Origin: Promethearchaeota archaeon
GTDB taxonomy: Archaea; Asgardarchaeota; Lokiarchaeia; Sigyniarchaeales; SOKP01
DNA length: 13,010 bases
Assembly: GCA_016839585.1 (NCBI GenBank)
Contig: JAEOTZ010000086.1
Location: forward strand, 1-13,010
Direction: 5' to 3'
The translations under genes were made by a program, and so were the position numbers. Below the pieces are notes generated by a model, which worked only from the letters and a program-made list of their open reading frames with translations, made no database searches and had not been told where the DNA came from. Below are positions 1 through 13,010 of the stretch, one piece after another (positions within the stretch are counted from its first letter, which is position 1; each line of letters starts with the position of its first letter).

Positions 1-4
1 GACT

Positions 5-445
5 ATGAGCGCGAACAAAGATTTACATGAAACATCAATTATTATTGATACTGGAGTTTTAGTTGAATTACTTGAAAATTCAGAATTGGGAAAAATATTT
101 TCTAAACATTTCTTAGAAAATCCACAATTCGAAAGATATTATATCAGTCCAATAACTGATACTGAACTCAAATACATATTTTGCAGGCGAAATGGGTATC
201 AAGAAGCAAAAAAGATTGTATCTGATTTTTTAAAAGATTTCATTATCTGTTCCGAAAGTATCTTAAGAGATGATGCCTTTCGGTTAAAATGCAATTTTCC
301 AATCTCTCTTGCAGATTCTTATTCATTAGCGGTTGCAATAGTTCTTAATATTCCATTATGCATGAAGAAGGAAAAAGAAATTCTAAATAACATAGAAAAA
401 TTATCATCTGAAGTAAAAATGATGTTCATTGATGATTATATTTAA
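5..445 (+). CDS. vapC: PIN-domain (VapC-like) ribonuclease/toxin
   Basis: 146 aa with N-terminal strand IIIDTG (first Asp), SPITDTEL (Glu), and ISLADSYSLAVA (Asp helix), matching the PIN layout. A cognate antitoxin would lie upstream, outside the window. Confidence 0.8.
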   Translation: MSANKDLHETSIIIDTGVLVELLENSELGKIFSKHFLENPQFERYYISPITDTELKYIFCRRNGYQEAKKIVSDFLKDFIICSESILRDDAFRLKCNFPISLADSYSLAVAIVLNIPLCMKKEKEILNNIEKLSSEVKMMFIDDYI

Positions 446-538
446 AAATCCAAAGATTACACCTTCTAATATTACCACTATAGCATAAAAATATAGAGCC
501 TTAAATTTAAAGTCAATTGATTATTTATTTGTGTAATT

Positions 539-1321
539 ATGCCAGAACTTCCAGAAGTGGAGACATTTAAACGATATTTAGATAAAACATCTTTAAAACA
601 AATGATTAAAGAAGTTAAAATAATTGATGATAGAGTTTTAAATATCGATGATTCTTATCTATTAAAATCAATTATAGATAAACAATTCGAATCGTCCAAG
701 CGACATGGAAAATATCTTCTTGTTTATCTCAAACCAAAATATCTTGTGTTGCATTTTGGTATGACTGGAGATTTAGAATATTATAACAAAAAAGATGATG
801 ACCCTAAATACAGTAAAGTCATATTTCAATTCAAGAATGACTATAATTTAGCTTATATATCTCGTAGAATGTTTGGAAAATTAGATATCGTTGATTCAAT
901 TCAGGAATTCATCGCAAAGAAAAAATTAGGACCAGATGCATTTAAAATGAGCCTTGAAGAATTTAAAGAAGCCACTAACCGAAGAACTGCTATCCTTAAA
1001 AATGCTTTATTAAATCAAAGCTTTGTTGCTGGGATTGGTAATATTTATTCTGATGAAATTTTATTCAGAACAAAATTACATCCCAAAGCTAAAATTGACA
1101 CTTTAAATGAAAGTAAAATAAAAGAGTTGTACGATAATATTAAGGGAGTTTTGAAGTTTGGAATAGAAAAACAAGGTGATTTAAGTGGATATCCAAACAG
1201 CTTTCTAATACCGCACCGCAAGAAAGAGGAACAATGTCCAATCTGTAATTCTGAAATTGAACGTTTTGAACTTTCTGGAAGACATGGATTCTATTGTCCA
1301 AGCTGTCAAAAAGAATCATGA
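539..1321 (+). CDS. mutM: Formamidopyrimidine-DNA glycosylase/AP lyase (Fpg/Nei family)
   Basis: N-terminal PELPEVE catalytic motif, RHGKYL, HFGMTG, RRMFG, H2TH motif LLNQSFVAGIGNIYSDEILF, and C-terminal zinc finger CPIC...GRHGFYCPSCQ. Confidence 0.95.
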   Translation: MPELPEVETFKRYLDKTSLKQMIKEVKIIDDRVLNIDDSYLLKSIIDKQFESSKRHGKYLLVYLKPKYLVLHFGMTGDLEYYNKKDDDPKYSKVIFQFKNDYNLAYISRRMFGKLDIVDSIQEFIAKKKLGPDAFKMSLEEFKEATNRRTAILKNALLNQSFVAGIGNIYSDEILFRTKLHPKAKIDTLNESKIKELYDNIKGVLKFGIEKQGDLSGYPNSFLIPHRKKEEQCPICNSEIERFELSGRHGFYCPSCQKES

Positions 1322-1360
1322 TTACTGTGCGATGAGAATATTGATCACAGTAATTTTAAA
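1321..1360. terminator. Putative hairpin/terminator between convergent mutM and the DUF4177-like gene
   Basis: Perfect 9-bp inverted repeat ATTACTGTG (1321-1329) / CACAGTAAT (1346-1354) with a 16-nt loop, starting at the last base of the mutM stop and followed by T/A tracts. Confidence 0.45.
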
Positions 1361-1424
1361 AAAATATTTTTAAAGATTTTAATTCTCAAGAACCAAATAA
1401 GCAATGACAGATAGAGGCCTTTTT

Positions 1425-1580
1425 TTAACTCTTCTCTCTTTCAAAGACTAAGTAAAATGAAGCAACTAATTTTAATTCCCATCCCTCAATTGCCTGATCA
1501 TTTATGATCTTTTCGAATTCCTTCGCATGCTTTGGGCTCGAGTAGATATTACCTACCGTTTCTACCTTATATTCTTTCAA
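1425..1580 (-). CDS. Small DUF4177-like protein (51 aa), absent from the ORF track
   Basis: Manual translation from TTG at 1580: MKEYKVETVGNIYSSPKHAKEFEKIINDQAIEGWELKLVASFYLVFEREKS*. The EYKV...IN...EGWEL...FER pattern is typical of DUF4177. GGTGA lies about 8 nt upstream; an alternative GTG start is at 1592. Confidence 0.8.
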   Translation of the reverse strand: MKEYKVETVGNIYSSPKHAKEFEKIINDQAIEGWELKLVASFYLVFEREKS

Positions 1581-1641
1581 TTTTATTATCACCCTATAAA
1601 TATAACATTATAAAATAAATAAAATAACAAAATAAAATTAA

Positions 1642-1920
1642 TTATTGAGTTGAGGTTGATTCCTCTTTTGAAGGCATATAGAAAAAGATCCCTATAAGAA
1701 TAATAATAAACAAGACAAACCCTATACCAAGCCCTATTAAGATGTCCAACCAGAAGAATCTTACAAGAAATTTACCAAAAGGATATCCAGGTTGATTATC
1801 TGTTAATAATTTATAATGAACTGCTGTTGTTAACACAATACCTATTATCGCACTTATAATCGTGAATATTATTAGGGCAGCTTTCCATTTTTTTGACTTT
1901 TCTCCCTCTTTAGATGCCAT
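1642..1920 (-). CDS. Small hypothetical membrane protein (2 TM)
   Basis: 92 aa with two long hydrophobic stretches (ALIIFTIISAIIGIVLTTAV; ILIGLGIGFVLFIIILIGIFFY), a charged N-terminus and an ATG start. Confidence 0.75.
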   Translation of the reverse strand: MASKEGEKSKKWKAALIIFTIISAIIGIVLTTAVHYKLLTDNQPGYPFGKFLVRFFWLDILIGLGIGFVLFIIILIGIFFYMPSKEESTSTQ

Positions 1921-2082
1921 CTTTACTGCCTTTTAGACTTTTTTTTATTGTTAAATGATAAGTTTTTTTACAAATTTATATATCTTGATTAATTGGATAT
2001 ACTTATGCCAAAAACTTAAAATTTCAAAAAGTAATTATTATATTATCCAGATTAAAATCTTACAAAACCAAACTTTTAAAGG

Positions 2083-2736
2083 GTGTCTTCAATAGTTCGA
2101 TTTACAGCAAATAATAAAGCTTTCATAAAGATTCTCTATTGGGGTATGGCAGCATCGGGAAAGACGACGATAGTTGACACACTTTATAGACTAACAAAAG
2201 AAAGTGAAAAAGATATAGTGCCGATAGGTGATTTAACTAAAATTTCTATGGCAAGCGGTGCTACTTTATATTTTGATCGAGGAACATTTCAATCAACCAA
2301 CCAAAAAGGTAAAAGAAATATAACTTTCCATGTGTACACCGTTGCAGGTCAAAAAAAATTCTCTCCATTAAGAAAGAAGATATTTGAGGGAACTGATGGT
2401 GTAATTTTTACAGTTGATTCCCAAACATATTTATTTGAAGATAATATTGAGTCCTTAAAGGAACTAAAACAGACAGCAAGAGGAAAATTAATCAAAGAAA
2501 TTCCTCTCATAGTAATGCTAAATAAGCAAGATTTAAAGAATGTAATTGGAAAGGAAGATTTCAAACATGTCTTAATAGATGAAAAACTATGGTTTGAACC
2601 AGATCATGAATTATATAATCAGAATCCCATTATTTATAAAACCTGTGCATTATATGACAAAAGAAAAGATGTTTATCGCAGTTTTTCTGAATGTGCGAGA
2701 CGAACGCAAAATTATCACAATTATGGATTTATGTAA
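2083..2736 (+). CDS. MglA-like small GTPase (Ras/Arf superfamily)
   Basis: G1 GMAASGKT after KILYW; switch I TLYFD (MglA TLFFD); MglA-type G3 substitute YTVAGQ (TVPGQ); DGVIFTVDS; G4 NKQD; G5 TCA. GTG start. Confidence 0.9.
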   Translation: MSSIVRFTANNKAFIKILYWGMAASGKTTIVDTLYRLTKESEKDIVPIGDLTKISMASGATLYFDRGTFQSTNQKGKRNITFHVYTVAGQKKFSPLRKKIFEGTDGVIFTVDSQTYLFEDNIESLKELKQTARGKLIKEIPLIVMLNKQDLKNVIGKEDFKHVLIDEKLWFEPDHELYNQNPIIYKTCALYDKRKDVYRSFSECARRTQNYHNYGFM

Positions 2737-2775
2737 ATGTTTCCCCCTATTCCACCTGAAAAAAATTATTCATAT

Positions 2776-2795
2776 TTTTTAATTATGGTTAATTG
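2776..2795 (+). repeat. 20-bp upstream/start-region repeat, copy 1 (TTTTTAATTATGGTTAATTG)
   Basis: Identical to 3447-3466 and at the same offset from the start of each zinc-ribbon gene. Confidence 0.85.
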
Positions 2796-3437
2796 GAATT
2801 ATTTATGAGATCTAATGAAAATGAATTAGATATCCCTAATAAATGTCCAAAATGTGGAAAACCATTAGAAATCCGTCATGGAGATTATGGGACTTACCTG
2901 GACTGTACTGAATATCCTAAATGTAAATACACTCAAGATATTTCAAGAAAAAAAACTACTAAAACTCGAGCAAGTATACCTTCTGTTTGCCCTAAATGTG
3001 GAAATAAATTAGCTATATATATGGGAAAGTTCGGCATTTTCCTCGCTTGTAATGGCTATCCTAAATGTAATTTTTCATATAACTTCGAGGATCCTACTAA
3101 TATCTCTTGTCCTAAGTGTGGCAAAATTATGAGAGAACGAAAAGGAAATTATGGCTTATTTTATGGTTGTAGTGGTTATCCCGACTGTAAATTTACATTC
3201 GATTTGAGAATTAAAGAGAAAAAAATCCAAAAACCTAAGAAGATGTTCGATCTAACTAGTAAGATTCTAAAAATTGATAAAGAAACCATAACTATTGATA
3301 AAGAAACTGTAATTCAAAGGGGGACTATAATATATTGCCCTCGATGTGATAATATGTTACGCTCAATAACTGTTCCCAGCGGGAAATTAATTTATTTTTG
3401 TAAAAGCTGCAATATAGGATATGAAAATCTAACTTAG
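2793..3437 (+). CDS. Stand-alone zinc-ribbon array protein A: 3 topoisomerase-type C4 ribbons (zf-C4_Topoisom/YrdD-like) plus a different C-terminal C4 ribbon
   Basis: Three CPKCG..L/M....G.[YF]G.[FY]..C..YP.C repeats, a Lys-rich linker, then CPRCDNML...CKSC. No TOPRIM or topoisomerase core. The true start may be ATG 2805. Confidence 0.88.
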   Translation: MELFMRSNENELDIPNKCPKCGKPLEIRHGDYGTYLDCTEYPKCKYTQDISRKKTTKTRASIPSVCPKCGNKLAIYMGKFGIFLACNGYPKCNFSYNFEDPTNISCPKCGKIMRERKGNYGLFYGCSGYPDCKFTFDLRIKEKKIQKPKKMFDLTSKILKIDKETITIDKETVIQRGTIIYCPRCDNMLRSITVPSGKLIYFCKSCNIGYENLT

Positions 3438-3446
3438 GATAAAAAC

Positions 3447-3466
3447 TTTTTAATTATGGTTAATTG
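3447..3466 (+). repeat. 20-bp upstream/start-region repeat, copy 2
   Basis: Identical to 2776-2795, 671 bp downstream. Confidence 0.85.
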
Positions 3467-4141
3467 TATTTATTAATGAAGTCTAATGAAAATGAGCCAG
3501 ATATACCTGAAAAATGTCCTCAATGTGGCAGCGACCTACAGGAACGAGAGGGAAAATATGGAAAATTCTTAGGTTGTACCAACTTTCCAGAGTGTAGATA
3601 TACATATGATTTGAGTGGTGATACTACTAATATTAAATGTCCTGATTGTGGAAAGAATTTAAGATTCCGTAGCAGTAGCTATGGTCGATTTTTAAGCTGT
3701 AGTGGTTATCCCGATTGTAAATTTGCATATAATCCAAACTTCACGGAACACAGGGATGTTTTCTGTCCTAATTGTGGAAAAGTTTTAGAAATGAGAACAA
3801 TTGATGGTGAAAAGTATTTAGGTTGTACAGGACATCCTGATTGCGATTTTAAACTCGATTGGGTTGATGTTCCAGAACAAGTTGAGAAAAAACAGATATA
3901 TCCCAAGTGTCCTAAATGTGGAAGCGAATTAGCAAAACGGAGAGGAAAATATGGTATTTTCTTGGGTTGTGTGAATTATCCTCAGTGTAGATTCGCATTT
4001 AATCCAGAATTCGAAAAGCAAGAAGATATTTTTTGTCCTGAATGTGAAAAAGTTTTGCAAGTTAAAATGGGAAAATATGGGAAATTTGTAAGTTGTTCTG
4101 GATTTCCAGATTGTAGATATACCTTTGATTTAAGAAATTAA
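3464..4141 (+). CDS. Stand-alone zinc-ribbon array protein B: 5 topoisomerase-type C4 ribbons
   Basis: Five repeats: CPQC..CTNFPEC, CPDC..CSGYPDC, CPNC..CTGHPDC, CPKC..CVNYPQC, CPEC..CSGFPDC, most with G.YG.F.GC hairpins. Paralog of the upstream gene (SNENE.DIP.KCP N-terminus). The true start may be ATG 3476. Confidence 0.9.
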
Positions 4142-4240
4142 TGAAAATATCTAAAGTTCAGTCTTATATATTACGGTCGTGGTTAAAACTTATATTTTAG
4201 CGAATAATATTGCAAATTATAATAAAGGGAGATTATTTAG

Positions 4241-4939
4241 ATGGCAAAATTTTTAACTACTCTTGAAACATCCGCTAAAATAGAAAAGATTATAAGACAA
4301 GCTAAGGAAGAATTAACCTTAATTACACCTTATTTAAAATTAACTCAAATCTTTCATGACCGTCTAATAGAAGCTGGTAATAGAAATGTTAACATTAAAC
4401 TAATTTATGGTAAAGAAGAACTTAATCCTGAGGATTTAGTAAATCTAAAAGAATTTAATAACCTGGAACTTTATTTCTGTGAGAATTTACATGCCAAATG
4501 TTATTTTAATGAAAATTTAATGGTAATTTCTTCAATGAATTTACATGAATTTTCTCAAACTAATAATCGAGAAATGGGGGTGCAAATCAAACTTGAAGAA
4601 GATCCAGAACTATTTAATGATGCAAAAAATGAAGCAATTTCTATTATTAAAGCTTCAGTAAAAGAAACAAGTGAATCAAAAATTTCAGGTTTAGAAGAAT
4701 ATAAAGAAAAGTATCAGGATAAAGGGTATTGCTTGAGATGTAAAACTGAAGTTGAGTTTAACCCTCAAAGACCATTATGTAGACCATGTTATGAAGTATG
4801 GAATAAATTTGCTGATCCATATTATCAAGAAAAATTCTGTCATAAATGTGGTAAAGATACACAAACATCATATGCACATCCCTTATGTAAAGACTGTTGG
4901 CAAGAGACTAAAAATAAACATAATTCATTAATTTCTTGA
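4241..4939 (+). CDS. Single-HKD phospholipase D-superfamily putative nuclease with C-terminal tandem C4 zinc fingers
   Basis: ITPYL, then LHAKCYFNE (HxK(x)4E variant), SSMNL and NNREMG, the Nuc/BfiI-like PLD signature. C-terminal two copies of C-x2-C-x12-C-x2-C (CLRC..PLCRPCY; CHKC..PLCKDCW). Confidence 0.85.
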   Translation: MAKFLTTLETSAKIEKIIRQAKEELTLITPYLKLTQIFHDRLIEAGNRNVNIKLIYGKEELNPEDLVNLKEFNNLELYFCENLHAKCYFNENLMVISSMNLHEFSQTNNREMGVQIKLEEDPELFNDAKNEAISIIKASVKETSESKISGLEEYKEKYQDKGYCLRCKTEVEFNPQRPLCRPCYEVWNKFADPYYQEKFCHKCGKDTQTSYAHPLCKDCWQETKNKHNSLIS

Positions 4940-5737
4940 AATAGTAGAAATGAATTTTATCCAAAGAATTGACAAGATGAGAGGGATAAATTTTGCGAAT
5001 AATAACATATAGAAGACCCTTATTTCGATTGATGCGTTTGGTGTAAAAAGCCATAATGAATCAAGGGCATTACTCAAATAATGTAAAATAATACCTGGTA
5101 TGAGGGAGTTTGTTTTTAGGACTAAATATCCCCAGAGTAGTCCCATACCGACCGCCCAAATAACTTGAGCTGTAGTAAAAACAAAATGTTCATAATTAAA
5201 CTCATGAAGCAGATTTGCATAATGTACTACTCCAAAAATAACTGCGGAAATAATTAAGGATTTTTTTTCAGAAATGGTTGCCAATAATAGAGTTAATATG
5301 ATCCCTCGAAACATTATTTCTTCAAATAGTCCAGCGTTAATATTAAGTAGCCAATATGACTCAGGAGGTAATATTCGAGAAGTATCGAAACTGTATTGCC
5401 CATAGATTAACGATCCAATAAGTTGAAAGATAACAAAAATCAAATAACAACTTACAGTATAAAATATTATTCTCGAAAAAGGGCGATAATTAGTAAAATG
5501 AATCCCATCTAAATAGTCTCGAAATGTATCGTAGTTTTTTGGGAGTTTATAAACAAATGGGACTATTAAGAATACTAATGAGCACCAAAATATGAATGTT
5601 ATAACAATTTGAATGATCTGGTCGACATTTTGATCGATAGAGGGAATTAATAAAGATATAAAGGCAGCAGCAACAACTATAGCTAAATTTGTAGCTATTA
5701 AAATAATGATTGATTTAATGGGTTTGTCAGCTAGCAT
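4928..5737 (-). CDS. CPBP-family intramembrane glutamic protease (type II CAAX/Abi-like)
   Basis: Multi-TM protein with EEIMFRG (EExxxR), FGVVH (FxxxH) and HYLSN (HxxxN). Its 3' end overlaps the PLD gene by 12 bp. Confidence 0.92.
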   Translation of the reverse strand: MLADKPIKSIIILIATNLAIVVAAAFISLLIPSIDQNVDQIIQIVITFIFWCSLVFLIVPFVYKLPKNYDTFRDYLDGIHFTNYRPFSRIIFYTVSCYLIFVIFQLIGSLIYGQYSFDTSRILPPESYWLLNINAGLFEEIMFRGIILTLLLATISEKKSLIISAVIFGVVHYANLLHEFNYEHFVFTTAQVIWAVGMGLLWGYLVLKTNSLIPGIILHYLSNALDSLWLFTPNASIEIRVFYMLLFAKFIPLILSILWIKFISTISRN

Positions 5738-5986
5738 TTTTCAATGACATTGATTTTATATTTAAAGTTGGTTTGAGATAATATAAGATATTAGGAGTCC
5801 ATTTTTAAAACCTTAAATTATTCAGTTTTTAAATATTCCAATTTACGAGCGCTAAAAAATGATATTTTGGTATTAATGGACAGTTTATAGATGGCTTAAT
5901 TGAGAATTCTCTTTCATAGTTATCAAACAAATTTTTTAATATGGTTTAAATTTGCTTATTCAATGAAAATTTTTATTATTTAAAAG

Positions 5987-7255
5987 TTGATGATGATACA
6001 AAAAGGATATTCTAAAATAATTGGAAATAATCTGACCTTACGAGTAGCTATTGATGATACAGATGAATTTCAAAGGTTTCTTTCATTTAATGTAACTGTG
6101 CATCAAGAAGAATCCTTAAAAAAATATATAAGTCGCTTATATTTGGAGCATCCCAAGAGAGACGAAATCTATTGGATTTATATAGAAAAAAAGGATTCCA
6201 ATAAAATAGTTTCTTCTATTACACTAATGCCATTAGAATGGAATTTTAATGGAATACCAATTCCTATATGTGAAATGGGGCTTGTAGGTACTCTACCTGA
6301 ATATAGAAATAGGGGGCTTATGGGAATTATGAATAAATTATATGAGAACATCATGAGACAAGAAGGATACCTCCTTTCTGTAATTAGAGGGATTCCCTAT
6401 TATTATCGAAGATTTGGATATGAATTTGCTTTAAATCTTGACGAACGCATATTATTAAATAAAAGTCAAGTCCCTTCAAGAAAACTTGAAATGATTTCTT
6501 TTCAAAAAGCTACAAAACAAGACTTAGCATTCATTAAATCGATTTATAATAAAGAACAAGAAAGATTTTTTGTAACAAACAGATTTAATTCAGATAATTT
6601 TATGTGTAAGTTCATGAATGATGATTTTGACGATAATTTTTTAAGTACATTTCTTATCAAGATAAAAGGAAAGCCAATTTCTTTTTTTTCTATTGGCATG
6701 TCTTATGATAATGTTGCTTTTTCACTTATAGTTCCGGAAGTCAATGAAGAAAGTATGATTAAGATTTTACAATACGTTAAAACCCTTAATGAGAAAAAGG
6801 ATCAAATTGTCTTTCACGTAAATTCTGACACAAAATTTGCCCAATATATTTGCTCAATAGGAGGAAAGAGAGATTTAGGTTACGGCTGGCAAATCAGAAT
6901 CCCAAATATCAAAGAATTTTTGCAAGCTATTAGTCCAGTATTAGAACAAAGAATAGAAAGATCTTCATATAAAGGATTATCTCAAGATATTGTAATTAGT
7001 GATTATAGAGAGAGCTTTACTTTAAGATTTAAAAATGGGAAAGTTGAAAATTTTGAGGTAAAAAAAGGATATCCTTTTCCAGGAAGTTGCGATGTTCAAA
7101 TACCTAACTCAACTTTAATAAAATTACTTCTTTCAGATAAAACATTTGAAGAAATTAAATATATTCTCAAAGATTCAATTTTGAAACCAGGATCAGAAAA
7201 ATTGATCAAAATTCTATTTCCAAAAAAACCATCTATTCCTGATACATATTACTAA
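5987..7255 (+). CDS. Eis-like GNAT acetyltransferase
   Basis: Acetyl-CoA motif VGTLPEYRNRGLMG and YYRRFGYE; about 420 aa with a probable second GNAT domain and an SCP2-like C-terminus ending in an aromatic residue (PDTYY). ATG alternatives at 5990 and 5993. Confidence 0.8.
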   Translation: MMMIQKGYSKIIGNNLTLRVAIDDTDEFQRFLSFNVTVHQEESLKKYISRLYLEHPKRDEIYWIYIEKKDSNKIVSSITLMPLEWNFNGIPIPICEMGLVGTLPEYRNRGLMGIMNKLYENIMRQEGYLLSVIRGIPYYYRRFGYEFALNLDERILLNKSQVPSRKLEMISFQKATKQDLAFIKSIYNKEQERFFVTNRFNSDNFMCKFMNDDFDDNFLSTFLIKIKGKPISFFSIGMSYDNVAFSLIVPEVNEESMIKILQYVKTLNEKKDQIVFHVNSDTKFAQYICSIGGKRDLGYGWQIRIPNIKEFLQAISPVLEQRIERSSYKGLSQDIVISDYRESFTLRFKNGKVENFEVKKGYPFPGSCDVQIPNSTLIKLLLSDKTFEEIKYILKDSILKPGSEKLIKILFPKKPSIPDTYY

Positions 7256-7296
7256 TTTTTTAAATTTCATAGTCTCATCTTATTTCTTTTACCATA

Positions 7297-7635
7297 TTAA
7301 AATTTATTTATTATAGAAATAACTGATTTTTTCAATTTCGGTAAATCTACTTTAATAGCTTCCCACGTAAGTTCTAAATCCACTCCGAAGTATTGATGGA
7401 TTAAAAGATCTCTCATTCCTGTAATTTCTTTCCAAGGGATCTCTTTATAATTGTCCTTAAAATCGCTAGGGATATTTTTAATAGCTTCCCCTATAATTTC
7501 TATCCTTCTAATTACAGAGTCTTGTAATTGCTTAGATTCTAGGAAATCTGATTTCTTTTTGCCCTTAATATACTCTTCAATTAAATTAATCGCTTCTAGA
7601 ATGTGTTCTAAAAAAATTTTTACATTTTTTTTCAT
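7297..7635 (-). CDS. hepT: HepT-like HEPN RNase toxin (DUF86)
   Basis: EIIGEA..., IPWKEITGMRDLLIHQY (Rx4HxY); 4-bp ATGA overlap with the upstream MNT gene. Confidence 0.92.
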   Translation of the reverse strand: MKKNVKIFLEHILEAINLIEEYIKGKKKSDFLESKQLQDSVIRRIEIIGEAIKNIPSDFKDNYKEIPWKEITGMRDLLIHQYFGVDLELTWEAIKVDLPKLKKSVISIINKF

Positions 7636-7919
7636 AAAATCTCAACTTGTTCAGCTAAAATTTGATCTTTTAATAAGGGATGAAGAGAATTATACGTAAG
7701 TACATCAACTTTACGTTTTAACACTTCCTCAAGTTCTATTTTTAACCTTGCTAAATCTAATAAGCTTTTAGTCCCTCTAAATTCTATTAATATATCTAGA
7801 TCGCTCTCATCAGTCATTTCTTCTCTTACTATAGAGCCAAATAAGGAGGCTCTTTTAACGTCATGCTCTCTTAATTTCTCCAAAATTTTTTCTTTAAACT
7901 TTTCAATTTGAGATACCAT
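7632..7919 (-). CDS. mntA: MntA-like minimal nucleotidyltransferase antitoxin
   Basis: LFGSIVREEMTDESDLD (GSx10DxD) and KVDV third Asp; 95 aa. Confidence 0.92.
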   Translation of the reverse strand: MVSQIEKFKEKILEKLREHDVKRASLFGSIVREEMTDESDLDILIEFRGTKSLLDLARLKIELEEVLKRKVDVLTYNSLHPLLKDQILAEQVEIL

Positions 7920-8028
7920 GTTTATTTATCAGACTATTCTTATGTTTATTTTTTCTTTATTTAGTATTATCTTAGCTAAGCTTAAAAAATTTATCTATTA
8001 AAAGTCCAAAAATTAATTGTAATAATAG

Positions 8029-8604
8029 CTATATTACACTGGGTTTACTAAACCTAACAAATTTCTGAGGATTTAGAGCATATCCTTTCTCATCGATTCT
8101 TCCACACCTTTTTAGTATCTCATTTGGAATCGGATTATTTCCAATTCTAAGATTCTTTAAATTTTTAAGACATTCAAGCCCTTCTATGGTTGTTATTGAA
8201 TTATCATAAAGATTGAGACTAAAAAGATTTGTCAGAGTATTCAACCCTTTAATTTTTTTAATTTCATTATCCTCTAAAGACAGATTTTCTAATGCTCTCA
8301 ATTGTTCTAAGCCTTTAATTTCATTTATTTTGTTCTCAGAAAGATACAATATCCTTAAATTTTTCAAATTCTCCAAACCAGTAATTTCTTCTATTTTATT
8401 TCCATATAAGTTCAATTTCTCCAATTTTACCAAAGTTTTTAAATTCTTGATGGAAGAAATATTATTATTAAATAGAATAAGGTTTTTTAAATTCTTTAAC
8501 TCTTCTAAGCCTTTGATTTGAGTTAAGTCATCGATTTGCATATTGCTCAAATACAATGTTCCATTTTTAACTCTTACTTTCTTAACTTTTACTCGTGCAA
8601 ACAT
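8029..8604 (-). CDS. Stand-alone leucine-rich repeat protein (SDS22-like, 22-aa repeats)
   Basis: About six 22-aa repeats LxxLxxLxxLxLxxNxIxxIxG plus a partial first repeat and a short C-cap. No signal peptide or TM segment seen. Confidence 0.92.
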   Translation of the reverse strand: MFARVKVKKVRVKNGTLYLSNMQIDDLTQIKGLEELKNLKNLILFNNNISSIKNLKTLVKLEKLNLYGNKIEEITGLENLKNLRILYLSENKINEIKGLEQLRALENLSLEDNEIKKIKGLNTLTNLFSLNLYDNSITTIEGLECLKNLKNLRIGNNPIPNEILKRCGRIDEKGYALNPQKFVRFSKPSVI

Positions 8605-8828
8605 TCTCAGATTTAGTTAGATTTAATATTCATGAATTGATCTTCTATCAAAGTTATAAGGAATATGAGTCCGAAAATAACCGCATATTGAAATTAAGTA
8701 ATCAATAGAAGAATATTTATCTCCATTTTATTTATTAATTCTAATTGATAATATTTCTATAAAGAATGTTAATTTATGCTCTTGAATTCTTTTCTTGAGA
8801 AAAGGATTGTATAAAAAAGGTCATAAAA

Positions 8829-9125
8829 ATGGTACACGATAAAGAAGAAATTCTCATAATGCTTAGAAAACTAAAGGCTGAAATCAAGAAAAAATATAAA
8901 GTAAAAAGTATTGGATTGTTCGGCTCATATGTAAATAATAAGCAAAAAGAAACAAGTGATATCGATTTTTTGATTGAATTTGAAGATGATGCTGATTTAT
9001 TCCATTATATTGGGTTATCCCTCTATTTAGAAGATCATTTTAATACAAAAGTTGATGTGATATCAAAACCCGCTCTGAAAAAAGAATTAAGGGAACAAAT
9101 TCTTCAAGAGGTAATATATGTCTAA
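8829..9125 (+). CDS. mntA: MntA-like minimal nucleotidyltransferase antitoxin
   Basis: LFGSYVNNKQKETSDID (GSx10DxD), KVDV; 98 aa. Confidence 0.92.
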   Translation: MVHDKEEILIMLRKLKAEIKKKYKVKSIGLFGSYVNNKQKETSDIDFLIEFEDDADLFHYIGLSLYLEDHFNTKVDVISKPALKKELREQILQEVIYV

Positions 9126-9456
9126 AAATTTTACAATTTACTTAAATGATATTAGAGAAGCAATAAATAGCATAGAAATTTTTGTAGAAGGAATGACCTT
9201 TGAAGAATTTAAAAATGATGATAAAACTTCGAGTGCAGTTATTCGAAAATTTGAAATAATTGGAGAAGCAACTAAGAATCTTCCTGAAGATATGAAAAAT
9301 CAACATTCGCAAATACCTTGGAAAGAAATTGCGGGAATGAGAGATAAATTAATTCATGCTTATTCTGAAGTTGATTTAAAATTAGTTTGGATGACTATTA
9401 AACAAAGATTACCTGAATTAAAATCTGTTATTGAAAAAATATCAGAAAATAATTAG
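9118..9456 (+). CDS. hepT: HepT-like HEPN RNase toxin (DUF86)
   Basis: FEIIGEA, IPWKEIAGMRDKLIHAY (Rx4HxY); 8-bp overlap with the MNT gene, with GAGGT upstream. Confidence 0.92.
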   Translation: MSKNFTIYLNDIREAINSIEIFVEGMTFEEFKNDDKTSSAVIRKFEIIGEATKNLPEDMKNQHSQIPWKEIAGMRDKLIHAYSEVDLKLVWMTIKQRLPELKSVIEKISENN

Positions 9457-9714
9457 ATTGATTATAGCAATTGCAATATGGTATGTGGAAAGAAGGTTGT
9501 ATAGGGAATCTCTTTTAGATTGTTTTTAGTAAATTTTTTTATGTTTCGGATTTAATATTCGAATTTGACAAAAGTATCTAAATTGTTAAATCCCATTATT
9601 TCTTAATAATAAATAGAACAGATTTTTATATGCTGAATATAACGTATAGAAAAATTTAAAAAATTTAAATCCCATATTATTTATGGTTAATATGGTGAAA
9701 GAAACAAAATTAAA

Positions 9715-10227
9715 TTGGTGATTAAGATACTTAATGAAAATAATATCCAAAAAAATGATGAAATATTATTTACAGAATGGGTTCCAGCTGGAAGATTTAT
9801 AAAAGCTTTAATGTTATTTGCATGTATATTAATTGGTTCTCTCGGGATTATAGTTACTGCTTTCATACCCATAGAATTGGCATTTATAGGGATTATATGC
9901 GGTGCTGTAAGTTTGTTTATTTTTCTTATGTATTGGAACTATAGAGGATTAAAAATTACCTTAACCAGTAATCAACTCGAATTAGCATATGGTATTTTTA
10001 ACCATAAAAGAATTCCCATAAAAAAAATAACCAGTTGTGATAAAACTAAAGCAAATTTTAGAACTTACGGTGGAGTAGGAATTCGATTTGGAGTAGATGG
10101 TTCATGGGCCTATAACACAGATTTCGGAGAGGCTGTAAAATTAACCTTTCAATCTGGCAGACCATTTGTTTTCTCTACAAAAAATTCGGAACAAATATGC
10201 AATCTAATAAATGGATTATCGAATTAA
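9715..10227 (+). CDS. Membrane protein, 2 TM plus a probable bacterial-type PH domain
   Basis: Two TM helices followed by a beta-rich domain (LKITLTSNQLELAYG..RIPI; YGGVGIR; FVFSTKNSEQI). The start codon is uncertain (TTG 9715 or GTG 9718). Confidence 0.65.
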   Translation: MVIKILNENNIQKNDEILFTEWVPAGRFIKALMLFACILIGSLGIIVTAFIPIELAFIGIICGAVSLFIFLMYWNYRGLKITLTSNQLELAYGIFNHKRIPIKKITSCDKTKANFRTYGGVGIRFGVDGSWAYNTDFGEAVKLTFQSGRPFVFSTKNSEQICNLINGLSN

Positions 10228-10241
10228 AAATAAATATCAAA

Positions 10242-11507
10242 TCAAACATCAAAAGCCCATTCTCCATTTCGCATTATTGGTTCTGTGGTTTCATCTTCCA
10301 ATATTCCATCTACATTCATTTCTCCCGAACCGATCATAAAATCAAGATGGATAAGGCTATTATTGCCCCCGGCAGCCATGAATTCTTCATCAGTTAATTC
10401 TTTACCATTTTTCAATGAATCTCTGTAAGCTTGACCTAGTGCGATATGATTTGAAGCATTTTCATCAATCAGCATGCTATAAAAAAGTAATCCTGACTGG
10501 GAGATCGGCGAACTATGTGGTACTAAGGCGACCTCTCCTAAACTACGTGCCCCCTCATCTGTTTCAAGCGTTTGAAGTATGAATTCCTCACCCCTTTCTG
10601 CTTGAGCTTCAACTATTTGGCCTTTAGAGAACTTTAAAACACAATTTTCGATTGTGCACCCCCCATAATATACTGGCTTAGTAGTACTGACAATCCCTTC
10701 AACTTTATCTTTATGTGGCATTGTAAAAACTTCTTCAGTAGGTATATTAGCTGTAAAAGCTATACCATTCTGGGCAGTTCCCCTCCCACCTTCCCAATAG
10801 TGGTCTTTAGGTAAACCAATCATTAAATCTGTCCCAGGAGCAGTTAATTTTAATGCAGTATACTGCTTTTGATTTAAATAATTACAGCGTTTAACGAGGT
10901 TATCATTATGTTTTTCCCAGGCAGCAATTGGATCTTCTTGATTTATTCGACAAATCTCAAAGATTATATCCCAAAGTTTGTTCTTACGACTATTTTGAGG
11001 AACATCTGGGAAAAGTTTATCCGCCCAATCATCATTTGGGACTGAAGCTACTAACCAGTTAAATGCATTACTCGTAAGTAAATCATAAACATGTTTCATT
11101 TGCTTATAATATGAGGTTTGGAACTGGGAAATTAATTCAGGTTCCACTTCGCTCAGTAAATCAGGATTCGGACTTGTAAAGTTAAGATTCGCATCCCCTG
11201 CTTTAGAAATATCATATCTCGCATCTATTCTCCATTTCGGGTATTCTTCAATTGAATCTTTAGGAGCATTCTGAAATCGGATTAAACGCAATTGCTTATC
11301 ACCCCATACCACATCAACCAAGCGAGCTCCCATCTGATATGCCTTCTTAGCAAGTAATCTTACTAAAGGAGCAGATTCAAGCGGAACTCCATCAGCATCC
11401 AACGTAGGACCTCCAATCAGAAGTCGCTGCCCAGGTTGGAGATTTAACCCCACTTTTAATAAGACTTCAGCATATTTTTCTAATTTTTGTTCGAATTCAG
11501 ACGACAT
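10242..11507 (-). CDS. ampS: M29-family aminopeptidase (AmpS/AmpT/PepS type)
   Basis: LEKYAEVLLKVGLNLQPGQ N-terminus; metal/catalytic motifs NIPTEEVFT, LGEVALVPH, LFY..LIDENASNHIALG and SLIHLDFMIG. Confidence 0.95.
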   Translation of the reverse strand: MSSEFEQKLEKYAEVLLKVGLNLQPGQRLLIGGPTLDADGVPLESAPLVRLLAKKAYQMGARLVDVVWGDKQLRLIRFQNAPKDSIEEYPKWRIDARYDISKAGDANLNFTSPNPDLLSEVEPELISQFQTSYYKQMKHVYDLLTSNAFNWLVASVPNDDWADKLFPDVPQNSRKNKLWDIIFEICRINQEDPIAAWEKHNDNLVKRCNYLNQKQYTALKLTAPGTDLMIGLPKDHYWEGGRGTAQNGIAFTANIPTEEVFTMPHKDKVEGIVSTTKPVYYGGCTIENCVLKFSKGQIVEAQAERGEEFILQTLETDEGARSLGEVALVPHSSPISQSGLLFYSMLIDENASNHIALGQAYRDSLKNGKELTDEEFMAAGGNNSLIHLDFMIGSGEMNVDGILEDETTEPIMRNGEWAFDV

Positions 11508-11755
11508 TAGCTTTTAAATCTCATTTTTACTTTTATTAAGGTTAGGTGAATATAATTAAAAAGGATTTAGAAATAGGTCTTTTTTAGTTCAATCTAATTA
11601 TATAGAGTTTAAGAATGAAAAATCTCTTATTGAATTAAGTTCTTCTCACTTGAAGTAAAAATGCATTTTAATTATATTAGATGTATTTAAAACATATCAG
11701 AAAAAATCCTAAGATTATAACAAATTTCGATTTTCTTATGAAATATTAAACGAGG

Positions 11756-12325
11756 TTAAGTTGAGTTTTTGTTTTCTTCGAATAACCTTGGTAAAAAATT
11801 GACAAATTCACCCATCTCTTCTTTGTTATGCTTGCGTAGCGCTTCGATAAACTGTTTTGGAACTCTGGCAGGTAATCGAAACGTTGTGCGTAACTTTGTT
11901 CCATTTTCAATTGATTCATATTCGTGTAAAGCCCAACTTGTTGGATTGTTATTGTGATCAAGAATACTCCCTACTAATGCGTGGTCATACTCAATTGGTA
12001 TTGGTGAAGTACTCGGATCTTCCCATCGGATTCTTAAAGTAGTAGGGAGCCCACCAATATTTTCATCAACCCTATGAATCGCCCCAATATGACCTTTTTT
12101 AGGGGAAACTTCCCACTGAAAAGATTGATGGTCTTTCGGGTGCCATAATTTATAGCGCTTGGTTGTATCTATATTATCCCACCACCATTCTATCATTTCT
12201 GGTGTAACTCCATGCAATATGTGATCGACTACTAAATCCATCGTTTGACCTTTTGACATCTTAAGTATTTGTTCCATAATTTTATTTGATTCGTTACTTG
12301 GAGGCTCTTTTGACATGTTTTTCAA
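11756..12325 (-). CDS. DAPG hydrolase (PhlG)/phloretin hydrolase-family protein (Bet v1/START-like fold)
   Basis: GVTPEMIEWWW...RYKLWHPKDH, HRVDENIG and C-terminal HNKEEM (HxxxE) putative metal ligands. ATG alternative at 12316. Confidence 0.8.
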   Translation of the reverse strand: MKNMSKEPPSNESNKIMEQILKMSKGQTMDLVVDHILHGVTPEMIEWWWDNIDTTKRYKLWHPKDHQSFQWEVSPKKGHIGAIHRVDENIGGLPTTLRIRWEDPSTSPIPIEYDHALVGSILDHNNNPTSWALHEYESIENGTKLRTTFRLPARVPKQFIEALRKHNKEEMGEFVNFLPRLFEENKNST

Positions 12326-12496
12326 AACAACTTAATAATAATAACTAATGATTTGTTGTTTTTATTTGATACTTTATTATTTACTTCAGAAATTTAAACA
12401 ATACTTCGTTAAACTTATCAGGTTCCAGAATCAAAAATCTTTTAATCAATTAAATTCTTATCTTCATTAACAAAATGCCGTAAAAATGTATGAAAT

Positions 12497-12856
12497 ATGG
12501 TTCTTTCAATAATTAGTGGAATATACGCACTAGTGATAGGAATCGGGATTTTAGGACTTTGGACAATGTTGCTTCTAACAAAACAGGTACCAGAATTAGA
12601 AACTGAACCTGTAGCATTAGCATTTCATTTAACTGCTGAAATTATCATGGGGATTCTCTCTCTCGTAAGCGGAATTTTTCTTCTAATTGGTATCTCTTGG
12701 GCACCTTATTTCTTTATTCTAGCAATGGGATTAGTAATTTATGCCGTAATCAATGCAGCAGGTTACTATGGACAAAAAAAACAATGGGCATTTGCGATTA
12801 TGTTTGGAATAATTCTTATTGCTTCAGTTAGCCTTGTAATATTGAACGGATTCTAA
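12497..12856 (+). CDS. Hypothetical 4-TM membrane protein
   Basis: 119 aa with four hydrophobic segments and an intramembrane HLTAE motif. Confidence 0.75.
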   Translation: MVLSIISGIYALVIGIGILGLWTMLLLTKQVPELETEPVALAFHLTAEIIMGILSLVSGIFLLIGISWAPYFFILAMGLVIYAVINAAGYYGQKKQWAFAIMFGIILIASVSLVILNGF

Positions 12857-12884
12857 TAGTTTTTTTATTATTATGGTGCGCTCT

Positions 12885-13010
12885 CTATACTTTCTTAGGA
12901 AATGTCCTCAATCTTAGAATAGTTTCATCCCCCTTAGCCCAGTTCTTCAGATTAGCCAATCTTTCACCATGATCACCATGTTCAGGATGATCGAATGCTT
13001 GTTGAAGCTC
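12885..13010 (-). CDS. 3' end of a gene starting beyond the window (hypothetical)
   Basis: Open frame from the window edge: ...ELQQAFDHPEHGDHGERLANLKNWAKGDETILRLRTFPKKV* (TAG at 12885-12887), with higher GC than the intergenic DNA. Confidence 0.6.
   Translation of the reverse strand, partial: ELQQAFDHPEHGDHGERLANLKNWAKGDETILRLRTFPKKV

Follow-up and report, generated by a model that had tools for sequence, protein, structure and literature searches.

A proposed modular neighbourhood of stand-alone topoisomerase-type zinc-ribbon arrays and a mobile PLD–zinc-finger gene in a Promethearchaeota genome

We analysed a 13,010-nucleotide stretch of DNA (the window) that forms an entire 13-kb contig of a 3.45-Mb, 99%-complete Promethearchaeota genome (G000) and encodes an MglA-like small GTPase, two proteins of repeated zinc ribbons (ZnR1 and ZnR2) and a PLD protein with a double zinc finger (PLD-ZnF). 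The original prediction joined these four genes into one split sensor–effector system. The explanation that we favour, at slightly less than an even chance, is that the locus is not a fixed four-gene system but a lineage-specific, modular one built on stand-alone topoisomerase-type ribbon arrays. With the same tentative preference, we read it as a modular neighbourhood around YrdD-like ssDNA-binding ribbon proteins that serve an adjacent DNA enzyme, here an autonomous nuclease of the mobile-element or defence-island type.

By analogy with the C-terminal ribbons of TopA and with Escherichia coli YrdD, the ribbon arrays would bind exposed single-stranded DNA. Acting in trans, they would be an optional accessory that holds a neighbour-encoded DNA enzyme on targets with ssDNA, for instance DNA that is replicating or invading. 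PLD-ZnF would be the enzyme served here; on the precedent of Nuc, BfiI and Zucchini it most likely dimerizes into one HKD active site and most likely cuts nucleic acid via a phospho-histidine intermediate, and it would be able to act by itself, as is evidently the case in the majority of genomes. Read in this manner, the locus points to a split form of known ribbon–nuclease and ribbon–helicase fusions; if the neighbours do not cooperate, it is an ordinary plastic region.

Organization of the locus

Open reading frames bear out the described layout of four co-oriented genes with gaps under about 100 bp and opposite-strand flanks (Table 1). ZnR1 and ZnR2 both open with M(R/K)SNENE, which makes the internal ATG codons the most likely starts, and with these starts the gaps are 68 bp (GTPase–ZnR1), 38 bp (ZnR1–ZnR2) and 99 bp (ZnR2–PLD-ZnF). 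The proposed total of 11 C4 modules (4 + 5 + 2) also stands, eight of them Top1-type by Pfam, and Pfam reveals no catalytic domain in the four genes beyond the GTPase and the single-HKD PLD, as had been claimed. All eight PF01396 matches of G000 fall within the ZnR1 and ZnR2 genes, and an identical 20-nt box precedes both, indicating that the clustering of ribbons is not due to chance.

Table 1 Coordinates of features in and around the four-gene run
Feature	Position	Strand	Description
Promoter-like 50-nt element	1963..2013	+	TATA-like box + ATG; upstream of GTPase
Predicted membrane protein, 92 aa	1642..1920	-	Upstream boundary ORF; no firm Pfam family
MglA-like small GTPase, 217 aa	2083..2736	+	ORF calling; P-loop GMAASGKT, G3 TVAGQ, G4 NKQD
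20-nt promoter-like box	2776..2795	+	TTTTTAATTATGGTTAATTG; ends 9 nt before ZnR1 ATG (2805)
ZnR1, longest ORF	2793..3437	+	From TTG 2793; probable start ATG 2805
ZnR1, 210 aa	2805..3437	+	Three Top1-type C4 ribbons + C-terminal generic (TFIIB/TFS-like) C4 ribbon
20-nt promoter-like box, exact second copy	3447..3466	+	Ends 9 nt before ZnR2 ATG (3476)
ZnR2, longest ORF	3464..4141	+	Probable start ATG 3476
ZnR2, 221 aa	3476..4141	+	Five Top1-type C4 ribbons
PLD upstream region	4191..4240	+	TATA-like box + GGGAG ribosome-binding site; travels with gene
PLD-ZnF, 232 aa	4241..4939	+	ORF calling; single-HKD PLD (residues 1-140), flexible linker, two zinc fingers (164-219)
Rce1-like/CPBP intramembrane protease	4928..5737	-	Downstream boundary; Pfam PF02517 1e-17
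3.25-kb segment (ZnR1, ZnR2, PLD-ZnF, protease)	2712..5958		Missing between GTPase and GNAT genes of G045 (blastn + tblastn, G045:C52)

Both boundaries vary among relatives. Window positions 1327–2005, which include the membrane protein gene, have no counterpart at that position in G086. The protease gene overlaps the PLD-ZnF stop convergently by 12 bp, and its orthologue in G018 adjoins a PIN gene instead. A 31-bp match between window positions 4488–4518 and an intergenic region of G045 is probably an AT-rich chance match.

The complete set of GTPase, two ribbon arrays and PLD-ZnF occurs in no other genome among those compared (95 PLD-ZnF loci, 154 genomes of the order, 400 of the phylum, G045 and G086), and the strict four-gene proposal fails against these comparisons. 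In G045, the nearest relative, GNAT directly follows the GTPase, with no ribbon or nuclease; in G086, the GTPase orthologue (95% identical) is followed by three Roadblock/LC7 genes and then ZnR1, NurA and HerA. ZnR1, ZnR2 and PLD-ZnF each have their own promoter-like box, arguing against an obligate operon. The companion statement that no named system has this composition agrees with Pfam, PADLOC and NCBIfam: against PADLOC-DB 2.0, the GTPase, ZnR1 and ZnR2 are unmatched, and PLD-ZnF gives only weak matches to DrmC, MkoB and DpdK.

Tandem arrays of topoisomerase-type ribbons

ZnR1 and ZnR2 are tandem paralogues (about 41–43% identity) that consist of C4 ribbons alone, each with its own identical promoter-like box, a duplication for which 0.03 chance matches are expected. 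Pfam PF01396 (Zn_ribbon_Top1) matches three stretches of ZnR1 (7e-38, 128.5 bits against a cut-off of 32) and five of ZnR2 (8e-65, 214.9 bits, same cut-off), and the fourth ribbon of ZnR1 (residues 180–207) matches Zn_ribbon_6 and Zn_ribbon_TFIIB. Pfam finds ribbon families only, with no Toprim domain or topoisomerase core in either protein, and the TopA models of NCBIfam match both solely via their C-terminal ribbons. ZnR2 also matches residues 664–794 of E. coli TopA (4RUL; 1e-9), within its C-terminal ribbons. All cysteines are kept in ZnR2 orthologues at 52–76% identity, and the ZnR1 orthologue in G086 is 81% identical. The ribbons of YrdD and the C terminus of TopA are reported to bind ssDNA in a Zn-dependent manner (PMC4678816). 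ZnR1 and ZnR2 share with E. coli YrdD and bacterial topoisomerase I tails the repeated four-cysteine, Top1-type ribbon; unlike them, the genes here come from an archaeon, form a tandem pair of duplicates, carry 4–5 ribbons and lie beside nuclease, helicase and GTPase genes, and ZnR1 terminates in a different, TFIIB/TFS-like ribbon.

A single-HKD protein with a double zinc finger

PLD-ZnF matches PLDc_2 (8e-12) over residues 16–120 and carries two CxxC-x12-CxxC modules. Its active-site motif follows the HxK(x)4D(x)6G(S/T)xN type as H84-x-K86-x4-E91 and S98-x-N100, with Asp replaced by Glu. Across 27 homologues, H84, K86, N90, S98 and N100 do not vary, nor do seven of the eight cysteines, and at least 90% retain C167, C216 and E91. 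An AF2 model (pLDDT 83.7) retrieves the SauUSI PLD domain, Nuc, NucT and Zucchini as top Foldseek matches (probability 1.00; E values 6e-8 to 1e-6; TM-score 0.7 against Nuc and NucT), and the predicted fold, with a single HKD half-site in each chain, is of the PLD-nuclease type. Nuc, NucT, Zucchini, BfiI and the N-terminal PLD of SauUSI share this fold and likewise carry a single HKD-type motif in each chain, and the H, K, N and S/N positions that are catalytic in single-HKD nucleases are invariant among PLD-ZnF homologues. By contrast, PLD-ZnF is only 14–19% identical to these enzymes, reads HxK-x4-E rather than HxK-x4-D, and ends in a pair of C4 zinc fingers that all of them lack. Neither a signal peptide nor a restriction-enzyme DNA-recognition domain was detected in the protein.

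The best matches of PLD-ZnF in PADLOC and NCBIfam, though weak, are to DISARM DrmC (PADLOC 7e-10, partial; NCBIfam DISARM_DrmC_I, 6e-7) and Dpd DpdK. It scores 29.2 bits in NF038319, well short of the cut-off of 133, and DrmC has no double zinc finger. The DISARM partners DrmA, DrmB (DUF1998), DrmD, DrmE and methylase are absent from the window genes and from the most frequent families among 148 genes flanking PLD-ZnF homologues. The CoCoNuT/McrBC paper mentions PLD domains and not the combination of PLD with a double zinc finger.

PLD-ZnF moves as a single gene

The PLD-ZnF family is large, uncharacterized and highly mobile, with at least 587 confirmed matches in species genomes of Bacteroidota, Chloroflexota, Spirochaetota, Methanosarcinales, DPANN and Promethearchaeota. 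Homologues at 62–88% identity occupy six different genomic contexts. Nucleotide homology to close relatives starts at 4185–4241 and stops at 4903–4925, between unrelated flanks (blastn), and so comprises the gene and at most about 55 bp upstream. PLD-ZnF forms a self-contained cassette of putative promoter, single-HKD domain and double zinc finger that moves between genomes as one unit and that reached its present locus recently.

The homologue neighbourhoods reveal no conserved partner, contrary to what a fixed system would predict. In 95 bacterial and archaeal loci, the GTPase is never present and a Top1 ribbon lies within 6 kb just once, and neighbour families recur in at most 7 of 93 loci; EVE-McrB/McrC, the commonest, is seen in 6. 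Many copies adjoin restriction, McrBC or SIR2-STAND genes, one in Dehalococcoides has a cI-like repressor gene on one side and, 3.5 kb downstream, an integrase gene on the other, and the same type of double zinc finger is fused to TIR, Schlafen-AlbA_2 and LRR proteins. Relatives of its PLD domain also occur in Vibrio inoviruses and on 620 mostly conjugative plasmids. Its presence near McrBC, SIR2-STAND and repressor–integrase genes, together with a finger common to TIR and Schlafen-type proteins, makes PLD-ZnF a reasonable single-gene candidate for a role in defence or mobile-element conflict.

Such mobility also fits a primarily selfish or mobile-element gene, such as a free-standing homing-type nuclease or an anti-defence or exclusion factor carried by plasmids or phages, whose place beside the ribbon genes would show only where it can insert. 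The movement of the gene, together with its promoter, into numerous unrelated settings and the Dehalococcoides copy are consistent with this, as are relatives of the PLD domain in inovirus accessory regions and beside psiA on an IncHI1B plasmid. The gene junctions, however, have no conserved flanking target or direct repeat, and the many copies near restriction, McrBC and SIR2-STAND genes fit host defence equally well. To our knowledge, no homing-type PLD enzyme has been described. We regard this reading as very improbable.

Ribbon arrays recur beside nucleases and helicases

Comparison of ribbon gene neighbourhoods supports the favoured reading of ribbons that serve an adjacent DNA enzyme. 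In a sample of 400 genomes of the phylum, ten encode PLD-ZnF, and only G000 and G104 also have Top1 ribbons above the Pfam cut-off; the other eight have none. In both genomes, all Top1 ribbon genes lie directly upstream of the sole PLD-ZnF gene, in the same orientation. G104 belongs to a different genus, and its PLD is distant from that of G000, on a very long branch of a quick tree that makes independent acquisition likely, although unproven. ZnR1 precedes NurA/HerA in G086 and G054, ribbon arrays adjoin NERD-UvrD and p99 in G017, G010, G012 and G120, and in G093 and G012 free arrays come after a UvrD helicase that itself carries a fused ribbon. UvrD–ribbon fusions of 827–1,110 aa occur in relatives of G000, and their presence in the same genomes provides a Rosetta-stone argument for a ribbon–helicase link. 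As in the known fusions of NERD, Mrr or UvrD to zf-C4_Topoisom, a ribbon is paired with a nuclease or helicase; the difference is that the ribbons here are separate genes and the partner is a PLD.

The prediction that ribbons work with a nuclease thus retains comparative support, from PLD-ZnF in G000 and G104, NurA/HerA, NERD-UvrD and the UvrD–ribbon proteins, and loses its fixed set of partners. Most copies of the enzyme modules lack ribbons: 8 of 10 phylum-sample genomes and 94 of 95 loci for PLD-ZnF, and 26 of 30 loci for NERD-UvrD. About five ribbon contexts, including a syntenic group of four genomes, have no nuclease or helicase nearby. Eighty distant metagenome loci with ribbon arrays (28–44% identity) include none with PLD-ZnF, a sample uninformative about close relatives, and complex prediction for PLD-ZnF and ZnR2 scored 0.00, which gives no verdict and is evidence for neither side.

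The main competitor, which we judge unlikely but a serious contender, is co-residence alone: a plastic, island-like region would accumulate and shuffle members of expanded families (small GTPases, Roadblock), toxin–antitoxin-like pairs and mobile nucleases without cooperation from the ribbons. Synteny is mosaic, with window genes mapping to different neighbourhoods in G045, G086 and G018, and the window also holds a PIN gene, with two paralogous small-gene pairs, earlier read as HEPN/MNT, also present. Each module is autonomous elsewhere, and Asgard GTPase and Roadblock families are reported to have a patchy distribution and a tendency to be transferred, lost or duplicated. Short promoter-like intergenic repeats common to unrelated junctions could drive rearrangement; the element upstream of the GTPase (1963–2013) is 84–86% identical to sequences directly before the PLD-ZnF start on three metagenome contigs (L192, L193 and L034; blastn). 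Against mere co-residence stand the UvrD–ribbon fusions, the frequency of GTPases immediately before ribbons described below, and the adjacency of ribbons and PLD-ZnF, with order and orientation alike and despite distant PLDs, in both of the genomes that encode the two (2 of 2), a small number from related genomes with fragmented contigs.

A GTPase upstream of ribbon arrays

The best Pfam model for the GTPase is Arf (8e-19), and Ras, Roc and Gtr1/RagA also match. Its G3 motif has the MglA form T-V-x-G-Q in place of DxxGQ, TVAGQ here resembling the TVPGQ of group-1 MglA, and the Roadblock/LC7 genes after its G086 orthologue recall MglA–MglB. It differs from that pair in its Arf-like profile, the lack of any tie to motility genes and the absence of an adjacent Roadblock/MglB gene in the window; G000 has seven Roadblock matches in other places. 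The dozens of small GTPases and Roadblock proteins of Asgard archaea have unknown targets and seldom lie in informative operons (PMC10933270). None of the papers searched joins Roadblock, GTPase and zinc ribbon in archaea.

Of 18 ribbon-array contexts, 4 have a small GTPase as the gene immediately upstream, compared with 1.4% of G000 genes, although these few contexts come from related, not fully independent genomes with fragmented contigs, several of which end inside the ribbon gene. The GTPases preceding ribbons in G074, G010:C415 and G064 come from different families that share less than 40% identity, and the chance probability of this recurrence is estimated at about 1e-4. The order GTPase then ribbon hints at shared regulation. 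The GTPase had been named the weakest member of the proposed system: ribbon–nuclease pairing indeed does without it, but the link itself recurs.

One reading gives the GTPase a larger part. The stand-alone ribbon arrays of this Promethearchaeia family would be a hub, with an upstream GTPase/Roadblock switch controlling the ssDNA-binding ribbon, which would recruit an interchangeable nuclease or helicase (PLD-ZnF, NurA/HerA or NERD-UvrD); we think this improbable. We hold in equally low regard its counterpart, in which the GTPase, with or without Roadblock, gates ribbon recognition of ssDNA and hence the effector nuclease, the architecture being conserved and its parts interchangeable. The order GTPase, ribbon array(s), nuclease in G000 (PLD), the NurA/HerA runs of G086 and G054, the latter with a different GTPase, and the divergent GTPases of G074, G010:C415 and G064 are consistent with gating. 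Those three contexts stop at a contig break, however, which is why no nuclease is documented there, and ribbons are paired with nucleases in G104, G108, G017 and G012 with no GTPase shown. The GNAT arrangement in G045 also speaks against gating, as does the 79% identical paralogue on G000:C15, which is conserved genus-wide: in its 9-kb locus, a further GTPase and a Roadblock-like match lie within about 3 kb of it, with no ribbon or PLD match. GTPases moreover make up about 2.5% of open reading frames and cluster among themselves.

If a GTPase-regulated hub did exist, some Asgard small GTPases would serve nucleic-acid surveillance rather than membrane trafficking, and ribbon genes found repeatedly between upstream GTPases and swappable downstream nucleases offer a testable lead to one GTPase output. 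An early reading of our own, in which the GTPase was a mere bystander and the ribbon–PLD adjacency a matter of chance, was revised after G104 and then after the 18 contexts were set against background.

Composition of the four-gene stretch

ORF calls on the window, which spans an entire 13,010-bp contig of a 3.45-Mb genome (99% complete, about 29% G+C), confirmed the four co-oriented genes between opposite-strand genes described in the original prediction, and Pfam and motif modules bore out its count of 4+5+2 C4 modules. It had also stated that the set matches no named system; PADLOC recognises none, and the DrmC-like matches of PLD-ZnF, a single-HKD PLD protein with two C-terminal zinc fingers, are sub-threshold. 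A genome-wide search placed all eight PF01396 matches in the two stand-alone zinc-ribbon arrays, ZnR1 and ZnR2.

The four genes and the ORFs that bound them
Feature	Coordinates	Strand	Annotation
Upstream bounding ORF	1642-1920	-	
Small GTPase	2083-2736	+	Pfam Arf 8e-19, also Ras, Roc, RagA
ZnR1	ORF 2793-3437, internal ATG 2805	+	Pfam: three Zn_ribbon_Top1 repeats and a fourth generic C4 ribbon
ZnR2	ORF 3464-4141, internal ATG 3476	+	Pfam: five Zn_ribbon_Top1 repeats
PLD-ZnF	4241-4939	+	Pfam PLDc_2, then two CxxC-x12-CxxC modules
Rce1-like/CPBP protease, downstream bounding ORF	4928-5737	-	

Both array proteins start alike from their internal ATGs (2805 and 3476), and an identical 20-nt AT-rich box lies 9 nt before each (0.03 matches expected by chance). 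That each ribbon gene has a promoter-like box of its own speaks against an obligate operon. Short elements of promoter-like sequence, 35-50 nt long and 84-93% identical, also repeat between genes at unrelated junctions (window 1963-2013, 2759-2807 and 3447-3475; L173:5341-5514). They are found 5′ of the GTPase gene, both ribbon genes and PLD genes on three metagenome contigs, form a patchwork 3′ of ZnR1 in the related genome G086, and may act as portable promoters, perhaps also as recombination points that underlie the gene shuffling.

The gene set in related genomes

As a conserved system the four genes did not hold up: the exact set recurs in none of the other genomes among 154 of the order and 400 of the phylum. 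The composition is unique to the host genome among those searched, and PLD-ZnF is independent of the other three genes. The nearest relative by flank identity (G045) has the flank genes Fpg (92% nucleotide identity) and GNAT (95%), and its GTPase gene (82%) is followed directly by GNAT; window 2712-5958 is therefore an indel. The order in G086 is PIN, Fpg, GTPase (95% amino acid identity), three Roadblock/LC7 genes, ZnR1 (81%), a 63-aa ORF, a NurA-like gene (weak Pfam match, E 1.7e-4), a HerA-like gene and AAA_16, and this locus lacks ZnR2, PLD, protease and GNAT. After ZnR1, the window holds ZnR2 and PLD-ZnF where G086 has its NurA-like and HerA-like genes. In another relative, G018, the protease gene adjoins the PIN gene. 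The window GTPase, with the MglA-like G3 motif TVAGQ, has a genus-wide conserved paralogue, and within about 3 kb of that paralogue lie another GTPase and a Roadblock-like match.

Autonomy and mobility of PLD-ZnF

Full-length homologues of PLD-ZnF are abundant (40-90% identity, 95-97% coverage), with at least 587 confirmed matches in a species-genome scan; the matches listed span Bacteroidota, Dehalococcoidia, Spirochaetota, Methanosarcinales, DPANN archaea and Gammaproteobacteria. Across 27 sequences H84, K86, N90, S98, N100 and seven of eight Cys are invariant, and C167 and C216 are kept in at least 90%. The fold of the AlphaFold model (pLDDT 83.7) resembles that of the SauUSI PLD domain, Nuc, NucT and Zucchini. 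A tblastn search of 95 PLD-ZnF loci, with flanks of up to 6 kb, detected the window's GTPase at none and a Top1 ribbon at one. When all flanking ORFs were clustered, no partner recurred at over 7 of the 93 loci; EVE-McrB plus McrC, at six, was the most frequent. The directly adjoining genes vary in kind (housekeeping, restriction, integrase and other defence-type), and contexts include type IIG restriction with Mre11/Rad50-like genes, HerA-Mre11-Rad50 and a SIR2-STAND protein; in Dehalococcoides PLD-ZnF is flanked by a cI-like repressor gene on one side and, 3.5 kb downstream, by an integrase gene. Homologues of 62-88% identity occupy six different contexts, and nucleotide homology among relatives is limited to window 4185-4925, the gene plus its own promoter region. 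PLD-ZnF is an autonomous, mobile gene. PLD-domain relatives are also carried by Vibrio inoviruses and 620 mostly conjugative plasmids; a purely selfish PLD gene would fit such carriage, and with restriction and other defence-type genes among its neighbours we consider that reading very improbable.

Related genomes also encode the double finger without the PLD domain, as a fusion with TIR, Schlafen-AlbA_2 and LRR proteins, and it behaves as a promiscuous add-on to effectors typical of conflict systems. The module, about 70 aa of double CxxC-x12-CxxC, forms the C terminus of TIR_2 (198 aa), Schlafen-AlbA_2 (462 aa) and LRR (579-703 aa) proteins (loci L188, G107:C128; L182, G095:C388; L185, G135:C69; L017, G038) and is also present in small open reading frames (75-135 aa). 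The mobile PLD relatives (H1-H7, Vibrio inoviruses; H8-H19, enterobacterial plasmids; L343-L415, IMG/VR) are 41-45% identical to residues 1-139 or 1-167 of PLD-ZnF and have a different C terminus. Those of f237-like Vibrio parahaemolyticus inoviruses (H1-H7) carry the annotation 'DNA repair protein'. One IncHI1B plasmid has its copy next to a thermonuclease gene and close to psiA and an H-NS gene.

Ribbon arrays beside nucleases and helicases

Chance juxtaposition was our initial conclusion, which changed with a ribbon-PLD locus in G104, a genome of another genus, and a map of 18 stand-alone ribbon contexts within the order. One strand of G104 carries the end of a ZnR2-like gene, a 237-aa three-ribbon protein, PLD-ZnF (32% identical to the window protein), a 183-aa gene and an 826-aa AAA_16 gene. 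The phylum sample has ten genomes with PLD-ZnF; of these, the host genome and G104 alone have Top1 ribbons above the Pfam cut-off, and in both every ribbon lies directly upstream of PLD-ZnF in the same orientation. The two adjacencies probably arose separately, because the PLD proteins stand far apart in the tree, that of G104 on a distant long branch and that of the window nested among autonomous Promethearchaeota copies.

In the map, a NurA-like gene follows the ribbon gene in G086 and G054; HerA comes next in G086, and the G054 contig stops within NurA. The loci are L173:2156-5028 (G086, with both the NurA-like and the HerA-like gene) and L433:13895-14779 (G054); their NurA-like genes are 83% identical. 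An array adjoins the conserved NERD-UvrD/p99 pair in G017, G010, G012 and G120, and ribbons accompany 4 of the 30 loci of this pair. Free arrays follow ribbon-fused UvrD helicases in G093 and G012, and G108 has an RNase H at the corresponding position. Pfam matches among the 57 genes that lie one or two places from a ribbon block include Ras/Roc (5), Roadblock (4), NERD-UvrD (3), PLD (2), Rce1-like (2), RmuC (1) and RNase H (1).

Our leading, still tentative, reading is that YrdD-like ribbon arrays, predicted to bind ssDNA, aid the adjoining DNA enzyme. They would work in trans as an optional accessory to whichever enzyme that is, and would represent a split version of the ribbon-helicase fusions present in the same genomes. 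PLD-ZnF would be a newly arrived, self-sufficient predicted nuclease of a kind common in mobile elements and defence islands. We judge it less likely that the genes merely share a plastic region and do not cooperate. Nuclease and helicase neighbours recur beside ribbons in a comparison of small numbers of related genomes; on the other side, each such module is mostly found without ribbons, and about five of the contexts mapped have neither a GTPase-type nor a nuclease/helicase neighbour.

Many related contigs break within or just after the ribbon-array gene (L166, L167, L171, L174, L423, L430), hiding downstream neighbours; paralogous ribbon repeats likely confuse short-read assembly. The contigs that stop within a ribbon gene include G074:C54, G010:C415, G064:C151, G093:C31 and G104:C46. 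The NERD-UvrD helicase-nuclease (about 590 aa) and convergent p99 (96-99 aa, no known family) are a well-conserved two-gene module (L233-L262, for example L232:12253-14321), with p99 detected at 23 of 30 NERD-UvrD loci of the order. The 183-aa protein (weak Rho_N/SAP-like N terminus) and the AAA_16 ATPase of about 826 aa that follows it are likewise a conserved pair (L174:177-3236, L165:2277-5336, L232:9051-12104, L224:10492-13578). Twelve loci that match cl17 at 30% or more were examined, and 11 of them have the 183-aa gene, giving nine complete pairs in nine genomes. In G017, G120, G108 and G104 only a few kb separate the pair from ribbon arrays; the ATPase is absent from the host genome.

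The GTPase-ribbon order

In the host genome, G074, G010 (C415) and G064, a ribbon array has a small GTPase gene directly upstream on the same strand, and GTPase and Roadblock genes lie 5′ of the ribbon gene in G086 and G054. GTPases of different ribbon-context groups are less than 40% identical to each other. Among 3188 ORFs of the host genome, a GTPase is immediately upstream of 1.4% and within two genes of 9.1%; on this background the order seen in 4 of 18 contexts, or 3 of 8 groups, has a probability of roughly 1e-4, in genomes that are related and have clustered GTPases. A GTPase-gated three-part module, which generalises the sensor-effector unit of GTPase, ribbon arrays and PLD nuclease first proposed, would draw on this order; we regard it as improbable. 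The proposed interpretation is partly supported, because the set is not conserved, being unique to the host genome among those searched, and PLD-ZnF is autonomous, yet pairwise pairings recur. Ribbon with nuclease and GTPase with ribbon are both combinations seen repeatedly in this archaeal family, in small numbers of related genomes.

Other genes of the contig

Two small-gene pairs (112 and 95 aa; 98 and 112 aa) lie in mirror orientation around a 191-aa leucine-rich-repeat-like gene (window 7297-9456). They had been put forward as candidate HEPN/MNT pairs, and we confirm that the pairs are paralogous. With these and the PIN gene (5-445), the contig is rich in toxin-antitoxin-like genes. The Rce1-like/CPBP protease gene adjoins the ribbon/PLD block, and in G120 a protease-matching fragment (L224:6506-6715) adjoins a ribbon gene.
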